From NCBI GenBank assembly GCA_004211885.1, contig SHBV01000005.1:11391-75390 (forward strand): a DNA stretch of 64,000 nucleotides, read 5' to 3'. Origin of the DNA: Verrucomicrobiaceae bacterium (lineage in GTDB: Bacteria; Verrucomicrobiota; Verrucomicrobiia; Verrucomicrobiales; DEV007). Of the stretch, positions 1 to 64,000 are shown one piece after another (positions within the stretch are counted from its first letter, which is position 1; each line of letters starts with the position of its first letter). The position numbers were made by a program, and so were the translations under genes. A model generated the notes under the pieces. The model was given only the letters and a program-made list of their open reading frames with translations. It made no database searches and was not told where the DNA came from.

Positions 1-275
1 TTGATGATTGCTTCTGTCGTTTGTTTCAGAGGTTGTTTCCCTGCTGCTCCACCTATCCAGATATTGAACGTCATGACTCTGAGAGTGATTTGTTCGGCGA
101 TCAATGGACAAGGAATCCATAAAAGGAAAACAATAGTCGCTATGGATAATGGTAATTTAGACACTCGGACTGAAATTTTAGGATTATTTCTATGACTTGG
201 TATTTGCGTTAATACCCACTAATCACTATTATAAGTCCTTTGCAAACAATCGGTTCCGGTTAACGGGCAAAAAGT

Positions 276-3200
276 ATGAGGAAACCTCAAAAATATATCT
301 CAGCTTTTGTTCTACTGTGCGCTGCTTGCTTCTGCAATTCGTGTGGGTCAAAGGATAGTCTAGACATCTCTTCCCAGTCGAGTCAGCAGGTGAGCCTTCA
401 GCCAGGAGAGCTGAAAGAACTGTATTTGCACGAAGAAGCGTCCAAGAATCTTAGTAAAAGTTCTGCACTCTTTGAACCAATAGCCGCTGAAGATTCTGGC
501 ATTGATTTTGTTAACTTGGTCGATAATCAGCACCCACTGAGTCGTCTCTATATTCTTGGTTACGCGTGTGGGGGAATTTCTATTGGAGACATTGATGGAG
601 ATGGTTGGGATGATATCTATTGTACCGGGGGCCCAAGAGAAAGTGTCCTATATAAGCAGGTAGGTAAGCTTAAGTTTGAGGATATCACATCGGAGTCAGG
701 CGTATCTGCTAAAGGACATTGGAGCGTCTCTTCGCAATTTGTTGATGTTGATAATGATGGTGACCTAGATATTTATGTTTGTAATTATGACACGCCTAAC
801 CTGCTTTATATTAATGATGGTAAAGGGGCTTTCACGGAGTCCGCCAAGGATTCCGGAACAGATGTGAAGGACGCGAGCCTCTCTGCCCACTTTGCAGATT
901 ATGACAATGACGGTGACCTGGACTATTATCTCATAACGAACCGGCTCATTCGTGCCGGGGGCTTACCGACGGCGAAGGAGGCAACTTACGTCACTGCTGA
1001 TGAGAAACCGGTACTCCGCCCTGAGTTCAGACGATATTATGAAATGTATGAGAAGGCAGGTGGTAAGTATACGATCAGAACCATTGGTCGGCCTGACCGA
1101 CTGTTCGAGAATGACGGTAGCGGTAAGTTCCGTGATGTGACGAAAGAAGCGGGGATCGAAGATCAGGCTTACGGATTATCAGCAACGTGGTTTGATTACG
1201 ATAGTGATGGATTAATAGACATCTATGTCGCTAATGATTTCCAGGACCCTGATTACTTTTATCGTAATAATGGGGATGGTTCATTTACCAATGTTATAAA
1301 ATCTGCAGTTCCTCATACGACATGGTTTTCAATGGGAAGTGATATTGCTGACCTTAATAATGATGGGCTATTAGATCTCTTTGTTTTGGACATGGCTGCG
1401 ACTTCGCATTACAAAGCAAAAATTGCCATGGGAGACATGAGTGCATTCAAGAACTTCATGGACACTTCTTCGCCGCGTCAGATGATGCGTAATGCGCTTT
1501 TTATTCATAGTGGAACCTCGCGTTTCCTTGAAAGTGCATGGCTCAGTGGCCTTGCCGCTTCTGGTTGGTCATGGGCTGCGAAATTATCTGATTTCGATAA
1601 TGATGGATTCACTGATGTTTTTGTGTCCAACGGCATGAGTGCAAATATCCGTAACCCGGATAAATATTTTCCAGTTGTAGTGAATGGTAAGGAGCAATTC
1701 ATTCCATATTCCCAGTCCATGCTTCAGGGAACAGAAGAATGGCAACTATGGAAAAAAACAGGGCTACAGAAAGATACGAACCAGGCCTTTCAAAATCTGG
1801 GTCATTTAAAGTTCAAGGACGTTTCCAAGGACTGGGGCCTTGACCATTTAGGAGCAAGTTACGCGGCGTCGACTGGTGACCTTGACCGGGACGGAGACCT
1901 TGACCTTGTCGTTGCGAGTCTCGATGAGCCTGTCCAGATCTTCCGCAATGATAGTACCAAGAACAGGGTCACCATTTCTCTCCGTGGTAACGAATCTAAC
2001 CGGTATGGAATAGGCGCTGTTTTACGAGCAGATTCTGGTAAAGGTAAACAGACGAAGATCATGAATCCGATGACAGGATACGCTTCATGTAATGGTCCTG
2101 TTATGCATTTTGGAATTGGGGATGATGACAGAATCGATCGTCTTGAAGTAGAATGGCCAGGCGGAATTAAACAGTCTTTTAAGGACCTTGCGGCTGGGTC
2201 TCATTATGTTGTCTCGCAGAGCAAGGAAACTTCCTTACCAGAAGAAGAGAAAAAGAAAACCGGCGCCGAGCCAATGTTTGCTTCTGTTAAATCGATTAAG
2301 TCAGCATCTCATAAGGAGACATTCTTTAATGATTTTGCCCTTCAGCCATTACTGCCCAATAAGCTCTCTCATTTAGGCCCTGGAATAGCTGTCGGAGATA
2401 CGGACGGAGATGGTAATGATGAAATTGTATTGGGATCTGCGCGTTCTGGATCTCTTGCCATCCATCATGAGCCTGAACGTTCGATGTCCTGGAAAGAAAT
2501 TTCTGCAAGTTCAGCTCACAGTAGTTCCGAGGACATGAGTTCACTATTGTTTGATGCAGACCTTGACGGAGACGCGGACCTCTTCGTAGTCAGTGGAGGC
2601 GTCGAGTCTGAGGCCGAAGAACTGAAAGACAGGTTATATTTAAATGACGGTAAAGGGGCATATGAGCATGCTCCTGAGGGAACATTACCTGATCTCATGG
2701 TCAGTGGATCGGTCGCTTCTGCAGCTGACTTTGACCGTGACGGAGACTTGGACATTTTTGTGGGGGGACGATTACGTCCTGGAAAATATCCTACGAGTCC
2801 AAAGAGTACATTATTACTTAATGAAACTGTTAAGGGGCAGAAGGTACTATTTACTGATGCTACCAAGCAAATTTGTCCGGAAATTGAGAATTGTGGAATG
2901 GTAACGAGTGCACTCTGGTCCGATGCGAATGGGGACGGATGGGTTGATCTTTTGTTGAGCATTGAGTGGGGACCAGTTCGAATATTTATAAATAATGAGG
3001 GTAAATTGAAAGAGACGACTCAGAGCTCAGGACTCCAGGAATATTCAGGCTGGTGGAATGGACTCGCAGGGAGGGACCTTGATGGGGACGGAGACATTGA
3101 TTATGTAGCTACCAATTTTGGACTCAATACTAAGTATCATCCGTCTAAGAAAAAACCTTCCCGGATCTATTATGGTACATTTGGTGAATCACCTATACCA

Positions 3201-4049
3201 AGGATCGTTGAAGCCAAAGTTGCTGAGGACTGCATTTTACCTGTCCGAGGAAAGAGTTGCTCGCAGAATGCCATGCCTTTTGTGAAAGAAAAATTCAACA
3301 CGTATCACAAGTTTGCTTCAGCTACTCTGACAGATATTTATACTCAGACAGCGTTGCAGAAATCGGAGTCATTTGAGGTTAATTATCTTAAGAGTGTTGT
3401 GTTCATCAATGATGGTAAAGCTAATTTCAAGGCTGTGCCTTTGCCCGAACTGAGTCAGATTGCTCCAGGATTTGGTGTCATTGCTACTGAAGTCAATGGT
3501 GACGGAAAAGCTGACATCTACTTGGTACAGAACTTTTACCACCCTCAGAGAGAGACTGGAAGGATGGCCGGTGGGATGAGTGTTTTATTACTTGGGGATG
3601 GTTCGGGTTCCTTCAATGAGGTATGGCCTGACAGGAGTGGCTTAACAGTTCCTGAAGATGCGAGGGGACTCGCTTCTTTCGATTTGAACGATGATGGATG
3701 GGTTGATTTTGCGGTTGGCATTAATGATGGAAAAATGAAATTGTTTGAAAATAAGGTTGGCTCTAATTCTGGACACAAGTCTTTCATGATTCAACTCTCT
3801 GAGGGGCCTGGTAATCCTACTGGCGTTGGATCAAAAGTCAGCGTTGAATTAACAGATGGATCCTCGCAGACCGATGAGGTCAGAGCCGGTGGCAGTTACC
3901 TGTCCCAGTCTTCATCTGGGTTATTTTTTGGTCTAAGCGCTGGCAATAAGGTCAAGAATATTAAGGTCCGTTGGCCTGATGGAGAGAAAACTACTCACCA
4001 GTATCCTTCGGGAAAGCATAAGGTCATTATTACCCGAACCGCTCAGTAG
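276..4049 (+). CDS. Exported FG-GAP/VCBS-repeat protein with two ASPIC/UnbV-like segments (CRTAC1-family architecture), probable lipoprotein
   Basis: The 1257-aa ORF has a signal/lipobox-like N-terminus (LLCAACFCNSCGS). It carries many DxDxDGxxD Ca-binding repeats (DIDGDGWDD, DVDNDGDLD, DYDNDGDLD, DFDRDGDLD, DLDGDGDID). Two UnbV/ASPIC-type motifs are present (NRYGIGAVLR...HFGIG...VEWPGG and GGSYLSQSS...VRWPDG). Confidence 0.85.
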   Translation: MRKPQKYISAFVLLCAACFCNSCGSKDSLDISSQSSQQVSLQPGELKELYLHEEASKNLSKSSALFEPIAAEDSGIDFVNLVDNQHPLSRLYILGYACGGISIGDIDGDGWDDIYCTGGPRESVLYKQVGKLKFEDITSESGVSAKGHWSVSSQFVDVDNDGDLDIYVCNYDTPNLLYINDGKGAFTESAKDSGTDVKDASLSAHFADYDNDGDLDYYLITNRLIRAGGLPTAKEATYVTADEKPVLRPEFRRYYEMYEKAGGKYTIRTIGRPDRLFENDGSGKFRDVTKEAGIEDQAYGLSATWFDYDSDGLIDIYVANDFQDPDYFYRNNGDGSFTNVIKSAVPHTTWFSMGSDIADLNNDGLLDLFVLDMAATSHYKAKIAMGDMSAFKNFMDTSSPRQMMRNALFIHSGTSRFLESAWLSGLAASGWSWAAKLSDFDNDGFTDVFVSNGMSANIRNPDKYFPVVVNGKEQFIPYSQSMLQGTEEWQLWKKTGLQKDTNQAFQNLGHLKFKDVSKDWGLDHLGASYAASTGDLDRDGDLDLVVASLDEPVQIFRNDSTKNRVTISLRGNESNRYGIGAVLRADSGKGKQTKIMNPMTGYASCNGPVMHFGIGDDDRIDRLEVEWPGGIKQSFKDLAAGSHYVVSQSKETSLPEEEKKKTGAEPMFASVKSIKSASHKETFFNDFALQPLLPNKLSHLGPGIAVGDTDGDGNDEIVLGSARSGSLAIHHEPERSMSWKEISASSAHSSSEDMSSLLFDADLDGDADLFVVSGGVESEAEELKDRLYLNDGKGAYEHAPEGTLPDLMVSGSVASAADFDRDGDLDIFVGGRLRPGKYPTSPKSTLLLNETVKGQKVLFTDATKQICPEIENCGMVTSALWSDANGDGWVDLLLSIEWGPVRIFINNEGKLKETTQSSGLQEYSGWWNGLAGRDLDGDGDIDYVATNFGLNTKYHPSKKKPSRIYYGTFGESPIPRIVEAKVAEDCILPVRGKSCSQNAMPFVKEKFNTYHKFASATLTDIYTQTALQKSESFEVNYLKSVVFINDGKANFKAVPLPELSQIAPGFGVIATEVNGDGKADIYLVQNFYHPQRETGRMAGGMSVLLLGDGSGSFNEVWPDRSGLTVPEDARGLASFDLNDDGWVDFAVGINDGKMKLFENKVGSNSGHKSFMIQLSEGPGNPTGVGSKVSVELTDGSSQTDEVRAGGSYLSQSSSGLFFGLSAGNKVKNIKVRWPDGEKTTHQYPSGKHKVIITRTAQ

Positions 4050-4060
4050 CGGCACTGATT

Positions 4061-6370
4061 TTGAATAGACTCTTTTTCCAAAATCCTAAGATTAGTGACT
4101 GGATTCTAGTGCCAGTGCTCATGGCTTGTGTTTTGTTCGCTACTTTTTCTTGTAAGAAAAAATCAGAAGAAAATAAGCAACCTTATCATCAAGGTGTGAT
4201 TAGTGATTTTTCTAAAATAGAAAATACCCAACAGGATGAGGAGGGTCACCAAAGGATGCTCAGTTTACTTGCAGGGATCCGGGATTTGACTCCTACCAAC
4301 AATCAGTACTTGGGTGATGGTCGGGCAAGGAAGGCCCGAGAACTCCTTGCCAAGGCCACTCCTCAAACGCCTGCCAAGGAAAACTGGTTCCATCATCGCA
4401 TACTCGGATGGGCAGAACTTAATCTGGGAAATGAGACTGAGGGCATTAAGCATTTGAAGATCGCTTATGATCTGTTGCCTGAAGTCAAAGGTTCAATAGA
4501 AGAGAAGAGGGTCATGGAGAATATTTTTATGCTTGGAGTTGCCTGGATGAGACGAGGTGAGACTGAGAACTGTTGTGCCATATCCACGCCTGAGAGTTGC
4601 ATTATTCCTATCCGTGGCGGAGGCATTCATTCGAAGGAGGAAGGTTCAAGGAACGCCATAAAATACTTTGATGAGATTCTCAAAAAGGCTCCGATAAAAT
4701 CAGTCTGGCATTATAGGGCTAGGTGGTTATTAAATATTGCATGGATGACCCTCGGTCAGTATCCGGAATCTGTTCCTGAGAAGTATTTAATCCCTGAAGA
4801 ATCTTTCCGTAGCAATTACCAGTTCCCGGTCCTGCATAATATTGCCGCTGATCTAGGCATTGACACCTTTAATTTGTCAGGTGGAGTCGTGATTGATGAT
4901 TTTAATAATGATAATTATCTGGACCTTTTTACGACTTCATGGGCATCCGATGCGGCCCCTAAGCTCTTCATTAGTCGGGAGGATGGTTCGTTCAGTGAGC
5001 CAAAGATCTCGACTCGTCTTGAGGGAATTTATGGAGGCCTTAATCTTGAGCCTGCGGATTTTAATAATGATGGGAACCTTGATGTTTTTGTACTTCGAGG
5101 TGCCTGGCTTGCGTCTGCTGGAGGTTACCCTAATTCCTTACTCAGGAATAATGGGGACGGAACATTCACCGATGTGAGTTTTAATCTTGGACTCGCTAAC
5201 ATTCATCGTCCGACCCAGACCGCGGGCTGGGCTGACTTTGATAATGATGGTGACCTTGATCTTTTTGTCGGTAATGAAACTACTCCCGGAAATAATTCCC
5301 CATGTCAGTTGTTCCGGAACGATGGGGATTTGGGCTTTGTTGACGTTGCCTTGAGTGCCGGTGTCACAAATGATAGGTTCACTAAAGGAGTGAGCTGGGG
5401 AGATTATAATAATGACCGTTACCCAGACCTGTACGTTTCGAACTTCCGTTCTGAAAACAGATTATACCATAATAATGGAGACGGGACCTTCACGGACCTG
5501 GCTCAAAAACTAAAGGTGACTGGCCCTTCTTCTAGTTTTCCTGCCTGGTTCTGGGACTATGACAATGATGGAAATTTGGACATTTTTGTTTCGAGCTATT
5601 CCGGAAACATTGAACATGTTGCTGCTCACCGGCTCAAAGAAGAGGCTGATTTCGAGACGCTGTGTCTTTACCGCGGTGATGGTGAGGGAAATTTTATAAA
5701 TGTTGCTGCTGATGCGGGGCTCAATGATCCTATCCTTCCTATGGGGTCGAACTTTGGTGATATCAATAATGATGGGTACCTTGACTTTTATTTAGGGACC
5801 GGAGATCCGGGATTCGGTAGCCTCATGCCGAACCTGATGTATTTGAATGTTGGTGGTAGAAAATTTGTTGATGTGACCATGGCTTCTAGGCTTGGTCATT
5901 TGCAGAAGGGGCACGCAGTATCTTTTGCTGACCTTGATAATGATGGAGACCTTGACCTTTTCGAGCAGCTTGGAGGCGCTTATCCTGGCGATGCTTTCAG
6001 TGATGCGCTCTTTGAGAATCCTGGATTCAAGAACCATTCGATCACTATCAAAATTGTCGGTAAAAAGACGAACCGGTCAGCCATTGGTGCAAGGATCAAG
6101 GCTACCTTCAATGAGAATGGAAAGACACGTTCAGTTTATAGGCACGTTTGTTCTGGTGGCAGTTTCGGCGCTAATCCTCTTCGACAGACCATAGGAACCG
6201 GCAGTGCAAGAAAGCTACAGAGCCTCGAAATTTTCTGGCCGGTGACGGGCAATGCTCAAAAATTTAAAGAAATTGAATGTGACCAGAACATTGAAATTGT
6301 TGAAGGTTCAAATACATACAAGTCTCTGAATCTAGTCCCGCGACCCTTCCTAAAGAAAAATTCCAAATAA
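4061..6370 (+). CDS. TPR-like N-terminal domain + FG-GAP repeats + C-terminal ASPIC/UnbV (CRTAC1-family protein)
   Basis: The 769-aa ORF starts 12 nt after the previous gene, consistent with an operon. FG-GAP repeats are visible (DFNNDGNLD, DFDNDGDLD, DYDNDGNLD, DLDNDGDLD). The C-terminus reads NRSAIGARIK...GGSFGANP...IFWP. The start is uncertain: TTG at 4061 or ATG at 4121. Confidence 0.8.
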   Translation: MNRLFFQNPKISDWILVPVLMACVLFATFSCKKKSEENKQPYHQGVISDFSKIENTQQDEEGHQRMLSLLAGIRDLTPTNNQYLGDGRARKARELLAKATPQTPAKENWFHHRILGWAELNLGNETEGIKHLKIAYDLLPEVKGSIEEKRVMENIFMLGVAWMRRGETENCCAISTPESCIIPIRGGGIHSKEEGSRNAIKYFDEILKKAPIKSVWHYRARWLLNIAWMTLGQYPESVPEKYLIPEESFRSNYQFPVLHNIAADLGIDTFNLSGGVVIDDFNNDNYLDLFTTSWASDAAPKLFISREDGSFSEPKISTRLEGIYGGLNLEPADFNNDGNLDVFVLRGAWLASAGGYPNSLLRNNGDGTFTDVSFNLGLANIHRPTQTAGWADFDNDGDLDLFVGNETTPGNNSPCQLFRNDGDLGFVDVALSAGVTNDRFTKGVSWGDYNNDRYPDLYVSNFRSENRLYHNNGDGTFTDLAQKLKVTGPSSSFPAWFWDYDNDGNLDIFVSSYSGNIEHVAAHRLKEEADFETLCLYRGDGEGNFINVAADAGLNDPILPMGSNFGDINNDGYLDFYLGTGDPGFGSLMPNLMYLNVGGRKFVDVTMASRLGHLQKGHAVSFADLDNDGDLDLFEQLGGAYPGDAFSDALFENPGFKNHSITIKIVGKKTNRSAIGARIKATFNENGKTRSVYRHVCSGGSFGANPLRQTIGTGSARKLQSLEIFWPVTGNAQKFKEIECDQNIEIVEGSNTYKSLNLVPRPFLKKNSK

Positions 6371-6472
6371 GATTTTTAAAGAGATTTTCTTTACTTTTGT
6401 TGTAAGGAGAGGTTTTTTGTTCACCCCTTTCCTCAAATAACATCTACTAAAAAATAACCTGATTTCCTCATC

Positions 6473-7483
6473 ATGAGACGATTCTTTCTTTTGATCTGTT
6501 CCTTCATTGTATTGTCATCTTCAGTCATTGCTGATGTTCTGAAAATTTCGGATGGTTCTCGACTCTCCGGAAAGATCATTAAGGTCAAGGACGGTATAAT
6601 TAGTCTGAAAACAACATACGCTGGAACGATCAAGGTAAAGCAGAGTGAGGTCCTTTCGTTTGAGACAGAGGATCCGGTCTTGGCAAATCTTAAGGGAGGA
6701 AAAATCGTCACTGGATCTGTGAAATCTAAAGGTGATAAGGTGAGAATAGGAGAGGAAAAGTCACAAGCGCTCGTGAGCTTGTCTCAAATCCTTAGCCTCA
6801 AACCGGATCCGGGCAAGGACCCTAAAAAGGATTGGATCTTTTCAGCAGGATTTGATTTGCTTGGGAAGAAGGGGAATACCGAGGAAATGAGCCTAGGTGC
6901 CAACGCTCTGGTCGCTAGAAAAGGTCCGAAGGACGAACTTAAATTTACTGCGGAATTTGAGGATAGGGAAAAGAACACTGAGAAGACTGCGGACCGCGTA
7001 GCGGGTGGAGCTTCTTACGAATACTTTTTCAAGGATTCACTTGGCTGGTACCTGAGGTCCGAGCTCGAAAGTGATGATATTACTTCTGTGAATTTACGTT
7101 CGACTACCGGTGCCGGAGCTTCTTATAGGTTACTTAACAGGGACAAGCAAACTCTGGTCGCTAGGTCAGGTCTTGGTTACCGTTTCACTGATTATGAAAC
7201 GAGTAAGGATGATGAATCATCCCTGACCCTAGATTTGGGCCTGACTCATAATTACAAATTCAACGACATTCTATCTATTGCTAATCAGTTAAGTTATGTT
7301 CCCGGGATCGGTGGTTCGGGAAATAACCGATTCGTTCATGATAGTACTCTCGTTTTCCCGATCGGGAGTGGTGAGAATTGGAGCCTAAAATTGGGCATTA
7401 AGAATGAATATGAGACCGAGCCTGCAGTCCCAGAGAAATTGGACACGACCTATTACTCAAAGATGAGCTTTTCCTGGAAATGA
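6473..7483 (+). CDS. DUF481-like outer-membrane beta-barrel protein
   Basis: The 336-aa ORF has a signal peptide (FLLICSFIVLSSSVIA). It begins with beta-hairpin repeats (DGSRLSGKIIKVKDGIISLKT) and continues with an alternating beta-strand pattern ending in an aromatic C-terminus (YYSKMSFSWK), which is typical of YdiY/DUF481 proteins. Confidence 0.65.
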   Translation: MRRFFLLICSFIVLSSSVIADVLKISDGSRLSGKIIKVKDGIISLKTTYAGTIKVKQSEVLSFETEDPVLANLKGGKIVTGSVKSKGDKVRIGEEKSQALVSLSQILSLKPDPGKDPKKDWIFSAGFDLLGKKGNTEEMSLGANALVARKGPKDELKFTAEFEDREKNTEKTADRVAGGASYEYFFKDSLGWYLRSELESDDITSVNLRSTTGAGASYRLLNRDKQTLVARSGLGYRFTDYETSKDDESSLTLDLGLTHNYKFNDILSIANQLSYVPGIGGSGNNRFVHDSTLVFPIGSGENWSLKLGIKNEYETEPAVPEKLDTTYYSKMSFSWK

Positions 7484-7495
7484 TTATTTGGACCT

Positions 7496-10018
7496 TTAAT
7501 CAAAGCTGATTTCGGGTCTTTTACGGATCGAAAGCTCTGTCCTGAGAAAGTTTGAGTCCTTGAATCCAAACGGTTTAGCAATAAATGCTTCTGGGATTCT
7601 TTGCGAGGTTGTTTTGTATAGTTCAACGCTGTCATTGTAACCCTGACGCATGAGGGCCACCTCATTCTCAACGAGCCGAAGTTGTTCCATCAAGTTACCG
7701 AGCATTTCATGTCCTTTGAGTTCAGGGTACTTTTCTGCCAAGGCAAATAGTCGTTCTGTTAATTGATTTTCGGTGTGCATAATCGAATCAATTTCCTCCG
7801 TCGAGAATCTTTTTTTCTGGCCTATTGTTGTTCTTAATTCGCTGATTTGTTTGTGAACTTCCTTCTCGTGTTCGAGGTATGATTTTGCTGCGGACTCAAT
7901 ATTAGGAATCAGCTCGGAGCGTTTCTGTAAGGAAACTTCGATATTGGAATGGGCCCTCTTGACTCTGTTCCTAAGGAATACCAGATCATTGAACATGAGA
8001 ATAAAAGTGCTAGCAATGAGGAATGCCGGAGCAGTCAGAGACGATAATATAAAATCGCTCGGTGAATAAGAGCCGGTCCCTGCAAAATAGAGTAGGACCA
8101 GTGTCACTATACCGATGAAACCACAACTGACTCGGAACAGGCCGGCTCGACTTATCTTGAGCATTGTCTCGGCCTCGGTCCTATCTGAAATGAGGAAAGG
8201 AAAACCATCATTATCACCGTCTGCCATTTGCAGGCTCTCGCCCGCGATCGGTTCGATCACAGCCGATCCTAGAAGGTAAATTTCCTGACTCTCAGCGATG
8301 TGCCATTCATAATAGGTTCGGCGCCCTGATTTCTCTCTCTTTTTCCTTTCACATATGAATTCAGCACCGAACGGAACGACTCTCGTGTACCCCTCCTCAT
8401 CCTTGCAGAGAAAAGGAACCATCTCGTTACGGTCCTCGATGACTACTGTTTTCTTATTCTTACCGGAGCCTCGTGTCTCAGTGATTTTGTACCGGTAATA
8501 GAGGCATTCTTTTTTGGTCAGTGGACCAATGATTCTGTGCTCATTACCCTCATAAAGGACGCTAGTCCCCTTAATTTCTGCAGGACCGAAGGCCAGGCCC
8601 TTCGAGAGTGAGGTGGGAACATTTTCAATGTATCGCTTAGTCTTTATTTTTCTGAAGCCGAACAATGTGCCAAATATTCCCCCGGCTAAGGCAAGTGATC
8701 CCCCGATCCATGATAACCATTTAGGCATGGGGCTCTTGATGATTTTCGAATCATTGGGGCGTTGTTCTTCGGGTCCAAATATGGATTCGCTTTCATGTAT
8801 GTTCCAGAACTTTGAGAGGTGCCTTTCAGGGAACCTTTTGAGAATGGCGTTGTTTCTTTCAATGGCTGCAGCGTAATCATTTCTGATTCCAATGATGCGA
8901 GCTTTGGCTTTATCATCTTTGATGGCCTCTGCTAATTGAGGGACAGATTCCCATTCGAAAGTCTTTCCAATTATTTTCAGGATAGCCAATTTTGCATTGG
9001 CTTCGTGGCGTTTGAGCCGTTCATTACCGTCCTTAACGTCAGCAGCCATCATGTTGATTCCCATCACAGTAAGGATCAGGACGTTCAGGGCTGAGAGTAT
9101 AGATAAAAATACTAGGATCCGGTGAATTTTAATCATGAAACATAAGAAGAGGACACCCAAAGAAAAACATACTAAACTCACGAAAGTGAGTAAGACCCCA
9201 ATGCCTCCCTGCTGTGCTCGAGAAGATACGGCGTTACCATCACTGAGGATCGGAGAATAGGACCCCTCCTCGGAAAAATTGAGCTCGTAATTACCGTTAC
9301 GGCTCACGGCCATTGCAAAGGCGAAAATTTCCTCTCCAATATCTATTCTTCTTTCTGTCCACCGATAATCTCCTCTGCGCCGAGAATAGTCTGTTCCTAG
9401 GCTAGGGTCTTTATTTGCCTCTTCGATCAGTGAATCGAGTGAGACGAGCACGTCCCCTGTACTATCTTTGATGCTAAAGAATCGTACGTATTGGGTTCCT
9501 GACTCTACCGTTGACCAGCTCTCGTTCCCTTCCGAGTCCTCTGACCGTTTCTCTTTTTTATAGTAGCAATAGAAACATGTTACATTGGTGTATCTTGCTC
9601 TCACGAAATTTGAGCCTGCTTTGCTTTGGTAGCTCCTTGTGTTTCTTTTTCCGTAGTGTTTTTCCGCTTCGTCATCATGAGGATTTGAAGGGTCAGTCCC
9701 TAGCCAATTTTCAATACTATCTGGTGTGCCTCCACCGTCAGTATCAATCTCGGTAGGTTTAATGATCAGAGGTTCCGGTTTTTCGCTTTTGACTTTGACT
9801 GTATCTTTTTGGCTAAATGCCTTGCCCTGTATTCTGACCTCACCGGGTATCAGTGAAATGACATTGGTCTCCGGTATCCTTTCGAGTTGCCGCATGTCCC
9901 GAACTTTTTGATATCCTTTGTTCTGCGCGTAACAGCCCCCGATCAGGAGAGGAATGATGAGCCAGAGCCAACGGACCATAACTGGACTCTTTTTAGATTC
10001 CCCTGATTTCTTCTTCAT
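7496..10018 (-). CDS. Multi-pass membrane protein: two GIDE-like modules fused to a C-terminal LemA domain
   Basis: This is an 840-aa ORF. The last ~165 aa (nt 7499-7993) match the LemA pattern (FNDLVFLRNRVKRAHSNIEVSLQKRSELIPNIESAAKSY...AEKYPELKG...ENEVALMRQGYNDSV..YK). Two upstream soluble modules show the GIDE-type pattern (GxVxIxG...PLTxxxCxYYxY...VPFxxxDxxG..V.P.GAE). Several hydrophobic helices separate the modules. Confidence 0.75.
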   Translation of the reverse strand: MKKKSGESKKSPVMVRWLWLIIPLLIGGCYAQNKGYQKVRDMRQLERIPETNVISLIPGEVRIQGKAFSQKDTVKVKSEKPEPLIIKPTEIDTDGGGTPDSIENWLGTDPSNPHDDEAEKHYGKRNTRSYQSKAGSNFVRARYTNVTCFYCYYKKEKRSEDSEGNESWSTVESGTQYVRFFSIKDSTGDVLVSLDSLIEEANKDPSLGTDYSRRRGDYRWTERRIDIGEEIFAFAMAVSRNGNYELNFSEEGSYSPILSDGNAVSSRAQQGGIGVLLTFVSLVCFSLGVLFLCFMIKIHRILVFLSILSALNVLILTVMGINMMAADVKDGNERLKRHEANAKLAILKIIGKTFEWESVPQLAEAIKDDKAKARIIGIRNDYAAAIERNNAILKRFPERHLSKFWNIHESESIFGPEEQRPNDSKIIKSPMPKWLSWIGGSLALAGGIFGTLFGFRKIKTKRYIENVPTSLSKGLAFGPAEIKGTSVLYEGNEHRIIGPLTKKECLYYRYKITETRGSGKNKKTVVIEDRNEMVPFLCKDEEGYTRVVPFGAEFICERKKREKSGRRTYYEWHIAESQEIYLLGSAVIEPIAGESLQMADGDNDGFPFLISDRTEAETMLKISRAGLFRVSCGFIGIVTLVLLYFAGTGSYSPSDFILSSLTAPAFLIASTFILMFNDLVFLRNRVKRAHSNIEVSLQKRSELIPNIESAAKSYLEHEKEVHKQISELRTTIGQKKRFSTEEIDSIMHTENQLTERLFALAEKYPELKGHEMLGNLMEQLRLVENEVALMRQGYNDSVELYKTTSQRIPEAFIAKPFGFKDSNFLRTELSIRKRPEISFD

Positions 10019-10105
10019 CCTTACAATAAACAGTTAGCGTATTGAGGTCTCATTCCAAAGTAATTTTGAAGAATGAAAATTATTAAATGAAAGGGTTCTC
10101 GCACA

Positions 10106-20400: not shown

Positions 20401-23051
20401 ATACTTTGACAGTTCCATATTCTGATGATCCTCAGCCTAATTTTGCATATTATTGCTATAATGGAGTCCCAGACTGGAAGGGGGCCCTGAGGCCAGGTTC
20501 TACTCCTGTCATTACTTATTCATCGGAAACTTTAACTAAGGTTCCAGTCTATCATATGATTGTTAAAGAGTCTGATGTGTTGGGTTGCATGTATAATGAT
20601 TCATCAGGTTCAGCAAGATCCTATAAGTATTACGCTACGGTAGTGTATGATGGCGAAGTTTATGACCATATTAAGTTTAGGCTCAAGGGTCAGGCATCCA
20701 CTAGAGTCACCGGTAAGAATAAGATTAAGTGGAACTTCAATCGGAGTCACAGGTTCCAGGCGCGTGATAATTATGGGAAAAAATATGACCGCAAATGGGA
20801 TAAATTTGCTTTGCAGACTGGTACCTGTCCTTGGTGGGGCAGTAACGCGTCGACTGGCGGCATGATTCTCAATGAGTTTGCGAGCTATAAATTTTACCGA
20901 TTATGTGGCCTCGCGTCATGTAATACGACCCTCTTTCATTTAAGGATCGTCGATGATGCTCAGGAATCGAATCCGAACGATCAGTACGATGGTGATTTTT
21001 GGGGTCTTTATTTGGCCCTCGAAGAACCGGACGGTCGTTTTCTTGATGAGATGGGAATGCCTGACGGTAATCTCTATAAGATGAATGGTGGCGCTACAAA
21101 GAGAAATCAGGGACCTGATCAGGTCTCCAGTAACTCGGATGTTAGTTCTTTCATTAGTGCTAAGAATAGAGCGAATAATCTGAGTTGGTGGGAAGAGAAC
21201 ACGAACTTATCCAGTTATTATAATTACAAGATTGGGACGACGCTGATCAATAACACTGACCTTAGGAGTGAGTGGAATTGCCTTTATTATCATAGACCTA
21301 TCATTCCTGGTGACCCTAATTCAGATAAGTGGGAAATGTTGCCTTGGGATCTGGACCTGACATGGGAGAGTAAATTCCATATTCGTTCAGAGAATGTTTG
21401 GGAGAATTGGCAAAATGTTTTTAGGTATGATGACGCGGAGACAGACTTTGAAAATCGTTCCCGTGAAGTTTGGGATTTACTTTGCAGTTCAGGAGAAGGA
21501 GCAAAGGTCGTTGAAGAAATGAAGAGGTTCATGGACGGTGATGGGATCACTAGGGTCGTTGAAGCGAATCAAGCGATGTGGGATTATCATCCGCGTAAAC
21601 GTAAAAAAGGAATATGGTACAGGAATAATCCAAGGCTTCCCTCATCAAAAAGGAACTGGGAAGGTCTTGTTGAATACATGAAGAATTTTGTTTCTCCGGG
21701 AGGTTATGGGGCAGGACGGCTCATTAATGAAAAAGCTGATACCAGTTCTATAGTGCCGAATAAGCCGACCATTTCTTCTACCGGTGATCCTGACTTTTCG
21801 ACCAATGATCTTCGTTTTGGTAGTTCTAACTTTTCAGGTCGTGGGAGTTCATTTGCTGGTATGGAGTGGCGATTGGCAGAGGTAACGGATCCAGGTTCTG
21901 AAATCTTTGACCCTGAAAGTCCTTGGGTCTATGAGATTGATTCTGTTTGGGAGTCCGGAGAGTTGACTTCTTTCGACCGTCAAATTTTGGTTCCTCCTCT
22001 TGCTGTGCGAGTCGGCCACACGTATCGGGCCAGGGTCCGACACCTTTCAAGTTCGGGTCAGTGGAGCCATTGGTCAGATCCGGTTCAGTTCGTTGCCGCG
22101 AGTCCGGACATTTCAGTTTATAAAGAGAGCCTCGTCATTAGTGAATTTATGTACAATCCCTTGAACGCTAATGATGCGGAGCAATTGGCTGGTTTTAGTA
22201 CTAGTGATTTTGAATTCATTGAACTTAAGAATGTTGGTGATGTGTCCTTAGATCTTAGAAATATAAGATTTACCAAAGGCATTGATTTTGATTTTGTGGA
22301 TGGGACTATCCTCTCTCTTCTTCCGGGAGAATATATTGTAGTTGCACGGAACATTAATGCATTTGAATCGAGGTACGATGACATTGCTCGTGTCACTGGC
22401 CAGTACGGCCCGGATAACCTTTCTAATGGCGGAGAAAATGTAAAATTATCTTATGGTGCAGGAGTGCCCATTCATGAGTTTAGGTATGATGATGATGATC
22501 CCTGGCCACAAGGAGCAGATGGTGAAGGATTTTCTCTTACTCTTTTGAGTCTCGAATCGGTTCCTGATCATAGTCTGGCCGAGAACTGGGCAATTAGTTC
22601 TGGTATAGGGGGAAGCCCTAGTAAAGATGAGGAGAGTGTCTCTTTCAGTGCATGGAAAGGGTCTGTATTTTCTCCTGATGAACTGCTTGACCCTTCATTT
22701 TCTGGCGACCTTGTCGATCCTGATAATGATGGGATCGTTAATTTTCTTGAATATGCTTTTGGTGGTGATCCGAAAATTTCAGATCAGGGCATTGGTCCAA
22801 AATCTTTGATATGGGAAGAGGACACAGAAGACTATTTGGTTCTAAGTTTCCGGAAAAGATTAGGGGCGAATGATATCCATTATTTCATAGAGTATTCGAC
22901 TGATCTTATTTCTTGGAATTTGGCAACTGAGGTGGCCCTCTCTGATACCGTTAACCATGGTGATGGATCCATAACTGAAACATATAGAATCTCTAAGATT
23001 AGTGATTCCGGTAAGAGTCAGTTCTTGAGAGTTAAGATTCAGAGCAAGTGA
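17475..23051 (+). CDS. Giant secreted protein: unassigned N-terminal domain + 3 FN3-like repeats + lamin-tail domain (LTD) + galactose-binding-like + CotH kinase-like domain + second LTD + C-terminal beta-sandwich
   Basis: The 1858-aa ORF has a signal peptide. The LTD signatures are VINEIHYD...EFIELYNPTDSAIDLSGWRF...NEGENVRL and VISEFMYNP...FEFIELKNVGDVSLDLRNIRF...NGGENVKL. The CotH-like core reads YDGEVYDHIKFRLKGQASTR...KWNFN...FWGLYLALEEPDGRFLDE...GNLYKMNG. Three ~100-aa repeats lie at nt ~18150-19070. Confidence 0.85.
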   Translation: MTLKTPPMKIKQLFIISFLFVLSVLPVIADSIGFSFNSDRDNTAMDETTVAGIVPSSGWISTDGGADAQTGANGSISNRGVKVDWSSNGTWNTNNGVSNGDNQLMNGYIDAIGAGGSAQIIINGINNTFTGSYDLYVYFGSDGNDRTGKIELEGGQTYSFRTLSQQGGNFPAQYKRTTDTGNGNPRSNYALFEGLTGDSQTLNLIRGSSNSGFHGIQIVGIEDPDLASVELQSATLIRSDSARIRGRVTSIGNDEPAIAFYYGKSDAGTDEQGWENSVTLPGKYSASFSAQLNGLEPGSEYFFRALASNSAGESWSPDSLSFKTRVAPPSIVNLAVSGIDATSVTLGSQVTVTGGEDPEVIIYYGRSDGGKVPAGWELSKSLGSQSGVADVSVSGLLQNTQYFFRAFAQNSGGSGWSESSGSFLTDKISPPVVSNRTVSNISGSTANLRGTITDSGGSDPSITFYFGSTDGGTDPSAWARSVNIGTRSGDFSFFVSGLDPLTKYFYRTFASNAGGVVWASKTEQFETTDSNVSEIVINEIHYDVPDKTVRAEFIELYNPTDSAIDLSGWRFSSAVNYTFPNGTNIQAGGYLVVAEDPQTILSEWGVNSLGPWNGSLSNEGENVRLRDLTDRIVDEVDYQAGFPWPVVGSSPGYSIELINPGLENDLGGNWRSSVGTAGGDGSTLIAGGSSWKLFKGVTEPSAANGAWRQINFDDSDWAEGEASIGFGEGFLNTNLSDMRGNYSTVYFRKSFNIDNPAQIGSLLLSAQIDDGFNAWINGKHIASTNVSGPELGHDATANSSGENKSFEEYPVANFGGLLVEGENVLCVQLLNGSLNGSSDAFFDAILQVNTSAGEGPSPGFPNTVFSVNSPPQIRKLEHLPKQPAEGDLVTITALITDADTVSSATLQYQIVEPGSYIRLSDSLYDSKWIDVPMNDSGNAGDEFAEDNVWSVQVPGSVQRNRRLIRYRIIVSDALDNTLTVPYSDDPQPNFAYYCYNGVPDWKGALRPGSTPVITYSSETLTKVPVYHMIVKESDVLGCMYNDSSGSARSYKYYATVVYDGEVYDHIKFRLKGQASTRVTGKNKIKWNFNRSHRFQARDNYGKKYDRKWDKFALQTGTCPWWGSNASTGGMILNEFASYKFYRLCGLASCNTTLFHLRIVDDAQESNPNDQYDGDFWGLYLALEEPDGRFLDEMGMPDGNLYKMNGGATKRNQGPDQVSSNSDVSSFISAKNRANNLSWWEENTNLSSYYNYKIGTTLINNTDLRSEWNCLYYHRPIIPGDPNSDKWEMLPWDLDLTWESKFHIRSENVWENWQNVFRYDDAETDFENRSREVWDLLCSSGEGAKVVEEMKRFMDGDGITRVVEANQAMWDYHPRKRKKGIWYRNNPRLPSSKRNWEGLVEYMKNFVSPGGYGAGRLINEKADTSSIVPNKPTISSTGDPDFSTNDLRFGSSNFSGRGSSFAGMEWRLAEVTDPGSEIFDPESPWVYEIDSVWESGELTSFDRQILVPPLAVRVGHTYRARVRHLSSSGQWSHWSDPVQFVAASPDISVYKESLVISEFMYNPLNANDAEQLAGFSTSDFEFIELKNVGDVSLDLRNIRFTKGIDFDFVDGTILSLLPGEYIVVARNINAFESRYDDIARVTGQYGPDNLSNGGENVKLSYGAGVPIHEFRYDDDDPWPQGADGEGFSLTLLSLESVPDHSLAENWAISSGIGGSPSKDEESVSFSAWKGSVFSPDELLDPSFSGDLVDPDNDGIVNFLEYAFGGDPKISDQGIGPKSLIWEEDTEDYLVLSFRKRLGANDIHYFIEYSTDLISWNLATEVALSDTVNHGDGSITETYRISKISDSGKSQFLRVKIQSK

Positions 23052-23122
23052 TTCTTGATTAAAGAGTTCTTATTGAACTTGCCATATTCATCTTCCGTTA
23101 ATACTTTAAGGACTCCCCGGTG

Positions 23123-26100
23123 ATGAAATTCACATTCAAGACTAAAACCATAATTGCTGTTACTATTGCTCTTTGCGGATGTGATCGTGCAGACGAACGT
23201 GTAGAAGTCCCTGATGATAAGCGCCAAGAGTTCATTAGGTTTGAAAAGAGTCAGTATGATAATGTCTTTTTTGCTCCTCTCAAGGAGCGCAAAGTTACAG
23301 ATTCGAAAAAACTTTTCACTAGACTCTTACCAAAGACCACGGGGGTTAATTTTCAGAACCGTATTGATATCAAAGAACCACTGAAAAGACTCTACCATTC
23401 TGGATTTGTTTGTGGTGGAGTAGCGCTAGGTGATTTTAACGGGGACACTAGGCTGGATATTTTTCTAGTGAGTGGGCCAGGAAAGAACAAACTCTACATA
23501 CAGCGGGAGGATTTTCGATTTGAGGACATGAGTTCAACTGCAGGAATTGAAGAAGGAGATGACTGGGGAGCTGGAGTCGCTGCTGTAGACATTGAGAGTG
23601 ATGGAGACCTTGATCTTTACATTTGTAATTATGATTCTGCGAACTCGCTTTATATCAATGATGGTAAAGGTCATTTCACTGAGTCGGCTACGCGTTCAGG
23701 GATAGATGTTGTGGATGCATCTCTCGTTCCGACATTTTGTGACTTTGATCAGGACGGAGACCTTGACCTTTATGTATTAACGAACCGTTATTACAGAGAA
23801 GGTGGCCGTCCTGCCAAGCCGCCATTCCAAAAGACAGACAAGGGAGATTTAATTGTGAGTCCTGACTTTCAGAAGTTTTATGGCATCAAGCAAAAGGGTC
23901 CGAAGTCATATGACATGGACGAGATTGGGAGACCGGACCTTTTGTTTCGTAATGATGGTGGAACCTTTGTGAATATAAGTAAGAGTGCTGGAATACAGAA
24001 AGAAGGGCACGGGCTCTCAGCGACTTGGTGGGACTATGATGGGGACGGGTTGATGGACATTTATGTTGCTAATGACTTTGCTGATCCAGACAACCTATTC
24101 CGTAACAATGGAGATGGAACCTTTACCGATATCATAACGAAGGTATTAAATTATACTCCATGGTTCTCTATGGGAGCCGATGCCGGTGATATTAATAATG
24201 ACGGTCTCCTTGATTTTGTTGCATTGGATATGGCAGCGACAACACACTACAAGTCAAAAATGTCAATGGGAGAAATGGGAGCCATGCGGTGGGTAATCGA
24301 AGCGGCAAGGCCCCGCCAAGTGATGCGTAATTGCCTTTATCTTAATCAGGGCAATGGTCTCTTTTCCGAAAATGCCAGTTTGTCGGGATTAGCTAATTCG
24401 GACTGGTCCTGGGCCGCTAAGTTAGCCGACTATGATAATGATGGGCGCGTTGATCTCTTTGTTTCGAACGGGATGGCACGTGACTTTAATAATTCTGACA
24501 TCACGTTCACTTCTCAGGATCAGATCGGAAAGAGTGAGTGGGATCATTATGAAAATGCCCCGACCAAGCCTGAACAAAACCTTGCTTTTCAGAACTTGGG
24601 AGATTTACAATTTGCCAACGTGAGTGAGGACTGGGGCCTTGATCATGTTGGAATGAGTTATGCTTCAGCTCATGGTGACTTTGATAAGGACGGAGACCTT
24701 GATCTATTAGTCGTTAATTTAAATGAGCCGGTTTCTATTTATAGGAACGAGTCGGGTTCCGGTCATGCTGCATTAGTGACGCTGAGGGGGAGCCAATCTA
24801 ACCGAAACGGTATCGGTGCATTCGTTGAAATTGTTGCTGGTGATCTTAAGCATGTGCGACAATTGGTGCCTTTGTCGGGTTATCTTTCCAGCAATGAAAG
24901 CTCGCTTCATTTTGGGCTCGGTGAGGCTGAAGGCATTCAGAGTTTGAAGGTCCGTTGGCCTAACGGGGGAGTGCAGGAATTTAGTGACTTGCCCGTCAAT
25001 AAACACATTATTATTTCGGAGACCAATGATAATCTGCGGCCCTATTCTCGTGCAGAACAGAAACCTATGTTTGTGAAGCATTCAGGATTGAGTGGAATCA
25101 TTCATAAAGAAAAGATTTACGAAGACTTTATTCATCAGCCCTTATTGCCTCATAAAATGTCCCAGTTAGGTCCTGGCATTGCCTTTGCGGATGTGGACGG
25201 TAACGGGACTGAAGACTTTTTCATTGGCTGCGCACGTGGTCAGTCCGGGGCCATTTTTTTGAGTGATGGTAAGGGAGGATTTAAGGTTGAGGGTAATGGA
25301 CAACCGTTCGCGGACCACGTCGATTCAGAAGACATGGGCGTTCTATTCTTTGATGCAGATTCTGACGGTGATCCTGACTTATATGTGTCATCTGGAAGCT
25401 ATGAATATAAGAAAGGTGATCCGAAGGTAAGAGATAGGCTTTATGTGAATGATGGATCAGGTCAGTTCGCATCTGCTCCAGAAGGCTCTTTGCCGAAATT
25501 CACGGATAATAGCAGTGTAGTTTGCGGAGCGGATTTTGACCGTGACGGTGATTTGGATCTTTTTGTAGGAGGCAGAGTATTGAGTGGAGAATATCCTCTA
25601 GCGGCAACGAGTAGGATTTTAATTAATGAATCTGTTCCTGGGCAGAGCATTCGTTTTGTTGCTAGTTCTAATGATCAGGTATCAGCTCTTGCAAATGCAG
25701 GAATGGTTACCTCAGCACTGTGGACTGAAGTCAATGGTGATGGTTGGGTAGATCTTATGGTCACAACAGAGTGGGGGCCTGTTAGAGTATTTTTGAATGA
25801 TTCCGGAAAACTAGTAGAAGCCACTAAGGAGTCAGGCCTTGCAAATATTCTGGGCTGGTGGAATAGCATCACTGGTGCTGACATTGACAATGATGGTGAC
25901 ATTGATTATGCAATTGGTAATTCGGGCCAGAACACAAAGTATTATGCATCTGTAAAAAAACCGATTCGTATTTACTATGGAGATTATGAAGGGAACGGCT
26001 CCAAAAGTATTGTTGAGGCTAAGTATGAAAATGGAGTCTTATTACCGATCAGAGGCAAGAGTTGTTCGACATCTGCAATACCTTCGCTGGGAGAAAAGTT

Positions 26101-26836
26101 TAAAACTTTCCATCAATTTGCAAGCTCTTCATTGAGTGACATTTATACACCTGCGAGGCTCAAGGGTTCTGCTGTTTTTGAAGCCAATGAATTGTCATCT
26201 GGAATACTTGTAAATAATGGAAAAGGTTCATTCACTTTTAAGGCGTTGCCAAGTGCGGCTCAGAACGCTCCCATTTTTGGTCTTAACTTTTGTGATGTTA
26301 ATGGTGACGGAAATTTAGATCTTTATGCGGCACAAAATTTTTCGGTGACACAATTTGAAACGCCTCCTTATCGTGGTGGACTGAGTCAATTAATGTTAGG
26401 TGATGGTGAGGGAGGCTTTAAAGCATTGACCGCGTCCGAGAGTGGTCTGATTGTTCCAACTGATGGAAGAGGTTTGGCGAGGACAGATATTAATGGGGAC
26501 GGGTTACCTGATTTTGTAGTTGCTGTGAATGATGGCGAATTACAGGCATTCACTCGTGTAGCTGACGGACCTAGGCCTAAGAAAGTCATTCTTAAAGGGG
26601 CAAAGGGCAATCCAATGGCAGCCGGTTCAAAAATTTTGTTCAAATCTAAAAATGTTAAAGGTAGGATACGCGTTGAGGAAATTTACCAGGGAGGAGGCTA
26701 CTTGTCTCAGTCAGGTAATGCTATTTACATTGATTCGTCCTTTGATTCGTTGATTATCTCTTGGCCTGATGGCAAGAAAACGGAGCATTCGTTGTCTGCA
26801 GAGAAGTATGAATTTACATTCACTCAGCCCGATTGA
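23123..26836 (+). CDS. Exported FG-GAP/VCBS + ASPIC/UnbV protein, paralog of 276..4049; probable lipoprotein
   Basis: The ~1237-aa ORF has a lipobox-like IALCGC. It is collinear with the first gene over its full length, roughly half the residues being identical by eye (LYINDGKGHFTESATRSGIDVVDASL vs LYINDGKGAFTESAKDSGTDVKDASL). UnbV motifs are NRNGIGAFVE and GGGYLSQSG...ISWPDG. Confidence 0.85.
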   Translation: MKFTFKTKTIIAVTIALCGCDRADERVEVPDDKRQEFIRFEKSQYDNVFFAPLKERKVTDSKKLFTRLLPKTTGVNFQNRIDIKEPLKRLYHSGFVCGGVALGDFNGDTRLDIFLVSGPGKNKLYIQREDFRFEDMSSTAGIEEGDDWGAGVAAVDIESDGDLDLYICNYDSANSLYINDGKGHFTESATRSGIDVVDASLVPTFCDFDQDGDLDLYVLTNRYYREGGRPAKPPFQKTDKGDLIVSPDFQKFYGIKQKGPKSYDMDEIGRPDLLFRNDGGTFVNISKSAGIQKEGHGLSATWWDYDGDGLMDIYVANDFADPDNLFRNNGDGTFTDIITKVLNYTPWFSMGADAGDINNDGLLDFVALDMAATTHYKSKMSMGEMGAMRWVIEAARPRQVMRNCLYLNQGNGLFSENASLSGLANSDWSWAAKLADYDNDGRVDLFVSNGMARDFNNSDITFTSQDQIGKSEWDHYENAPTKPEQNLAFQNLGDLQFANVSEDWGLDHVGMSYASAHGDFDKDGDLDLLVVNLNEPVSIYRNESGSGHAALVTLRGSQSNRNGIGAFVEIVAGDLKHVRQLVPLSGYLSSNESSLHFGLGEAEGIQSLKVRWPNGGVQEFSDLPVNKHIIISETNDNLRPYSRAEQKPMFVKHSGLSGIIHKEKIYEDFIHQPLLPHKMSQLGPGIAFADVDGNGTEDFFIGCARGQSGAIFLSDGKGGFKVEGNGQPFADHVDSEDMGVLFFDADSDGDPDLYVSSGSYEYKKGDPKVRDRLYVNDGSGQFASAPEGSLPKFTDNSSVVCGADFDRDGDLDLFVGGRVLSGEYPLAATSRILINESVPGQSIRFVASSNDQVSALANAGMVTSALWTEVNGDGWVDLMVTTEWGPVRVFLNDSGKLVEATKESGLANILGWWNSITGADIDNDGDIDYAIGNSGQNTKYYASVKKPIRIYYGDYEGNGSKSIVEAKYENGVLLPIRGKSCSTSAIPSLGEKFKTFHQFASSSLSDIYTPARLKGSAVFEANELSSGILVNNGKGSFTFKALPSAAQNAPIFGLNFCDVNGDGNLDLYAAQNFSVTQFETPPYRGGLSQLMLGDGEGGFKALTASESGLIVPTDGRGLARTDINGDGLPDFVVAVNDGELQAFTRVADGPRPKKVILKGAKGNPMAAGSKILFKSKNVKGRIRVEEIYQGGGYLSQSGNAIYIDSSFDSLIISWPDGKKTEHSLSAEKYEFTFTQPD

Positions 26837-26936
26837 ATTATATTTCTTTGCGAATCAAATGCTGTGCTTCGTTGACAGTTTGGCTCTCAGGGGGCAACAT
26901 ATCGGCCCGCAACGGAGCGGTTAATAGAATAAAACC

Positions 26937-27815
26937 ATGTCATCACATAATCTTATACTAGGATTGCCTAATGGAAGTCTACAGAATGCGACTCTCGATT
27001 TGTTTGAGAAGGCGGGTTGGAACATTTATGTTTCTTCTCGTTCATACAGACCAACTTCTGACGACAAGGAGCTTGAATTGAGGCTCATACGCGCGCAGGA
27101 GATAGGAAGATACGTTGATCATGGATTTCTAGATTGTGGAATCACGGGAAAGGATTGGATTGCAGAAAATCGGGCCGATGTTGAGGTGATTTGTGATCTT
27201 GCATATAGTCGATCATCCACGAACCCGACCCGGTGGGTCTTAGTCGTTCCTGAAAATTCACCTATTCAGACAGTCCATGATTTAGAAGGTAAGAGAATAG
27301 CGACTGAGAGTGTCGGATTGACGACTGATTTTCTTAAGAGTAAAGGAGTCAATGCCGAAGTTGAATTCAGTTGGGGTGCCACTGAAGTGAAAGTTCCTGA
27401 ACTCGTTGATGCTATTGTTGATGTTACGGAGACAGGCTCATCCTTAAGAGCCAATAAGCTTAGGATCGTTGATACTTTGATGGAGTCTTTCCCCCAATTT
27501 GTGGCTAATAAGTCAGCTATGCAGGATGAGTGGAAGCGTGAAAAGTTGGAACGTATCGGGATGCTTCTCACAGCGGCTCAAGCAGCTAGGGATGTTGTGG
27601 GGCTAAAAATGAACATCTTAAGTGCGAACCTTGATCAGTTACTCGAAAATCTTCCTGCATTGCGCAATCCAACAGTATCAAGACTAGCTGATGAGAGTTG
27701 GGTTGCGATAGAAACGGTCCTTGATGAGGCAGTCGTGCGAGAATTGATACCTGAACTTAAAGCCATGGGAGCAGAGGGAATCATTGAGTATCCTCTCAAT
27801 AAACTCGTTCTTTAA
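26937..27815 (+). CDS. hisG: ATP phosphoribosyltransferase, long form
   Basis: The 292-aa ORF has the N-terminus [22 protein letters not shown]. It contains the motifs [11 protein letters not shown] and [10 protein letters not shown], plus a C-terminal regulatory domain. Confidence 0.9.
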
Positions 27816-27890
27816 ACGATAATAACTCATTATTGAAATTTTAAGAAAGAGCAATAAATAGAGGAAAAGGCCTAGTCTTTATAAAAATAA

Positions 27891-27920
27891 TTGGCAAATG
27901 CGCCGGAATGATGGTATAAA
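27891..27920 (+). promoter_or_regulatory. Sigma-70-like promoter candidate for the small basic-peptide gene
   Basis: TTGGCA (27891-27896) is followed by an 18-nt spacer and TATAAA (27915-27920). This lies ~40 nt upstream of ATG 27962. Confidence 0.35.
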
Positions 27921-27961
27921 CGCCCCCCCCAGAGTCTTTTCTTGGGGTTTAATATTATAAA

Positions 27962-28066
27962 ATGGGATCACTCAAAAAAAGACGGAAGACCAAAATCAAT
28001 AAGCATAAGCGTAGTAAGCGTAATAGGGCTAATCGCCACAAGAAGCGTTTGCGTTATAAGTCCTGA
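27962..28066 (+). CDS. 34-aa highly basic peptide resembling ribosomal protein bS22 (AURKAIP1/COX24-type)
   Basis: This gene is below the ORF-track cutoff. I translated it by hand as MGSLKKRRKTKINKHKRSKRNRANRHKKRLRYKS*. The MGS-x-KKRRK...KHKR...R-rich pattern matches my recollection of actinobacterial bS22 (MGSVIKKRRKRM.KKKHRKLL...). It has its own promoter-like element. Confidence 0.6.
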   Translation: MGSLKKRRKTKINKHKRSKRNRANRHKKRLRYKS

Positions 28067-28184
28067 TTGCTTGGTAGATGATTTAGATTTAAGGGCAGAT
28101 ATTCCCTTAATAATACGCAGAGAATATTTCTCATTGGCGTAATTGATGTTTTGATTAGCCTCTATTGCCTCAATTAAGAGCAAA

Positions 28185-29531
28185 TTATCCTTCTTCGGAT
28201 CCTTCTTTGTTTAGATCTTTCTCGAGCTCTTCAAGAAGTTCGGCTTTCAGTTCATCCTTAAGCTCTTGTTTGATATCGTGTATAATATCGTGTTTGATAT
28301 CTTCCCTGAGTTCAGCTTGAAGGATTTTTTTTAGTTCCTCTGTGGGCCCGCTATAGTAACCATCACCATAATATCCGTGATCATGATAGTCATGGTCGTA
28401 ATGATGGTCATCAGTGTATGTATCTGATTCGACTGGAACACTGCCTCCCTTTGCTTGATCGCTGTATCCCCATACAGAGTCACTGGTCGGATCAACTGGT
28501 TCAGTTTGTTCATTGAGCCCTGTGTGGTATTCATCAAATGCGGCACTCTCATCACTTCCTTCAATGACATCACTGCCCTGATCTTCATAAACGACTTCAT
28601 TATCAGGATTATATTCGAGGGCCCCAGTGCCTGAGGATCCGGTGCTTTTAGGCTCATTTTCTTTAGTTTCTTTTTTTGTGTTCTTTTGACTTTGGATGAG
28701 TGCTTGGCGGTCTCTTTCTTTTTCTTGTGCCTCTTTTTTGGCCTCTTTCCATTCCATGTACCAGGCCATCCAAATACAAAATTCGTATAAAAGTATCATT
28801 GGTCCAGCGAGTAAGGACATCGTGAATATGTCCGGCGTGGGCGTGATCACTGCGGCAAGAATAAACATTGCGACGATGGCGTAGGAACGGGTCGCTCGCA
28901 TCATCTTAGAATCTAGAAGATCTAATTTAACGAGCGTCAGAACAACGACCGGCAATTCGAAGCAAACTCCAAATACAAGGCATAGCATTGTTATGAAAGA
29001 GACCGTATATTTGAACCGCAGATCTGTTTCGATGCCGACACCGGTATTAAAAGTGTCAAAAAATTCCAATGCTCTTGGTATCACTACAAAGTAGGCGAAT
29101 AAGACACCGATGCTAAAGAGTATAAAACTTGCAAAAACTACCGGTAAAATTAGTTTCTTTTCTTTTTTGTTCAGTCCTGGAATAATGAACTCTCCAATGA
29201 AATAGAGAAGGATTGGGAAAGAGCCGATCAGTGCTGCGTATAGGCAGATCTTAATGACACTCATGAATCCTTCGACAGGGGTGAACACACTGAGATCTGT
29301 ATCTAGGTTGGCATCTCCCTCATTGGCCTTGGTTATAGGATACTCAATAACCTTAATAAGGTCCTTGTAAAAAAAGAAAGCAATGATGGTACAGGCGATC
29401 AGTGTCCCGAACACCTTGACCATTGTTCCACGAAGGTCCTCCAAGTGATCCAGAAATGGTTTTTCTTGATCCTGAAACTTTTTTGCTGCGGCGTTACCGC
29501 CGAGGCTGAGTAGTTTCTTGAGGAAAATCAT
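28185..29531 (-). CDS. tatC: Twin-arginine translocase subunit TatC with ~185-aa acidic/His-Tyr-rich C-terminal extension
   Basis: The N-terminal ~260 aa has the TatC pattern (PFLDHLEDLRGTMVK..., six TM helices, FxxPGL-like IIPGLNKKEKK). The C-terminal tail is low-complexity. Confidence 0.85.
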   Translation of the reverse strand: MIFLKKLLSLGGNAAAKKFQDQEKPFLDHLEDLRGTMVKVFGTLIACTIIAFFFYKDLIKVIEYPITKANEGDANLDTDLSVFTPVEGFMSVIKICLYAALIGSFPILLYFIGEFIIPGLNKKEKKLILPVVFASFILFSIGVLFAYFVVIPRALEFFDTFNTGVGIETDLRFKYTVSFITMLCLVFGVCFELPVVVLTLVKLDLLDSKMMRATRSYAIVAMFILAAVITPTPDIFTMSLLAGPMILLYEFCIWMAWYMEWKEAKKEAQEKERDRQALIQSQKNTKKETKENEPKSTGSSGTGALEYNPDNEVVYEDQGSDVIEGSDESAAFDEYHTGLNEQTEPVDPTSDSVWGYSDQAKGGSVPVESDTYTDDHHYDHDYHDHGYYGDGYYSGPTEELKKILQAELREDIKHDIIHDIKQELKDELKAELLEELEKDLNKEGSEEG

Positions 29532-29640
29532 TTTAAATTCTGAGGGTTACTGACAATTATTGTGGGGCTTTTTTGATAGCTCAGTCCAGACGAAATGCAA
29601 ACTAAGTACTCAAATCTTTACGGATTTAGAATTTTTTTGC

Positions 29641-31011
29641 TTATTCTCCGCTCAACTTATTTTCCCATTTACTAACTTGTTTGGAAACGTTTTTCGGGGA
29701 TGGGGCTCCAGCAGCAGTCCTTGCAGTTAGAGCTGATTTAACATCAAAGAGATCAAAGACTGATTCTTCAAAGTTCTCTGAGAATTCTTTATATTGTTGG
29801 ATTTCAATTTTCGGGAAAGGTGTTCTGCTTTCAATGGCATGTGCAGTGAGCTGGCCAACAATATTATGTGCCTCACGGAAAGGGACACCTTTCTTTACCA
29901 AATAGTCAGCGATGTCTGTCGCGAAGAGCATTGGATCAGAGCACGCTTCAAGGGCCTGGCCTTCATTAATGCTCATGCCATCTATCATTTCAGAAAAGAT
30001 AACCAATGCGTTTTGAATTGTGTCTATAGAATCAAATAGAGGTTCTTTATCTTCCTGAAGGTCACGGTTGTAAGTCATTGGCAAACCCTTAATCAGAGTC
30101 AGAATGGACATTAGATTCCCATAAAGTCGCCCCGTCTTACCTCTAGTCAGCTCAGCAATGTCGGGGTTTTTTTTCTGTGGCATCAGACTAGAACCGGTTG
30201 TGTGTTCATCACTCAGTGAAATGAATCCAAATTCTGCACTTGCCCAAAGTATAACGTCTTCACTGAGTCTTGATAAGTGAGTCCCTGTAAGTGCTAGGCA
30301 GAACAAGACTTCAGCAACAAAGTCACGATCACTAACTGCGTCCATACTGTTTTGACTGATTTCTGTAAAACCGAGCTGTTCGGCGATAAATTCTCTGTCG
30401 AGTGCGATTGTGCTACCAGCTAGTGCACCCGATCCTAGAGGCATTACATCGATTCTTTGTATTGAATCTTTTAGTCTGAGCGCGTCCCTCTCAAACATTT
30501 CAACATATGCTAAGAGGTGGTGAGAGAATAATACTGGCTGTCCTCTCTGTAAGTGAGTATAACCTGGAATCACTGAGTCGGGGAACCTTTTGCAGCATTG
30601 AACAAGTGCCCGTTGCATATCGCGCAGATTTTCTTGAATGTCATTGAGTGAATCTTTGCAGTAGAGCCTCACGTCAAGAGCTACCTGATCGTTTCTGCTC
30701 CTGGCTGTGTGTAGCTTGGCCCCAGCATCACCGATCCTATCCGTAAGAGCAGATTCGATATTCATGTGAATATCTTCGAGGTTCATATCAAACTCAAAAG
30801 AACCCTGCTCAATATCGGTCCCAATGTCTCTTAGTCCTTCGGTAATCTTTTTACATTCTTCTTGAGTAATGATACCGGCCCTCTCTAGAGCAGTTGCATG
30901 TGCAATGGATCCTGCAATATCATATTTGTACAAACGCCAATCAAAAGAAATTGATTCCCCGTATTGGGTTAACAATGACGACGTTTCTTTCTGGAATCGG
31001 CCTTTCCACAT
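29641..31011 (-). CDS. argH: Argininosuccinate lyase
   Basis: The translation shows MWKGRF...D.RLY..DI.GSIAH...L, HTARSRNDQV, and the GSSLMPQKKNPD signature loop. Confidence 0.95.
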   Translation of the reverse strand: MWKGRFQKETSSLLTQYGESISFDWRLYKYDIAGSIAHATALERAGIITQEECKKITEGLRDIGTDIEQGSFEFDMNLEDIHMNIESALTDRIGDAGAKLHTARSRNDQVALDVRLYCKDSLNDIQENLRDMQRALVQCCKRFPDSVIPGYTHLQRGQPVLFSHHLLAYVEMFERDALRLKDSIQRIDVMPLGSGALAGSTIALDREFIAEQLGFTEISQNSMDAVSDRDFVAEVLFCLALTGTHLSRLSEDVILWASAEFGFISLSDEHTTGSSLMPQKKNPDIAELTRGKTGRLYGNLMSILTLIKGLPMTYNRDLQEDKEPLFDSIDTIQNALVIFSEMIDGMSINEGQALEACSDPMLFATDIADYLVKKGVPFREAHNIVGQLTAHAIESRTPFPKIEIQQYKEFSENFEESVFDLFDVKSALTARTAAGAPSPKNVSKQVSKWENKLSGE

Positions 31012-31055
31012 AGTAGTTACTTTTTGTAGATTACTTTTTAGTCCCTATTAAATAC

Positions 31056-31523
31056 TCATTTATTGATGAGATTGTTGCAGGAGCCTGACTGGCGAAGTTT
31101 ATCGCACTTCGCTTTGATTTGGATGCTTTTGGTGGCGGGACTAAATCCAAGTCTCTTAGTGATACAGTCTTCTAATACACTCATGTGCTGATCTTCAAAC
31201 TCTATAACTTCAGAGCAGTCCACGCATATCAAGTGATTGTGATGAGGGTGCTCAATGAAGTTAGGGTCGTATGAGACGACTCCTTTACCAAGATCAATTT
31301 CATGCAATAAGCCACCTTCTACTAGCAGAGATACTGTCCGGTAAAGTGTGGCTAGTGATGCTTTGGGATCTATTGCTTTTGCCTTAGCATAAAGCTCTTC
31401 GGCAGTGAAATGATCTCCCTTATCTGAAAACGCAGCTTCGAGGATGATTTCTCTGGGTCTTGTCATCCTTAAACCTTTTTTGATGAACAGGGCATCAATT
31501 TTTTCTCGCACTTCTGGATTCAT
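31056..31523 (-). CDS. fur: Fur-family metal-responsive transcriptional regulator
   Basis: This is a 155-aa ORF with a winged-helix N-terminus (ATLYRTVSLLVEGGL). It carries the motif HHNHLICVDCSEVIEFED and a C-terminal Cys. The metal specificity (Fur, Zur or PerR) is not determinable from the sequence. Confidence 0.8.
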   Translation of the reverse strand: MNPEVREKIDALFIKKGLRMTRPREIILEAAFSDKGDHFTAEELYAKAKAIDPKASLATLYRTVSLLVEGGLLHEIDLGKGVVSYDPNFIEHPHHNHLICVDCSEVIEFEDQHMSVLEDCITKRLGFSPATKSIQIKAKCDKLRQSGSCNNLINK

Positions 31524-32415
31524 GAGGCAGTCTTATATTGTGTCAACTTTCGACCGCAGAAGGGGAGGCGTCAAATATGTGCCTCCACGAAAATTTTTAG
31601 ACGGCCTTAATATCAAAGTTGCTATTCCTGTGGCTATCTTTTCTACTATTTTAATAGTGTTTTTTTTATGGATATTAAAGAAAACCCCATTGGAGCAGAA
31701 GTGGGTAATCTTGAGGGATTATGATGACTGGCGCCCATTTTTGGCTTCCGAACAGTTCCAGAACAGTTTTGATGATGCCTTTTCTTTTGTTAGGCCCATT
31801 GATGCTGCTTTGACTCCACGAGCTACGAGATTTGATAGCCCCTTAGGATCGGAGAATGGTGCGCTCACTTATAATGCTCAGCCTTTCATGCATTTTAATT
31901 CCGGATTCGGTAGCAATCATCTGGCAGATGATTTGAATGGAATTGGTGGAATGAATACGGACCTAGGAGATAATATTTTTGCAGTGGCTGCTGGCCGTGT
32001 AATCTATGCCGCTGATGCGGGTGAGAGTTGGGGGAATGTTGTTATCATAGAGCATGCTATTGGAGAGGCTCGTACAAGAAAAATGATCCAGAGCGTTTAT
32101 GCTCATGTTGGGAAATTTTTTGTTGTGAGTGGCGCTTTAGTTCAGCGAGGTGATATAATTGGTGAAGTTGGTAATGCTAATGGACGTTACCCGGCTCACT
32201 TGCATTTTGAGATGCGAGAGTCTGATATTGCCGATCCTGGTGAAGGATATTCCAAGGATAAGCTGAACCGGATCAATCCATTAGAAACAATTGCAAGGCT
32301 GCGGGGAGCTGAGGGGAAGGTCTTGAACCGAGCTCCAGAAATTATAGACTTATTGGGTCCGGACCTTCAGGACATTAAATTTGATATTGAAGAATCAGTT
32401 CTTCGACAAAAATAA
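31522..32415 (+). CDS. Membrane-anchored M23 (LytM-type) metallopeptidase
   Basis: A single TM helix (VAIPVAIFSTILIVFFLWIL) is followed by M23 motifs (HLADDLNG, GNVVIIEH, AHLHFEMRE). The start is uncertain. ATG 31522 overlaps the fur start codon; the alternative is GTG 31579, which is preceded by GGGGAGG. Confidence 0.8.
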   Translation: MRQSYIVSTFDRRRGGVKYVPPRKFLDGLNIKVAIPVAIFSTILIVFFLWILKKTPLEQKWVILRDYDDWRPFLASEQFQNSFDDAFSFVRPIDAALTPRATRFDSPLGSENGALTYNAQPFMHFNSGFGSNHLADDLNGIGGMNTDLGDNIFAVAAGRVIYAADAGESWGNVVIIEHAIGEARTRKMIQSVYAHVGKFFVVSGALVQRGDIIGEVGNANGRYPAHLHFEMRESDIADPGEGYSKDKLNRINPLETIARLRGAEGKVLNRAPEIIDLLGPDLQDIKFDIEESVLRQK

Positions 32416-32422
32416 TCTATAC

Positions 32423-32528
32423 AAAAGTGGCTGCCAGAGAACTACGGCACTCTCGAACAAACTACCGTTGCTGCCGTCAGGCCCTGGCGGATTCGTCAGT
32501 CGATAGTCCATAGTCTCTGAACAACCGC
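32423..32528 (-). ncRNA. ffs: Candidate signal recognition particle RNA (4.5S-type ffs)
   Basis: On the minus strand a ~106-nt sequence folds by hand into one long interrupted hairpin of ~40 bp. Its apex reads CAGG-GCC-[UGAC]-GGC-AGCA, compared with the E. coli domain IV CAGG-UCC-[GGAA]-GGA-AGCA. A promoter-like TTGTCG-16 nt-TAGAAT (32560-32533) ends 4 nt upstream of the first paired base, and a U4 run lies at the 3' end. It sits in a convergent, ORF-free gap of higher GC. Confidence 0.55.
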
Positions 32529-32608
32529 TATCATTCTATGCGATCAAGTGGATGCGACAACCGAAAAGTGTCCCGTAGCTTAACAGCAACTAAAATTCAG
32601 GCCCTGAC

Positions 32609-33985
32609 TCAGGGCATTATCGAGCCAATGGACTCTGCAATTTTATTATAATATGCAGATTCATCTGGAGAATTTTCTTGGATGATTTTGTGATCAATGA
32701 ACTGATCATTCTCATTATTTCCATATCCTACAATGTGTGGAACTCCTTGTCGCTTAGCTTCCCTCACTGCTGATTTTGAATTATCAAACAGAATGGCAAC
32801 GTCAAAGGTTCTATCGCTAAATGAGCCGTCATCGGCATGAGGCGCCTTTGCGTGATCTGGTCGTTCAATGAATTTTTCGATCTCAGTAATATTTCCCCAA
32901 ATCTCTGGATGATTTCCTAAGACCGTAATTTTTGCATCTGGACGGCCCCCAGCAATGAGTCGAACGGTCTGTACTGATATTTTACAATGATCTTCCGACC
33001 GAGGAGCAATGATGAGAATGTTGAATGGCTGCAATTCATCTATCGTAATGTTTGGAGGTAAGCAAAATCCTCTTCTGTATTTTTCTATGAGGAAACGAGT
33101 CTTTGGGGTCTTCCATCGATTATGTAGCCAGAACCAGTCCTTTGGCGATCGGGTTATCATCTTTTCAACTTCCAGATTCATTTTTGCTGTGGTCATTGCG
33201 ATGCCCTCATCGGGACTCACTTCGAGCGGTTCAGAGACGATAACTTTCCATTTCGAGGGGCCCAGCGTGATAATAAAATAAGGAAACATGGTTGCTCCGG
33301 AACGAGCTGCCAAGAGCGGAGCCAGATTAGATGTTGATGCAAGCTTGCCAAATAAGGGGCACCAGACTCCTCGGTAACCAGCATTCTGATCGACGAGTAT
33401 TCCAAGGCTCCCTCCACCACGAAGATGAGCCATTGGTGCATTGAACCCGTCTTTTCGATCAAAGGCCTTAATGCCTGTCCTTTGTCTTTTCCTGAGTACG
33501 TGCGCGTCAATGTAGGGATTTGAAAGAGCTTGGTAGAGCGTTGACTGCCGGACATTAGCTACCGGTGAATTGATCTGCGCTAATATTTCCCAGGCGCCCA
33601 TGTGACAGGCAAGATAAATGATAGGGACTCCTTTTTCGGCATTTTCCTGAAGCAGTTCTAGTCCTTCGTATTCAATATAATTATTAATCTTTTTGGGAGA
33701 AACTGTTGTGAGCTTGGCACTGCAGACAAAGTTAGCGCCGACGGTTATAAAATGTTCCCTTACTAGCTGTTTTATTTCATGGGTGGATTTTGTATTAGCG
33801 AATGCGATACTGATATTATGCTCGGCAAGGTTTCGGTAACGCTTGAGTGCGCAATAACAAATGAGCCCAATTAGCTGGCCTGTCCTATAACAGAACCACA
33901 TAGGGGGTATCGTTAGTGCCGTCTCAGCTAGTCTATAAACTAAGTAAGCTAGTCCGTGGCTTAGTTTTTTTTGCCGCTTACCCAT
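32609..33985 (-). CDS. Lipid A biosynthesis lauroyl/myristoyl acyltransferase (LpxL/HtrB family) with C-terminal half-GT9-like (heptosyltransferase N-domain-like) extension
   Basis: The N-terminal ~300 aa has the LpxL pattern (TM anchor, ...CHMGAWE..., GILVDQN). The C-terminal ~150 aa (FNILIIAPRSEDHCKISVQTVRLIAGGRPDAKITVLGN...FDVAILFDNSKSA...) resembles only the first Rossmann half of GT9 enzymes. Confidence 0.65.
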   Translation of the reverse strand: MGKRQKKLSHGLAYLVYRLAETALTIPPMWFCYRTGQLIGLICYCALKRYRNLAEHNISIAFANTKSTHEIKQLVREHFITVGANFVCSAKLTTVSPKKINNYIEYEGLELLQENAEKGVPIIYLACHMGAWEILAQINSPVANVRQSTLYQALSNPYIDAHVLRKRQRTGIKAFDRKDGFNAPMAHLRGGGSLGILVDQNAGYRGVWCPLFGKLASTSNLAPLLAARSGATMFPYFIITLGPSKWKVIVSEPLEVSPDEGIAMTTAKMNLEVEKMITRSPKDWFWLHNRWKTPKTRFLIEKYRRGFCLPPNITIDELQPFNILIIAPRSEDHCKISVQTVRLIAGGRPDAKITVLGNHPEIWGNITEIEKFIERPDHAKAPHADDGSFSDRTFDVAILFDNSKSAVREAKRQGVPHIVGYGNNENDQFIDHKIIQENSPDESAYYNKIAESIGSIMP

Positions 33986-34024
33986 GGCCTGGATAGTTTC
34001 GCGGAAATTTTTCCTTTAGGATTT

Positions 34025-34555
34025 TTAGGGAGATTCCTTAGCAGGTTCTTCAGCTGGAGTCTCGATTTCTTCGACAGGTTTTGGAGCGGGTTCTTCAGCT
34101 GGAGTCTCGTTTTCTTTGACAGGTTTTGGAGCGGGTTCTTCAGCTGGAGTCTCGTTTTCTTCGACAGGTTTTGGTGCAGGCTCTTCCGGTGCAGGCTCTT
34201 CTATTAGCGTGGATGGCGTTTCTTTATTTTCTTGAGTCCCTAGTTCGATGATGCTTGGCGTATTTGATTCTGATCCGCTTGCTTGTGGATTCAGTTGTGT
34301 TTTGCTGTGCTCTTGTTGTTTCCCTACTAGGACGGCAAGGCTCAAAGTAATTACAAAGAAAATAATAGCGAGAGTGACGGTTGCTTTTTGTAGTACGTTT
34401 GAAGTTTGTGCTCCGAACATTTGGTCCGTGACTCCGCCACCAAATGCTGCGCCTAAACCTTCTTGTTTAGGCTTTTGCATTAAAACGATGAGAACCATTA
34501 ACAAACAGACAATAGCTAAAATAGCTGTCAGGCTCCATATAAAGAAACTAATCAT
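34025..34555 (-). CDS. secG: Preprotein translocase subunit SecG with Pro/Glu-rich repeat tail
   Basis: The N-terminal 75 aa is typical of SecG (two TM helices flanking QKPKQEGLGAAFGGG...FG). The tail contains three 15-aa repeats, PAPKPVEENETPAEE. Confidence 0.8.
   Translation of the reverse strand: MISFFIWSLTAILAIVCLLMVLIVLMQKPKQEGLGAAFGGGVTDQMFGAQTSNVLQKATVTLAIIFFVITLSLAVLVGKQQEHSKTQLNPQASGSESNTPSIIELGTQENKETPSTLIEEPAPEEPAPKPVEENETPAEEPAPKPVKENETPAEEPAPKPVEEIETPAEEPAKESP
34044..34178. repeat. 3 x 45-nt near-perfect tandem repeat inside secG
   Basis: The units span 34044-34088, 34089-34133 and 34134-34178 and differ by only a few substitutions. A degenerate partial copy follows. Confidence 0.9.
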
Positions 34556-34675
34556 GGGGCGCGGAGTATAGTGCTTCAGTGGATTAATGTAAAGTGGCAG
34601 AAGTGCTCTTTAAATTAATCTATACTTTACCTATATAGAATAGGGTGTATAGTATTCTCCCTCATTCACGTATTA

Positions 34676-35413
34676 ATGGCATTTAAGCTAGAAAGTAAGC
34701 ATGATTTTAATGTTATTGAAGAATCCGAACGCTTGGAGCGAGCGGATTTGAATGATGTTTTGTCTTGGATTTGGGACACTTTTGGAGAAAAAGCTGCTAT
34801 AGGGACGAGCTTTCAGGGTTCTGGTCTTGTAATCATTGACCATGCGATTAAGGGCGGCTGTAACTTTCCTATTTTCACTATAGATACCGGATTGCTTTTT
34901 CAAGAGACCCTTGCCCTCAAACAAAAGTTAGAGGAATTTTGGGGGATCAATATAGCTAGCGTTGACCCCGAGCAGACAGTTCAAGAGCAGGCCGATACTA
35001 TGGGGCCTGAACTCTGGAAGGTTCGGCCAGACAGTTGTTGCCAGATGAGGAAGGTTCTTCCACTTCAATCAAAGTTGTCGACTCTTGATGTATGGATCAC
35101 TGGTCTTCGGAGGGGACAATCGGAGCATCGTAAGAATACAAGAATTCTTGAGATGTATGAATTTGATAAAATGCGTTCCAGTTACATTTTCAAACTTAAT
35201 CCGATGGTTGACTGGAGCCGGGACAGTGTTTGGGAGTATATAAAAACACACAAGATACCTTACAACATTTTACATGATCAGGGGTACCAATCGATTGGTT
35301 GCAGACCATGCACGAAACCAGTTGGAGATACTAAGGATGAACGGGCAGGTCGTTGGGAAGGTTTTGAGAAGACAGAGTGCGGAATGCATACGTTTCTAGG
35401 TCAGGGAATTTGA
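34676..35413 (+). CDS. cysH: Assimilatory (phospho)adenylylsulfate reductase, Fe-S (APS-reductase) type
   Basis: It has a PAPS_reduct fold, the Cys pair DSCCQMRKV plus GCRPC (the [4Fe-4S] ligand pattern of APS reductases), and the catalytic C-terminal ECGMH. Confidence 0.9.
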   Translation: MAFKLESKHDFNVIEESERLERADLNDVLSWIWDTFGEKAAIGTSFQGSGLVIIDHAIKGGCNFPIFTIDTGLLFQETLALKQKLEEFWGINIASVDPEQTVQEQADTMGPELWKVRPDSCCQMRKVLPLQSKLSTLDVWITGLRRGQSEHRKNTRILEMYEFDKMRSSYIFKLNPMVDWSRDSVWEYIKTHKIPYNILHDQGYQSIGCRPCTKPVGDTKDERAGRWEGFEKTECGMHTFLGQGI

Positions 35414-35445
35414 TTTGGTATTCTGACGATTAACTAAAATAATTG

Positions 35446-36351
35446 ATGTCTTCATATCGAATTAATCATCTTGATCAGCTTGAAAGCGAAGCGCTATTTG
35501 TTCTGCGGGAAGTCGCTGCGCAATTCGATAATCCTGTGATGTTATTTTCAGGGGGTAAAGATTCTATCGTGATGGCTCATTTGGCTTTTAAGGCATTTCA
35601 CCCAGCCCGGCTTCCATTCCCATTGCTTCACGTAGACACGGGGCACAATTTTTCTGAAACTATTGAATATAGAGATCAGTTCGTGTCGGAAATAGGTGCT
35701 CGGCTAGTCATTGCATTAGTTCAAGATTCGATTGATAGGGGTAGGGTCGTTGAAGAGGATGGTCCTTTAGCGAGTCGTAATTCTTTGCAAACGGTCACTT
35801 TGTTGGACGCTCTCGAAGATGGGCAATATGATTCTGCCATAGGTGGCGGGCGTCGAGACGAGGAAAAAGCAAGAGCCAAAGAGCGTTTCTTTAGTCATAG
35901 GGATGGGTTCGGTCAATGGGATCCAAAAAACCAGAGACCTGAACTATGGAACATTTTCAATGGTCGAAAAAATCACGGCGAACATTTTAGGGTATTTCCA
36001 TTATCTAACTGGACTGAGATGGATATTTGGCAATACATCAGGCGTGAGAAAATAGAAATTCCATCTTTGTATTTTTCACATGACCGGGAAGTTTTCGAGC
36101 GTTCGGGAACACTAATAGCAGTCAGTGATCATGTTCATCTTCAGGAAAATGAACATGTTAAGACTATGAGAGTGAGGTTCCGTACCATAGGTGATGCGAC
36201 CTGTACTGGTGCAATAGAGTCTGAATCAGATACTCTTGATCAAATCATTGCAGAAGTTGCTGCGGCGCACCAGACAGAGCGAGGAACAAGAGAAGATGAC
36301 AGGCGCACTGAAACTTCAATGGAGGATCGGAAAAAGGAAGGCTATTTTTAA
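35446..36351 (+). CDS. cysD: Sulfate adenylyltransferase subunit 2
   Basis: The translation shows LESEALFVLREVAAQF.NPVMLFSGGKDS, LHVDTGHNF, and a C-terminal EDRKKEGYF. Confidence 0.95.
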   Translation: MSSYRINHLDQLESEALFVLREVAAQFDNPVMLFSGGKDSIVMAHLAFKAFHPARLPFPLLHVDTGHNFSETIEYRDQFVSEIGARLVIALVQDSIDRGRVVEEDGPLASRNSLQTVTLLDALEDGQYDSAIGGGRRDEEKARAKERFFSHRDGFGQWDPKNQRPELWNIFNGRKNHGEHFRVFPLSNWTEMDIWQYIRREKIEIPSLYFSHDREVFERSGTLIAVSDHVHLQENEHVKTMRVRFRTIGDATCTGAIESESDTLDQIIAEVAAAHQTERGTREDDRRTETSMEDRKKEGYF

Positions 36352-36365
36352 TTTTTGCCAATGGA

Positions 36366-37679
36366 TTGAATAAATTTGAACAGCAACAATCTGATATGGA
36401 AAAGGATTTATCTCAAAAAGACAATTACTTAGATATGGATCTTTTGAGATTTACGACTGCCGGTTCTGTAGATGATGGTAAGTCAACGCTCATAGGGAGA
36501 CTCTTGTATGATTCGAAAAATATTTTTGAAGATCAGATCAAGGCAGTTGAGGAATCATCGAGGCGTCGAGGCGATGATAATATGAACCTTGCTCTCCTGA
36601 CGGATGGTCTTAAGGCAGAGCGTGAGCAGGGCATTACAATAGATGTAGCCTACAGATACTTTGCTACACCTAAACGTAAGTTTATCATAGCTGATACGCC
36701 GGGACACATTCAATATACTAGGAACATGGTGACCGGAGCATCTACTGCGAACCTTGCTATTATTCTTGTAGATGCAAGGAAAGGAATCGTTGAGCAGACT
36801 TGTAGGCATGCATTCATAGCCAATCTTCTTAGAATACAGCATGTGATAGTAGCTATCAATAAAATGGATTTAGTGGATTTTAGTGAAGATGCTTATGAAG
36901 AGATTGTTGAGGAATTTAAGAGCTTCTCATCTAGGCTCGATAATTTAATTGATGTGACCTTCATTCCTATCAGTGCATTGCATGGTGACAACGTGGTTGA
37001 TAAATCGGAAAATATTGATTGGTATTCTGGTCCAACCTTATTGTATCAGCTTGAGACAGTGTACATAGGATCGGACCATAATCATGTTAAGGCCCGGTTC
37101 CCAGTTCAGTGGGTCATTCGACCTCATTCAGATGAGCATCATGACTTTCGAGGTTATGCGGGAAGAGTTGCAGGAGGAGTATTTAAGCCAGGAGACGAAG
37201 TGCAGGTTTTACCTTCCGGGTTCACATCAAAAATAGATTCTATTCATACTGCGGATGGAAAATTATCGGAAGCTTTCGCTCCAGTCTCTTGCAGTATTCT
37301 TCTCGAAGATGAAATTGATATTAGTCGGGGGGACATGATTGTTAAAAGTAATAATCCTCCGGAAAGGAGTCAGGACATTGAAGCAATGCTGTGTTGGTTC
37401 TCCGACAAAAAAATGATGATTCGTGGCAAGTATGTGCTTCGTCACACTTCGAAAGAGATCAAGGCAATTGTGACCGACCTTCAATACAAAATTAATATTA
37501 ATACTCTTAGAAAGGTTGAAGATGATAAGGAATTTGGGCTCAATGAGATAGGCAGAGCCTGCATTAGGACCTCTTCCCCTATCTTTTATGATTCATACAA
37601 TGATAATCGGAACACTGGTAGTTTTGTATTAATAGATGAGCAGACTAACGAAACAGTCGCCGCGGGTATGATATCTTAA
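36366..37679 (+). CDS. cysN: Sulfate adenylyltransferase subunit 1 (GTPase), no fused APS-kinase domain
   Basis: GTPase motifs are GSVDDGKSTLIGRLL, DTPGH and NKMD. At 437 aa it has no CysC domain. The start is TTG 36366 or ATG 36396. Confidence 0.9.
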   Translation: MNKFEQQQSDMEKDLSQKDNYLDMDLLRFTTAGSVDDGKSTLIGRLLYDSKNIFEDQIKAVEESSRRRGDDNMNLALLTDGLKAEREQGITIDVAYRYFATPKRKFIIADTPGHIQYTRNMVTGASTANLAIILVDARKGIVEQTCRHAFIANLLRIQHVIVAINKMDLVDFSEDAYEEIVEEFKSFSSRLDNLIDVTFIPISALHGDNVVDKSENIDWYSGPTLLYQLETVYIGSDHNHVKARFPVQWVIRPHSDEHHDFRGYAGRVAGGVFKPGDEVQVLPSGFTSKIDSIHTADGKLSEAFAPVSCSILLEDEIDISRGDMIVKSNNPPERSQDIEAMLCWFSDKKMMIRGKYVLRHTSKEIKAIVTDLQYKININTLRKVEDDKEFGLNEIGRACIRTSSPIFYDSYNDNRNTGSFVLIDEQTNETVAAGMIS

Positions 37680-37762
37680 ATCATCATTAATCAGTTAAAA
37701 GATTTTCCTGAGACTCTAATCAGGCGAGTTGCAAATAAGGTGATTACTTGCCACAATGATCT

Positions 37763-40042
37763 ATGCTCATTGCAGAAAAATTACGTTTTTTATCTTTACC
37801 TTTTTTTCTTAGTCTTGCGTTAAGTGCGTTTGCAGAGGAAAAGAAAGAAGATTCGACTCCAGCCCCTGGTCACTCCCATTCAGGGGAATCATTTAATGAT
37901 GGGCCTAGGCAGAGTGCTGTTAGAATTGATGGGACCGGTGATGTTCACTTTCCGATAACTACGAAATGGTCACGTGGGCAACAAATGTTTGACCAAGGAA
38001 TAGGGCAGCTTCATGGGTTCTGGTTTTACGAGGCGGAGCGTACCTTCAGGCAGATAGCGGCCGAGGACCCGGAATGTGCTATGGCTTATTGGGGAATGGC
38101 GATGGCTAACTGGGAGAATTCTAAGAGATCAAAAGGATTCATTGCCAAGGCCGCTCAGCGTAAAGATAAAATTTCAGAACGTGAGCGGCTTTACATAAGT
38201 GCTCATGAGGCATTTTTGGCTGAGGAACCGAAAGATGTTAAAAAGAGAAGGCAGAAATTAATAGAGGATATGGAAAACATTATACATGAATTTCCTGATG
38301 ACATTGAGGCCAAGGCTATTCTAGCTGTTCGCCTTTGGCAATTCAGTCGTCAGGGCATTCCGATAGGGAGTAGGGAATCAGTCGATGCTTTAATGCGGCA
38401 AGTTTTTGAGAAGACTCCGCTTCACCCTGCTCACCATTTTAGAATCCACCTTTGGGACGGAAAAAAACCCAAACGTGCTCTGAGCTCGGCTGCAGTTCTC
38501 CACAAAACAGCGCCCGCCATTGCTCATATGTGGCACATGCCGGGACATATTTACGATAAATTTAAGAGGTACGCTGAATCAGCATATCACCAGGAAGCTT
38601 CAGCCAGAATCGATCATGCTAAGCAATCAGATTTTAGAGTTCTTCCTGATACTATTCATAATTACGCGCACAATAATGAATGGTTAGTTCGTAACTGGAA
38701 CCATATTGGCAGAGTCGATGATGCGGTAATAATGTCCAAGGGTCTTATTGATAATCCTCAGCACCCACGCTTGAACCATTACGGTAAAGGCTATTGTTCA
38801 GTTTCATTTGGTAGGAAGCGCCTCATTGAGACTTTGGAACGATTTGAAAAGTGGAATGAAATTTTGGATTTGAGTAAAACCCATTATCTGGAACCTACGC
38901 AAAATGATAGGCTACAATTGGATCGGCTTCTTGTAATGTCTCGCGCTCATTTTGAACTTGGTGATAAAAATTCACTCATTGGAGTGTCCAATCAAATTGA
39001 GGAAAAAATTAATAAGGCAGAGGAACTCAAAAAGAAGAAGAAAGATGAAGCTAGACAAAAAGCTGAGAAGGAAAAAAAGAATAAGGAGGAAACGGACAAG
39101 ATAGTTAAGGAAGCAGGAAAGGCGTCCGATAATCAATTGAAATATCTGAGGCCAGCGATTGATGAGATTAATATTTGTCTCGAGCTTCTCGATGGAAAGA
39201 AACTGAACGAAGAGCGAGCAAAAAAAATTAAACGTAAAAAAAGTTCTCTCGCCCTACTCCACCTTAAGTATGGAGATCCTAATAAGGCCAAGGAACTATC
39301 CGAGCAAGCAGTCAATGAAAATCAAAATCGTACTGTTCCTCTTGCAGTTCGTATACACGTTATGGAGAAGACTGGTGACCAGTCAGCGGCGGCGGCAGAA
39401 TTTTCTAAGCTAGAGAAAATTTCGGCTCATATTCAGCTTGATGCAGTTCCATTCGCACGTCTTTTACCAGTAGCAAAGAGACTAGGAAAGCCTGATGATT
39501 GGAGGGCAAAAGAATCGTGGAGGGGCCAAGACTTTGGCTCTGAGAAGCCACAGGATCTTAATCACCTTGGTCCGTTAGTTTATCAGCCTCCAACGGCACC
39601 TGATTTTGATTTGCTGGGTGAAGACGGTTCACGTATTTCACTGAAAACCTTTTCAGGAAAACCAGTCATCTTAATTTTCTATTTGGGCCATAATTGTGAA
39701 CATTGTGTTGAGCAATTAAATAATTTTGCTCCGCTCGCTTCTAATTTTAAAGAATCCGGCATTGAATTAGTGGCCGTGGGTCCGGAGCCATTAGCCGAGT
39801 TGGCAAAGGCTCATGACTTTTGTTCATCAGGTGAGAAGAGATTTCCTTTTCCTTTGTTTTCAGATTTGGAATCTGGATCATTTAAAGATTACAGGGCATA
39901 TGATGATTTTGAAGATATGCCTTTGCATGGAATTTTTCTGATTGACCAGAAAGGTCGTTTGAGGTGGATGGATGCTGGTCCTGAGCCGTTCCAGGACATT
40001 TCGTTTTTGCTACGAGAGTCCAAGCGGCTATTATCAATGTGA
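37763..40042 (+). CDS. Secreted helical-repeat (TPR-like) protein fused to C-terminal thioredoxin-fold AhpC/TSA-type redoxin (CxxC)
   Basis: The 759-aa ORF has a signal peptide, the motif AMAYWGMAMANWEN, a Lys/Glu coiled region, and a C-terminal redoxin (GKPVILIFYLGHNCEHCVEQL...LFSD...HGIFLID). Confidence 0.6.
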   Translation: MLIAEKLRFLSLPFFLSLALSAFAEEKKEDSTPAPGHSHSGESFNDGPRQSAVRIDGTGDVHFPITTKWSRGQQMFDQGIGQLHGFWFYEAERTFRQIAAEDPECAMAYWGMAMANWENSKRSKGFIAKAAQRKDKISERERLYISAHEAFLAEEPKDVKKRRQKLIEDMENIIHEFPDDIEAKAILAVRLWQFSRQGIPIGSRESVDALMRQVFEKTPLHPAHHFRIHLWDGKKPKRALSSAAVLHKTAPAIAHMWHMPGHIYDKFKRYAESAYHQEASARIDHAKQSDFRVLPDTIHNYAHNNEWLVRNWNHIGRVDDAVIMSKGLIDNPQHPRLNHYGKGYCSVSFGRKRLIETLERFEKWNEILDLSKTHYLEPTQNDRLQLDRLLVMSRAHFELGDKNSLIGVSNQIEEKINKAEELKKKKKDEARQKAEKEKKNKEETDKIVKEAGKASDNQLKYLRPAIDEINICLELLDGKKLNEERAKKIKRKKSSLALLHLKYGDPNKAKELSEQAVNENQNRTVPLAVRIHVMEKTGDQSAAAAEFSKLEKISAHIQLDAVPFARLLPVAKRLGKPDDWRAKESWRGQDFGSEKPQDLNHLGPLVYQPPTAPDFDLLGEDGSRISLKTFSGKPVILIFYLGHNCEHCVEQLNNFAPLASNFKESGIELVAVGPEPLAELAKAHDFCSSGEKRFPFPLFSDLESGSFKDYRAYDDFEDMPLHGIFLIDQKGRLRWMDAGPEPFQDISFLLRESKRLLSM

Positions 40043-40057
40043 TATGAATTTATTCTT

Positions 40058-40798
40058 TTGTTCGATGTTCTTTATATGGATTTTGAACTGATATTGGCTA
40101 GCGAAGTGCCAAAACTAATAGAGCATTTTGGGGCTACGCATCTCTTCGCTCTAGGAGTCACTTTATTTATTGGATCCTTTGTGATTTATGTTTCTCGAAG
40201 AAATCCCTCCTCCAAGATTTCTGCAAATATTGTGATTACGATGGCCATTCTTCTCATCACTGCCTATCCGATGAAGATCATGGGAAGATACATTGATGGA
40301 ATTGATTTAAATAAGGATGTGATATTTCCGCTACACTTGTGTGATGTGGCAGCGATTACAGGTTTCTTTGCCTTGATTCTGAAGAACCGATTATGTGCTG
40401 AGATCACTTATTTTTTTGGATTAGCAGGGACACTGCAGGCTCTGTTCACACCCTCTACCTGTTATGACTTTCCAAGTGTCTCTTATTTTTCATTTTTTCA
40501 ACTGCACTCAACTGTAGTTATCACTGCTCTTTATTTGCCTCTGGCTCTTTGCTGGAAACCTCGTAGAGGTTCAGTGATGCGCGTTTGGTTCTGTGGAATA
40601 TCTTATGTGATCATAGTTGGAACCTTTGATTTTATTACGGGTGCGAATTATGGTTTTTTCCTTGAGAAAGCTGAAGGTTCTTTGATGGATATACTTCACC
40701 CCTGGCCATATTATATCATTGAGATGACAGTCTTGGCTTTGGCCCTGTTCTTTATTCTATCTGTTCCGTTTTTGAGACGCTCCCAATCTAAGAACTGA
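40058..40798 (+). CDS. Polytopic membrane protein, YwaF/TIGR02206-like
   Basis: It has ~7 TM helices and the motif FPLHLCDVAAI, which is characteristic of that family. The assignment is from memory only. Confidence 0.5.
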   Translation: MFDVLYMDFELILASEVPKLIEHFGATHLFALGVTLFIGSFVIYVSRRNPSSKISANIVITMAILLITAYPMKIMGRYIDGIDLNKDVIFPLHLCDVAAITGFFALILKNRLCAEITYFFGLAGTLQALFTPSTCYDFPSVSYFSFFQLHSTVVITALYLPLALCWKPRRGSVMRVWFCGISYVIIVGTFDFITGANYGFFLEKAEGSLMDILHPWPYYIIEMTVLALALFFILSVPFLRRSQSKN

Positions 40799-40803
40799 AT
40801 AAT

Positions 40804-41622
40804 TCATTTTATTATAGATTTCCAAGCCTGCGCAGAGGAACTGAAGAGTTCGGCCGCATTATCGAGGAGCGATTGAATGAAACCAAGTAGATTCACTTCG
40901 TCTGAAATAATTATAAGGAATCCAGAAAGAATACTTAAATTAATTAAATAAATGAATATCAGAGAAAAGAATGTCCCGTTCTGCTTCAGATCTGGTTGAT
41001 TCTTAGTGATCATCCATCCGGTAAAAGTGAGATGAAAGCACCAAGTTATTCCTATCGCGATGTAGAAGACCCATGACCAACTGAATCCTAAATGACCCCA
41101 TAAGATACTGTTCGGGTGATAATCGGATAGATTGATAAAAATGCCGGCAATCCCAAAGATTCCAACCACGATTACTGAATAAAATGGAACGAAGTAAGGT
41201 GAGAGAGATATCATGACATTGTTTTTATTAGTGACGATGTGGCCACCTGCAGAACGCACTTTAAATTCACTAATCTTACCGCCACAAAGAAGAACAAAGA
41301 AAGCATGGGTCAATTCATGACCCAATACATAAATAAAAAGAGGTCTGGGCAATCCAAAGAATACGATTAGCCAGAGTAATATGCCGATAAAAAAGAACCA
41401 CAGTGCAGCAGAACCAATGACCATCGTACTAGCCGAGGTCTGACTGAAAGCACTTAGAAAACTCTGTGTAGCAACGAAACAGAAAGGAAGTAATAGAACC
41501 GCTATTCCTGACTTGAGCCAGTTAAGGGGAATTTCTAATATTGATGGATTTCCTGACCTGCCTCTTTGAGTTGCAGTTGTTGAGTTCAGCCGCGATTTGC
41601 GGGTTGGCGACTGTTTTGGCAT
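40804..41622 (-). CDS. Polytopic membrane protein with HExxH zincin motif (DUF3267-like putative metallopeptidase)
   Basis: This is a 272-aa ORF. The motif VLGHELTHAFF sits at a membrane boundary, and there are several TM helices. Confidence 0.5.
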   Translation of the reverse strand: MPKQSPTRKSRLNSTTATQRGRSGNPSILEIPLNWLKSGIAVLLLPFCFVATQSFLSAFSQTSASTMVIGSAALWFFFIGILLWLIVFFGLPRPLFIYVLGHELTHAFFVLLCGGKISEFKVRSAGGHIVTNKNNVMISLSPYFVPFYSVIVVGIFGIAGIFINLSDYHPNSILWGHLGFSWSWVFYIAIGITWCFHLTFTGWMITKNQPDLKQNGTFFSLIFIYLINLSILSGFLIIISDEVNLLGFIQSLLDNAAELFSSSAQAWKSIIK

Positions 41623-41644
41623 CTAATAATTTGCGGCCCGCGAA

Positions 41645-42205
41645 TTAAACACGACTCACATATTTTTTTGTTCGTGTGTCAACTTTAATACGATCACCAG
41701 GTTTAATGAAGAGTGGAACTTGGACTTCGATTCCTGTCTCGAGCGTAGCTGGCTTTTGGGGATTATTAGCAGTGTCTCCTTTGATTCCTTCGGAAGACTC
41801 GGTTACTGCAAGTTCTACTTGAGGCGGTAAATCAATAGTCATTGGGTTCCCTTCGATAAAAAGAACTTCGACTGCTAAGTTTTCTATGAGAAGATCTGTG
41901 GAATCTCCTAAAAGATCAGAGCTTAACTCTATGGTGTCATAAGTTTCGGGGCTTATGAAAAAGTATCCCGTTCCGTCTGTGTAACTATATTCGAGCTTTT
42001 GTCGATCCACATTTATGATATCGACTTTGTCTGATGAGGCGAATCGTATGGTCTTTGTTTTCCCTGTTTGGAGTGATCGACAATTAGCGAGAATAATAGC
42101 ATTGCCCTTTCCGGGAGTTCGGTGATCTAGGTCTAGAACAATAAGTTTTTCTCCATTGTATTGGAAGCATTGTCCTTTTCTAATTTGTGTTGCAACGACT
42201 GCCAT
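41645..42205 (-). CDS. efp: Translation elongation factor P
   Basis: The 186-aa ORF has the motif HRTPGKGNA and the three-domain EF-P pattern (TGIEVQVPLFIKPGDRIKVDTRT..YVSR). Confidence 0.95.
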   Translation of the reverse strand: MAVVATQIRKGQCFQYNGEKLIVLDLDHRTPGKGNAIILANCRSLQTGKTKTIRFASSDKVDIINVDRQKLEYSYTDGTGYFFISPETYDTIELSSDLLGDSTDLLIENLAVEVLFIEGNPMTIDLPPQVELAVTESSEGIKGDTANNPQKPATLETGIEVQVPLFIKPGDRIKVDTRTKKYVSRV

Positions 42206-42292
42206 TTCAAAAATCTCTAAGTGTTTTGGATTTATTTGTTTAGCTTTAACTTAATAGTTAAGGCAGAGGCTTCAATGGAAAAATTAAATCGA

Positions 42293-43264
42293 TCATACCA
42301 ATTTCATTCTACTCAGATCTTGAGAGTCAACGAGACCAGTAGGTTTGCCTATTTTGTCAACGACGACTAGATCATCGATCCTATGTTCCCCGATAACTTG
42401 TATAGCTTCGACTGCTAACTTATTTTCTTGTATAGTGATTGGATCCTTAGTCATAAATTTTGAGACTGCTAGATCAAGAATGTCTGGATCTTTTTGAATT
42501 GACCTTACAAAATCTCCTTGCGTTAAGATTCCTTCGAGATTTCCTGTGTCAGAGACTATGACAGCGGCACCTGATCGGGCACGTATCATTTCTTCGAGTG
42601 TGGACTTTAATCCTGTTTCTGGGGCTAATGTACAGAACTTATCATCGGTTCTCATTATATCTGATACTTTGGTGAGTAGTGTTCTTCCAAGTGATCCCCC
42701 TGGATGAAGTTTAGCAAAATCTTCTTTAACGAACTCTCGTGATTCTAGGAGTGTCATTGCTAGTGCATCGCCGAGAACTAACATTGCCGTGGTACTTGAG
42801 GTAGGTGCGAGGTTCAGTGGGCATGCTTCTCTGTCTACTTTGGTATTAAGAATGATGTCGCTGTTTCGTCCAAGGGAAGAATTAGTGTTGCCCGTCATGC
42901 TGATAATATTGACTTTGAATCGGCGAAGGGCTGGCAAGAGATCGAGAATTTCGTTAGTTTCGCCGCTGTAACTCAGCACTATAATGGTGTCTTCGTTGCT
43001 GACTATTCCAAGATCGCCATGAAGGGCATTCTGACTATTTAATACGACTGTAGGAGCTCCAGTGCTGTTCAGTGTAGCTGCAATTTTATGACCAATGTTA
43101 TGACACTTTCCGACTCCAATGATAACAAGCTTGTGACCAGAATTGATTGTTGTTTTTAATGTATCGACTGCATGTGAAAAATTGTCATCGATTCGGTTCA
43201 AGAGATTTTCCAATTCGTCAATCTCCATTTGGATTACTCTCCTGGCTTTTGATAGATGGTCCAT
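42293..43264 (-). CDS. kpsF: Arabinose-5-phosphate isomerase (SIS + tandem CBS)
   Basis: The SIS motif reads VIIGVGKCHNIGHKIAATLNSTG, and the C-terminus carries a CBS pair. The start was taken at ATG 43264, two codons inside the track ORF. Confidence 0.85.
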   Translation of the reverse strand: MDHLSKARRVIQMEIDELENLLNRIDDNFSHAVDTLKTTINSGHKLVIIGVGKCHNIGHKIAATLNSTGAPTVVLNSQNALHGDLGIVSNEDTIIVLSYSGETNEILDLLPALRRFKVNIISMTGNTNSSLGRNSDIILNTKVDREACPLNLAPTSSTTAMLVLGDALAMTLLESREFVKEDFAKLHPGGSLGRTLLTKVSDIMRTDDKFCTLAPETGLKSTLEEMIRARSGAAVIVSDTGNLEGILTQGDFVRSIQKDPDILDLAVSKFMTKDPITIQENKLAVEAIQVIGEHRIDDLVVVDKIGKPTGLVDSQDLSRMKLV

Positions 43265-43506
43265 GCTCAATAATGATCTGTAATTATATATATAGCTAAT
43301 TTAGGGAGGTTTTTTTATTAGCGAATTTTGTTTAATAAAGTGATTATAGGATATTTTGGATTAGGGTTCTGCATATTAATTTAGTCTAATATTAGGCTTT
43401 AGGCCCTAAAATCTATCCTTTTTCTAAATCTTGTTTCTCGATAAGAAGCTCAAATACTTCGTATTTCTTAGTATTTAATTCCACTATAAGAAAGTAGCAT
43501 TCTCTC

Positions 43507-43534
43507 TTGATTGCATAAGAAGAGCGGCTATAAT
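43507..43534 (+). promoter_or_regulatory. Sigma-70-like promoter candidate for rpsB-tsf
   Basis: TTGATT (43507-43512) is followed by a 16-nt spacer and TATAAT (43529-43534). This implies a ~145-nt leader that contains the hairpin CTTCC-GCAAAAAGT-GGAAG. Confidence 0.45.
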
Positions 43535-43683
43535 TTCCGCCCTTCCGCAAAAAGTGGAAGCTTTAAATATAATTAAACTCAAACCGTCACAGGCATGTGA
43601 ATCGACTGCGTTAGCAGTAGAGCGCTGGTTTAGATAACTATTGATCTAAGTTTGCGTGCACTCCCTGAGATAACAAAAAAATA

Positions 43684-44403
43684 ATGGCAGATCTTATAGA
43701 AGAACTCGTAGAAGCAGGTGTTCATTACGGGCACCAGAGTCGTAAATGGAATCCCAAAATGAAGCCATTCCTGCTGCAGAAGCGGAGCGGAATTCATATT
43801 ATTAATGTTGAAGAAACGGCATTACGTCTCGAAATGGCGTCTGAATTTTTAAGTAATCTTGTCCTCGAAGGAGGAAAGGTCCTATTTGTAGGTTGTAAGC
43901 GCCAGGCTCAGGAAGCGGTTCGTCAGGCAGCGGAAGCTTGTGGGCAATACTTTGTTAACCACCGTTGGTTAGGGGGAATGATGACTAACCTTTCTACGAT
44001 TCGAAAGAGTGTTGATAGGCTCGAATATCTTGAAGGTCTTGAAAATTCTGTTGAGAAAAAATTAATGAGTAAGAGTGAGCTTGCTTCACTTAACCGTGAG
44101 AAAGAAAAACTTTTGCGTAATTTAAGGGGTGTTCGGAACATGCATAAATTACCTGACGCAGTGGTCATTGTGGACTCTGCGCGTGAGCATATTGCAGTAA
44201 ATGAGGCTCGTAAGTTAAATATACCTGTCGTAGCAATGATTGATTCTAATGCTGACCCTTCAAATATTGCTTATCCGATCCCAGCGAATGATGATGCAAT
44301 CAGATCGATCCGTATCGTTCTACAGAACCTTATTGATCCTGTGATTGCAGCAACTGATGGAGGTAAATTGGTTAAGAAGAAGAGACCTGATCTGGAGTCC
44401 TGA
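43684..44403 (+). CDS. rpsB: 30S ribosomal protein S2
   Basis: The translation shows LVEAGVHYGHQSRKWNPKM, FVNHRWLGGMMTN and PDAVVIVD. Confidence 0.97.
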   Translation: MADLIEELVEAGVHYGHQSRKWNPKMKPFLLQKRSGIHIINVEETALRLEMASEFLSNLVLEGGKVLFVGCKRQAQEAVRQAAEACGQYFVNHRWLGGMMTNLSTIRKSVDRLEYLEGLENSVEKKLMSKSELASLNREKEKLLRNLRGVRNMHKLPDAVVIVDSAREHIAVNEARKLNIPVVAMIDSNADPSNIAYPIPANDDAIRSIRIVLQNLIDPVIAATDGGKLVKKKRPDLES

Positions 44404-44513
44404 TAAATAAAATTCGCAGTTAATTTTTTGACTGAAGAGATCAATTTATGAGAAGAATTGGATTTCTACTTTTGATTTAAAAATATCTAATAATATAAAC
44501 TAAACTAATTACC

Positions 44514-45389
44514 ATGGCTGAAATATCTGCTTCCTTAGTAAAAGAGCTCCGAGATAAAACAAACGCGGGGATGATGGAGTGCAAGAATGCGTTAAAAGAA
44601 ACTAATGGAGACGTGGACGCAGCCATTAAGTTCTTGAGGGAACGTGGTGCGATTAAGGCTGCCAAAAAAGCTGGTCGTGAAGCTAAGGAGGGAATTGTTT
44701 CTGCAAATATTGATACTGAATCGAAGTCAGGAGTTCTTGTTGAAATAAACTGTGAGACTGACTTTGTTGCAAAGAATGATAATTTTAAAGCATTTGTAAA
44801 TGAACTGACGGATGCGGTTGCAGGTTCTGATGCTTCTGACATTGAATCAGCTAATTCAATTTCTAAGGATGAAGGTTCACTCGATGACTTCGTCAAAGCT
44901 AAAGTCATTGAGTTGGGAGAGAATCTTCAATTCAGAAGGATGGTTCGTTATGATGTTGAAGGTTCCGGTGTAGTGGCCTCTTACATTCATTTGGGAGGGA
45001 AGGTAGGCGTTCTTCTTGAAGTAAATTGTGGAAAAGATGATACTGCTTCTAACGATTCGTTTCGTGAATTTGTAAAGGATCTGACATTGCACATAGCTGC
45101 GGCATCTCCTGCCGGCATTGGCCGTGATGAAATTTCTAGTGATCTTGTTGAAACGGAAAAAGATCTTTTCCGCAAGCAGATGGAAGATAGTGGCAAGCCT
45201 CCTGAGATAATGGAAAAGATTATCGAAGGGAAGCTTGGTAAATTTTACAGTACAGTGTGCCTTCTCGAGCAAGGATTTATCAAAGATCCTGACCAGACAA
45301 TAAGTGATTTGCTTGTGGCTAAAGGTAAAGAGCTTGATGATGAGCTTTCCGTTCGCCGGTTCACTAGGTTTGGTGTTGGTGAAGCATAG
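44514..45389 (+). CDS. tsf: Translation elongation factor Ts
   Basis: The translation shows ISASLVKELRDKTNAGMMECKNALKETNGD and EINCETDFVAKN. Confidence 0.97.
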   Translation: MAEISASLVKELRDKTNAGMMECKNALKETNGDVDAAIKFLRERGAIKAAKKAGREAKEGIVSANIDTESKSGVLVEINCETDFVAKNDNFKAFVNELTDAVAGSDASDIESANSISKDEGSLDDFVKAKVIELGENLQFRRMVRYDVEGSGVVASYIHLGGKVGVLLEVNCGKDDTASNDSFREFVKDLTLHIAAASPAGIGRDEISSDLVETEKDLFRKQMEDSGKPPEIMEKIIEGKLGKFYSTVCLLEQGFIKDPDQTISDLLVAKGKELDDELSVRRFTRFGVGEA

Positions 45390-45404
45390 GCGTTCATTAT
45401 CGTA

Positions 45405-46601
45405 TTAGAAGAATCTTCTATTTGAGAATATTGGCCGAGGACTACAGATCCTGTTAATGCAGTCATCAAATGTTTCTTCATTGCTAAGTATTCCTATTTC
45501 TACTCGCAGAAAATAGATTGGTAATTCGTTATTTCCAATCTTAGGGAATCTTACAAAATCTTTTTCAGTTGTGACGATCATGTCGAGATCACGGTTAATG
45601 CATTGATCAACAAATCTTTCTATTTCGATCTTACTGTACCGGTGATGATCAGTGTAGCGCCGGGTGATTTCGATATTAGCTCCCAGATTTCCTAGCCCAT
45701 CTTCAAAGCTTTCCGGAACGGCTATTCCTGAAACTGTGCCGATGTATTTGTCTTTGAGGTGCTCTAGAGGGAGTTCTTCTCCGGTAACAATGTCCTTTAG
45801 ATATTTTGGTTTGTGTGAACATTCGATTATTTCAGCCGTTCGATTATATTTTCGAATTCTCTGAATCAGTTCTTCATTAGAATTCCCATCACATTTTGTG
45901 ATAAAAATATAGGTTGCCCTTCGAAGATTTTTTGGGGGTTCTCTGAGAGTTCCTCTGGGCAAGAGTTTTTCATTGCCGAACGGAGAGTATTTATCAATTA
46001 GAACAATATCGATTCTGTGCCTTAGCCTGAGGTATTGAAGGCCATCATCGAGTAGGAGCGTGTCCGCATCGAACTCTTTTATAGCGTGAAGTCCTGCCTT
46101 TACTCTGTCCTTATCCACTACTATCGCAACGTCTTTAAGGTTTGTTGCAAGCATGTAGGGCTCGTCTCCAGCAGTCTTCGAGTCGAGTAGTACTTCTTTC
46201 CCGTCCGTGACTACCCTTGGAGGTTCTTGCCTTATAGGGTTTCCTTTTACCTTGTTGCTGATTTTCTGTTTGAGTGTTGGTTTAACACTCTTGTATCCAC
46301 GGCTGAGGATAGCAACGCGCCTGCCTCCTGCGGTCAGAGCCTTGGCAAATTTTTCAACGATAGGGGTCTTGCCTGTTCCTCCGACCGTTAGATTGCCGAT
46401 ACTTACTACTAAGCAGCCCAGATTATGCTCCCTTTTGATTCGGCTTTTATATAGCCACAACCTTAAGCTAACTAGGTAACGGTAGATGACTGACATTCCA
46501 GATAAGAGGAACCGTATTGCACTTGCTCGAAATCCTTTACGTCGGTTAAGGATCACGTCAATTGCGAACTGTTCGAGCTCTTCTAGGCTTTCTTTCATCA
46601 A
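45405..46601 (-). CDS. lpxK: Tetraacyldisaccharide 4'-kinase
   Basis: It has the P-loop [16 protein letters not shown], the motifs ILSRGY and DDGLQ, and a length of 398 aa. Confidence 0.9.
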
Positions 46602-46679
46602 TAATAGCGTGTCTGTTCCGCCTTTATTTGATAACAGAGTAAGCTAAAGCTTGCCACCGCGCCATGAATCTATTACCAA

Positions 46680-47474
46680 ATGCTGATGGAAAGACCTGAT
46701 TCAAGAAAGATTGATGAACTTAGAGCCATTTCTTTTGTGCCTAATATAGCCCCAAATGCTACCGGTTCGGTTTTAGTTAGCTTTGGTCAGACTCGAGTAA
46801 TTTGTTCTGCAATGGTCCAGTCTGGAGTGCCACGGTGGATGAAAGAACAAAAAGTAGAGGGTGGTTGGCTAACTGCAGAGTATTCGATGCTTCCCTATTC
46901 GACTGGAGGAGGCCGCAAGCCGCGCGATATCATGAGGGGTAAGATCGACGGGCGCAGTTCGGAGATTCAGCGCCTCATTGGCAGGTCCTTACGGGCAGTT
47001 GTGGATTTAAAATCGCTCGAGGCTAACACTGTATGGGTCGACTGTGATGTTTTGCAGGCAGACGGCGGTACAAGAACCGCATCAATCACAGGGGCATCTG
47101 TTGCTTGCGCAATTGCCTTTAACCGTATGTTAGCTGAGGGCCGCTTAAAGCGTTCACCCCTAAAGAAGCATGTTTCTGCGGTGAGTTGCGGAATTTATCA
47201 GGACAGCCCGATACTTGATTTGTGTTACATTGAAGATCGGGACGCAAGGGTCGATTTTAACATTGTTATGACAGAGGAATTGGATTTCGTTGAGCTTCAA
47301 GGATCAGGTGAAGAGGCATCATTTAGTAATAATGAAATGGAATCGATGCTTTCTTTGGGGAGGAAGGGAATCACTGAAATTGTGCAACTTCAGGAAAGCG
47401 CAGTCAATGATGCTAAGGATCCTGTTGATCAAGATGCAGCCCAAAAGTTAGCTGGACATTTTAATAGCGGTTAA
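46680..47474 (+). CDS. rph: Ribonuclease PH
   Basis: The translation shows RPDSRKIDELR, GSVLVSFGQTRVICSA and DCDVLQADGGTRTASITGA. It has a ~25-aa C-terminal extension. Confidence 0.93.
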   Translation: MLMERPDSRKIDELRAISFVPNIAPNATGSVLVSFGQTRVICSAMVQSGVPRWMKEQKVEGGWLTAEYSMLPYSTGGGRKPRDIMRGKIDGRSSEIQRLIGRSLRAVVDLKSLEANTVWVDCDVLQADGGTRTASITGASVACAIAFNRMLAEGRLKRSPLKKHVSAVSCGIYQDSPILDLCYIEDRDARVDFNIVMTEELDFVELQGSGEEASFSNNEMESMLSLGRKGITEIVQLQESAVNDAKDPVDQDAAQKLAGHFNSG

Positions 47475-47542
47475 TGTTAGTGGCTTCGTCCGATTCGATA
47501 TATGAAATTCAATGATTTGGACATGATAATAAGAATCTGATC

Positions 47543-48316
47543 GTGTCTGAAATTGATTTAGATTTAATTTCTAGTGCCGTTATTACGGCAGGTTCCGTGA
47601 TAATGGATATTTATGGGCGCGACTTTGAAGTGGATTTTAAATCTGATCAGTCGCCTCTTACCGAAGCGGACAGTCAAGCCAATGCGGTAATAATGGATGC
47701 TCTTTCCACTCATTATCCCCGAATCCCGATCATTTCAGAGGAGAACAAGGAAGTTGCATATGCTGAGCGTTCTGACTGGGAACAGTTCTGGCTCGTTGAT
47801 CCTCTGGATGGGACCAAGGAATTCATAAAAAAGAATGGCGAATTTACGGTTAATATAGCACTCATTAAGAAAGGATTTCCTGTCGCCGGAATCGTATATC
47901 GACCAGTAGATAGAATCTCCTACTCTGCTGAATTGGGTTCTGGTGCATTCAAGACATTAATTGGAGGTGAAACTAAAAGAATCCGTAATGACAGGCATTA
48001 CTTAGATCAAGAGAAGGTTTCAGTCGTTGCTAGTCGTTCTCATATTACCCCAGAAGTGGCAGATTTTGTTGAAGAGTTAAAGGAGTCGGGTAAGGAAGTG
48101 GATCTTATTTCTGTAGGAAGTTCACTTAAGCTGTGTCTGGTTGCAGAAGGATCTGCGAGCGTGTACCCACGTTTTGGGCCAACAATGGAATGGGATACAG
48201 GTGCCGCGCATGCCGTGGTATTAGAATCTGGAAGAAATGTGATAAGTCATGAGACAAGGAAACCGTTACTTTATAATAAGCCATCACTATTGAATCCATG
48301 GTTCATTGTCGAATAA
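47543..48316 (+). CDS. cysQ: 3'(2'),5'-bisphosphate nucleotidase
   Basis: It has the inositol-monophosphatase fold motifs SPLTEADSQAN, EE, WLVDPLDGTKEF and WDTGAAHAV. The start codon is GTG. Confidence 0.85.
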   Translation: MSEIDLDLISSAVITAGSVIMDIYGRDFEVDFKSDQSPLTEADSQANAVIMDALSTHYPRIPIISEENKEVAYAERSDWEQFWLVDPLDGTKEFIKKNGEFTVNIALIKKGFPVAGIVYRPVDRISYSAELGSGAFKTLIGGETKRIRNDRHYLDQEKVSVVASRSHITPEVADFVEELKESGKEVDLISVGSSLKLCLVAEGSASVYPRFGPTMEWDTGAAHAVVLESGRNVISHETRKPLLYNKPSLLNPWFIVE

Positions 48317-48386
48317 GATTGAGCCAAGGAATTTAAAAAGAAGATAATTTGCAGGAACCCTTTTTTGGAACTTATCTTTATTTGAT

Positions 48387-49244
48387 ATGAGGGTCATTGT
48401 CATAGGTGTTGGATTTGTAGGCAAGCCGCTTTCTGATCTTATGGAAGAGAATGGCCATGATGTGGTTCGGGTGACTAGAAATGAGACTGGCAGTTCAACG
48501 GCATGTGATGTTTCTAATCTCGAATCTTTAAATTTATTAAGAGAGAAAAAAGGGGAAGCGGACATTGTGATTCATTGTGCCAGTTCGGGGGGCAGAGGAA
48601 CGGACCGTAGGATCCGTTATCAGAAAGTATATATTGATGGCTGTCATAATATTATAGAGGCCTTTCCAAATTCTCGTTATATATTTGTTAGCAGCTCAAG
48701 CGTGTATGGTCAGAGGGACGGTTCAGTAGTGGACGAGACATCAATTACTGAACCTATTTCCGTGACCAGCCAATTACTTCTTGAAGCGGAAAATATCACC
48801 TCTGATTTTGGAGGGTCTGTTGCTCGGTTAGCAGGGATCTATGGCCCTGGAAGGTCTTACCTATTGAAGAGATACATTGAAGGAAGTGCTCAAATTGACG
48901 GGAACAGATCTGAATCAAATGGTCGTTGGATAAATCAGATTCACAGAGATGATGCAGCTAGTGCATTAGCTCATATGGTTGAGAGACCTGAGATGGATGG
49001 AATTTTCAATATTTGTGATGATGGGCCAATGCTCCAGAGGACTTGTTATGAAGAATTAGATCGCCGTTTCAAAAATGGAATACCGGAAGTTAAACCAGCC
49101 ATTGAGGGTAGGGCACGGGGCTGGACTCATAAGAGGGTTTCTAATATTAAGATTAAGGGGACCGGATGGGTTCCTAAATACCCTTGTTACTTTGACGCTT
49201 TGGACAAAGATAAAGATCTGTTATCTTCTATTATAGGTAATTAA
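48387..49244 (+). CDS. NAD(P)-dependent epimerase/dehydratase-family (SDR) protein
   Basis: It has the Rossmann motif VIVIGVGFVGKPL, followed by SSSSVYG and an YxxxK-like region. Confidence 0.7.
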   Translation: MRVIVIGVGFVGKPLSDLMEENGHDVVRVTRNETGSSTACDVSNLESLNLLREKKGEADIVIHCASSGGRGTDRRIRYQKVYIDGCHNIIEAFPNSRYIFVSSSSVYGQRDGSVVDETSITEPISVTSQLLLEAENITSDFGGSVARLAGIYGPGRSYLLKRYIEGSAQIDGNRSESNGRWINQIHRDDAASALAHMVERPEMDGIFNICDDGPMLQRTCYEELDRRFKNGIPEVKPAIEGRARGWTHKRVSNIKIKGTGWVPKYPCYFDALDKDKDLLSSIIGN

Positions 49245-49267
49245 ACTATACTCTGATTGTATTTATT

Positions 49268-50692
49268 TTAGGCTAGCACAGGCTTAATAACGCTAGCAGG
49301 TCTTACCCCAGTGAGGCGAAAATCGAGTCCTTGGAATTTATGAGTGAAACGTTCATGGTTGATGCCAAATAGGTGCAATAGCGTTGCGTGCAGGTCTCTC
49401 ACATTAACTATGTCCTTAACAGAATTATATCCGAGCTCATCGGTACTTCCGTGGCTCACGCCTCCTTTGATGCCTCCACCTGCCATCCATAGGGAGAATC
49501 CCTTGATATGGTGATCCCTTCCGTTCCCTTGTGCCATTGGTGTTCGCCCGAATTCTCCTCCCCAGATCACGAGTGTATCCTCTAACATTCCTCTTTCCTT
49601 GAGATCCTGAATCAATGCAGCACTGCCTCGGTCAACGAGGCCTGCTGTGTTTTTTGAAGCGTTCTTAATGCCTCCGTGATGGTCCCATCCGCGATGATAT
49701 AATTGGATAAAACGGACCCCTCGTTCGGCCAAGCGTCTAGCAAGGAGACAGTTTGAGGCGAATGATCCATCTCCTGGCTTGGCTCCGTATAGGTCAAGAA
49801 TCCTCTGAGGTTCTTTCGAAACGTCCATTAGCCCAGGAACTGATGCCTGCATTTTAAAAGCCAGTTCGTATTGTGCTATTCGAGCTGAAATTTCTGGATC
49901 ATCGACCTGATCATTATGGATTCCATTCAGTGCGTTCACTGAGTTGACGACGGACTGTTGATCTTCTCGAGTCACTCCTTTTGGGTTGGTAACGTACAGT
50001 ACCGGATCTCCCTTAGCGTGAAAAGGGACACCTTGAAAACGGCTAGGCAAGAACCCGCTGTGCCATTGCCTAGCGGCGATGGGTTGGTTCTGTCCGCCCC
50101 CGACAGATGTTAGAACCACATAGCCTGGAAGATTTTCAGTCTCTGCTCCTAGCCCATAGAGTAACCATGAACCCATTGAAGGGCGGCCGGAGATTTGAGT
50201 TCCGGTATTCATGAACGTGTGCGCTGGGTCATGATTAATTTGCTCGGTGACCATGGAACGTATGATCGCGATTTCATCTGCTACACCACCTATTTGAGGA
50301 AAGATGGAGGAGATGTGTTGGCCTGATTTTCCGAAGTTTTTAAACTCGTGTTGAGGGCCAAGGCATGTCAGGTTTTTGTTTCCTTGTAATTGAGCAATGG
50401 GTTGTCCTTTAGTGAAGGATTCAGGCATTGGTTTGCCATTCATCTTAGCCAGTTCAGGTTTGTAATCGAGTGTCTCAAGGTGAGATGGACCACCTGCCAT
50501 GCAGAGGTGGATGACGCGTTTGGCCTTTGCCGGATAGTCCAGTTTATTAATGACGCCGGTCCATTTTTCATCTGGGCTGGGAGCAGCTTTGAGTTCATCA
50601 TTGAGTAAGGATGCGAGTGCGACGGAGCCAATTCCTGTACCGGATCGGTTCAGGAAAGAGCGTCGGTTCATCTGAAAATCATAAGGTCTCAT
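49268..50692 (-). CDS. DUF1501 (sulfatase-fold) protein with Tat signal
   Basis: The Tat-type signal is NRRSFLNRSGTGIGSVALASL, and the motifs GRDHH and WGGEFGRTP are present. It lies directly downstream of a DUF1553-family gene, which is the usual pairing. Confidence 0.85.
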   Translation of the reverse strand: MRPYDFQMNRRSFLNRSGTGIGSVALASLLNDELKAAPSPDEKWTGVINKLDYPAKAKRVIHLCMAGGPSHLETLDYKPELAKMNGKPMPESFTKGQPIAQLQGNKNLTCLGPQHEFKNFGKSGQHISSIFPQIGGVADEIAIIRSMVTEQINHDPAHTFMNTGTQISGRPSMGSWLLYGLGAETENLPGYVVLTSVGGGQNQPIAARQWHSGFLPSRFQGVPFHAKGDPVLYVTNPKGVTREDQQSVVNSVNALNGIHNDQVDDPEISARIAQYELAFKMQASVPGLMDVSKEPQRILDLYGAKPGDGSFASNCLLARRLAERGVRFIQLYHRGWDHHGGIKNASKNTAGLVDRGSAALIQDLKERGMLEDTLVIWGGEFGRTPMAQGNGRDHHIKGFSLWMAGGGIKGGVSHGSTDELGYNSVKDIVNVRDLHATLLHLFGINHERFTHKFQGLDFRLTGVRPASVIKPVLA

Positions 50693-50693
50693 T

Positions 50694-53615
50694 TTAGTGT
50701 CTTGTGATAGTTTCGTGTAAGTTCAAAATGGTCCGGGCAACAGTTGTCCAACTAGCCAATTCTGCAGCGGGAATTTCTTTCGGAGGAACCTTGATTCCGA
50801 CCGAGTTGAGTTCGTTAGCCGCGGTGGCATCAGCAGTGTAACGGGTTAATTGTTTTGCTTGAAGTTCGCTAAGTATTTTTAATTCCTTTTCATTTCCTTG
50901 CCTAGACAGGGCAGTTCTGAGAGCCCAGTTAATGCGTGATTTGGAATCTTTGCCTCCTTCTCTGATTATTCTTTCGGCAAAGGATCGTGCTGCTTCCACG
51001 TAAGTAATGTCATTTAGCAGTACGAGTGCCTGTAATGGAGTATTAGAACGGGGCCTCTCTGCAGTACACTCTTCCCGGTTAGGTGCGTCAAAGGCCAATA
51101 GACTAGGATGAAGGAAACTCCTTTGCCAGTGAGTATAGAGGCCACGCCGGTACTGGTTCTCATTGTTATCGTGGGCATATTTACGTGCTGGGAAATTCAT
51201 ATGGCGCCAGTAACCTGCAGGTTGATATGGTTTCGCACTTCGGCCACCTATCCTCTCAGTGAGTATTCCACCAAAAAAGAGTGCATTATCACGGATCATC
51301 TCAGCATCGACCCTGAAACGTGACTGCCGAGTAAAGAGTAGGTTCAGAGGGTCAATTTCACGCATTTGTGGAGAAACGAGTGAGGACTGAGAATAGGCTT
51401 TGGAGCTTACAATTAATTTAATTATGTGTTGTATGTTCCAATCGCTCTCAACAAATTCGACAGCTAGCCAGTCCAATAATTTGGGGTGACTCGGCCATTG
51501 GCCTTGAGATCCCAGATCATCAACGTTGCTTGAAATTCCTAATCCAAAGAAAATTTTCCAAAGACGGTTCACAAAGGCTCTAGAAGTGAGGGGATTATTT
51601 GGTGAAACGATCCAGTTAGCCAAATCTAACCGGTCTGCGCGTTTGTCACCTGTTTCAATTTTTCCAAGGAACTCTGGTATTGCTGGCTGGACGATTTGAC
51701 CTGAATCATCTAACCAATCTCCACGAGGAAGGACTCTCATGTCACGTGGTTTCATGGAAACGCTGACCAGTGTTTTTGGAAGGTTCTTCTGCAGTTCTCC
51801 CTTCTCTTTTCGCAGGTTTGAGATTTGTGAACGGGTCTGAGCCAGTGCTGGGGAAATGGTCAGATAATAATCAGATATTTCTTTTTTCTGTGCATCATTC
51901 CTTTCGCTAATATCTGCGCTTAGTGCTTTTGCAATGTTGGGAGGAAGATCATTTCCTTTTGCTTTGAAATAAAACCCTCCTCCGCTTCCATGATTAACAA
52001 TTTTCATAAGGAACTGATTGTTTCCTTCTTTTAACTCAAGGGTGATTTTTTCCTGATCAGGAGCAGCTCCCCTGCTAGCATTGTTTTTGAGGAGTTCCTT
52101 ACCGTTTAACCATACCTTGATTCCGTCATCTGATCCCAGAGACAGGGGCAGTTGAGTGGCCTGAGGAGCCTTAATGAGTCTGTAGAGGTACCAGGCTGAA
52201 TTGGCGGCAGATCCCAGACTGTGAACTTTTCCATCAGCAAGGTCAGGCCGGTCTTGCCATTTTTTTCCATCAATGGTGGCTTTAGGATCGATTCCTTTTT
52301 CAGGGCCAAACTCTTTATTGAAGGCGTTATTGGGATCTCCCCCAGCGATCGGCCCTATCATGTGCCACTTTGCGAGTAGAGGTTTAGTCGATGAGCTAAC
52401 AGATTTTTCCCATTCAGCCTGAGCTGCATTAGTCTCAGGAGAGGATACGGTCGTTAGTTTAGTCAGCTCCGCAATTCTATTGTCTAGATCTTGAATTCTT
52501 TTTTTGTACTGGCCCGTTGCCACGGCCATTCCTGCTTCCCTCTTCCCCACGGCCGTCTCTTTGATATCTGCAAAGAATGCAGCCATCGAATAAAAGTCCT
52601 TCGTTGTGTAGGGGTCATATTTGTGGTCATGGCACTGAGCACAACCAAGTGTGCCTCCTAGCCAAGCTCCAGAAATGTTTCTGACCCTGTCAGCGGCATA
52701 GATGGCAACATATTCTTTAGGTTGTGCTCCTCCCTCTTCAGTAGTTTGCAGTAATCGATTATAACCTGAAGCAACTTTTTGCTCATCAGTTGAGTTAGGT
52801 AACAAATCTCCGGCGATCTGGTCCTTTGTGAACTGATCAAATCTTTGGTTCTTATTGAAAGCGTTGATGACCCATTCCCGATAAAGGTAAACATTCATGT
52901 TAGTGTCCGAATGGTACCCGATAGAGTCGGCGTACCTTACTAGGTCCAACCAGAAAATGGCCATCCTTTCCCCGTACCTAGGCGATGCCATTAAACGATC
53001 AGTGGCATTTTGTATGGCTAATTGCGGATCCTTCTTGTGTTCGTTTTGGAAAATATTTACCTCTTCAGGTGTCGGAGCAATGCCGGTCAAATCGAGAGAT
53101 AGTCTACGAATTAATGTATGAGCCTCTGCAGGACCAGAGAGCTTTAGCTCTTGAGCCTGAAGTCTATTTTCGATAAAATGGTCTATTGGATTAATTGTAG
53201 GTTCGACTGATTTAGCGGGTTTATTAAATGACCAATGCCCTTCATATTCTGCCCCCTGTTTGACCCATTCCTTGACCAGATTAATTTGCTCAGGGCTGAG
53301 TTTCTTCCCTGATTTTTTCGGGGGCATCAGTTCATCCTCATCATCTGAAATGATCCTCGCAATCAGTTCACTGTTGTCCGGGTCATTGGGTATAATTGCA
53401 ACTACACCATCTCGGTCTTCAAACGCTCCTCCTCCTTTGATATCAAGGCGCAGTTTTGCTTTGCGTTCATGTTCGTCGGGTCCATGACACGCAAAACAGT
53501 TATCAGAGAGTAATGGGCGAATGTCCCTGTTGAATAATATTTTATCTTTGGCAAAAAGTGCATTGTTGCCTGAAATAGTCGAAAGAAGGATGAAGAGTGC
53601 GGTTAATCTTTTCAT
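50694..53615 (-). CDS. Planctomycete-type cytochrome c (PSCyt) + DUF1549 + DUF1553 protein
   Basis: It has the haem-binding motif CFACHGPDE...KLRLD, followed by long DUF1549 and DUF1553-like regions (CAQCHDHKYDP). The start was set at ATG 53615 (MKRLTALFILLSTISG signal). Confidence 0.85.
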   Translation of the reverse strand: MKRLTALFILLSTISGNNALFAKDKILFNRDIRPLLSDNCFACHGPDEHERKAKLRLDIKGGGAFEDRDGVVAIIPNDPDNSELIARIISDDEDELMPPKKSGKKLSPEQINLVKEWVKQGAEYEGHWSFNKPAKSVEPTINPIDHFIENRLQAQELKLSGPAEAHTLIRRLSLDLTGIAPTPEEVNIFQNEHKKDPQLAIQNATDRLMASPRYGERMAIFWLDLVRYADSIGYHSDTNMNVYLYREWVINAFNKNQRFDQFTKDQIAGDLLPNSTDEQKVASGYNRLLQTTEEGGAQPKEYVAIYAADRVRNISGAWLGGTLGCAQCHDHKYDPYTTKDFYSMAAFFADIKETAVGKREAGMAVATGQYKKRIQDLDNRIAELTKLTTVSSPETNAAQAEWEKSVSSSTKPLLAKWHMIGPIAGGDPNNAFNKEFGPEKGIDPKATIDGKKWQDRPDLADGKVHSLGSAANSAWYLYRLIKAPQATQLPLSLGSDDGIKVWLNGKELLKNNASRGAAPDQEKITLELKEGNNQFLMKIVNHGSGGGFYFKAKGNDLPPNIAKALSADISERNDAQKKEISDYYLTISPALAQTRSQISNLRKEKGELQKNLPKTLVSVSMKPRDMRVLPRGDWLDDSGQIVQPAIPEFLGKIETGDKRADRLDLANWIVSPNNPLTSRAFVNRLWKIFFGLGISSNVDDLGSQGQWPSHPKLLDWLAVEFVESDWNIQHIIKLIVSSKAYSQSSLVSPQMREIDPLNLLFTRQSRFRVDAEMIRDNALFFGGILTERIGGRSAKPYQPAGYWRHMNFPARKYAHDNNENQYRRGLYTHWQRSFLHPSLLAFDAPNREECTAERPRSNTPLQALVLLNDITYVEAARSFAERIIREGGKDSKSRINWALRTALSRQGNEKELKILSELQAKQLTRYTADATAANELNSVGIKVPPKEIPAAELASWTTVARTILNLHETITRH

Positions 53616-53747
53616 TGATTCATTTACCAGTATTTTGAGTGGAAATGAGGATATTTGAATCAAGTTCAAATATCCAAAATGTTCTGTATATTAAACTGCT
53701 TGGGACCAATGATCCTAACAAAAAATTTAACAATTCTATATATTATA

Positions 53748-55130
53748 ATGTTCAGGGAAATACAGAAATCGCTATCGTTAATTCTCTTCTTTTTGATTTT
53801 TTCTCCTTTATTAAAAGCTGAATTGCCTAATTTTATTATTATTTTTACCGATGATCAGGGCTATGAGGACATTGGTTGTTTTGGATCACCGAAGATAAAA
53901 ACCCCTCATCTCGATAGGATGGCCACTGAGGGCCGTAAATTCACTAGTTTTTATTCAGCCAATTCGGTCTGTTCCCCATCGAGAGCAGCTCTGATGACTG
54001 GATCTTACCCGACCAGGGTAAGCGTTCCTGGGGTCTTGTTTCCCCGCCATGAGATTGGGCTCAATCCTGATGAGGTCACGATTGCTGATATACTCAAAGG
54101 AAAAGGATACGCTACAGCATGTATTGGGAAATGGCACATAGGCCATAAGCCGAAATTTCTTCCGACTAACCAAGGCTTTGATTCTTATTTTGGTATTCCT
54201 TATAGCAACGATATGACGATAGATCCGGAAGCTTCGCTCGCTGATAATGTTAATTTGCGTGATGGTTTCACTAAGGAAAGGATTAAAAAAGAAAAACCTA
54301 AGAAAAATTTGGTTCCGCTCATGAGGAATGAAAAAGTGATTGAGTACCCTTGTGATCAAACGACTCTGACGAAACGGTACACTGAAGAAGCTATTAAATT
54401 TATTTCTGAGAATAAGGATTCCCCGTTCTTTCTTTACCTTCCGCATACGATGCCACACATACCACTATTTGCTTCTGAGCAGTTCAAGGGCAAGAGTGAG
54501 CGTGGACTATATGGTGACACGATCGAGGAAATTGATTGGTCAGTTGGTCAGATCCTTAAAACAATTAAGGAACAAAAAATCGATCAAAGGACTCTAGTCA
54601 TTTACACTTCGGACAATGGCCCTTGGAAACTTAACCGTGGACGTGGTGGTAGTGCTTATCCTTTGAGAGGGTTTAAGTTCCAAACGTATGAAGGAGGAAT
54701 GCGAGTGCCTTGCATAATGCGTTGGCCTGGTAAGGTTCCGAAAGGAACGAGTTGTGATGAGGTAGCAGCGTCCATTGACTTGATGCCAACCATTGCAAAG
54801 CTAGTAGGCGCTGATCTCATGAAGGATAGAAAAATTGATGGGAAGAATATATGGCCTCTCATTTCCGGCATTGAAGGAGCAGTCTCTCCTCATGAAATTT
54901 ACTATTATTATAAGGGGAATCGTCTAGAGTCTGCGCGGCAGGGAAAGTGGAAGATTCGCAGGTCAGGAAAGAAATCTCAGGCAGTAGAACTGTATGATCT
55001 TGATTCTGACATTTCTGAAACGAAGAACCTTGCCAAAGAAAATGAGCCGCTTGTTCAGGACATGATCAAGAAGATGAATCTCTTTGATGAGGATCTGAAG
55101 AAGTCTCAGAGGCCGGTAGGAAAGCTCTAA
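53748..55130 (+). CDS. Arylsulfatase (formylglycine-dependent)
   Basis: It has a signal peptide, the motif NFIIIFTDDQG, the FGly motif CSPSRAALMTG, and GKWHIG. The start was set at ATG 53748. Confidence 0.9.
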   Translation: MFREIQKSLSLILFFLIFSPLLKAELPNFIIIFTDDQGYEDIGCFGSPKIKTPHLDRMATEGRKFTSFYSANSVCSPSRAALMTGSYPTRVSVPGVLFPRHEIGLNPDEVTIADILKGKGYATACIGKWHIGHKPKFLPTNQGFDSYFGIPYSNDMTIDPEASLADNVNLRDGFTKERIKKEKPKKNLVPLMRNEKVIEYPCDQTTLTKRYTEEAIKFISENKDSPFFLYLPHTMPHIPLFASEQFKGKSERGLYGDTIEEIDWSVGQILKTIKEQKIDQRTLVIYTSDNGPWKLNRGRGGSAYPLRGFKFQTYEGGMRVPCIMRWPGKVPKGTSCDEVAASIDLMPTIAKLVGADLMKDRKIDGKNIWPLISGIEGAVSPHEIYYYYKGNRLESARQGKWKIRRSGKKSQAVELYDLDSDISETKNLAKENEPLVQDMIKKMNLFDEDLKKSQRPVGKL

Positions 55131-55672
55131 TTACAAAGCATTTTTGTTTTGTGGACCATTCTTAGGATCGATTCTTCAGAAGTAAATTCTTGGATCTTTT
55201 CCATCTCTACCCAGGCAAGATCATAGGATTCTTCACTGACTTGATAGTTATCGTTATCAGTTGTCCTGAAAAGAAATCTTGTATCGTAGTGAAAATGTTC
55301 AGGAACGTCTGTGCGTGCCGGAATTTTGTGAATGTCTAGGTCCAAGATTTCACTAGAGACAAGTTCGAGCGTTTTGATTCCACTCTCTTCATGTGCTTCA
55401 CGGGCTGCAGCTCTGTGGACGTTAGGGTCTCCGTCAGCATGTCCACCGAGTTGGAGCCATCGGTTCAGTTTTCGGTGATGAGTTAATAGTACTCTCTTTC
55501 CTGAACGATCCAGAATCCATGCAGCACAGGTGATGTGACCCTCTCCTAGGGAACGTTCAAAGCAACGCGGATTTTTTTTTATAAACGCTTTGTATTGTGA
55601 AATTGTCTGGTTCTCCTCAGGGAATTTTTCGGAGTATTTCCTTATCAGCTCAAGGAGAGGATCCCTATGCAT
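55127..55672 (-). CDS. NUDIX hydrolase
   Basis: The Nudix box is GGHADGDPNVHRAAAREAHEESG. Its stop codon overlaps the sulfatase stop codon (convergent genes). Confidence 0.8.
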   Translation of the reverse strand: MHRDPLLELIRKYSEKFPEENQTISQYKAFIKKNPRCFERSLGEGHITCAAWILDRSGKRVLLTHHRKLNRWLQLGGHADGDPNVHRAAAREAHEESGIKTLELVSSEILDLDIHKIPARTDVPEHFHYDTRFLFRTTDNDNYQVSEESYDLAWVEMEKIQEFTSEESILRMVHKTKMLCN

Positions 55673-55687
55673 TTTCAGGGATATATT

Positions 55688-56008
55688 CTATTCTTTTATC
55701 GTCCAGCAAACGAACGTATCGGCTGTCTGGGCTGACATTGATTCAACAAATATATCTGCATCAAATCCTTCCAGAGTAAAGAGTCGTTCACTCAGTTCGT
55801 CCGCGTTCGTTGCTCCTTCAGGAATCACAATAGTCGAGTTAGGCCCGTGCAGGGCAATGAATGTTGCGGGGAGCGGGTTATCCTCGGTCACAACGATTTC
55901 AACTCTCATCAGATTCTTCCATGAAAGTGAATCCATCGTTCCGTCAGGGCGGTGGCAGCGGACCTCATCATCGTTTACTTCTAGGATGTATTGCTCTTCT
56001 TCTGTCAT
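55688..56008 (-). CDS. Hypothetical 106-aa protein
   Basis: This ORF starts 16 nt upstream of the NUDIX gene on the same strand. I recognised no motif. Confidence 0.4.
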   Translation of the reverse strand: MTEEEQYILEVNDDEVRCHRPDGTMDSLSWKNLMRVEIVVTEDNPLPATFIALHGPNSTIVIPEGATNADELSERLFTLEGFDADIFVESMSAQTADTFVCWTIKE

Positions 56009-56161
56009 GGGGATCGCAGTATCGTTCTGACTGATGCTCTAGGCAAGTCCGAGACGGGTTTTTTGAAGGGTTTCTAGTTTTTACATATCTTTTTTAGGAA
56101 TAATATTTTCTTGTGAGGAATTCTATGGAGACTTAATATTCTATCCACCCTAGTAAAAATT

Positions 56162-57583
56162 ATGAACGCATCAAAAATAATTGGTATTTGTTCCGCATTC
56201 GTTGGTCTTATTGTTATCTTTTTTCAGTTTTCCCAGAACTCTAAGCTCAAGAAAGACCTTAAAAATTTTGAGGTTAAATTCAAGGCTTCTGGGGCCAATG
56301 GGATGAGTTTATCCTCAGACTTCCAAGTTGGATTATCTGATAAAGGAAGTTCTGTGCGTGAAGGTGCTGATAAGACAGGAACAGGGAAAAAGATTCCCAT
56401 TGCGATCGGGTCAGTGAAAGAAATTTTAGCAGATCCTGATCCGCTGAATCGAGTCCAGAGACTAATGTCCTACGTCAATGGACTCAGTCCAAAGGAAATG
56501 CCGGAAGCTTTAATTGCCCTCCAAGAAAGTGCACCGCAGTGGGATCCACATATGAAGATGGCAGTGGGCCTTTTATTGACACGCTGGGCCACGGCTGATT
56601 CTGATGCGGCGTTTGCACATGTTGAGCAGATGAAGAACAAGGACCAGGCGAGAGATGCCACTTTTTCCATTTTGCGTGCGCTCTCTTCTCAGGATCCACA
56701 GAAGGCACTTGAATGGATGTCGGGTCAGGGGAATGACATGGCAAAGAATAGTTGGATGGGACACGCACTTGCTGGGACTATCGCCTCTGAGTGGGTCCGC
56801 CAAGACCCGGAGGCTGCGCTTGCTTGGGCTAACGCCTTGCCAGATAATCAGCGTCAGGGAGCTCTCGGGGGAGCCTTAGAAACTATTGCCGCTTCTAATC
56901 CTCTTGAAGCTGCGCAAAGACTCCTTGAACTTGATCCGGGAGAGGCACGGGAAAAGGCCGCAGGAAATATTGCCAACCTGTGGGCGAAAAGAGCCCCGCA
57001 AGAGGCCATGGAATGGGCCATGACTCTTGAGGGTGACGATAGGGAATCAGCCATGAGTAGAGCCTTAGGAGGCTGGGCTTCAGTTGAGCCTGAAGAAGCG
57101 GCATCCTTCATTAATGATATTCCAGCAGAGGAGAGAACTGATAGCCAAGTACGTGAAGTGGGTCGTCGATGGGCAAGTCAGGAACCTTCCAAAGCAGCTC
57201 AGTGGCTAACCGATCAGCCGGAAAGTCGTGGGAGGACAGATGCGGTCGGGTATGCAATGTGGCACTGGACAAATGAGGATCCTGGAGGTGCTGCCGACTG
57301 GATCTTAGAGCAGCCACGAGGTGATTTTCGTGACAATGGAATTGCTTCAATTGCCAAGGCCACTTTCGAAGAGGATCCGTCCTCGGCAGTGACATGGGCA
57401 GCGACCATTGATAATGAGAAACAAAGAGAAGGATCCATTGAGAGGGGCGTACGCGAATGGGCAAAGAGAGAGCCAGAACAGGCTAGGGAATGGGTCCAGC
57501 AAAATAGCAATGCTCTTAGTCCTGAACAGGCAACAAGATTATTAGAGATTCAGAGCGAGAGCGGGCAGGACCAAAAAAGATAA
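56162..57583 (+). CDS. Membrane-anchored helical-repeat protein (~9-10 copies of a ~36-aa W-x3-[DE]P-x2-A-x2-W unit)
   Basis: An N-terminal TM helix is followed by recurring units: WVRQDPEAALAWANAL, WAKRAPQEAMEWAMTL, WASVEPEEAASFINDI, WASQEPSKAAQWLTDQ, WTNEDPGGAADWILEQ, WAKREPEQAREWVQQN. The gene is visibly more GC-rich than its neighbours. Confidence 0.6.
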   Translation: MNASKIIGICSAFVGLIVIFFQFSQNSKLKKDLKNFEVKFKASGANGMSLSSDFQVGLSDKGSSVREGADKTGTGKKIPIAIGSVKEILADPDPLNRVQRLMSYVNGLSPKEMPEALIALQESAPQWDPHMKMAVGLLLTRWATADSDAAFAHVEQMKNKDQARDATFSILRALSSQDPQKALEWMSGQGNDMAKNSWMGHALAGTIASEWVRQDPEAALAWANALPDNQRQGALGGALETIAASNPLEAAQRLLELDPGEAREKAAGNIANLWAKRAPQEAMEWAMTLEGDDRESAMSRALGGWASVEPEEAASFINDIPAEERTDSQVREVGRRWASQEPSKAAQWLTDQPESRGRTDAVGYAMWHWTNEDPGGAADWILEQPRGDFRDNGIASIAKATFEEDPSSAVTWAATIDNEKQREGSIERGVREWAKREPEQAREWVQQNSNALSPEQATRLLEIQSESGQDQKR

Positions 57584-57662
57584 CTCTGCCTCTATTTTTT
57601 ATTTTAATTGGATTTCTTCATTCTTAGTTGATTAGAAAGGATTGTCTTTTTAATTAGCTGAA

Positions 57663-57881
57663 ATGATTTTTTATTTAAAATATTTCAGCGCTATTACAAT
57701 TGTTTGTGCCATTATTCTTCACGCCTTTAACTTTCATCCCTGGAACGTCATGGTTCACCTAGTTGGAGCCTGTACTTGGACAGTTGTAGGATTTGCGTGG
57801 AAAGAAAAGAGCATACTGCTTAATTTCTTCCCACAGGTTTTTATTCTAGGAGCTGGGCTAATTTGGGAGTTTTTAATTTAA
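57663..57881 (+). CDS. Small (72-aa) hydrophobic protein, 2-3 TM helices
   Basis: The call rests only on the ORF and its hydrophobicity pattern. Confidence 0.35.
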   Translation: MIFYLKYFSAITIVCAIILHAFNFHPWNVMVHLVGACTWTVVGFAWKEKSILLNFFPQVFILGAGLIWEFLI

Positions 57882-57929
57882 TAATGACAAGTAACTTCGG
57901 TTTCGAATCCATTTCCGTTAGTTTTTCGT

Positions 57930-58991
57930 TTGAAAATTGTGAATGATTCGAAACCAAAATTAGCTATTATCGGTGCCGGTGTTTCTGGTCTCGCCGCAGC
58001 GTGGGCGCTCAAGGACGCTGACTGGGAAGTGTTCGTCTTTGAAAAGAGTCGAGGTCCTTCTGGTAGGGCTGCGACACGTACATTGCACGGGATCAGAGTC
58101 GATCATGGAGCCAATTACTTCAAGATCGATTCGCCTCTCTTAGAGGAATTAGTATTGAGGGAACTACCGAATGAAGGTCTTATTCAGATTCCTGGTAACG
58201 TTTATCTGTTTAACAAAGTGGGAGCCGCATTCAAAGGTGATACGAGAATTAATGAAGAGATTAAATGGAACTACAGGAATGGTATTAGCGAATTAGGCAA
58301 AAGAATTGCCACGGCTTCAGATGCCAAAATTATAAAACAGACACGAATCGTGGGATTGGAGAGAATCTCGGACTCTTCATGGGAAATTATATCAGAGGAG
58401 GGAAGAACTTTTGGTATTTTTGATGCTGTTCTTTTTACTCCTCCCGCGCCTCAAGTTCTTGAATTAATCTCTGAGTCTAAAAATTTGTCGTCATTGAGTG
58501 ATTTAAAGGGACTGCTCGGTGAGAGTGAATTTCACCGACAGTTCTCAATAATGATGGGCTTTGATCAACGCATTGATCGTCCTCCTGATTGTTGTGCAAT
58601 GTTAAATGAGGACCGTCAACATGCTATTTCATGGTTGGGTTTTGAAGATGCAAAGTCTGGACGCATTGATATGGATGCAAGTGTCATTGTTGCACAGATG
58701 TCACCAGATTGGAGTATGTCCTATTACGATTCCTGTGAGGATATAATTTATAAGGAGGGGCTAGTAGAGATCTGCAAGCTCATTGATGTTCCTCAATGCG
58801 GGCCATTATGGAAAAGTAAACAGAGATGGAAATACGCTCACCCCAAGGTTGCACTCGATGTAGATGAAATTGAAGAATGTGCTCCCGAAGGATGGTTCTT
58901 TTGTGGAGATTCGTTCGTTGGTCGGGGCAGAATAGGGGAGGCTATTTTGACAGGTTTTGATGTGGCTAATCGGATTCTTGGAGTAGAATAA
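57930..58991 (+). CDS. FAD/NAD(P)-binding oxidoreductase (amine-oxidase/renalase-like)
   Basis: It has the dinucleotide-binding motif LAIIGAGVSGLAAAWAL...VFEKS.GPSGRA and a C-terminal FCGDSF motif. The start is TTG 57930 or GTG 57939. Confidence 0.7.
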   Translation: MKIVNDSKPKLAIIGAGVSGLAAAWALKDADWEVFVFEKSRGPSGRAATRTLHGIRVDHGANYFKIDSPLLEELVLRELPNEGLIQIPGNVYLFNKVGAAFKGDTRINEEIKWNYRNGISELGKRIATASDAKIIKQTRIVGLERISDSSWEIISEEGRTFGIFDAVLFTPPAPQVLELISESKNLSSLSDLKGLLGESEFHRQFSIMMGFDQRIDRPPDCCAMLNEDRQHAISWLGFEDAKSGRIDMDASVIVAQMSPDWSMSYYDSCEDIIYKEGLVEICKLIDVPQCGPLWKSKQRWKYAHPKVALDVDEIEECAPEGWFFCGDSFVGRGRIGEAILTGFDVANRILGVE

Positions 58992-58998
58992 AATGAAT

Positions 58999-60528
58999 TT
59001 ATTTTTCTATTCTGATGATTCGATTGGCTCTATGAAGCCTTCCGTAATGATCAGTCGCTTCAACCTCTATTAAATGTGAACCGATTTCAAGGCCAGAAGG
59101 TATTTGGATTTTCCATAAGTGGTCTGAGGGGCTCGGTGGATTGAGTGAAGTCTTTCCGGTCTTACTATTAGCGGCTTCACGTTCACGCAATTCGACGTAA
59201 TAAGGATCATTTTCCACTGTCTTCTTTAGGGGAATCCAATCTGCTCCTTTGCCTATCCGCATTTTCACTTTGGATTTCACTGATCCGTTAAATACATTCA
59301 CATAGATAATTTTTTTATTTTCATTCTGAGGATCGATATGGTCTGGGGCATGGATACTCATTTGATAAGAGGCTGGCTGACGCGCGGCTTTAAAGTCCAG
59401 AGTGTGTTTCGCACCGTCAAAAGTAATGATTGAGTAGCCGTTTGGTGCACCGTCACGCATAGTGGCGTGTGGAATTGCGACCTCATCTTTATTGCCTTTC
59501 CACCAGGTCCCGGACACACAAACATTAATGATGTGGTGATGTGGCTCTTTGCCTTTCCATCCGTCCTTTTCGTCTATGAGCTTGTGAGCGTGCCAGTGCG
59601 TGTGTCCAGAAATTGACATAGTGTACCGTCGTTTCTCGATGAGTCTGTACAGTTCTTGCCGGTTCCCTACGTTTGTGAGGGGTATGTGCATCATCAGGAC
59701 GATGAGTTTTTCCTCAGGAACCAGGGCAAGGTCGTTTTTAACAAAGGTGAGTTGATCCTCATTAAGACCACCCTTGTAGTTTCTGCCTGACCATTCCACG
59801 TCATCGAGAACGATGAAGTGGACCGGACCATGATCAAAGCTGTAATAGTTTGGTCCAAAGAAACGATGAAAGGTCGCATTGGAACCGGCATCATCCGGAG
59901 AATCAAAGTTGATATCGTGGTTGCCCACCACGTTGTACCAGGGAATGCCTATGAGGGCCAGGTTAGCATTTGATGCAGGGAAAAGATCCAGGTTATCATT
60001 CATAATGTCACCCAGAGTCACTCCGAACTTTGCATCAGTTCCTATCAGCTCCGATATGATGTCATGAGCAATGTAATTAACTTGCTTGATCGTACTGGGT
60101 TGTGGGTCCCCGAAAAATATGGCCTTGAAGGTGTCAGGTTCTTTCTTTGGATTCAGGGCAAAATCGATCGACTCCGGCAAAGGACCTGTCGGTTCTAATC
60201 CTTTGTATTTTAGTTTTGGCGAGGATCCTTCAGGCTTATGAATATAATAGAATTGAGGTAAATTATGTTCATTGAGAGGGGTGCTCCAGTCGCGTGGCTT
60301 GATCACAAAAAAAATCGTATCGTCATCGTGAGGTAATTCCCATTTTCCCTCTGCGTTAGTTCTAGTAACTTCCTTTCCATTTGAGACGGCAATGTTTTTG
60401 ATGCCGGGTTCATCTTTGTCTCTCTGGTTATTTTGATTTTTATCATGAAAGACGGTTCCGCTAGCTGCTATTGCTCCAGAAACAGACATGATTGATATGA
60501 AAGAGGCTAGGAGGATTGATAGGTACAT
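58999..60528 (-). CDS. Secreted calcineurin-like metallophosphoesterase with N- and C-terminal accessory domains
   Basis: It has a signal peptide and the motifs GDPQ, GDIMND, GNHD, MHIP and GHTHWH. Confidence 0.8.
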   Translation of the reverse strand: MYLSILLASFISIMSVSGAIAASGTVFHDKNQNNQRDKDEPGIKNIAVSNGKEVTRTNAEGKWELPHDDDTIFFVIKPRDWSTPLNEHNLPQFYYIHKPEGSSPKLKYKGLEPTGPLPESIDFALNPKKEPDTFKAIFFGDPQPSTIKQVNYIAHDIISELIGTDAKFGVTLGDIMNDNLDLFPASNANLALIGIPWYNVVGNHDINFDSPDDAGSNATFHRFFGPNYYSFDHGPVHFIVLDDVEWSGRNYKGGLNEDQLTFVKNDLALVPEEKLIVLMMHIPLTNVGNRQELYRLIEKRRYTMSISGHTHWHAHKLIDEKDGWKGKEPHHHIINVCVSGTWWKGNKDEVAIPHATMRDGAPNGYSIITFDGAKHTLDFKAARQPASYQMSIHAPDHIDPQNENKKIIYVNVFNGSVKSKVKMRIGKGADWIPLKKTVENDPYYVELREREAANSKTGKTSLNPPSPSDHLWKIQIPSGLEIGSHLIEVEATDHYGRLHRANRIIRIEK

Positions 60529-60666
60529 TGGTTTTATCTTGCTTCGAGTAAATGATCTAAAAATTAGAGTATTATCACATTATAATGATGGAGTCTCTTG
60601 AAATTGGAAGCAGTAATTCCAATGTAAGCTTGTTCTTGAACCTAGACTACGTTAGAAAATTAAGTG

Positions 60667-61626
60667 ATGAAAATCCAGCCACTAAAACCGCAAACTATTT
60701 CTCGACGCAAACTCTTAGTCACAGGATCGGCAACTATTGCTTCTTCCTGTGCTTTATCTGCGGCAGAAGAAGATGAGAAGAAAACTTCCAAGACCGTTCG
60801 CCCTCCTGAAGGTAAGGGAATACTTCTTTCTGTTAAGCTGGGCATGATTGCTAAGAAAGTTGGTGGGAAGACTCTGAGCTTAACTGAGCGATTACAAATG
60901 GCTGGGGAAGCAGGACTTGATGGGGTAGATTTTGATGAGGCCGGGGCCCATACCGAGGAAGCGGCCAGGAAGGCAGTCGATGAATCTGGTGTCTTTGTTC
61001 ATAATGCAATTAATCATGCGCATTGGGGCAAGAGACTGACTAGCCCGAACGAGGCTGATCGTGATACATCTAGGAAGAACATAGAGCACTGCATTCGACT
61101 CTCGCACGCTGCCGGTGGCAATGGAGTCCTGATTGTGGTCGGAGGCGGCGGCGACGGTCCTGCCGATGTCATTGAGGAGCGGTGCCGTAATGAAATAAAG
61201 AAAATCATTCCTTTGGCCGCTTCTCTTGGTCAGCCGATTCTTTTTGAGAATGTTTGGAACCAGATGTTTTATGATCATAATAAGCCACCCGAGCAAAGCG
61301 CTGAGAGGCACGTGAAGTTCATTGATAGCTTTAAGAGTGTCTGGGTCGGTCAGTATTATGACATCGGTAACCATTGGAAGTACGGACAGCCTGGGGAATG
61401 GATCCGTGAATTTGGTCATAGGTGCGTTAAGCTGGACGTGAAGGGATTCAGCCGTGAAAATAATAAGTTTACTGAGATTGGTGAAGGAGATCTTCCGTGG
61501 GATGAGGTCAGAAAGGGTCTCAGTGACATTGGATTCACTGGTTGGGCAACGGCCGAGGTAGGGGGCGGAGGACCGGATCGCCTAAAGAAGGTTCGTGAGC
61601 AGATGCAGCGTGCCTTCGGATTGTAG
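60667..61626 (+). CDS. Tat-exported sugar-phosphate isomerase/epimerase (xylose-isomerase-like TIM barrel)
   Basis: The Tat-like signal is SRRKLLVTGSATIASSCALSAA. The TIM-barrel pattern includes FENVWN, DIGNH and GWATAEV. Confidence 0.7.
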   Translation: MKIQPLKPQTISRRKLLVTGSATIASSCALSAAEEDEKKTSKTVRPPEGKGILLSVKLGMIAKKVGGKTLSLTERLQMAGEAGLDGVDFDEAGAHTEEAARKAVDESGVFVHNAINHAHWGKRLTSPNEADRDTSRKNIEHCIRLSHAAGGNGVLIVVGGGGDGPADVIEERCRNEIKKIIPLAASLGQPILFENVWNQMFYDHNKPPEQSAERHVKFIDSFKSVWVGQYYDIGNHWKYGQPGEWIREFGHRCVKLDVKGFSRENNKFTEIGEGDLPWDEVRKGLSDIGFTGWATAEVGGGGPDRLKKVREQMQRAFGL

Positions 61627-61642
61627 TATTAGGATATTTTTA

Positions 61643-62698
61643 TCAGCTCACAATGATCTGCATTTCAGGATCTGGCTCTTTTGCGTAACCAACAATCGCA
61701 GAGTCAGTGATTCCCGTTGCTGTAAGTTTTTCTAGCGCTTCTGTGGCTTGCTCTGCAGGCAGCGCAACGAAGAGCCCGCCACTGGTCTGAGGATCAAAGA
61801 GGATTTCTCTCTTACTTTCTATTGCTGAGTTTTCGAATCGAATGTGCGGAATGGTTTTTTTGCGGTTATGCTTATTGACCCCAGTCGTTATTCCCTCTGC
61901 ATACATTTGATAGGCCTCTTCCATGACAGGCACTGAATTCAGATCCAAGTGTAGACTTGATTCTGATCCTTGTGCCATCTCTAGCCCATGACCAGCGAGT
62001 CCGAAACCTGTAATGTCTGTAGCTGCATGGATTTCAAAATTGGAAAATACTTCAGCAGCAGATTTGTTAAGGCTAATGACTGTATTGATGCAGGAATCAA
62101 AGGCCTCATCGGAGACTTTGCCCTTTAACCTAGCATTAAAAATGACACCCGTTCCAATAGGTTTTGTGAGAATCAGTGCGTCTCCAGGGCGTGCACCGAC
62201 GTTGCGCCAGATCTTTTGGGGATGCACAACCCCAGTAACAGATAATCCGAACTTAGGCTCAGAGTCTTCGACTGTGTGACCTCCTGCGAGGACGGCTCCT
62301 GATTCGGTAATTTTATCGAGTGCACCTTCAATAATTTTGTGGAGGTCCTCGGACGGTAATTGTCCGTCTGGGAAATTGACTAAGTTCAAACAAGTGATGG
62401 GGCGCCCTCCCATGGCATAAACGTCACTGATTGAATTCGCTGCAGCGATCTGACCATAAATGAAAGGATCATTGACGGGAGGGGTGATGTAATCTGCAGT
62501 GGTGACGATAGCGATCTCTTCGGTAAGCTTATAGACACCGGCATCATCGCTGGTATCAAAACCAACGAGAAGATTAGGATCTTCATTCTTTGGAAGACTG
62601 TCTAATAATTTTCCTAGCCCGACCGGGTCAATCTTTGCTGCTCAGCCGCAGGTCTTTGAAAGGCTTTGTAGAGTATTATGTTTTCTAAAAAATGGCAT
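61643..62698 (-). CDS. selD: Selenide, water dikinase (selenophosphate synthetase), selenocysteine-containing form
   Basis: The track ORF (61643..62413) lacks the SelD N-terminus. Extending the same frame upstream gives MPFFRKHNTLQSLSKTCG-TGA-AAKIDPVGLGKLLDSLP...TSDDAGVYKL...ANSISDVYAMGGRP. The TGA at 62642-62644 aligns with the catalytic Cys/Sec of the E. coli GAG-C-GCK motif (U-x-x-K is conserved). The total is 351 codons, the normal SelD length. Confidence 0.85.
62613..62632 (-). promoter_or_regulatory. SECIS-like hairpin for the selD UGA
   Basis: The mRNA reads UGA-GCAGCAAAGA-UUGACCC-GGUC-GGGCUAG. The GGUC loop falls at nt 21-24 counted from the U of UGA, compared with nt 22-25 in E. coli fdhF. 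Confidence 0.65.
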
Positions 62699-62874
62699 TT
62701 TCTATATAAATCTAATTACAATTAATAATACCATCACTATAAGGACTTCATAGAAATTTTTAAGATATCACCTCATTCAGCATGGTCTTTGAATTGACTA
62801 ATCACATTAAAATTTTTAAGATTTAATTTGAATTGAAACTAACTTGCGTTTTTTTTCGTAATAGACAGAGGCAA

Positions 62875-63222
62875 ATGGAGTTTAAAAAAATCACATCAAG
62901 AATTTCACTGATTTTGGTAATTGTTTTTTCATATACCATTTCGACATATTCGTATGAAGTTGATTGCCAATCATGTTGTTGCTGTGAGTTTGAACATTCT
63001 GTTAGTTGCGAATGCTTAACTGAAAATGACAATGATGAACAGTTCCCCATATATGCATTAGCCAGCAGCATAAAAAATATTTTAGATTACTCTAATTACT
63101 ATAGTCTTCCCAATCCCACTTTATTTCAGGTGGAACCTCTTTTAATTGGATCAGCTGGCAATAAATATTTTATACCATCCATCAAAAAGTACGCTTCTCG
63201 GAGTGTAGTTCTCTTGATTTAA
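62875..63222 (+). CDS. Small secreted Cys-rich protein (C-x2-CCCC-x8-C-x-C)
   Basis: ATG 62875 lies 4 nt after a GAGG Shine-Dalgarno sequence. The signal peptide is MEFKKITSRISLILVIVFSYTISTYS. The mature N-terminus is YEVDCQSCCCCEFEHSVSCECL, followed by a Tyr/Asn-rich tail. I recognised no family. Confidence 0.55.
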   Translation: MEFKKITSRISLILVIVFSYTISTYSYEVDCQSCCCCEFEHSVSCECLTENDNDEQFPIYALASSIKNILDYSNYYSLPNPTLFQVEPLLIGSAGNKYFIPSIKKYASRSVVLLI

Positions 63223-63336
63223 ATTAATTAGGTTTCTGATCTGGGCGACATCATTGCCCAAAATTTAAAAACTCTTCGTTTTTTATTACATTAATCTTGT
63301 GCCTAGGAACAGACAGGCACGCCTAAATTTATTATT

Positions 63337-64000
63337 ATGAACCACTTCAAATTATCTATTCTTATTTTTATTGTTTTCGAATTTTATACCTATCAATTCC
63401 TAAGTGCGGGATGACCTGCCTGAACTAATCCAGCAATTCCCCGGTCGGGGAATTCAGAAATTACCGCTATGGACCAGTCCATATTCTCATGGAAAGTGGG
63501 TACAGATTTTTCTATTAGTAATGGTATTTTTGGCAGTCACTTATCAAATAATGGCTTAACGAGTTCATTTGAAAATGTCGAAGTTCCAACTCATCGACAT
63601 GATGTCGAAATGGATTTAAGAAGAGCAAGCCTTTCAATTATGAAATCAATTAATGAGGAGTGGGATGCTGCTTTGATGATTCCCTATTTTTGGAAATCTC
63701 AGAAAGCGTCGGTATCTTTTCTTGAGCCTGCAGATCCTTTACAATTAGAGTATGCAGAAAGGAGCGGGTACATTCATCATCGTACAGAAAATTACAATGG
63801 GTTTGGAGATATGGAATTGATGGTAGGCTTCAAGAAACGAGACTTTTTCAAAGATGGATCGGTTTTGAGGTTGGGTATGGGATTGGCTCTACCTTCTGGA
63901 AGGACTGAAAGTGATCCGTGGATATTAGGAGATTACGGAAGAAAGCATCTACATATTCAGTTTGGCAATGGAACTGTAGATCCATTATTAAATCTTTATT
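63337..64000 (+). CDS. Partial CDS: candidate exported selenoprotein with U-P-A-U motif (two in-frame TGA), His-rich beta-type body; runs off window
   Basis: ATG 63337 opens a frame encoding MNHFKLSILIFIVFEFYTYQFLSAG, which looks like a signal peptide. Then come TGA (63412-14), CCT, GCC and TGA (63421-23). The same frame then stays open for ~192 more codons to nt 64000. A SECIS-like hairpin follows the second TGA. Confidence 0.55.
63435..63454 (+). promoter_or_regulatory. SECIS-like hairpin (perfect 8-bp stem, GGUC loop)
   Basis: The hairpin AATTCCCC-GGTC-GGGGAATT starts 11 nt after the second TGA. The loop falls at nt 23-26 from that UGA. No T-run follows, so it is not a terminator. It shares the 10-mer CCCGGTCGGG with the selD element. 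Confidence 0.6.

Follow-up and report, generated by a model that had tools for sequence, protein, structure and literature searches.

An identical GGUC-loop hairpin apex downstream of in-frame UGA codons in three unrelated genes of a marine Verrucomicrobiales genome

In a 64-kb stretch of DNA from a marine Verrucomicrobiales metagenome-assembled genome (hereafter the window), the decamer CCCGGTCGGG occurs in selD and again in a divergently oriented gene for a predicted outer-membrane β-barrel, each time shortly downstream of in-frame TGA codons. We conclude that this decamer is very probably the apex of a bacterial SECIS element directing SelB-dependent selenocysteine (Sec) insertion at the upstream UGAs of three unrelated genes, the third of which lies on another contig. 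The features concerned are collected in Table 1.

Table 1. Features of the selD–barrel region, with the reading frames of the three TGA-linked decamers. Positions are those of the window; a slash marks an edge of the decamer that falls within a codon.
Feature	Positions	Strand	Remarks
selD (selenide, water dikinase)	61643–62698	−	351 codons including Sec19 (translated with TGA = U)
selD putative SECIS, upper hairpin	62613–62632	−	AUUGA-CCC-GGUC-GGG-CUAGG
selD decamer, reading frame	62618–62627	−	GA/C CCG GTC GGG, encoding D-P-V-G
selD predicted Sec codon, UGA	62642–62644	−	Context KTCG-U-AAKIDP
Divergent intergenic region	62699–62874		AT-rich; separates selD from the small ORF and barrel gene
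Small exported Cys-rich protein	62875–63222	+	CQSCCCCEFEHSVSCEC; upstream of the barrel gene, same strand
Barrel gene, 5′ part	63337–64000	+	Full gene 348 codons (G000:C77:74727-75770), extends beyond the window
Barrel gene, first predicted Sec codon (U26)	63412–63414	+	GGUC at +32 to +35
Barrel gene, second predicted Sec codon (U29)	63421–63423	+	GGUC at +23 to +26; hairpin base 11 nt past the codon
Barrel gene, putative SECIS hairpin	63435–63454	+	AAUUCCCC-GGUC-GGGGAAUU (8 bp); stretch encodes I-P-R-S-G-N
Barrel gene decamer, reading frame	63440–63449	+	C/CC CGG TCG GG/G, encoding P-R-S-G
TPR-like gene decamer, reading frame			CCC GGT CGG G, encoding P-G-R

Results

The decamer is rare, follows conserved TGA codons and is read in three frames

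A sequence-only reading of the window had described the decamer as a CCC/GGG stem with a GGUC loop, and three C-G pairs do close a GGUC loop in CCCGGTCGGG. Exact string search of the 64 kb returned two copies and no third; that reading had noticed none elsewhere. The minus-strand copy in selD lies at 62618-62627, just where it had been placed; the plus-strand copy is present but one base narrower on each side than the 63439-63450 first given. The decamer starts 17 nt past the U of the selD TGA (62644-62642, minus strand) and, in the barrel gene, 19 nt past that of the second TGA, which puts it 28 nt past that of the first. An offset of 17-19 nt, proposed for both genes, thus describes selD and the second barrel TGA but not the first, and the plus-strand gene, credited with one TGA, has two (U-P-A-U). 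The recurrence had also been called hard to attribute to chance. From base composition (G+C 42.8%) we estimate about 0.03 exact copies of the string per window. Once GGUC is given, the chance that the 3 bp closing it also match is about 1/8 to 1/64 for any one pair, a modest improbability. The case is carried by position, conservation and reading-frame independence, and not by the identity of the strings.

Both strands of the 3.33-Mb genome together contain four exact decamers, compared with one for a reversed control pattern. Three of them are found 14-25 nt 3′ of in-frame TGAs that related genomes also keep, in genes that are mutually unrelated: selD, the barrel gene and a TPR-like gene. The fourth, at C1:53433, has no TGA nearby. 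A search allowing one mismatch, which had been suggested as a way to find selenoproteins, gave 66 variants, whereas the reversed control gave 113. None of the 66 follows a convincing interrupted gene; the five best-looking TGA-linked matches were rejected because their frames translate to non-protein-like sequence. By our own calculation, the TGA association of exact copies (3/4) differs from that of one-mismatch copies (0/62) with a Fisher p of ~9e-5. The decamer is read in a different frame in each of the three genes, which argues that it is selected as RNA.

We considered whether the shared decamer could be a coincidence or a coding by-product, in which conserved peptides happen to specify the same ten bases with no function at the RNA level. 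The modest excess of four genomic copies over one control copy would fit such an account, as would the FG-GAP/ASPIC family, in which part of the hairpin encodes WRQVV, a peptide also conserved in Sec-less homologues, so that coding constraint can create a GGUC. We nonetheless regard it as extremely improbable: the decamer yields three different peptides from three frames, its synonymous positions are frozen while those beside it vary, Cys-form barrels have another peptide in place of PRSG and no hairpin, and a conserved in-frame TGA precedes most exact copies and none of the one-mismatch copies.

selD is an ordinary Sec-type gene with a short, conserved hairpin

The selD product scores 368 bits against TIGR00476 (cut-off 125), placing it in this family, and the gene terminates at a normal TGA stop (61643-61645). 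In a phmmer alignment, U19 lies opposite Cys17 and K22 opposite Lys20 of E. coli SelD (3U0O), and U19-A-A-K22 also matches GCAAK, the corresponding loop in structures of A. aeolicus SelD. These four residues fit the UxxK motif under which Sec-containing SelD (TIGR00476) is entered in a 2026 selenoprotein catalogue (PMC13188914). We find no essential difference from ordinary Sec-type SelD; gene callers would truncate this selD at Met 62413.

All seven same-genus selD genes, a set retrieved through the neighbouring barrel gene, keep the TGA. The putative hairpin places GGUC at +21 to +24 from the U of UGA, on a stem of just three contiguous pairs. The codons GAC CCG GTC GGG are invariant in all seven genomes, whereas synonymous sites flanking the decamer vary (GCA/GCC/GCT, AAG/AAA and CTA/CTT/TTA/CTC). 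Two genomes carry a C-to-U change that makes an A-U pair out of an A·C mismatch.

The barrel gene carries two conserved in-frame TGA codons

The order selD, small ORF, barrel gene is kept in seven same-genus genomes, where tblastn matches to the small Cys-rich protein (30-48% identity) fall at the equivalent site; no Pfam or NCBIfam family was found for it. The barrel product begins with a signal peptide, followed by G-U-P-A-U and a predicted 12-stranded outer-membrane β-barrel with the C-terminus ...LSLRRSF. Its AlphaFold2 model (pLDDT 84.8, pTM 0.80) finds its best PDB folds in FapF (5O67) and the COG4313 channel (Pput2725, 4RL8; PF13557), with Foldseek E values of 7e-13 to 3e-12, TMq 0.56-0.57 and TMt 0.68-0.72. 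The predicted barrel resembles these proteins in size and fold, but sequence identity is just 10-13%, and the N-terminal UxxU/CxxC tail and invariant histidines (H88, H147, H148, H204 and H206) are features not known for either. The window's protein has no Pfam match at E ≤ 0.1, PF13557 included; precomputed PF13557 matches exist for only some of its homologues. It has no NCBIfam match above noise and fits no selenoprotein model, including NF041115; nor is it in Table 1 of PMC13188914. The modelled fold therefore supports the view that the protein may work like COG4313/PF13557 channels, not that it is a member of the family.

Both TGAs are present in 9/9 barrel homologues, at identities down to 43%. 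Here, as in selD and the TPR-like gene, they are always in frame and never substituted by another stop. All 30 PVC-group members examined keep the first TGA, and both occur at these 30 loci. Among the best 80 loci of the family, 40 are UxxU, 38 CxxU, 2 CxxC and none UxxC, so that the second position is Sec in 78 and Cys in 2. The first-Sec position is Cys in Bacteroidota and Poribacteria homologues, the former reading Q[GA]-C-P-A-C-SNPAL; C-P-A-U also occurs in the family.

An alternative is that the barrel TGAs are genuine stops: a short ORF would end at 63412, the barrel would start at Met 63469, and the hairpin would be a terminator, attenuator or other regulatory stem. There is indeed an in-frame ATG at 63469, and all public gene calls start the Verrucomicrobial homologues 3′ of the TGAs, giving proteins of 256-305 aa. 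We judge this highly unlikely. A barrel beginning at Met45, the residue at 63469, would lack the signal peptide that it needs to get to the outer membrane, and several homologues carry Leu in place of this Met. The stretch between the TGAs and Met45, [TA]NPAIPRSG[ND]SE, is conserved in frame in all homologues, and Cys-form homologues run contiguously from signal peptide through C-P-A-C into the barrel. Finally, no U-run lies 3′ of the hairpin, and the identical decamer sits within selD, whose catalytic N-terminus is indispensable. Sec is the probable reading of the barrel UGAs, as of that in selD.

A conserved hairpin follows the two barrel UGAs

Among 23 distinct PVC sequences, 90.8% of hairpin cells are paired, compared with 35-66% when one partner is slid. 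The stem shows compensatory changes: 14 sequences have C-G at pair 27-40, 8 have U-A and 1 has U-G, and at pair 30-37 C-G has become U-G in 3. The covariation score of 0.196 exceeds the 0.131 of shuffles, 0/500 of which reach it, and slid controls score lower; with the top pairs invariant, this signal is a modest one. Thermodynamic stability was uninformative: RNAfold z-scores against shuffles were −1.25 and +0.49 for the two window hairpins, and folding energy is therefore no usable discriminator for such short stems. No Rfam SECIS family matched, either at gathering score or at E ≤ 10 over 62500-63600, and only chance matches arose; Rfam 15 may not hold an fdhF-type model.

The E. coli fdhF element has the same layout, an in-frame UGA followed by an intragenic hairpin with a GGUC apical loop (TGA...GCA-GGTC-TGC, with GGTC at 22-25 from the U, verified in 5419/5426 E. 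coli genomes). The corresponding positions are 21-24 in selD and 23-26 for the second barrel UGA, and the minimal fdhF element has 11 nt from the codon to the base of the SelB-binding helix, as does the second barrel UGA. The closing stem is C-C-C/G-G-G here and G-C-A/U-G-C in E. coli, and no bulged U is evident, unlike in fdhF. Two genes here also have a spacing 9-10 nt longer (+31/+32), and one has a single hairpin behind two UGAs. In E. coli, little change in SECIS spacing is tolerated, which counts against the use of one hairpin for two UGAs. The bSECISearch consensus asks for a conserved G(G)U apical loop ~16-37 nt from the UGA, a range that takes in selD (+21), the barrel gene (+23/+32) and the TPR-like gene (+31).

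No second conserved structure able to serve the first barrel UGA was found within 60 nt, and third-codon positions are free to vary from the UGAs to the hairpin. Because no other structure is conserved, and because the TPR-like gene offers a spacing precedent at +31, both barrel UGAs appear to share a single conserved hairpin. This idea was explicitly raised for UXXU [NiFeSe] hydrogenases, which share the two-Sec motif, in PMC13582414, a study that leaves the mode of UXXU decoding open. Catalogued UxxU selenoproteins (Prx-like, the NF041115 metal-binding protein and FmdB-like) likewise have two Sec three codons apart followed by one predicted SECIS, and share with the barrel family CxxU/UxxU transitions inside one family; they differ in that the motif here stands at the mature N-terminus of an outer-membrane barrel.

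The genome encodes the Sec machinery and at least 13 selenoproteins

The 3.3-Mb genome, ~80% complete, contains selA, selB, selC and selD. SelB matches TIGR00475 over its full length (320 bits), SelA scores 471 bits, and the one tRNA-Sec(UCA) gene (61 bits) adjoins selA. TGA is otherwise a normal stop in this genome, as at the end of selD itself. The earlier proposal that a common SelB-dependent mechanism ties the two genes together is supported by the conserved in-frame TGAs, the Cys homologues, GGUC at the fdhF offset and the presence of selA, selB, selC and selD, and the same evidence supports both window hairpins as SECIS-type elements.

Another possibility is that SelB is recruited and yet a tRNA-ReC-type (SelC*) tRNA inserts Cys at one barrel UGA or at both, or that the first is read by near-cognate suppression, the product then being CxxU or CxxC. 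The spacing of the first barrel UGA is non-canonical (+32), CxxU forms are common in the family, and tRNA-ReC-like genes are commoner in genomes with UXXU hydrogenases (PMC13582414); the incomplete assembly also leaves room for a second Sec-like tRNA. We consider this very unlikely all the same. A search of the ~80% complete genome found no tRNA-ReC-like second tRNA, only the single tRNA-Sec-like gene and one ordinary 72-nt tRNA-Cys(GCA), and the TPR-like gene has the +31 spacing at its sole, conserved UGA. Moreover, the first TGA persists throughout the 30 PVC members even though one base change (to TGC or TGT) would give Cys. Selenocysteine at both barrel positions remains our preferred reading.

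The genome has at least 13 selenoprotein genes, and in 12/13 a GGUC lies +21 to +32 from a UGA. The figure of 13 is a minimum, since hairpin and coding-score scans miss stems shorter than 4 bp, including that of selD, as well as UGAs close to the end of a gene. Candidates from these scans that were rejected are C35:52476 (the cdsA stop followed by dxr in frame), C61:15452 (two adjacent genes), C49:1816 (a gene end), C44:57027 (a gene 5′ region) and those on C1, C50, C79, C83 and C102 (wrong frames). It had been suggested that a genome-wide search for the decamer could reveal the selenoproteome. Such a search recovers the third gene, but because only 3 of the at least 13 genes carry the decamer it cannot reveal the full set: the decamer is not a general SECIS signature of the lineage, the common feature being the GGUC loop at +21 to +32. 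Literature searches on GGUC and SelB, on selenocysteine in UnbV and on selenoproteins of Poribacteria turned up no relevant work.

The third decamer carrier encodes a TPR-like protein with U-Q-G-C in a Cys-rich tail. Its single TGA is kept in orthologues of 11 relatives, and one further homologue has two TGAs. Database homologues number 964; among the best 120, 55 are full-length C-x-x-C proteins, whereas the gene calls of 60 are cut short precisely at the TGA. The protein has no Pfam or NCBIfam match above noise, and the U-x-x-C family was not found in the 2026 catalogue (PMC13188914). In the database entries checked, genes of both the barrel and the TPR-like family are truncated by public annotation.

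Discussion

The observed conservation, Sec/Cys pairs, covariation and Sec machinery fit a familiar scheme. SelB carrying Sec-tRNA(Sec) would bind the hairpin apex in the mRNA through its C-terminal domain. Tethered in this way, it would supply selenocysteine when the upstream UGA enters the A site of the ribosome, and so avert release. The genes using the shared apex would be selD (Sec19, a catalytic-loop residue), the divergent barrel gene (Sec26 and Sec29, which immediately follow the signal peptide) and the TPR-like gene. At the second barrel UGA, SelB would act over an fdhF-like spacing; the first, 9 nt further upstream, would depend on a spacing close to that of the sole TPR-like UGA. Because this mechanism is the known bacterial SECIS, the decamer teaches nothing new about recoding as such.

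A more far-reaching interpretation, which we hold to be evenly balanced between right and wrong, is that SelB of this lineage acts at two discrete spacings (GGUC at ~21-23 and ~31-32 nt), so that in the barrel gene a single hairpin could programme Sec insertion twice, at sites 9 nt apart. CCC-GGUC-GGG would then be a preferred SelB site acquired independently by three unrelated genes, and the barrel UxxU and TPR-like U-x-x-C proteins would be widespread families, without entry in the 2026 catalogue or NCBIfam and truncated everywhere by gene callers.

What the decamer does offer is a clean natural case of selection at the RNA level, with ten identical bases read in three frames. A simple lineage-tuned rule, which asks for a UGA flanked on either side by coding sequence and followed by GGUC at +21 to +32, recovers the at least 13 selenoprotein genes. 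The decamer also brings in a TPR-like U-x-x-C family, about half of whose best 120 homologues are cut at the TGA. Since the TPR-like gene uses the long spacing alone, it also serves as an internal calibration for the UxxU decoding question of PMC13582414.

A SECIS-like decamer follows in-frame UGAs in two neighboring genes

The sequence-only reading had proposed that the decamer CCCGGTCGGG, noticed at two sites in the window, lies 17-19 nt after in-frame TGAs in selD and in a plus-strand gene (hereafter the barrel gene, for its predicted outer-membrane beta-barrel product), and that it ties both to the same SelB-dependent mechanism. A string search of the whole window returned these two copies and no others, at the offsets first given, one starting 17 nt past the U of the selD TGA and the other 19 nt past that of the second barrel TGA; the first barrel TGA lies another 9 nt upstream. 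As RNA, the decamer (CCC-GGUC-GGG) forms a GGUC tetraloop with three closing C-G pairs. Counted from the U of UGA, GGUC occupies positions 21-24 in selD and 23-26 from the second barrel UGA (32-35 from the first), compared with 22-25 in E. coli fdhF. Of 5426 E. coli genomes, 5419 carry the 46 nt 3' of the fdhF Sec codon (TGACACGGCCCATCGGTTGCA-GGTC-TGCACC...) in their annotated fdhF. The barrel hairpin has an 8-bp stem (AAUUCCCC/GGGGAAUU) with its base 11 nt past the second UGA, the spacing of the minimal fdhF element.

The window's own assembly, G000 (3.33 Mb, 131 contigs, ~80% complete, 42.8% G+C), contains selD, selA adjoined by one tRNA-Sec(UCA), and a selB that covers TIGR00475 from end to end, C-terminal part included. 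selB (contig C52) and selD (C77) lie on contigs separate from the selA-tRNA-Sec pair. SelD scores 368 bits against TIGR00476, and in an alignment with the E. coli protein its U19 falls opposite Cys17 and its K22 opposite Lys20. The gene itself ends in TGA, and TGA is otherwise an ordinary stop in this genome. The conserved in-frame TGAs, GGUC at an fdhF-like offset and the presence of selA, selB, tRNA-Sec and selD bear out the proposed link between the two genes. These two genes and a third, TPR-like one share a canonical SelB-type SECIS of which the decamer forms the apex, and Sec is probably inserted at their UGAs.

Coordinates of the features discussed (window positions unless a G000 contig, C, is given; contexts translated with TGA as U)
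Feature	Position	Strand	Remarks
selD ORF	start ATG 62698	minus	351 residues; single internal TGA
selD Sec codon	62644-62642	minus	KTCG-U-AAKIDP
Decamer, selD	62618-62627	minus	
Small exported protein	62875-63222	plus	CQSCCCCEFEHSVSCEC cluster; always precedes barrel gene in this genus
Barrel gene ORF	start ATG 63337	plus	signal-peptide-like N-terminus, then G-U-P-A-U; open through window end
Barrel TGAs	63412 and 63421	plus	G-U-P-A-U
Decamer, barrel gene	63440-63449	plus	
TPR-like gene	C44:95700-96401 (locus L024 1501-2202)	minus	234 aa, N-terminally anchored
FdhA-like molybdopterin oxidoreductase	C94, TGA at 9036	plus	NCSRS-U-HAPTVAGL
FG-GAP/VCBS + ASPIC/UnbV paralogues (nine)	C1, C25, C41, C45, C52, C54, C66, C67, C124	e.g. 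C66:24183-28001, plus	
FG-GAP/ASPIC-type paralogues in window (two)	264-4049; 23102-26836	plus	no in-frame TGA; no DL-x-SFxWR
selA and tRNA-Sec	C46:33179-36082		adjacent
Bacterial small SRP RNA (RF00169)	32429-32522	minus	44.8 bits (gathering score 40)

The location of the decamer, not its frequency, is non-random

The sequence-only reading would have failed had the decamer been common genome-wide without a link to TGA; it occurs four times in G000. A reversed control pattern occurs once, so the count alone shows no over-representation. The positions of the copies are what depart from chance: in selD, the barrel gene and the TPR-like gene, which hold three of the four, an in-frame TGA precedes the decamer by 14-25 nt, and the fourth copy (C1:53433) has no TGA nearby. 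Allowing up to one mismatch, a search suggested as a way to more selenoprotein genes, gave 66 matches versus 113 for the control, with no convincing TGA-associated case among the 62 one-mismatch variants (3/4 versus 0/62; Fisher p ~9e-5, our calculation). The co-occurrence of the decamer at the same offset from both stops had been judged hard to attribute to chance; the SelB-type SECIS conclusion stands, but the weight put on string identity was overstated, because once GGUC is required a shared 3-bp G/C stem is no rarer than ~1 in 8 for a given gene pair.

Selection on the decamer acts on the RNA

Selection at the RNA level is indicated because the decamer is read in three frames, its codons are frozen in selD, Cys-form barrel genes lack the hairpin, and the barrel stem pairs and covaries. 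The frames are GA/C CCG GTC GGG (D-P-V-G) in selD, C/CC CGG TCG GG/G (P-R-S-G) in the barrel gene and CCC GGT CGG G (P-G-R) in the TPR-like gene. In seven selD genes, fetched via the adjacent barrel gene and hence unselected for the motif, the four codons holding the decamer are invariant and synonymous sites vary in the four codons preceding and the one following it. Cys-form barrel genes lack the PRSG peptide as well as the hairpin. Among 23 distinct PVC-group sequences, 90.8% of cells in the 8-bp barrel stem are paired, versus 35-66% with the partner slid; one pair is C-G in 14, U-A in 8 and U-G in 1, and another changes from C-G to U-G.

The hairpin CC[CT]C-GGUC-GGGG is kept at +23 (U of UGA to GGUC) across Verrucomicrobiales, Kiritimatiellia and one Omnitrophota MAG, at 42-45% protein identity. 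Barrel members from Poribacteria, Planctomycetota, Acidobacteriota and Gemmatimonadota have other hairpins. Their loci (L075-L133) lack a GGUC hairpin at +23 and carry a conserved one ~40 nt past the second UGA (e.g. GAAGUCA-GUU-UGACUUC, GGAGGCC-GGUU-CGGCCUC), unusually far for a bacterial SECIS.

A single hairpin may serve both barrel UGAs

The whole barrel gene on the contig has 348 codons, its product ending ...LSLRRSF. Searching 40 related genomes in six frames recovered nine homologues (43-89% identity), each with exactly two in-frame TGAs, in the invariant context G-U-P-A-U-[TA]-N-P-A-I-P-R-S-G. In the databases, every homologue from Verrucomicrobiales and Kiritimatiellia is a "hypothetical" protein of 256-305 aa whose gene call lacks the N-terminus; those from Bacteroidota (31-34% identity) are full length, with a signal peptide followed by Q[GA]-C-P-A-C-SNPAL.

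All third codon positions from the UGAs to the hairpin vary freely, and no second conserved structure was found within 60 nt, which suggests that one hairpin serves both UGAs. The same tentative one-SECIS view has been taken of UXXU hydrogenases, with tRNA-ReC, which inserts Cys at UGA, raised as a complication for UXXU decoding (PMC13582414). In the incomplete G000 assembly we found no tRNA-ReC-like tRNA; the search turned up a single Sec-type tRNA and a single ordinary tRNA-Cys. The first barrel UGA needs a spacing of +32. Independent evidence that such long spacing would work in this organism comes from the TPR-like gene, because its only UGA, conserved in orthologues from 11 relatives, has GGUC at +31; this gene thus offers a calibration for UxxU decoding. 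The family comprises 388 loci in the GTDB species set, and the best 80 include 40 UxxU, 38 CxxU, 2 CxxC and no UxxC, a distribution that fits a primary SECIS-proximal site with the distal codon converted later. Poribacteria have both C-P-A-U and U-G-A-U paralogues.

The selenoproteome extends beyond the decamer

The exact genome-wide search recovered the TPR-like gene as a third selenoprotein gene. It has 200 open codons before its TGA and 38 after (...GLPLPNQ-U-QGCGSG...DGIGS), and its exact decamer places GGUC at 31-34 from the UGA. The orthologues in the 11 relatives keep the single TGA, one further homologue (L035) has two, and five more distant ones carry Cys in place of Sec (LPKQ-C-QGC). 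Among the best 120 database homologues, 60 end exactly at the TGA (LPLP[NS][QE]) and 55 are full length with a C-x-x-C in a Cys-rich tail. The family totals 964 homologues in Verrucomicrobiota and Planctomycetota.

A scan of G000 for UGAs that have GGUC downstream and are flanked by coding-like sequence, then checked by homology, found further selenoprotein genes without the decamer. They bring the total to at least 13 genes (14 Sec codons), of which 12 have the GGUC apex and only 3 the CCC/GGG stem. The decamer is not a general selenoprotein signature of this genome, and searching for it does not yield the full selenoproteome, contrary to what had been suggested as possible. The FdhA-like gene has a GCC-GGUC-UGGC hairpin (GGUC at +22) and no decamer. 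The nine FG-GAP/ASPIC-UnbV paralogues (~800-1300 aa, some fused to a TlpA-like redoxin and TPR) also lack it; each has one TGA in the same column (D[LD]L-U-SF[FY]WRQVV) and a hairpin, GGCGNCA-GGUC-GUGNCGC, with GGUC at +21 (AGUU in one of nine) and a stem that covaries through Arg and Ser/Ala/Pro codons. Family-f1 relatives and genome G037 each yield numerous matches (as many as 32), with TGA in nearly all that span the Sec column. Across 120 full-length homologues, Ser, Ala and Asn predominate at this position and only 2 have Cys, which is unusual for a Sec site.

Table 1 of a 2026 catalogue (PMC13188914), which covers 119 prokaryotic selenoprotein families, includes SelD, FdhA and several UxxU families. 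It has nothing like the barrel, TPR-like or FG-GAP/ASPIC families, and none of the three matches a selenoprotein model in NCBIfam release 20. FG-GAP/ASPIC candidates are listed by Kim et al. (2016; PMC4807772) in their supplementary S9 Table.

The barrel protein is a putative channel with a predicted Sec-bearing tail

An AlphaFold2 model from a 65-sequence alignment (pLDDT 84.8, pTM 0.80) is a confident barrel, with residues 15-46, including UPAU, in a disordered N-terminal tail. Its top PDB matches (TMq ~0.56) are 12-stranded FapF and 4RL8, a COG4313 channel, and H88, H147, H148, H204 and H206 are invariant in the 65 sequences. The protein is predicted to be an outer-membrane channel whose Sec pair, on a flexible tail, may be soft-metal-binding or redox-active. 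All 7 same-genus genomes that have the barrel gene share one gene order: divergent selD, small Cys-rich ORF, barrel gene. In Poribacteria another small Cys-rich protein gene precedes it (36 loci), and genes for a YHS-domain protein (26 loci) and an OEP/TolC-like protein (25 loci) lie downstream; cupin and His-rich secreted protein genes adjoin one paralogue in G037.

Collectively, these data present the decamer SECIS as a new example of an established mechanism, to which they add the argument from frame independence, the spacing calibration for UxxU decoding, the recovery by decamer search of the TPR-like family as a third one, and a selenoproteome of no fewer than 13 genes.

Follow-up and report, generated by a model that had tools for sequence, protein, structure and literature searches.

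Gene content of the locus

The stretch of DNA analyzed here (the window) comprises 64,000 nt (contig positions 11391–75390) from a metagenome-assembled genome of 3.33 Mb, 80% complete, whose relatives carry the labels Verrucomicrobiales or Akkermansiaceae in public records. Close to its 3′ end lie a small gene encoding a Cys-dense protein, a gene for an outer-membrane barrel with two selenocysteine (Sec) codons and, divergent from the small gene, selD (Table 1). A sequence-only reading of the same DNA had noted the 115-residue ORF with its basic and hydrophobic N-terminus, two hairpins behind it, a divergent selD and a downstream U-x-x-U gene. Translation bore out the ORF as described and the other features were all confirmed, selD itself containing an in-frame TGA. 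The good Shine-Dalgarno sequence that had been assigned to the ORF did not hold up: the GAGG in question (62868–62871) is only 3 nt 5′ of the ATG and is not conserved among orthologs.

Table 1. Features of the region around the small gene. Coordinates are positions in the window; those past 64000 are extrapolated.
Feature	Coordinates	Strand	Basis
selD (Sec form) with in-frame TGA; neighbor, outside the two-gene unit	61643–62698	−	
Two-gene cassette, 1.7 kb, present or absent as a unit	62730–64000 (to ~64456 by extrapolation)	.	Alignment to cassette-free G002
Small gene, 115 codons + TAA	62875–63222	+	Translation; orthologs 25–50% identical with frame unbroken
Predicted export signal, residues 1–26: basic n-region, 12-residue hydrophobic core, invariant S23 and S26	62875–62952	+	Hydropathy, invariant columns
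Cys cluster C34-C35-C36-C37-x7-C45-E46-C47, then acidic stretch	62974–63015	+	Invariant in 7- and 14-sequence alignments
Variable spacer, residues 48–105, predicted disordered, fixed length	63016–63189	+	dN/dS, alignments, AlphaFold2
Invariant C-terminal tail Y-A-[STVI]-R-S-[VQR]-V-L-L-I	63190–63219	+	dN/dS, codon variation
Hairpin 1, TGGGC...GCCCA, ~20 nt past the small-gene stop	63242–63260	+	Position conserved, sequence differs between clades
Hairpin 2 (palindrome) GTGCCT-N10-AGGCAC, consensus GYGCCN-N10-NGGCRC, 17 nt 5′ of the barrel ATG	63299–63320	+	Alignment folds
Barrel gene, 348 aa, outer-membrane barrel with signal peptide	63337–64000 (to ~64383 by extrapolation)	+	Homologs, two TGA
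SECIS-like hairpin in barrel gene	63435–63454	+	

The small ORF is a genuine gene of narrow distribution

The protein encoded by the small gene reads MEFKKITSRISLILVIVFSYTISTYS followed by YEVDCQSCCCCEFEHSVSCECL and ends in YASRSVVLLI. Whole-genome searches found orthologs in 6 of the 12 genomes of the same genus and in a second genus, and pattern scans added copies from six species-representative genomes and 12 metagenome contigs. Absence from related genomes had been named by the sequence-only reading as grounds for abandoning its proposal; the frame proved to be unbroken at about 20 orthologous loci, down to 25% identity, although these counts are not independent because every member belongs to a single, narrow lineage of marine bacteria. 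Complete copies have 112–115 codons without a stop, and identity to the window's protein drops to 25–30%. The small-gene frame was the sole open one in 14/14 orthologs tested; the other five frames are closed, with runs of at most 70 codons in the window copy and at most 54 in the orthologs. Pairwise dN/dS values were 0.22–0.34 in most pairs and 0.56–0.76 on the window's own branch. The small ORF is thus a genuine gene, and its products make up a fast-evolving mini-protein family, predicted to be exported, that is restricted to a few marine Verrucomicrobiales.

The GC content of the small gene is 33% and that of the barrel gene about 39%, compared with 43% for the genome, and the entire two-gene cassette is AT-rich relative to its flanks. 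Four consecutive cysteines occur in just two of the 6,329 stop-to-stop ORFs of at least 80 aa in the window's genome. The small gene was left uncalled in one NCBI record (JAKVDA010000021.1; L027:7381–7725, assembly GCA_022448385). A copy on a metagenome contig (L028:541–954), which has selD upstream, matches the G010 type over its first 50 codons and the GCA_022448385 type over the rest (compared with L034 and L027); this mosaic reflects either intragenic recombination or an assembly chimera.

Anatomy of the small protein and selection on its parts

The N-terminal region has a hydropathy of 2.3–3.1 over its 12-residue core and small residues at positions −3 and −1, and it is the only hydrophobic segment in the protein. 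S26 is likely the −1 residue of a signal-peptidase I site, and from these features the protein appears to be exported and its signal peptide cleaved. The cysteines (residues 31, 34–37, 45, and 47) start 8–10 residues past the hydrophobic segment. The seven cysteines of the sequence-only reading, four of them consecutive, are all present within residues 31–47, and none occurs beyond; only six are invariant, however, C31 being variable in both the 7- and the 14-sequence alignments. The six-Cys pattern is also visibly retained among the database cluster members retrieved, L48 beside it is likewise invariant, and the Cys codons vary synonymously (TGT/TGC) across orthologs. The predicted mature protein is acidic (pI 4.4–5.4).

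The distance from the CxC motif to the C-terminus is exactly 68 residues in all seven sequences measured, in which every clade is represented; one other ortholog has a 2-residue deletion in the spacer. The tail that follows contains no proline in any member of the family, and its synonymous codons differ among orthologs, as does the stop codon. A genome-wide search found the tail motif nowhere outside the small gene, and neither a paralog nor another protein sharing the tail as a possible sorting signal is present in the genome.

Regional dN/dS, estimated by the Nei-Gojobori method on four independent pairs, was 0.26 for the export signal (residues 1–26), 0.18 for the Cys head (residues 27–56), and 0.49 for the 48-residue middle (residues 57–104), which reached 1.03 on the window's lineage. 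For the last 11 residues it was 0.01 at a dS of 1.85, which shows that selection acts on the amino acids of the tail. AlphaFold2, run with 14 sequences, predicted an N-terminal helix alone, with a mean pLDDT of 45 overall and below 50 in the spacer.

The partner gene encodes a U-P-A-U outer-membrane barrel

The barrel contains the motif U26-P-A-U29, specified by in-frame TGA codons at 63412 and 63421, and the genome encodes tRNA-Sec, SelA, SelB, and SelD. Orthologs read a signal peptide, S-A-G, U-P-A-U, and then TNPAIPRSGNSEIT, and end in the outer-membrane-type sequence ...SLRRSF; the profile PF13557 gave a weak signal. Altogether 89 homologs were found. The two TGA codons are present in all 11 matches within the GTDB family, and a phylum-wide sample of 400 genomes contained no homolog of the barrel. 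Verrucomicrobial homologs are annotated as fragments of about 295 aa that start 3′ of the TGA codons. In JAKVDA010000021.1, for example, the annotated barrel begins at an internal TTG and has 295 aa, so that the signal peptide and U-P-A-U are lost. Homologs from Bacteroidota, on the other hand, are full length, with a signal peptide and then CPACSNPALQSSEKLE, which aligns with UPAUTNPAIPRSGNSE; the Cys version of the motif reads CPACSNPA. The CPAC and UPAU barrels are a classic Cys/Sec pair.

The signal peptide of the barrel ends in L-S-A-G just before the first Sec and, with U read as C, fits the PROSITE lipobox by eye; three Bacteroidota CPAC homologs checked in the same way do not. A lipidated Sec in the barrel seems unlikely from these sequences.

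The CPAC barrels of Bacteroidota are encoded directly 3′ of a gene for either a MerT-HMA fusion or an HMA-thioredoxin protein. Other genes in these loci code for regulators (AraC, ArsR, or CsoR), P-type ATPases, a MauG-like peroxidase together with MbnP, a multicopper oxidase, or YHS/HMBD proteins. Because the CPAC barrels lie within such copper and mercury loci, a role of the Cu or Hg soft-metal type is supported, and by analogy this is the best-supported theme for the window's barrel and cassette. The soft-metal theme of the sequence-only reading has thus gained backing from the MerT-HMA, HMA-thioredoxin, CsoR, P-type ATPase, and multicopper oxidase genes beside the Cys barrels.

A small Cys gene was sought upstream of the distant U-x-x-U barrels of Verrucomicrobiota and none was found; the only small Cys-rich ORFs preceding the more distant barrels are the MerT-HMA and HMA-thioredoxin genes. 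Since distant U-x-x-U barrels lack the small gene, it is a lineage-specific accessory. In one genome, a small ORF with the TRASH/YHS-like motif KFCCNGC (L025:2697–2891, G520) lies two genes 5′ of a distant U-x-x-U barrel, a hint that this barrel too keeps metal-related company.

The small gene and the barrel gene form a unit that does not include selD

At every locus the small gene is upstream of the barrel gene, and the distance from it to the barrel ATG is 106–123 nt (17 loci). Within the genus, the six genomes that have the barrel are the same six that have the small gene. The congener G002 shows an empty site: its selD is 95% identical to that of the window, both flanks align, and 197 bp stand in place of the window's 1,726 bp (L002 2121–3847). 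Three further congeners (G006, G008, and G011) likewise have selD without the cassette. Wherever the cassette is present in genus g1, the small gene adjoins selD divergently. In GCA_022448385 (L027), however, the cassette is located between a creatininase gene and clpB, apart from selD, and on a 3.7-Mb contig from a third clade it is beside selD with different genes downstream. Repeats flanking the cassette were looked for and none was convincing.

These patterns of presence, absence, and relocation indicate that the small gene and the barrel gene are inherited, lost, and moved as one unit, and that adjacency to selD is positional. They support a functional tie between the small gene and the barrel, as judged from genome comparison, whereas the position next to selD looks incidental. 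Of the neighborhood proposed in the sequence-only reading, then, the link to the U-x-x-U gene stands, with adjacency at every locus, fixed spacing, and joint gain, loss, and relocation; selD does not co-occur in this way and drops out as part of the module, given four congeners with selD at the same locus but no cassette and one cassette elsewhere.

Comparison of the window with G002 (62730–62875; L060:1273–1471) showed that homology runs about 60–110 nt beyond the selD start and then fades. Since this homology persists without the cassette, selD probably has a promoter of its own there, irrespective of the cassette's presence.

The intergenic region is structured

Hairpin 1 was not called as an intrinsic terminator by a consensus terminator scan, because no T-run directly follows it. 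Hairpin 2 is kept in all clades, with its pairs retained and some compensatory changes, and it does not cover the start codon of the barrel gene; an RNA element and a palindromic DNA operator are both conceivable. The loop sequence TTGG-N-TTTG of hairpin 2 is conserved in two clades.

Pairing is possible between the 3′ end of the small ORF (~63207–63233) and the start region of the barrel gene (~63321–63346) in the window's clade, with z-scores of −2.0 and −4.3. Such start-shielding pairing was not significant in the other clades. The genome has a Rho homolog; the spacer has a C/G ratio of 0.7–1.3 and, being neither C-rich nor G-poor, lends no support to a Rho-type mechanism. A search of Rfam over 62400–63700 returned nothing credible.

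Searches for known relatives of the small protein

The sequence-only reading could match the locus to no described system, and the homology and HMM searches likewise found family members only. None of 14 members of the small-protein family matched any Pfam family at E ≤ 10, nor was there an NCBIfam match or a match in a PDB profile search. A word-seeded search of 5.8 billion proteins returned only the small protein itself. When 1.84 billion cluster representatives were searched with a profile built from the 14 members, six matched, all of them belonging to the family; five of the family's clusters were examined, and their 82 member sequences are all unnamed or called 'hypothetical protein'. 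PF11162 (DUF2946) matched neither the 14 members nor anything else in the genome. A literature search on consecutive-cysteine or CCCC periplasmic metal proteins yielded nothing relevant. A 2026 review of prokaryotic selenoproteins covers Sec forms of MerT, HMA-type proteins, and P-type ATPases, and none like the small protein or the barrel. The family is thus without known relatives in the libraries and papers searched.

Several candidate assignments were considered and rejected. An HMA- or MerP-type metallochaperone, with its ferredoxin-like fold and GMxCxxC motif, was discarded for want of a PF00403 match, an AlphaFold2 fold, or a PDB match. A MerT/MerF/MerE transporter requires at least two transmembrane helices with vicinal cysteines in the first; the small protein has one hydrophobic segment, its cysteines lie outside it, and PF02411 gave no match. 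A SelD-linked gene of selenium metabolism was set aside in that co-occurrence and adjacency are not conserved beyond close relatives.

A possible role as an exported metal-sensing leader, and the alternatives

The small protein most likely senses copper- or mercury-type metals, or hands them over, for the barrel. As to how, the interpretation that we put forward tentatively is that the small gene specifies an exported, cis-acting leader peptide that senses thiophilic metal in the manner of CruR and CutF, lacking a proline arrest motif. Its Sec signal peptide would bring the nascent chain to the translocon, and the six-Cys head (CCCC-x7-CxC) would reach the periplasm while the ribosome remained on the last codons; by our estimate, the 68 residues from head to C-terminus are about the length that spans the ribosome tunnel and SecYEG. 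Metal loading or oxidation of the head would then alter the behavior of the tail (YA-x-RS-x-VLLI) inside the ribosome, and this in turn would set expression of the U-x-x-U barrel via the structured spacer. Metal binding, pausing at the proline-free tail, and the output step are what we infer from this arrangement.

Much of the conservation profile would be in keeping with such a leader. The combination of a predicted export signal, a Cys motif, a variable spacer of fixed length, and an invariant extreme C-terminus matches that of CruR. The concentration of constraint on the last 11 residues next to a near-neutral middle of unchanging length fits, as does the lack of a predicted fold. The cassette contains no regulatory gene, unlike the Bacteroidota loci with their AraC, ArsR, or CsoR genes; and the small gene is an accessory, as regulators tend to be, rather than an obligatory subunit. 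The conserved intergenic length with its two stem-loop positions and, in the window's clade, the potential of the 3′ end to pair with the barrel start are also consistent with a leader. Against it count the missing DUF2946 match, the absence of proline, RAPP, or PPP from the tail, the limitation of the start-shielding pairing to the window's clade, the lack of a Rho-like spacer, and the six invariant cysteines, which exceed the needs of a sensor. We know of no arrest peptide resembling YATRSxVLLI. A more specific version of the proposal, which we consider doubtful, is that YA-x-RS-x-VLLI is a proline-free, transmembrane-coupled arrest module through which the six-Cys head reports thiophilic metal (conceivably selenite or periplasmic thiol redox) to the ribosome, gating the double-Sec channel; small gene and barrel would then form a mobile sensor-plus-effector cassette.

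Alternatively, the small protein might persist stably in the periplasm, free or anchored by its signal, as a Cys6 soft-metal partner of the barrel. Its head, resembling a metallothionein and carried on a flexible chain, would bind Cu(I), Hg(II), or a similar metal (perhaps in a cluster of the Cu4S6 type), the hydrophobic tail would dock on the barrel or a PDZ-type partner, and metal would pass to or from the periplasmic U-x-x-U arm of the barrel. The small gene does occupy the slot of the MerT-HMA and HMA-thioredoxin genes directly upstream of the Bacteroidota CPAC barrels and is co-inherited with its own barrel, and a head of six invariant cysteines with an acidic patch would suit metal binding. 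Metallothioneins and periplasmic sponges of the SilE/PcoE type are typically disordered in the apo-form, and the last residue of the small protein is invariant, like C-terminal docking ligands. We rate such a partner as a close rival, slightly less probable than the leader. Against it, a near-neutral spacer of constant length, for which a sponge or chaperone would have no need, makes up three quarters of the mature protein, there is no recognizable metal-binding fold or HMA motif, other U-x-x-U barrels work without the small gene, and free thiols are difficult to maintain in the periplasm. The sequence-only reading took the ORF to encode a Cys-dense protein with a signal peptide; the orthologs, the selection on them, and the predicted export signal support such a gene and show it to be conserved. 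Its picture of a stable periplasmic peptide survives as one mechanism of two, since a CruR/CutF-type leader fits the conservation profile at least equally well.

A third use of an unfolded exported peptide encoded directly 5′ of a small barrel, and inherited with it, would be as a secretion substrate that leaves via the barrel for the cell surface or medium, where it scavenges or buffers metal, with the tail as recognition signal. This seems improbable inasmuch as the Cys barrel homologs have no such gene and neighbor inner-membrane and periplasmic metal proteins instead, and it leaves the constant spacer length unexplained. Still less probable, and very much so, is a selenium (chalcogen) handling module with selD in which, for example, four vicinal thiols capture selenite. 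The divergent arrangement with selD throughout genus g1 and the selenium needed for the barrel's two Sec codons speak for such a module, as does the selenite–thiol (Painter) reaction, whose stoichiometry is four thiols; but the four congeners with selD and no cassette, the cassette between the creatininase gene and clpB, and the location of Cys barrel homologs in Cu/Hg rather than selenium loci all run counter to it. As for the ORF being spurious or decaying in an AT-rich spacer, its low GC content, its omission from one NCBI record, and the lack of a database family might suggest as much, yet the unbroken frame at about 20 loci and the invariance of cysteines and tail despite saturated synonymous change effectively refute this idea.

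As the one conserved partner of a new channel, an outer-membrane protein with two selenocysteines found in abundant marine Verrucomicrobiales, the small gene offers a handle on the cargo of the channel and the timing of its synthesis, whichever mechanism applies.

Comparison with known systems

Of the small metal proteins to which the small protein may be likened, SilE, PcoE, and CopG are periplasmic; SilE, PcoE, and metallothioneins have little or no structure without metal; and the ligands are in short motifs. Unlike the small protein, SilE and PcoE bind metal via Met and His, metallothioneins are cytoplasmic and Cys-rich throughout, and CopG holds a tetranuclear Cu cluster with a CxCC motif in a thioredoxin-like fold. 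The ligand region of the small protein, by comparison, takes up only 14 of about 89 mature residues. With the MerT-HMA and HMA-thioredoxin proteins, and with the MerP/MerT relay, it shares its gene position relative to a homologous barrel and an exported or membrane location (predicted for the small protein) with Cys-based soft-metal sites facing the periplasm. It differs from them in having neither an HMA nor a MerT domain, no predicted fold, a single hydrophobic segment, and a CCCC cluster in place of the GMxCxxC of HMA domains or the intramembrane CC of MerT.

CruR of Bordetella pertussis (Bp2923, DUF2946) is encoded by an upstream ORF and has an export signal, a CXXC motif, and a RAPP arrest motif three residues from the C-terminus; a long intergenic region separates it from the gene of an outer-membrane transporter (PMC9426467). 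Across DUF2946, the spacing between CXXC and RAPP is conserved to 1–2 residues, more than 95% of the members have an export signal, and the gene is first in its operon (PMC9426467). Export of CutF in Rhodobacter capsulatus is co-translational; the cysteines of CutF sense copper in the periplasm, and stalling at a C-terminal PPP opens a stem-loop that shields the ribosome-binding site of the next gene (PMC9973294; bioRxiv 10.1101/2025.02.05.636593).

The small-protein family is not a member of DUF2946, to which it shows no sequence or profile similarity. Its Cys motif is CCCC-x7-CxC rather than CXXC or CXXXC, its tail is the proline-free YA-x-RS-x-VLLI rather than RAPP or PPP within the last 15 residues, the spacing between its motifs is 58 residues (68 to the C-terminus) compared with 45 in CruR, and its hosts are Verrucomicrobiota rather than the Proteobacteria of CruR and CutF. 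Sensing of extracytoplasmic metal by a nascent chain is a recent discovery that so far comprises one Pfam family and proline arrest motifs; if the small gene works like CruR and CutF, the mechanism was invented more than once and the known range of arrest sequences widens. The resemblance lies in the layout: as in CruR and CutF, a protein of fewer than 150 aa with an N-terminal export signal (predicted in the present case) carries in its mature part a Cys motif for metal (putatively so in the small protein) and a spacer that varies in sequence but keeps its length, and ends in a conserved motif at the extreme C-terminus; its gene is the first of a presumed operon in which a long, structured intergenic region is followed by the gene for an envelope protein of metal homeostasis, which for CruR, too, is a protein of the outer membrane.

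Follow-up and report, generated by a model that had tools for sequence, protein, structure and literature searches.

Could two TGA codons that lie 9 nt apart both encode selenocysteine (Sec) at the start of an exported protein? This question is raised by a gene at the end of the window, that is, the whole stretch of 64,000 nucleotides of Verrucomicrobiaceae DNA that was analysed, in which an earlier note had described a signal peptide, the codons for U-P-A-U and a SECIS-type hairpin. The positions given there for the ATG, both TGAs, the hairpin and the open frame all proved exact on re-reading. The start codon occupies 63337–63339 and the frame is open through 64000, where the window ends; the features of the locus are listed in Table 1. 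The homologue P0001 is 90% identical to the window protein, and in the close relatives (P0001, L086/L089) the gene has about 348 codons and its product ends in ...SLRRSF. In every family gene that was read, an N-terminal hydrophobic segment ending in AxA or AxG precedes the motif. In the window the signal peptide is followed by U-P-A-U-TNPAIPRSG, and in full-length Bacteroidota homologues by CPACSNPALQSSEK. A lipoprotein reading of LSAG-U was rejected, because the residues before the motif elsewhere (AQA, AQG, VFA, AYA, AYG, QES) fit signal peptidase I rather than a lipobox. A variant genetic code was also ruled out, since TGA terminates 13 of the 41 long ORFs in the window; the codon is a normal stop elsewhere in this DNA, as the earlier note had held.

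Table 1. Coordinates of the features at the selD–barrel locus, numbered from the first nucleotide of the window
Feature	Position	Strand	Remarks
selD (selenophosphate synthetase)	61643..62698	-	In-frame UGA, ...KTCG-U-AAKI; AIRS + AIRS_C domains; divergent transcription
Apex of the selD SECIS, CCC-GGUC-GGG	62618..62627	-	Loop starts 17 nt after UGA; invariant in 7 relatives
Sec codon of selD	62642..62644	-	UGA invariant in 7 relatives
Small partner gene, 115 aa	62875..63222	+	N-terminal hydrophobic helix, invariant CCCC...CEC, C-terminal RSxVLLI
Predicted barrel selenoprotein gene, 5' part (221 codons)	63337..64000	+	Runs off window end
Signal peptide MNHFKLSILIFIVFEFYTYQFLSAG	63337..63411	+	Predicted from sequence; ...SAG end of signal-peptidase-I type abuts first Sec
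First UGA, putative Sec (U1 of U-P-A-U)	63412..63414	+	Aligned to first Cys of CPAC/CPAU homologues
Second UGA, putative Sec (U2)	63421..63423	+	All Sec-containing members have Sec in this column
Candidate bSECIS hairpin AAUUCCCC-GGUC-GGGGAAUU	63435..63454	+	8 bp, 4-nt loop, -10.6 kcal/mol

The two motif columns were read at the DNA level in 122 family genes. The motif is CxxC in 21 of them (Bacteroidota), CxxU in 33 (Poribacteria) and UxxU in 68 (at least six other phyla), and UxxC was found in none of the 122. The individual forms are UPAU (51 genes), CPAU (31), CPAC (21), UGAU (15) and CGAU, CAAU, UAAU and UPGU (one each). TGA stands at the second column in 101 of the 122 genes and at the first column too in 68, while the CPAU, CGAU and CAAU genes have Cys at the first column only. 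Conservation among the family genes extends to the signal peptide upstream of the TGAs and to the SNP... sequence after them, and the TGA-CCN-GCN-TGA layout was found again in dozens of independent assemblies. Among database proteins, CPAC occurs in 74 that are full-length, and the 61 without the motif are all N-terminally truncated gene calls. In relatives at 39–97% identity, both TGAs are retained together with the frame and the signal peptide, and the alternative start lacks a Met. The suggestion that at least the second TGA, and possibly both, is read as Sec is supported for both, each of which has Cys- or Sec-aligned homologues (CPAC, CPAU, UxxU) at this N-terminal position. The opposite case, with translation of the homologues beginning at the Met of MDQS, does not hold: in the nearest relatives this residue is Leu (ALDQS or TLDQS), and both the signal peptide and the reading frame ahead of it are retained. 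Conservation of the UGA in orthologues, coding conservation on both sides of it and the presence of Cys-aligned homologues, all found here, belong to the computational standard for a bacterial selenoprotein. Both in-frame TGAs almost certainly encode selenocysteine, right at the beginning of a barrel protein exported to the outer membrane.

A perfect 8-bp hairpin, AATTCCCC-GGTC-GGGGAATT, follows 11 nt after the second TGA and encodes part of the peptide AIPRSGN. Its GGTC loop (63443–63446) occupies nt 23–26 if the U of the second UGA is counted as nt 1; the UGA-to-loop spacing is 28 nt for the first UGA and 19 nt for the second. In the bSECIS consensus (PMC13188914, Fig. 2), the apical loop has 3–9 nt and the upper stem 4–16 bp, a G stands within the first two loop nucleotides, mostly with G or U after it, the MFE is -7.5 kcal/mol or lower, and the UGA-to-loop spacing ranges from 16 to 37 nt. 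The window hairpin agrees with this consensus on all four counts and for both UGAs. The first UGA had been thought to sit 9 nt beyond canonical spacing, which is not so, as 28 nt falls inside the published 16–37 nt.

For the window alone, the local fold is not significantly stable against dinucleotide shuffles (z = -1.18), and against synonymous-codon randomisation (z = -1.47) 9.7% of the randomisations are as stable or more. Whole-region MFE did not separate Sec from Cys forms either. Since MFE against shuffles and whole-region MFE were uninformative, the analysis turned to synonymous-codon randomisation and to a hairpin scan based on criteria. Under synonymous-codon randomisation, the 87 Sec forms have a mean z of -1.71 and the 21 Cys forms one of -0.16; Sec forms carry RNA structure beyond the needs of the peptide, and Cys forms do not. 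The strict bSECIS filter, in which no mismatch is allowed, was passed by 30 of 40 UPAU genes versus none of 21 CPAC genes, and was failed by 39 of the 87 Sec forms, the relative L001 among them. In 18 relatives of the window clade, the hairpin cells are paired in 93%, and one pair covaries (UA in nine, CG in eight, UG in one). The Rfam scan of the window returned SRP RNA only, with no SECIS family at the hairpin site.

The 10-nt core of the hairpin, CCCGGTCGGG, has exactly two copies in the 64 kb, both strands counted, where 0.03 would be expected; none of 100 shuffles reaches two. The other copy belongs to the neighbouring selD, 14 nt downstream of its in-frame UGA. The hairpin is far from chance in its context, and the selD SECIS provides an internal positive control for it. 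The SECIS of E. coli fdhF and that of the window selD share with this hairpin a GGUC apical loop, a G/C-rich stem and a similar UGA distance. However, compared with the E. coli fdhF and the selD SECIS, the window hairpin has a stem without a bulged U and lies downstream of two UGAs, not one. E. coli SelB has little tolerance for variation in UGA–SECIS spacing, which counts against one hairpin serving UGAs 9 nt apart; in some phyla there may be two tandem hairpins, one per UGA, instead of a single SECIS.

The order selD, Cys-rich gene, barrel gene is conserved in at least seven relatives at 63–97% identity. The gene for the 115-aa Cys-rich protein lies immediately 5' of the barrel gene in all window-clade relatives with enough flank, and selD and this gene are the only conserved neighbours in the clade, the downstream neighbours not being conserved. 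No Pfam or NCBIfam family was found for the Cys-rich protein. Homology between this CCCC...CEC protein and the CPxLC/CC/CC protein encoded upstream in Poribacteria was also considered and rejected, as hhalign gives a probability of 0.1%, with no detectable relation. Neither selA nor selB is among the 10 window ORFs scanned, and no tRNA genes, tRNA-Sec included, were found in the window. The adjacent Sec-containing selD is indirect evidence that the Sec machinery is present in the source genome.

What kind of protein carries the motif? The earlier guess of an outer-membrane barrel is borne out by the AlphaFold model (pLDDT 89.8, pTM 0.85), which has 12 strands; its best Foldseek matches are FapF (5o67, E = 1e-10) and, at E = 1.7e-10 and a target-normalised TM of 0.70, the COG4313 channel (4rl8). 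The window protein is accordingly modelled as a 12-stranded outer-membrane beta-barrel with a fold of the FapF/COG4313 type. A C-terminal Phe, as is usual in outer-membrane proteins, is found in the family. In the motif region of the model the pLDDT is below 50, and consequently the position of the motif relative to the barrel is not predicted. No family was found for the window fragment in Pfam or NCBIfam. PF13557 (Phenol_MetA_deg) matches P0001 weakly (29.3 bits with a cut-off of 22, over 108 of 242 profile positions) and does not match the window fragment, P0017, P0015, P0023 or P0028. The COG4313 channel (Pput2725, 4rl8; PF13557) and FapF (5o65/5o67) are also 12-stranded barrels (TM 0.63–0.74, target-normalised), but identity to them is 10–13% and most members of the family have no Pfam match. 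Invariant His/Asp motifs, with His/Asp/Glu clusters in the barrel (HxH, IHHR, HLHIQFGxGT), and an N-terminal C/UxxC/U tail set the family apart, and to our knowledge neither feature has been described for COG4313 or FapF.

The gene neighbourhoods in other phyla bear on function. A gene for a periplasmic HMA-thioredoxin fusion (HMA motif GMTCxxC, thioredoxin domain with WCGPC) lies 60–150 nt upstream on the same strand in 20 of the 21 CPAC loci and in at least 16 UPAU loci. MerTP-like matches occur in 15 of the 21 CPAC loci, 11 of them at 130 bits or more (for example, 285 bits for NF033556 in L006), and MerA at 200 bits or more in five (514 bits for TIGR02053 in L006). For the CPAU loci of Poribacteria, YHS, TolC-like and CusB+HMBD genes are found downstream in 19–21 of 31. 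None of HMA-Trx, MerTP, MerA, YHS and CusB was detected in the 64-kb window by tblastn, and co-location of merA with a mercury transporter was not seen in the window or the window clade. In MerP, MerT and MerC, paired Cys ligands pass Hg(II) inward, and the Cys-form barrel genes are co-located with MerTP and MerA, although the barrel family has no homology to any Mer protein. A figure legend on the mer system (PMC8261052, Fig. 1) describes it without an outer-membrane component, with Hg drawn diffusing across the outer wall. Taken from other phyla, these neighbourhoods suggest a soft-metal-binding dithiol or diselenol arm on an outer-membrane channel. Tentatively, and with slightly more doubt than belief, we propose that the family is an outer-membrane component of mercury and copper handling with an N-terminal dithiol, selenol-thiol or diselenol capture arm, made up mostly of selenoproteins outside Bacteroidota.

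An exported barrel with a Sec-Pro-Ala-Sec N-terminus, hairpin-directed recoding and a metal-binding tail is quite probably the best explanation overall, and its recoding part appears to be shown by the comparative evidence. SelB and Sec-tRNA(Sec) would recode both UGAs, directed by the hairpin in the coding region, whose CCC-GGUC-GGG apex is the same as in the adjacent selD SECIS. Cleavage of the signal peptide at ...SAG would then leave Sec-Pro-Ala-Sec as the mature N-terminus. The U/C-x-x-U/C motif would lie on a flexible N-terminal tail of about 20 residues, on the periplasmic side by beta-barrel topology. As the neighbourhoods in other phyla hint, such a tail may act as an arm that binds soft metals, Hg(II) or Cu(I)/Ag(I), and may relay them between the channel and partners in the periplasm. 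These partners would be the HMA(GMTCxxC)-thioredoxin fusion with MerTP/MerA in Bacteroidota, YHS/HMBD/Cus-type efflux components in Poribacteria, and the small CCCC-rich protein in the window clade. The use of Sec for Cys in most lineages plausibly reflects tighter soft-metal binding, with selenolates remaining reactive in the oxidising periplasm.

Could the TGAs nevertheless be true stops, owing to a pseudogene, an assembly error or a short upstream ORF, with the barrel made from ATG 63469 (MDQS...) without a signal peptide, or left untranslated? Gene callers and the public annotation of every Sec form agree with this. However, the TGAs occupy identical columns in more than 90 independent loci from at least seven phyla, with the frame and signal peptide kept upstream, and the alternative Met is missing from close relatives. 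In addition, an outer-membrane barrel requires a signal peptide, the Cys homologues are uninterrupted, and the SECIS-type structure is present in Sec forms and in none of the Cys forms. True stops, which we find scarcely credible, seem already contradicted by the comparative data. For the tail itself, the N-terminal C/U-x-x-C/U could be a redox-active disulfide or diselenide rather than a metal ligand, the barrel being a partner or substrate of the periplasmic thioredoxin-domain protein encoded upstream, such as a redox-gated channel or an oxidoreductase relay at the outer membrane. CPxC resembles the active sites of thiol-disulfide oxidoreductases, the most frequent neighbour has a WCGPC thioredoxin domain, most known bacterial UxxC/CxxU selenoproteins are thought to be redox proteins, and the UxxU of SelL reportedly forms a diselenide. 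On the other hand, the motif is modelled on an unstructured tail outside any thioredoxin fold, that same neighbour also has an HMA GMTCxxC metal-binding domain, and the wider neighbourhoods are metal-handling ones (MerTP/MerA, YHS, HMBD and P-type ATPase genes). A purely redox function is therefore rather unlikely in our view; the redox and metal roles are compatible, for the thioredoxin domain could keep the arm reduced.

Selenium itself may also be considered. In the window clade, the barrel could help to acquire or move selenium, for example by admitting through the outer membrane, or carrying, a selenium species that feeds SelD, which would explain the conserved adjacency of selD. The synteny with selD in at least seven relatives speaks for it, as does the finding of no metal genes in the 64-kb window, and prokaryotes have no known Se uptake system that is both specific and of high affinity (PMC13188914). 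But the Cys forms occur in Bacteroidota mer loci with no in-frame TGA in the family gene and no selD-like sequence in the flanks read (up to 6 kb on each side), the adjacency is missing from the loci of other phyla, and it may reflect mere clustering of selenoprotein genes. We regard a role in selenium supply as very improbable, and the recoded barrel with a metal-binding tail is retained as the preferred explanation.

Neither the 2022 and 2026 selenoprotein catalogues nor NCBIfam contain the barrel family, and no description of it was found in the literature on UxxU and outer-membrane selenoproteins, selenocysteine in Poribacteria, mer operons and MerTP. Every Sec form found is a truncated 'hypothetical protein' of 290–310 aa in public annotation. 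On sequence grounds, this is a widespread, unnamed family of putative selenocysteine-containing outer-membrane barrels. UxxU on a coding-region SECIS had been called very unusual; it is indeed rare in bacteria, but precedents exist in Prx-like/SelL, NF041115 and FmdB, which are catalogued as UxxU proteins with two Sec. Like the window family, they have two Sec with two residues between them and a SECIS structure in the coding region just downstream, and NF041115 is an HMA-type metal-binding protein, with the chemistry proposed here. However, in those soluble proteins, of thioredoxin, HMA or zinc-ribbon fold, the motif is part of the folded domain, whereas in the window family it would be at the mature N-terminus of a barrel, and NCBIfam indicates no sequence relationship. 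The TonB-dependent receptor of FCYXU type (NF049945) and the GSU2204 MtrB/PioB barrel (NF041027) are also exported Sec-containing outer-membrane beta-barrels, but they belong to other barrel families (22-stranded TBDT and MtrB/PioB, respectively) with a single Sec each, and give no NCBIfam match to the window family.

Hundreds of genes in at least seven phyla are called as truncated hypothetical proteins that lack the signal peptide and the sole Cys/Sec motif, and a family model with two Sec columns would correct those gene calls. The selenoproteome would gain a family with all three states, CxxC, CxxU and UxxU, which is a natural system for the decoding of two UGAs 9 nt apart and also bears on why the SECIS-proximal position is always converted first. 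The barrel with its putative metal arm beside HMA-thioredoxin and MerTP/MerA is a testable candidate for a dedicated outer-membrane mercury step, and the diselenol version would be an unusually strong ligand for Hg(II) or Cu(I). If this is true, these barrels would be among the phylogenetically most widespread double-Sec proteins in bacteria, and an outer-membrane step would be added to the mer paradigm.

Re-reading of the sequence confirmed all the coordinates of the earlier note for the barrel gene, which encodes a predicted outer-membrane beta-barrel, and its frame is uninterrupted after the second TGA as far as the window end. As also stated there, TGA is an ordinary stop elsewhere in the window, where 13 of 41 long ORFs terminate with it. 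No tRNA genes were detected by ARAGORN within the 64-kb window, and the Rfam scan of the window matched the SRP RNA alone.

Features of the window bearing on the barrel gene and its neighbours
Feature	Position	Strand	Basis
selD, 3' part (AIRS and AIRS_C domains)	61643-62413	-	ORF
selD, full reading including in-frame UGA	61643-62698, ATG at 62698	-	reads ...SLSKTCG-TGA-AAKIDP
Sec codon UGA of selD (KTCG-U-AAKI)	62642-62644	-	in-frame extension
Small secreted or membrane-anchored protein, 115 aa, invariant CCCC...CEC, C-terminal RSxVLLI	62875-63222	+	clade comparison
Start codon ATG of barrel gene	63337	+	window sequence
Hydrophobic N-terminus, 25 residues, MNHFKLSILIFIVFEFYTYQFLSAG	from 63337	+	window sequence
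Two in-frame TGA	63412 and 63421	+	same frame as ATG 63337
Perfect 8-bp hairpin AATTCCCC-GGTC-GGGGAATT	63435-63454	+	window sequence
Bacterial small SRP RNA, RF00169, 44.8 bits	32429-32522	-	sole Rfam match in window

With C standing in for U, a protein search returned 30 relatives, among which six full-length proteins (344-360 aa; Flavobacteriales and others) carry a signal peptide and CPACSNPALQSSEKLEAG, aligning with UPAUTNPAIPRSGNSE of the window. For the nearer relatives (Verrucomicrobiales, Kiritimatiellia), the database gene calls begin at the downstream Met of MDQS or later, because their DNA has in-frame TGAs upstream. For example, the Verrucomicrobiales MAG locus L001 reads ...YLSAG-TGA-CCG-GCC-TGA-ACAAACCCAGCAATTCCTCGGTCGGGGAAC, and the Kiritimatiellia locus L003 (47% identity) reads ...NVFA-TGA-CCC-GCT-TGA-..ATCCCCC-GGTC-GGGGGAT. 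A genuine start at that Met was the case set against the double-Sec reading in the earlier note; L001 has TTLDQS there, without Met.

A scan in which each GTDB species was represented by one genome yielded 313 confirmed stretches, and a metagenome scan 36 further loci. In every fetched locus the pair state was read by following the frame upstream from the invariant HxHIQFGxG motif. The 122 family genes have UPAU in 51, CPAU in 31, CPAC in 21, UGAU in 15, CGAU, CAAU, UAAU and UPGU in one each, and UxxC in none. The Sec/Cys pairing that the earlier note had suggested looking for is thus present, with CPAC, CPAU and UPAU forms all found at the aligned N-terminus. CxxC forms occur in Bacteroidota, CxxU forms in Poribacteria, and UxxU forms in Verrucomicrobiota, Kiritimatiellia, Planctomycetota, Acidobacteriota, Gemmatimonadota, Eisenbacteria and some Poribacteria. 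Across the 122 genes, the second, SECIS-proximal column is Sec in every gene having any Sec, and the first is Sec solely when the second is too. Some Poribacteria genomes have two paralogues differing in pair state, CAAU and UGAU in L035 (genes at 6016 and 8587), CPAU and UGAU in OX639973.1 (L048 and L067). Among 135 database proteins, 74 have CPAC and the remaining 61 are all truncated gene calls. An exhaustive profile search gave 783 clusters at 50% identity (432 at E <= 1e-10), with a called CxxC N-terminus in only 11 of 148 newly returned top representatives; the named members are all 'hypothetical protein'.

The published bSECIS model sets a loop of 3-9 nt with a G within its first two positions, a stem of 4-16 bp, a UGA-to-loop distance of 16-37 nt and an MFE of -7.5 kcal/mol or lower (PMC13188914). 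The window hairpin agrees with all of these for both UGAs (spacings 19 and 28 nt, -10.6 kcal/mol); the earlier note had placed the first UGA beyond canonical spacing, which does not hold, since 28 nt falls inside the range. A strict no-mismatch filter was passed by 30/40 UPAU genes and 0/21 CPAC genes. Taken alone, the window hairpin is not statistically striking, either against dinucleotide shuffles (z = -1.18) or against synonymous recoding (z = -1.47). When the 16 codons following the motif were recoded synonymously across the family, the mean z was -1.71 for 87 Sec forms (24 below -2) versus -0.16 for 21 Cys forms, so the peptide does not account for the structure. The reverse looks to be the case, with the IPRSG of the Sec forms (LQSSEK in Cys forms) imposed by the RNA. 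Across 18 window-clade relatives, pairing holds in 93% of the hairpin cells, and one pair varies (UA 9, CG 8, UG 1), the change converting Asn to Asp; this covariation is supportive, not decisive, because the independent events are few.

In other phyla the sequences at the hairpin position differ from the window clade, and there are often two hairpins, a proximal one whose loop often has no leading G, and a distal one, its GUC/GUU/GGUCU loop 33-40 nt past the second UGA; under the cut-offs used for these hairpins, 18/21 Cys forms lack any hairpin. The distal hairpin was seen outside Verrucomicrobiota/Kiritimatiellia, about 45-65 nt past the first TGA, with its loop 33-45 nt past the second, and usually beside the proximal one (L036, L038, L039, L060, L072, L079, L028, L029, L056, L084 and the Poribacteria loci). 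The two hairpins may act together as one SECIS, or each may belong to its own UGA. For the window clade, a single hairpin would serve both UGAs, in line with the consensus spacing window and with precedents among other UxxU families; SelL is reportedly such a precedent. Comparative evidence at the sequence level shows both UGAs of the barrel gene as predicted Sec codons and a coding-region stem-loop accompanying them, a putative SECIS.

The adjoining selD, of which the mechanical ORF list gives only the 256-aa 3' part, has its catalytic UxxK loop in the Sec form, so the organism uses Sec; selD is itself a listed selenoprotein family (PMC13188914). Its SECIS apex, CCC-GGUC-GGG, with the loop 17 nt past the UGA, is identical to the core of the barrel-gene hairpin. 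The 10-mer CCCGGTCGGG has exactly two copies in the 64-kb window, counting both strands, one at each site (0.03 expected; 0/100 shuffles reach two), and the 8-mer CCGGTCGG is confined in the window to the same sites. UGA and apex of selD are invariant in seven relatives. The selD apex serves as an internal positive control for SelB recognition in this lineage.

The AlphaFold2 model of the Cys-form database protein P0017 (125 aligned sequences; pLDDT 89.8, pTM 0.85) has 12 long strands, and its closest PDB matches are FapF, the COG4313 channel Pput2725, then FadL, which bears out the outer-membrane barrel guessed earlier. PF13557 matches P0001 weakly and most members not at all, and NCBIfam has no match to the family. 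Members end in Phe, the usual outer-membrane-protein signature. Most of the invariant residues are His, Asp, Gly or Pro (H148 H149 D159 H205 H207 ... D291), with H87, H89 and E192 near-invariant. Signal peptides finish AxA/AxG immediately ahead of the motif, therefore the first Cys/Sec lies at or beside the mature N-terminus. The motif region (residues 23-35 of the model) has pLDDT below 50, which would fit a flexible tail; in even-stranded barrels the N-terminal tail is periplasmic or extends into the lumen. The observation is real, and its interpretation in the earlier note, at least one and possibly two Sec with a SECIS-type hairpin in an exported protein, possibly a barrel, is supported.

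Neighbourhoods at all loci were compared using ORF clustering, NCBIfam/Pfam and tblastn. In 20/21 CPAC loci, and in 16 or more UPAU loci from Acidobacteriota, Eisenbacteria, Gemmatimonadota and others, the barrel gene is preceded at 60-150 nt by a co-directional gene for a secreted fusion (~216 aa) of an HMA domain (GMTCxxC) and a thioredoxin domain (WCGPC). Kept across phyla as an operon partner, about 60-750 nt upstream (L006-L027, L036, L038, L039, L060, L072, L079, L084), it gives only sub-threshold domain matches in NCBIfam and appears to be a likewise unnamed family. Among the 21 CPAC loci, 15 have MerTP-like matches (11 at 130 bits or more; NF033556, 285 bits, in L006), five have MerA at 200 bits or more (TIGR02053, 514 bits, in L006), and at least 10 have an ArsR/SmtB-type regulator gene. 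All 31 Poribacteria CPAU loci have a small Cys-rich membrane protein upstream, and 19-21 of the 31 have a YHS-domain protein, a TolC-like protein and a CusB-type, HMBD-repeat adaptor downstream. Kiritimatiellia loci have a c-type cytochrome upstream and a P-type ATPase and a YHS/HMBD protein downstream.

Based on these neighbourhoods, the N-terminal tail may be a soft-metal ligand pair, which would work at an outer-membrane channel together with metallochaperone-like proteins of the periplasm; in a 2021 review of mer systems, Hg is drawn as diffusing across the outer wall. A redox role for the Cys/Sec pair is the chief functional alternative. In the window clade, a role in selenium trafficking is conceivable but improbable. 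The conserved unit there runs from divergent selD through the 115-aa Cys-rich protein to the barrel gene, and no metal genes occur anywhere in the 64-kb window. The Cys-rich protein, whose gene in this clade always immediately precedes the barrel gene, is without known family and has no detectable homology to the Cys-rich partner in Poribacteria. Genes downstream of the barrel gene vary within the clade. Past the window end, 87%-identical relatives have a downstream DUF429 gene lying in three consecutive ORFs in different frames, the same in three independent contigs (L086 6035-6727, L087 2791-3483, L088 1215-1907), which could be a conserved frameshift, a pseudogene or some recoding.

The 2026 catalogue holds 119 prokaryotic selenoprotein families, including three UxxU entries and two outer-membrane selenoproteins (PMC13188914). 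Within the open-access literature, the present family is matched by no entry of this catalogue, the 2022 catalogue or the GOS study. What is unusual in it is the predicted double Sec at the N-terminus of a mature outer-membrane barrel, together with a pair found in three evolutionary states and systematic misannotation, and a link of the family to mercury and copper handling is testable.
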